Positions 1 through 9,715 are shown, counted from the stretch's first letter. The stretch is 9,715 nt of DNA from Azolla caroliniana (GCA_043228905.1 JBHGNT010001340.1:1-9715), one strand, 5' to 3'. Numbers and translations are program-made. The notes: a model not told the origin generated them from the sequence alone.

Positions 1-198
1 AGCGAGATCAATCTACAACATCCTAGTACGTACCTCCAAGTTGCTGATATATTTACGAAGGCCTTAGGAGTTGACAAGCTCAGGCAATTTGCATTGGACC
101 TTGGTGTCACGACATCTATATTGCCGACCTTGAGGGGGAGTACAGGTACAGGCGACATGGAAGCAATACGCAACGATACGCAACACATACGCAATTGA
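1..198 (+). pseudogene. pol: C-terminus of copia Pol (RNase H end), partial; not in the supplied ORF track
   Basis: Manual translation: SEINLQHPSTYLQVADIFTKALGVDKLRQFALDLGVTTSILPTLRGSTG...HIRN* (TGA 196-198). The ADIFTKAL motif is diagnostic of copia RNase H. Confidence 0.9.
130..140 (+). other. Canonical copia-type polypurine tract (TTGAGGGGGAG), not adjacent to the LTR
   Basis: Matches the common plant copia PPT that follows RNase H (read in frame as LRGS), but lies about 150 bp upstream of the LTR start. Confidence 0.5.
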
Positions 199-283
199 TC
201 GAGTATGCGAGTACGCAACACAAAAGATTAGACAAGTCAAAGTACGAACTGAACAACCTTCTCGACAGATAGAAGTTGTGTCC

Positions 284-292
284 GAAGGGGCA
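284..292 (+). other. LTR-proximal polypurine tract (GAAGGGG plus CA spacer)
   Basis: Purine run directly before the TG that starts the 3' LTR at 293. Confidence 0.65.
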
Positions 293-400
293 TGTTGAGA
301 GTCGAACTCAACTTCCCATAGATAGGTTTCACACTAGCTCATGGACATGTTGGGCTAGTTTTGTAAATAGTAGAAAGGGCACTTGCCCTAGCTTAGTAGG

Positions 401-408
401 TATATAAA
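401..408 (+). promoter_or_regulatory. TATA box in LTR U3 (TATATAAA)
   Basis: TATATAAA about 110 bp into the LTR; conserved in the other LTR at 5021-5028 (minus strand). Confidence 0.55.
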
Positions 409-495
409 CCAACGCATTGTAACTTAGTTATAGTTGGATGTTTTATGTTTGATGTATGTTTGGTTAATATACAGTTTTTCTATCTTTGCCTTAAG

Positions 496-497
<2 letters not shown>

Positions 498-530
<33 letters not shown>

Positions 531-560
531 CTGTTGCCTCACACACACACACACACACAC
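498..560. repeat. (CT)n and (CA)n microsatellites inside the 3' LTR
   Basis: Visible CT run at about 498-525 and CA run at about 540-560. Confidence 0.95.
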
Positions 561-613
561 TCTTAATCTTCTTCCGCTGCATTGCAATCACTCTTGCCTC
601 CCATTCTGTTACA

Positions 614-618
614 AGCAC
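614..618 (+). repeat. Target-site duplication, copy 1 (AGCAC)
   Basis: Immediately follows the CA end of the 3' LTR; its reverse complement GTGCT abuts the other LTR at 5136-5140. Confidence 0.88.
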
Positions 619-1104
619 CTAATGGTGCATGTGGGATGATTACACTCAATGAGAGAGAGAAGCGCCAAGTTCAAAACTTTGAACATTGGCTAAAAGAACA
701 AGGAATATTAGAAGAAGAAGACAACATATCATGGGTCATGGAGGAAGCCTCATTTAACGATACAATCAGAGAAATAGAGAGTATAGTGGACTTGAGCCCG
801 CATGAGCAACATACGATTCAAGTAAACTCCATCAACATGTATACCGCCATCGATGAATGCCGACGAGGGGTCATGGAGGAGTTGGTCAAAGTAAACACAA
901 AATATAAATTAGTAGATAAGAAGGTCAAACCAGTAACTATTCCGTTACCGGAGGATAGTTGGCAAAGGATGAAAGAAGTTACCAAGGATCCAAGTCTCAG
1001 AGACCCAAAAGGGATAGGTGATACCTTCACCGACGAATCAAGAGGGAAACTCCGAGTCGGGAAGGATGGCTTCCTTCTCCCCGAAGAAGAAGAAAGGTTT
1101 CAGA
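614..1104 (+). pseudogene. Ty3/gypsy-like pol fragment, region just upstream of RT, truncated at about 1104
   Basis: Open frame APNGACGMITLNE...KYKLVDKKVKPV...GFLLPEEEERFQ resembles the pre-RT segment of some gypsy-type Pol proteins (from recall). It is in frame with the 5141-5238 minus-strand flank across the TSD. Confidence 0.65.
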
Positions 1105-3340
1105 TCACTTGGTCATTCCGAACTTGTAGAGTAAGTTGAGGACGTAGTGCCGTTGTGAGATCATTATCTTGATTGGTGTCCAAATTACTTCAATGCCTAG
1201 GAAGTAATGGAGTTCGTGTAGGTCTTGCATTTCAAATCTATCGGAGAGAAGTGTTTTGACTTTGTTGATCTCGGCAAGATCCTTTCCTCCGATGACCAAG
1301 TCATCCATGTATAGGATGATGATGATCGGGCTATCCGACTCATTTCGGATGTACAGAGAAGTATCGGATTTTGACATCCGAAATCCGACTTGCTGAAGAT
1401 ATTGCGTGATCTTCGAATGCCAAGCACGCGGTGCTTGTTTGAGGCCATAGAGTGGCTTCTTGAGTTGGCATACCACGTGCAAATGTTTACGCAATTCGAA
1501 TACGGGTGGTTGTATCATGTACACCTCTTCTTCTAACTCTCCTTGGAGGAAGGCATTTTTCATGTCCATCTGGTGGAGGTGCCATTCTTTCACTACGGCG
1601 AGTGCAATTACTGTCCGTATAGTTGTCATCTTTGCCACCGGGGCAAAGGTTTCTTCGTAGTCTATGCCATGCGTTTGCGCGTAGCCTTTCGCAACGAGCC
1701 GTGCTTTAAAGCAGTTTACAAAGCCGTCGGCATTGTATTTTACTTTGTATATCCATCTGCAACCAATCACTTTCTTGTTGGGGGGGAGAGGAACGAGATC
1801 CCATGTCTCGTTTTTGCATAAAGCATCCATCTCCTCGTTCATCCCGTCGACCCATCGCGAATGCTTTGCGGCTTCGGAAAGCGTTTCTAGTTCCTGTACT
1901 GACGCTACTTTCATCATAAAGGCGTAGTGATACGCCATGTACTCGTCGTAGCCATAGCGGTTTACGGGGTTCTTTTCGCGTCTGGATCGGCGTAGCTCTC
2001 GATCCGTGGGGAGTATGGCTTTCTTCACTCCATCTATGCGGATGTCGAGATCTTCAAGTTCACTGTCAAGAGAGTGAAGCATCTCGGTCTCTTCATGATC
2101 TTCATATTCCTGCATTTTCGCCTTCCCTTTGTCCAACTTTGGACTCGGCCGAGATGTGCTTTCATTGCTCGGCGGCTCTGATGGCCGACTCAACCGTGTC
2201 GTAATTGGGTTGTCTTTTAAGATCTGTGGGAGCCGATCCTCAGCTTCTATTTCTATTTCAGTGTCATCCGCGTCGAGCGGGGTTGAAGTCGACGTATTCT
2301 CTAGTGCGTACCAAGATGCATATTCGTCGAAGACTACGTCTTGACTTGTTCGAACCTTACATGTAGATGGGTTGTAGCATTTGTACCCCTTCCGTTCAAG
2401 TGAGTATCCTACGAGGATACATTTCTCCGACATTGGGTCAAGCTTTTGCCGCGTACCGTCGGGAATATGTACGTAGGCGATAGAACCGAAAATGCAGACA
2501 TGTGACAAGTTCGGCTTCTTTCCGAAGAATTTCTCATGCGGAGTTATATCATGTACTGCCAAGGTTGTGCACTTCTTCATGAGATATACGGTCGTATTTG
2601 CCGCTTCTGCCCAATATGATTTCGGCAGGTTCTTCTCGTTTATCATGGCTCGTGCGACTTGTACTACATGGCGATTTTTACGCTCTGCTACGCCATTTTG
2701 CTGAGGCGTGTGTCGACATGAGAACTCTCGTCGGATTCCTTCTTTTCGGAGATACTCCATAAATTCATCCGAAAAATATTCTTTGCCTTCATCTGATCGA
2801 AGACAGCATACATGCCGACCCGTAGTTTTTGGACTTCAGCTTTGAATTTCTGGAAGTGCCTGAACACTTCACTCTTCTGGTTCATCGGATAGATCCAAGT
2901 GTTCCTGGAGAAGTCGTCAATGAACGTGACATAGTATCGGCATCCGCCAAATGTTGTTGTCTGGGCTGGTCCCCACACATCTGAATGTACGTCACCCAGG
3001 AAGTGCCTAAACACATTCACTCTTCTGCTTCATCGGATAGATCCAGGTGTTCCTAGAGAAGTCGTCGATGAACGTGACATAGTATCGGCATCCGCCAAAT
3101 GTTGTTGTTTGAGTTGGTCCCCACACATCTGAATGTAGGACATCCAGGATTCCTTTGCTCACATTCTGCCCTTTAGGGAATGGGTGATTGCGTTGCTTTA
3201 CGAACTGACATGCTTCGCATACGCCTGTAATCTCCCTCGCCGTAAAGTTCGGTAGTCCAATTACGACTCCTTTCAATTGCATATTCTAGAGCTTTTGGAG
3301 ATTGTTGTGGCCGATTCTCTTGCGTCATAGCTTCAAGTCG
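1105..3340 (-). pseudogene. pol: copia Pol integrase plus reverse transcriptase; frameshifted and truncated before RNase H
   Basis: Integrase motifs CEACQ, LHSDVWGP, FIDDFSR, TPQQNGVAERKNR and VGYSLERKGYKCY. RT motifs KARLVAKGYAQTHGIDYEETFAPV, QMDMKNAFLQG, LYGLKQAPRAW and LYMDDL. Stops near 3288 and 3325, frameshift near 2828. Confidence 0.95.
2852..3149. repeat. Tandem duplication of about 147 bp within the integrase core
   Basis: GGAAGTGCC starts at both 2852 and 2999. HSDVWGPxQTTTFGGCRYYVTFIDDFSRNTWIYPMxQKSE is encoded twice. Confidence 0.95.
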
Positions 3341-3357
3341 GTTTCGACTTTCTGGCC

Positions 3358-4712
3358 CTATGCAAACACGGCCGACTTGATATCGCTCGATCCGCGGATG
3401 AACATACGGCCTTCACGATGGTCGTGAGCTATGACTTGATCGCCTTTCTCGATGAAGCACCCATCGTTATTGAAGCGTACTTGCATTCCTTGTTCAACAT
3501 TTTGGCCAACCGAGACTAGGTTTTTCATAATAGTGGGGACATGCAGCACGTTTTTGAGGTAGTTCTGTTTGCCGTCGTTTCTGAATGGGACGTTCCCAAT
3601 ATGCTGTATTGGGTGAGTCGTGTCATCTCCTGTTTTGACAGATCTGGGACATTCGGGCTTCCGTAGTTCCCGAAACCAATATTCATGGGATGTTTTGTGA
3701 TTGGATGCTCCCAAATCGACAAACCATACATTGTTCGGAGTGGAAGCGGTAGTTGACGCAAGCGCGGACATTGAGTGTGCTTCGTGCTTTGTTATGAACA
3801 TTCTGTCACGATTGTCGTAGTTGCAGTTCGTGGCATAATTTGTTAGTTTTCGGCCTTGCTCACACTTCTTCCTCCGACACTCCTCTTCGTAGTGGCCGGG
3901 TTTTCCACAGTACCCGCACTCAACTGGGTTCCTACGGTTTCTTGGTTCAGCGTGATGACTCCGCCTTCCGCCGAACTCTTTGGGGCCGTTTTTGTCCGCT
4001 TGCCATTGGTGGGAGTTATGCTCTTGGTTGTGTTGGCCTTGGCCAAATCGACCTCTCCTTGCACTGCTTTTGTCCTCTTCTTCCATCGAAGTTCGAATAT
4101 AGCATTTGTCTATCATACGTGGTGTTCCTTTGACGCTCGTGATTCTCTTCAACTAGCAACAATGATTGGAGATCAGAAAAGGAGGGAGGATTCTCTCTCG
4201 CGAGAACGGCCGATCTTATTGTGCCAAATCACGGTGCCAAGCCACCGAGGCATATCTGCACCATTTCTTCGTCGTCAATGCTAACATTGATCAATCCAAG
4301 GGCATCGCACAACTCCTTGATCTTTAAGGTGTAGTTGCCGATTGACATGTCCCTTTGTTGAAGATTGTTCAGCTCCTGTCGAAGTTGGAGATTTCGTGTG
4401 GTTGTAATGGCTGCGAAAATCTTCTTGAGGTTTTCCGATGCCTCCTTTGGCGTGTTTGCCTCTCGACTATAGCCAAGCATATGATCATGAACGCATGATG
4501 CAAGGCAATACAACACACGGCTTGCAGCCTGCTCCCAATCAGGATAGTCGGCGTGTGTTGGGTTGGGTTGTGATTTGTGAGCTCCTTCGATGTAGCTCCA
4601 GTAGCCTTGTCCGACAAGGTATTTACTATTGATGCATCTTGTATTTCCAAGATGCAAAGTTTGCTCTATCGAGCTTCTCGGTAGGAAGAGTGCTTCCCAT
4701 TTGAGTATTCAT
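3358..4712 (-). pseudogene. gag: copia Gag (UBN2/Retrotran_gag_2-like plus zinc knuckle) and aspartic protease, frameshifted
   Basis: ATG at 4712 gives MNTQMGSTLPTEKLDRANFASWKYKMHQ, then YLVGQGYWSYIEG. Zinc knuckle CGYCGKPGHYEEEC (CX2CX4HX4C). Protease WFVDLGASNH (DSG changed to DLG) and LKNVLHVPTIMKNLVSVGQ. Confidence 0.92.
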
Positions 4713-4801
4713 GGTGATTTCTTCTCTATTGACGGGCCGGTTCTGTTGATCGTCGGCGTGCAACACAACAAAATCGAATAGGCTTAATTAGGCAACCACA
4801 C

Positions 4802-4813
4802 GCTCTGATACCA
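4802..4813 (-). other. Primer-binding site for initiator tRNA-Met (TGGTATCAGAGC)
   Basis: The minus strand reads TGGTATCAGAGC directly after the CA end of the 5' LTR. Confidence 0.95.
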
Positions 4814-4898
4814 TGTCACAGAATGGGAGGCAAGAGTGATTGCAATGCAGCGGAAGAAGATTGAGAGTGTGTGTGTGTGTGTGTGTGTGTGTGAGGCA

Positions 4899-4932
<34 letters not shown>

Positions 4933-5135
4933 CTGAAGGTAAATATAGAAATAACTATATTTTGACTAAAAATACATCAAAAATAAAACATCCAACTATA
5001 ACTAAGTTACAATGTGTTAGTTTATATACCAACTAAGCTAGCGCAAGTGCCCTTTCTACTTTTACAAAACTAGCCCAACATGTCCATGAGCTAGTGTGAA
5101 ACCTATCTATGGGAAGTTGAGTTCGACTCTCAACA
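4814..5135 (-). repeat. 5' LTR of the copia element (322 bp)
   Basis: Minus strand reads TGTTGAGAG...TGTGACA, is followed by the PBS, and is homologous to 293-613. Confidence 0.95.
4867..4930. repeat. (GT)n and (AG)n microsatellites inside the 5' LTR
   Basis: Visible GT run at about 4867-4893 and AG run at 4901-4930. Confidence 0.95.
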
Positions 5136-5140
5136 GTGCT
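5136..5140 (-). repeat. Target-site duplication, copy 2 (AGCAC on the minus strand)
   Basis: GTGCT directly follows ...CTCAACA on the plus strand. Confidence 0.88.
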
Positions 5141-5440
5141 AAATATAGTTTTCCTTCTTGCTTCTTTCTTCTTTTCAAGGACTTACTTTTTCTCGGACGA
5201 TCTTTGCCCCATTCTTCAATAGTCTGTGTTAAAAATCTGAGGCCTCATCTCTGAGGTTATCTTGGTTCCTCTCGTGATTAGCTCGCACTGTCAAGAATTG
5301 AACCAACTTTTGACCATCAAGACTCTTCACCCGAGCGAATGTTGCTCCACTATCGAACACCTTAGTCTCCATCCTTGATGATGTTATGTAGGGTTGCCCA
5401 AGAATCACCGAATGTGAAGCCAAATCTTGCGCAAAAAAGT
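5136..5440 (-). pseudogene. Ty3/gypsy-like fragment: C-terminal half of the aspartic protease, end of ORF1 and start of the pol frame; 5'-truncated at about 5440
   Basis: FFAQDLASHSVILGQPY resembles the retropepsin ILG motif. ORF1 ends EASDF* at 5229. A second frame, RFLTQTIEEWGKD...KLYLA, runs open up to the TSD. Confidence 0.7.
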
Positions 5441-5632
5441 CCCATAATAAGCCCTATTCCTCCCCTCTTATAGAGGACAAGGGCGCCTATATTAACATTA
5501 CATGCTTTTTCTTTTTCCTTTACTACAAAAATGGAACGGGAGCAAAATACTCCTTAATTCATCACAAGAGAGTCTTGAACTCTACACCTCCCCATGTATA
5601 CTTATAAGCCTTAACCACTAAGCTACTACAAC

Positions 5633-5649
5633 TTTATTATTATTATTAT
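5633..5649. repeat. Short (TTA)n microsatellite
   Basis: TTATTATTATTATTATA in the AT-rich spacer. Confidence 0.7.
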
Positions 5650-7237
5650 ATTTTCATTCATATATTACTTTATGACATGTGCGTCAAGCTTCACTTTTTC
5701 TCACACTACACACGCCACACCACGACAACATTATATGTACATAACGCTAATTACCCCTTTGTTTGTTTGTGTTTTGTGTGTTACCATTACACAATGAATA
5801 TCAACAACAATACATTATATTATATTCAAAATGAGATCACACTAATCACTTATACAATAATTCATTTTAATTGAAAGGATGAAGCCAAAGTATTGCCATT
5901 CAATCAACACTATGGATAAAATTGAGCTAAATGATATACACAAGAAACCAAAAAATGTGGAAAATGGCTATAGAAAAGATCAATGACAATATGGAAATTG
6001 TGAACAACATATTGAATGTTTTATGTATTATATCGTGAAGTTTTTCTTTTATAGTTAGTTGCAATCGTAATGGTGGAAATTGGTGATCATTTTTGCTAGT
6101 ACAATTGATATTGATCTTCAAGTACTATAGTAATGACCTGAAGTTGCAACTCGTGTTTACTTATGCCTTTTGCAAACATAAAGAAGATGTGTGAAACATA
6201 CTGAAACCCAAAGAAACATGGTGACAAATCAACACATTTATTTGGGTTTTGGTATGTTTATGCCTTCATGTTTATGTTTCGTATACAAGAAGTTCAACAT
6301 TCATCTCTAACTTTAATGTTAGCTTGAAAAATAAGTTTTAAGCCTCACAAAACCAACCACAATTTGGATGTGGCAAGCCAAATTGCGAAAGTTCATAGTG
6401 AGAGGGCAAGGAATTATAATTTATGACTATGATTGCATTAGTTATATATTGTAGCAAACTTGCTCTTTCTTTCCTTTAAGTTGCATAGTTCTCCCATATA
6501 CTTCTATGGGTTGCACTATCATACCAAGTAGGTCATTAGGGACACATCTTTATTGCGGCCTCATCAAATTGTAGTCATATAGCAGAATGAAACATTCAGT
6601 GTTATTAAGAGGGCATTGTCAATATTCCTTTGGTACAATAGTCTACATTTTGCACGGGTTCCTACCTTTGTTATACATTGATCGTCTTCAAAGTATCATC
6701 TCTTCTAAGATTTAAGTTATACATTGACCCTTCAATTCCTTTTCCTTGTTATCACATTACAACACACTTGTAGTTCAACTTGCTCGATGAGTACATGATA
6801 GTATGTAATGGACATGTCACAATGTAACGAGAGTTCTGTCATCACAATCATCAGTCATGAAAATAGATGGTGATGGATTGGGTGACTAGAATTGGGCACT
6901 TGGATCTATTTCATCATAAATAGTTTATAGTTGGTTAGGAAATAGAGGTTTCCAAACAACAAATGTGTTTTAAAAGTAGGGTTATGTTGGTGCTTATATT
7001 TGGCATAGAAAATTTTGTGACCATTAGCAATGTGATAAATCATGTAGGAGATGTGGCACTGGTGTTTGTAACTGGGTGGTTACACTAAGGTATAATGAAG
7101 CATGGCACACGCTTTGATGGGAAGTCATGAACTGACGAACATAACAAGGAGGTGGTGTGTGGGATGACGAAACATAAACAATACACCTTTACATTACAAA
7201 AGTTTTGTTGTGAAGGGCTTGGGATTATCATAGAGTC

Positions 7238-7264
7238 TTTTTTTCTTTTAGTAAAACTTTTATT
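7238..7264 (-). terminator. LINE polyadenylation signal and decayed poly(A) tail
   Basis: The minus strand reads AATAAA (7264-7259), then AAAAGAAAAAAA (7249-7238), about 70-90 bp after the ORF2 stop. Confidence 0.7.
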
Positions 7265-7330
7265 GCTAGTGGGAAACCTCAAAGTGAGGTGAAAACCCAC
7301 AAAGAATAAAGAAAAATATACAAGTGTCAA

Positions 7331-9715
7331 TTAGACACTAAAGAGCTTAAAAGCACTCAAAGCAAAGGTTGTAATTTTGGAGTGTGATGTCTCTAAGTTG
7401 CAAACAATCAAATAGAGATTGCTTGAGGGACTGCTTAAGAAGCTAACTTCATGCAGTTGGTTTTGATCAAAGACCTTATTATTGCGGGCTGTCAAAATGG
7501 TCCAAAGTGCCCAAAATCGTGTCCATTGGAGAAAATAGGCATTGTCGGATAGGGCGCATGGAATTTGTCCAAATATCCAAAAGTGTTTACCAAACCTTCG
7601 GCCAGGAAATCTGTGATAAAGAGATGCACTTAGTCGTTGTACAAATGTTATAGTGAATGAACAAGTCCATAATAAGTGTGGGATTGTTTCCAATCGTCCA
7701 CCACATCTTGCACAATGTGGCGAGGCTATCGATCGCTTTTGAAGATTAGACCCAGTCGAGAGCACACCCAATAAGCATCTCCATAGGAATACCCGTTGCT
7801 TAAGTGGAAGACCAGAGCTCCATAAGCTTGCAAGCCTGTTATTCCACCAGGACTGCATTTTGTGTAGGTTCCATAATGCATTTGCACGCTCGTGAAACCA
7901 TGGGACAGGTTGCAACAACATATACACTGAATGTGTTGTAATGTTATGCATTGGAATAACAGTGTTCCCTTTTTGTAACATCCAATCTTGAATCCTGCGA
8001 TCTCCATTGAGAGGTGGCACAGGTACTAATGAAAGCACCAACTCAGTGACTTGATTCCATATAATGCGATGATGTGGCCCAAGATTATAGCGACATGTCA
8101 TGTCATTGAAATGCAATAAGTGACCTTGGTCATTTACCACATCTACAATTGATTTCAGCCCCTTCTTTGCTAAAAAATAAGCTTTCCTAGGCTCTTGTTC
8201 AGCTAATGACTGTGGGAATATAGCACTCCAGTCTAAGCTTTCGAGGCGTAAAGAGTTCCTGATTCTGAATTCCTACCTCTCCATTTTATGTGGTGCAATA
8301 TGTCCTTCCAGTGCTTTAGAAGCTTTGAGCTAAACGGACAACCTTTGATGTGCCTGTCAAGCTTTCCAAACACTACATCCCAATGATTAGTTTCCCATGA
8401 GCCAAATGACTGAGTTTTTAAATGATCAAACATATCAGATAGCATTCTTGCCCAAGGCAATGTTTTTTCAGCAAATTTCGGCAATAAAGTAGCTTTTCTA
8501 GCCAACATATGCAAAGGCAAATTAAGAAAAATTTTCCCTCCACTCAATCGTGGAGTGCATATCTTCTCTAGTATTAAAAGTCGTATACCTCTATGCGACT
8601 GCTTAGAGCACCAAAAGTTGCTTATGATTTCTGAGTTAATCTTTTGTATCATGTGTTTCGGCCAATCAATCATAATTACATAATACTGCATATAAGCCAT
8701 GAATATTGATTGCACTATCCTCAATCTGACATGGAGTGGCCATGTTGCAATCTTCCAATAGCTTAGCTTTTGTCTCACTTTTTGCAGAACCCATTCAGCC
8801 TTTCTTTTCCCTGTTGCATTCCATCCCAATGGATAGCCAAGATGTCTAACCATTTCATTTGGGCTAACAACCTGACCTGGCCACAGAAGTTGATGCCAAC
8901 TATATGGCGTCAAGGGTAGAAGTTTGGACTTGTTGAAGTTAACATGCAATCCAGTAGCCAATCCATACAATTTGAGGGCATCCATAATCACCCTCATATC
9001 ATTTGGATTGTTTTGTGATAGGAATGATGTATCATCTGCATATGCTTGAGCCACAAAATCATGTTCGTCTTTCATTTGCAAACCATTAAGTTGACCAATT
9101 GATACTAGATTATCCATGCACAATAGTAGTGGATGATCCATGTAAGTGCATACAACAATGCACTTATAGGACAACCTTGTCGTACTGATTTGGCTAAGCT
9201 CCATGAATCTGTCAATTCACCCTCAATAATGCATGAAGATGTGCTAGACCCATAAAGCCAATAGATTACTCGAGACATTTTTGGACCAAATCCTAGTTTG
9301 ACCATTGTGGCTGCCACAAAATCCCATTGGATGGTGTCAAAGGCCTTTTCAATCTCAATTTGCATGAGCAATACATCTTGTTTGGTGTATTTGGCATACT
9401 CCATTCCAATATAAGCATTGGCAATATTATCTATAATTTGCCTTCGAGGAATGAACCCATACTGGGTTTACGTGTATGCATCCCAACAAAGTGTCCTTAA
9501 TACGATTAGCAATTATCTTTGCAATAAGTTTGTAGATCACTGGCATGAGAGTGATTGGTCGCCAATCTGAAAAGGATTCACACAGTTTCTTTTTGGGTAT
9601 TAATTTGACCAAACCTTCTTTCCATGAGATCGGCATATCCCATTGTTGCCAAGCATTATTTGCCATAGATGGGATTAAATCCTTAAGAACATCCCAAAAT
9701 TCTGTAATGAACTCT
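7331..9715 (-). pseudogene. LINE ORF2 (RT plus zf-RVT), partial, with at least three frameshifts
   Basis: Motifs LIPKK...WRPITL...YKLIAKIIANR, QYGF, IEKAFD, VRQGCPIS, YADD, GLHVNFNKS, HLGYPL, CARCGGRLETIPHLLWTC and ARNNKVF. Frame changes near 9465, 9140 and 8257. Confidence 0.93.

What the first reader, a model, noticed from the sequence alone, without database searches (positions are those of the whole stretch)
293..5140. One copia insertion split in two: inverted LTRs that share a single TSD
Seen: the LTR at 293-613 (plus) is a 3' LTR, preceded by RNase H and a PPT and followed by AGCAC. The LTR at 5135-4814 (minus) is a 5' LTR, preceded on its own strand by AGCAC and followed by the PBS. 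Known: the LTRs of one element are direct repeats bounded by a 5-bp TSD. Inference: these are the two ends of the same insertion, and the segment carrying late RT, RNase H, the 3' LTR and the downstream flank has been inverted. The halves are complementary, since the minus half lacks the RNase H that the plus half supplies. Structure-based LTR finders would miss this element.
Basis: partly seen in the sequence, partly recalled or inferred. Interest (0 to 1): 0.8.

Follow-up and report, generated by a model that had tools for sequence, protein, structure and literature searches.

The report
Dead copia retrotransposon split by inversion
Two opposite-facing halves of one old plant jumping gene share a single insertion scar inside another jumping gene, likely because about 1.7 kb of DNA was flipped in a break-repair accident; this is an ordinary kind of small rearrangement, and no independent reads have yet confirmed the join.

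Summary
Observation confirmed. LTRs at 293-613 (+) and 5135-4814 (-) are 95% identical. One has a PPT, the other a PBS, and both carry AGCAC on the outer side.

The decisive new test: in 7 of 9 related Ty3/gypsy loci the two outer flanks are contiguous around a single AGCAC. The two LTRs are therefore the two ends of one Ty1/copia insertion site in a gypsy pol.

The join lies exactly at 1105|1106, with no microhomology and no filler. About 617 nt of copia RT-RNase H is unaccounted for left of the window. Best reading (0.62): a later ~1.7-kb inversion by blunt end joining.

This keeps alive a one-event inverted duplication or multi-break rearrangement (0.22). Misassembly is not excluded (0.10): no genome is held, and the runs laid do not hold this copy.

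The scan noted a similar split gypsy element in another genome. Ordinary structural variant, low interest. Side lead: a candidate -1 frameshift signal between protease and RT in the host gypsy lineage.

The parts
1..292 (+). 3' end of copia pol (RNase H end by position), 3' UTR and polypurine tract
   Evidence: tblastn hits at 4-216 from C-termini of copia polyproteins P0014, P0016, P0035, P0038, P0057; purine run before 293
293..613 (+). copia 3' LTR (LTR-A), TG...CA
614..618 (+). target-site duplication copy AGCAC
614..1105 (+). downstream flank D: Ty3/gypsy pol between protease and RT core, cut at 1105
   Evidence: 91-97% DNA identity to L001-L006; 63-65% protein identity to P0001-P0003
1105..1106 (.). 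blunt junction between gypsy pol (+) and copia RT (-): 0 bp microhomology, 0 bp filler
   Evidence: native gypsy continuation in 7 of 9 loci; loose ends at 1105 in 3 of 4 runs and at 1106 in 4 of 4 runs
1106..4813 (-). copia internal 5' half: PBS, gag, protease region, integrase, RT cut near the end of RVT_2; decayed by stops and frameshifts; ~148-bp tandem duplication at 2852-3149
4802..4813 (-). primer-binding site TGGTATCAGAGC (tRNA-Met type; the tRNA assignment is recalled)
4814..5135 (-). copia 5' LTR (LTR-B), TG...CA
5136..5140 (-). target-site duplication copy AGCAC
5136..5440 (-). upstream flank U: end of the gypsy protease region and start of the pol frame, contiguous with flank D in intact gypsy copies
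   Evidence: 94-96% identity to L001-L006 and L009; weak aspartyl-protease Pfam hits on L001/L007, E 0.01-0.015, below cut-off
5440..5441 (.). second break: gypsy protease region cut and joined to unrelated DNA
   Evidence: alignment to the window stops at 5440 in 8 of 9 loci, which continue upstream

Best explanation
One Ty1/copia retrotransposon inserted into a Ty3/gypsy pol region and made the 5-bp duplication AGCAC, and a later break-repair accident likely flipped about 1.7 kb that held the end of copia RT, RNase H, the 3' LTR and 492 bp of gypsy flank. Shown: normal LTR ends with PBS and PPT; the two flanks are one site in intact gypsy copies; the 1105|1106 join has no homology and no filler; both flanks have the same nearest relative. 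Inferred: two double-strand breaks (one in copia RT, one in gypsy pol) rejoined in reverse by non-homologous end joining; a reciprocal join about 617 nt left of the window start, possibly with some loss; and a separate truncation of the gypsy at 5440. The element is predicted to be dead. LTR divergence of 5% dates the insertion, not the inversion.
For: Empty site with one AGCAC in 7 of 9 loci, and a 15-of-15 match of a loose end at 614 to flank U in run X5. L001 is the nearest relative of both flanks (U 4.0%, D 3.5% mismatches). Private changes are 11 of 300 in U and 13 of 487 in D. Within the window the halves do not overlap: RT stops at residue 869 of P0016 and the plus-strand piece starts at 1077, leaving 616-619 nt in 5 of 9 proteins. 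The two TSD copies face opposite ways, as expected if the flank moved after integration. The join has no shared letters, no palindrome (longest match 4 nt) and no N in the window, which argues against repeat-collapse or fold-back artefacts.
Against: The reciprocal join cannot be seen (no genome). No listed contig bridges 1105|1106. That is uninformative: the best run holds only 0.35 of the words, at some sites all laid depth differs from the window (e.g. 800, 1020), and the tables were cut. The second break at 5440|5441 needs an extra event under this reading. The rank correlation of U and D distances across 7 loci is only suggestive (rho 0.70, p 0.077). A 6-nt match lies 4-5 nt off the junction (read; rough chance about 0.07), so synthesis-dependent microhomology joining is not excluded.
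Confidence: 0.62

Rival explanations
1. One complex event: segment 1106-5440 (copia 5' half plus flank U, 4.3 kb) was copied or cut out and laid down in reverse behind flank D. The joins at 1105|1106 and 5440|5441 would be the two ends of one inverted duplication or multi-break rearrangement. If copied, a complete copia would lie left of the window.
For: It explains both non-homologous joins with one event. CNV-flanked inversions are the largest class of complex variants in human data (PMC5338099, passages). Templated filler DNA in cis is known in plants (PMC7156093, passages).
Against: No target duplication frames 1106-5440 (3-11 bp tested, 0 of 9 match) and no homology links the two joins. 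The DNA after 5440 does not match up to 2.8 kb of downstream gypsy sequence. Truncated LTR elements are very common (10.1101/137141, passages), so an independent truncation is cheap.
Confidence: 0.22
2. Assembly or library artefact: a chimeric read or a mis-oriented contig produced the 1105|1106 join.
For: Both sides of the join, and one side of the second break, are high-copy repeats, where assemblies break (depths). No independent bridge was seen.
Against: No overlap or homology at the join, no N, and no palindrome. A fold-back read would mirror the sequence at the join rather than skip ~1.7 kb (inference). No other note in this genome fits the words inversion/misassembly.
Confidence: 0.1
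3. Two independent copies of the copia family in opposite orientation with a chance TSD match, or an aberrant inverted-LTR cDNA inserted by integrase.
For: The family is high-copy in related runs. The scan noted an inverted-LTR copia insertion in the same genome (e1-10619871; not tested).
Against: The flanks are one contiguous site in 7 of 9 intact gypsy loci. Two gypsy copies each hit at the same 5 bases is very unlikely. An integrase-inserted inverted product would have direct TSD copies on its outer ends and no host flank inside; here flank D lies inside and the TSD copies face opposite ways.
Confidence: 0.03

Closest known systems
Nested and truncated Ty1/copia LTR retrotransposon (structure as in LTR_retriever, 10.1101/137141, passages read; domain order as in Neumann et al. 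2019, PMC6317226, passages and section 13 read)
   Same: TG...CA LTRs, 5-bp TSD, PBS, PPT, GAG-PROT-INT-RT-RH order, about 5.1-5.3 kb when the halves are added, inserted in another LTR element.
   Different: LTRs are inverted in the present genome and the 3' half with its flank is displaced, so the direct-repeat criterion is not met.
Small inversions and CNV-flanked inversions (canonical, delINV, dupINV classes; Collins et al. 2017, PMC5338099, passages read)
   Same: Reverse-oriented segment with a non-homologous join and nearby extra breakpoints.
   Different: Human data. Here only one of the two inversion joins is visible and the class cannot be fixed.
Rearrangements traced through broken Fatima LTR retrotransposons in wheat (Bariah et al. 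2020, PMC7156093, passages read)
   Same: A retrotransposon and its flanks are used to find breakpoints; blunt or microhomology joins are read as NHEJ or SD-MMEJ.
   Different: Mostly deletions between two species; here a kilobase-scale inversion within one element.
Arabidopsis hk4S inversion (Fransz et al. 2016, PMC5113708, passages read)
   Same: An inversion recognised from a sequence split between two breakpoints (an F-box gene).
   Different: 1.17 Mb and attributed to Vandal5 transposase; here no transposon end lies at the join and the segment is about 1.7 kb.

Membership tests
Ty1/copia LTR retrotransposon | [quoted passage not shown] | tested here: met
   gag, Pol_BBD, rve (weak, below cut-off), SH3, RVT_2 in that order on the minus strand; C-terminal piece on the plus strand
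Ty1/copia LTR retrotransposon | Copia-type RT (RVT_2) | tested here: met
   E 3.3e-74, profile positions 1-233 of 244
Ty1/copia LTR retrotransposon | TG...CA LTR pair, PBS after the 5' LTR, PPT before the 3' LTR, 4-6 bp TSD | tested here: met
Intact LTR retrotransposon (structure-based definition) | LTRs as direct repeats around one continuous internal region | tested here: not met
   LTRs are inverted; RT is cut at 1106
Named copia lineage (Ale, Ivana, Tork, Bryco etc.) | Placement in the REXdb RT/RH/INT tree | not tested
   no reference set fetched
Simple (canonical) inversion | One join between two native sequences in opposite orientation | tested here: met
   1105|1106
Simple (canonical) inversion | Reciprocal join at the other end, copy number unchanged | not testable with these tools
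   lies about 617 nt left of the window; no genome held
NAHR (repeat-mediated) inversion | Long inverted homology at the breakpoints | tested here: not met
   0 bp shared at the join; the two sides are unrelated copia and gypsy sequence
Transposase- or integrase-made inversion (hk4S type; inverted-LTR cDNA) | An element terminus at the join | tested here: not met
   both sides of 1105|1106 are internal coding sequence
Inverted duplication / templated insertion | A second, complete copy of the duplicated segment nearby | not testable with these tools
   would lie left of the window; no TSD or linking homology between the two joins

The most novel reading that the evidence does not exclude
Both joins (1105|1106 and 5440|5441) come from one local shattering or long templated-copy event that rebuilt a nested retrotransposon cluster, leaving a 4.3-kb inverted copy of the copia 5' half and its flank. 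The TSD and the empty site would then make this a base-resolved record of a complex rearrangement in a likely non-seed plant genome.
Probability: 0.2. Interest if true: 0.3.

Novelty: new member of a known kind. Interest (0 to 1): 0.15.

Why it matters
Little by itself: it is one dead element in repeat-rich DNA and no gene is touched. It is a clean worked example that a TSD plus an empty-site comparison can tie two inverted LTRs to one insertion and fix a breakpoint to the base. Such elements fail the direct-repeat criterion of structure-based LTR finders (an inference from that criterion; no finder was run) and could be miscounted as two fragments. A genome-wide screen for inverted LTR pairs with matching TSDs would give a datable catalogue of kilobase inversions.

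Tried and rejected
Own genome: none held, so the left side was not seen.

Sequencing runs: 15 listed, best share 0.35. Five distinct runs were laid (X1, X3, X4, X5; X1, X2, X4, X5). No bridging contig appeared in the rows shown. Tables were cut and this copy seems absent from the runs, so this is no evidence either way.

Copia RT against viral contigs: 0 of 4 candidates confirmed. No TSD or homology links the two joins. No tRNA gene in the window.

Look-ups of earlier findings by place (near, relatives), by sequence and by misassembly words gave nothing.

Paper searches for a TSD-linked, inversion-split LTR element gave 0 papers, 2 Drosophila papers and 1 Dictyostelium review; listings only. 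The library lacks most subscription journals, so absence is weak, and supplements were not read.

Rejected: NAHR (no homology), transposase or integrase origin (no element end at the join), two independent insertions (empty site).

Full report
Observation. The window holds two copies of one LTR in opposite orientation: 293-613 (+) and 5135-4814 (-). They align end to end with 299 matches, 16 mismatches and 13 gap columns, K2P 0.053, and both run TG...CA. The plus copy follows a purine-rich tract and is followed by AGCAC. The minus copy is preceded by AGCAC and followed by the PBS TGGTATCAGAGC. On the minus strand lie copia gag, Pol_BBD, integrase pieces, SH3 and nearly all of RVT_2. On the plus strand, bases 4 to about 216 match the C-terminal end of copia polyproteins. 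The window has no N.

Same insertion site: shown. The stretch after the 3' LTR (614-1105, flank D) is Ty3/gypsy pol, 63-65% identical to RT-bearing polyproteins P0001-P0003. A scan of metagenome contigs gave 9 gypsy loci. In 7 of the 9 (L001-L006, L009), flank U (5440 to 5136, minus) runs directly into flank D, overlapping by exactly the 5 bases AGCAC. L007 is too diverged at the site, and the match to L008 starts only at 750. Contigs of run X5 show the same: a loose end before 614 equals flank U at 15 of 15 letters. L001 is the nearest relative of both flanks (12 of 300 and 17 of 487 mismatches). Private changes are similar on the two sides (11 of 300 and 13 of 487 against six loci, L009 left out because of its internal duplication). 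The rank correlation of distances is suggestive only (rho 0.70, p 0.077, 7 loci). The two LTRs therefore mark the two ends of one copia insertion site in one gypsy copy.

The junction. Gypsy sequence matches the window up to 1105 and continues differently in 7 of 9 loci. Copia sequence matches from 1106 and continues differently in 4 of 4 runs; the protein breaks in the motif KFGMTECK. No letter is shared and none is added. A 6-nt match lies 4-5 nt off the join (read); a rough chance estimate is 0.07, so it is inconclusive. There is no palindrome at the join. The gypsy side lies about 80 residues before the RT core. Of 9 copia proteins tried, 5 reach both halves; they leave 616-619 nt between the RT break and window position 1, so a simple inversion would span about 1.72 kb. 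Adding the halves gives an element of about 5.26 kb, or 5.11 kb without a 148-bp tandem duplication in integrase.

A second break. The gypsy is also cut at 5440|5441: 8 of 9 loci stop aligning there, and the seven close ones continue upstream with different sequence. The DNA beyond is AT-rich and starts with a possible tRNA-derived SINE (Rfam tRNA 17.3 bits, E 3.3, below threshold). It matches no fetched gypsy sequence. It can be an independent truncation, which is common (10.1101/137141, passages), or the other end of a single event that laid 1106-5440 down in reverse. No target duplication or homology links the two joins.

How it most likely arose. Step 1, shown: normal concerted integration of a copia into gypsy pol. 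The 5% LTR divergence (16 of 315; 95% interval 2.9-8.1%) gives about 2 or 5.5 million years under two assumed, recalled rates; this dates the insertion only. Step 2, inferred: two breaks about 1.7 kb apart were rejoined in reverse by end joining, the usual route of break repair in plants (PMC7156093, passages). Step 3, inferred: separate loss of the gypsy 5' part. I put this at 0.62, a one-event inverted duplication or multi-break event at 0.22, an artefact at 0.10, and independent copies or an aberrant cDNA at 0.03.

What could not be tested. No genome is held, so the reciprocal join is unseen. The best sequencing run holds 0.35 of the words. At several sites all laid depth differs from the window, so this copy is likely absent from those runs, and the lack of a bridging contig in the listed rows says nothing. 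The host is likely a non-seed plant: earlier scan notes on this genome say fern or moss (unchecked), and the best-scoring named non-repeated copia hits include Adiantum at 61%.

Comparison with what is known. Nested, truncated LTR elements are the norm. Inversions recognised from a split sequence are known in plants (PMC5113708, passages). Inversions with flanking gains or losses are a catalogued class (PMC5338099, passages). I found no paper on exactly this configuration in four searches (listings only), which is weak evidence given the library's limits. The scan itself noted a TSD-linked split gypsy element in another genome (e1-10356341) and a different inverted-LTR copia in this genome (e1-10619871). 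The latter is described as one scar around an inverted product; here the host flank lies inside the rearrangement.

Verdict. A real feature in the assembly, correctly spotted, and ordinary: a new instance of a known kind of small structural variant in dead repeats. Interest 0.15.

Noticed in passing
window 5238-5178 (minus); L001:2640-2710, L007:720-790 and homologous stretches of L002-L006, L009: Candidate programmed -1 ribosomal frameshift between protease and RT in the host gypsy lineage. The protease frame ends at TAA right after the heptamer GGATTTT (AGATTTT in the window) in 8 of 9 loci, and the pol frame overlaps in -1. Three bases after the stop a possible H-type pseudoknot (8 + 5 bp) is 95.6% paired over 7 distinct rows, with one-sided changes only and no two-sided covariation; the structure was drawn from these same sequences. 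A GAG-PROT / RT-RH-INT two-ORF layout is known in plants (PMC6317226 section 13); one search for this signal gave no specific paper (listing only).
   Followed up: partly
window 5632-5441 (minus): Possible tRNA-derived SINE: box A/box B-like head at 5632-5560 (Rfam tRNA 17.3 bits, E 3.3; fold z 0.17), ending without a tail at the 5440|5441 break.
   Followed up: partly
window 6174-6279: 106-nt imperfect hairpin (z -5.5, 0 of 200 shuffles) with only sub-threshold miRNA matches; may be a MITE remnant or a miRNA-like stem.
   Followed up: partly
window ~7237-9715 (minus): Decayed LINE ORF2 (RVT_1 pieces and zf-RVT) with an AATAAA and A-rich tail near 7237-7265.
   Followed up: no
window 2852-3149: About 148-bp tandem duplication (92% identical) inside the copia integrase, breaking the frame.
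   Followed up: no
L009:1155-1901: This gypsy locus carries a tandem repeat of about 340 bp that includes the same AGCAC site and the frameshift region.
   Followed up: no
window 498-560 and 4866-4930: Both LTRs carry adjacent (CT)n and (CA)n microsatellites that differ in length between the copies.
   Followed up: no
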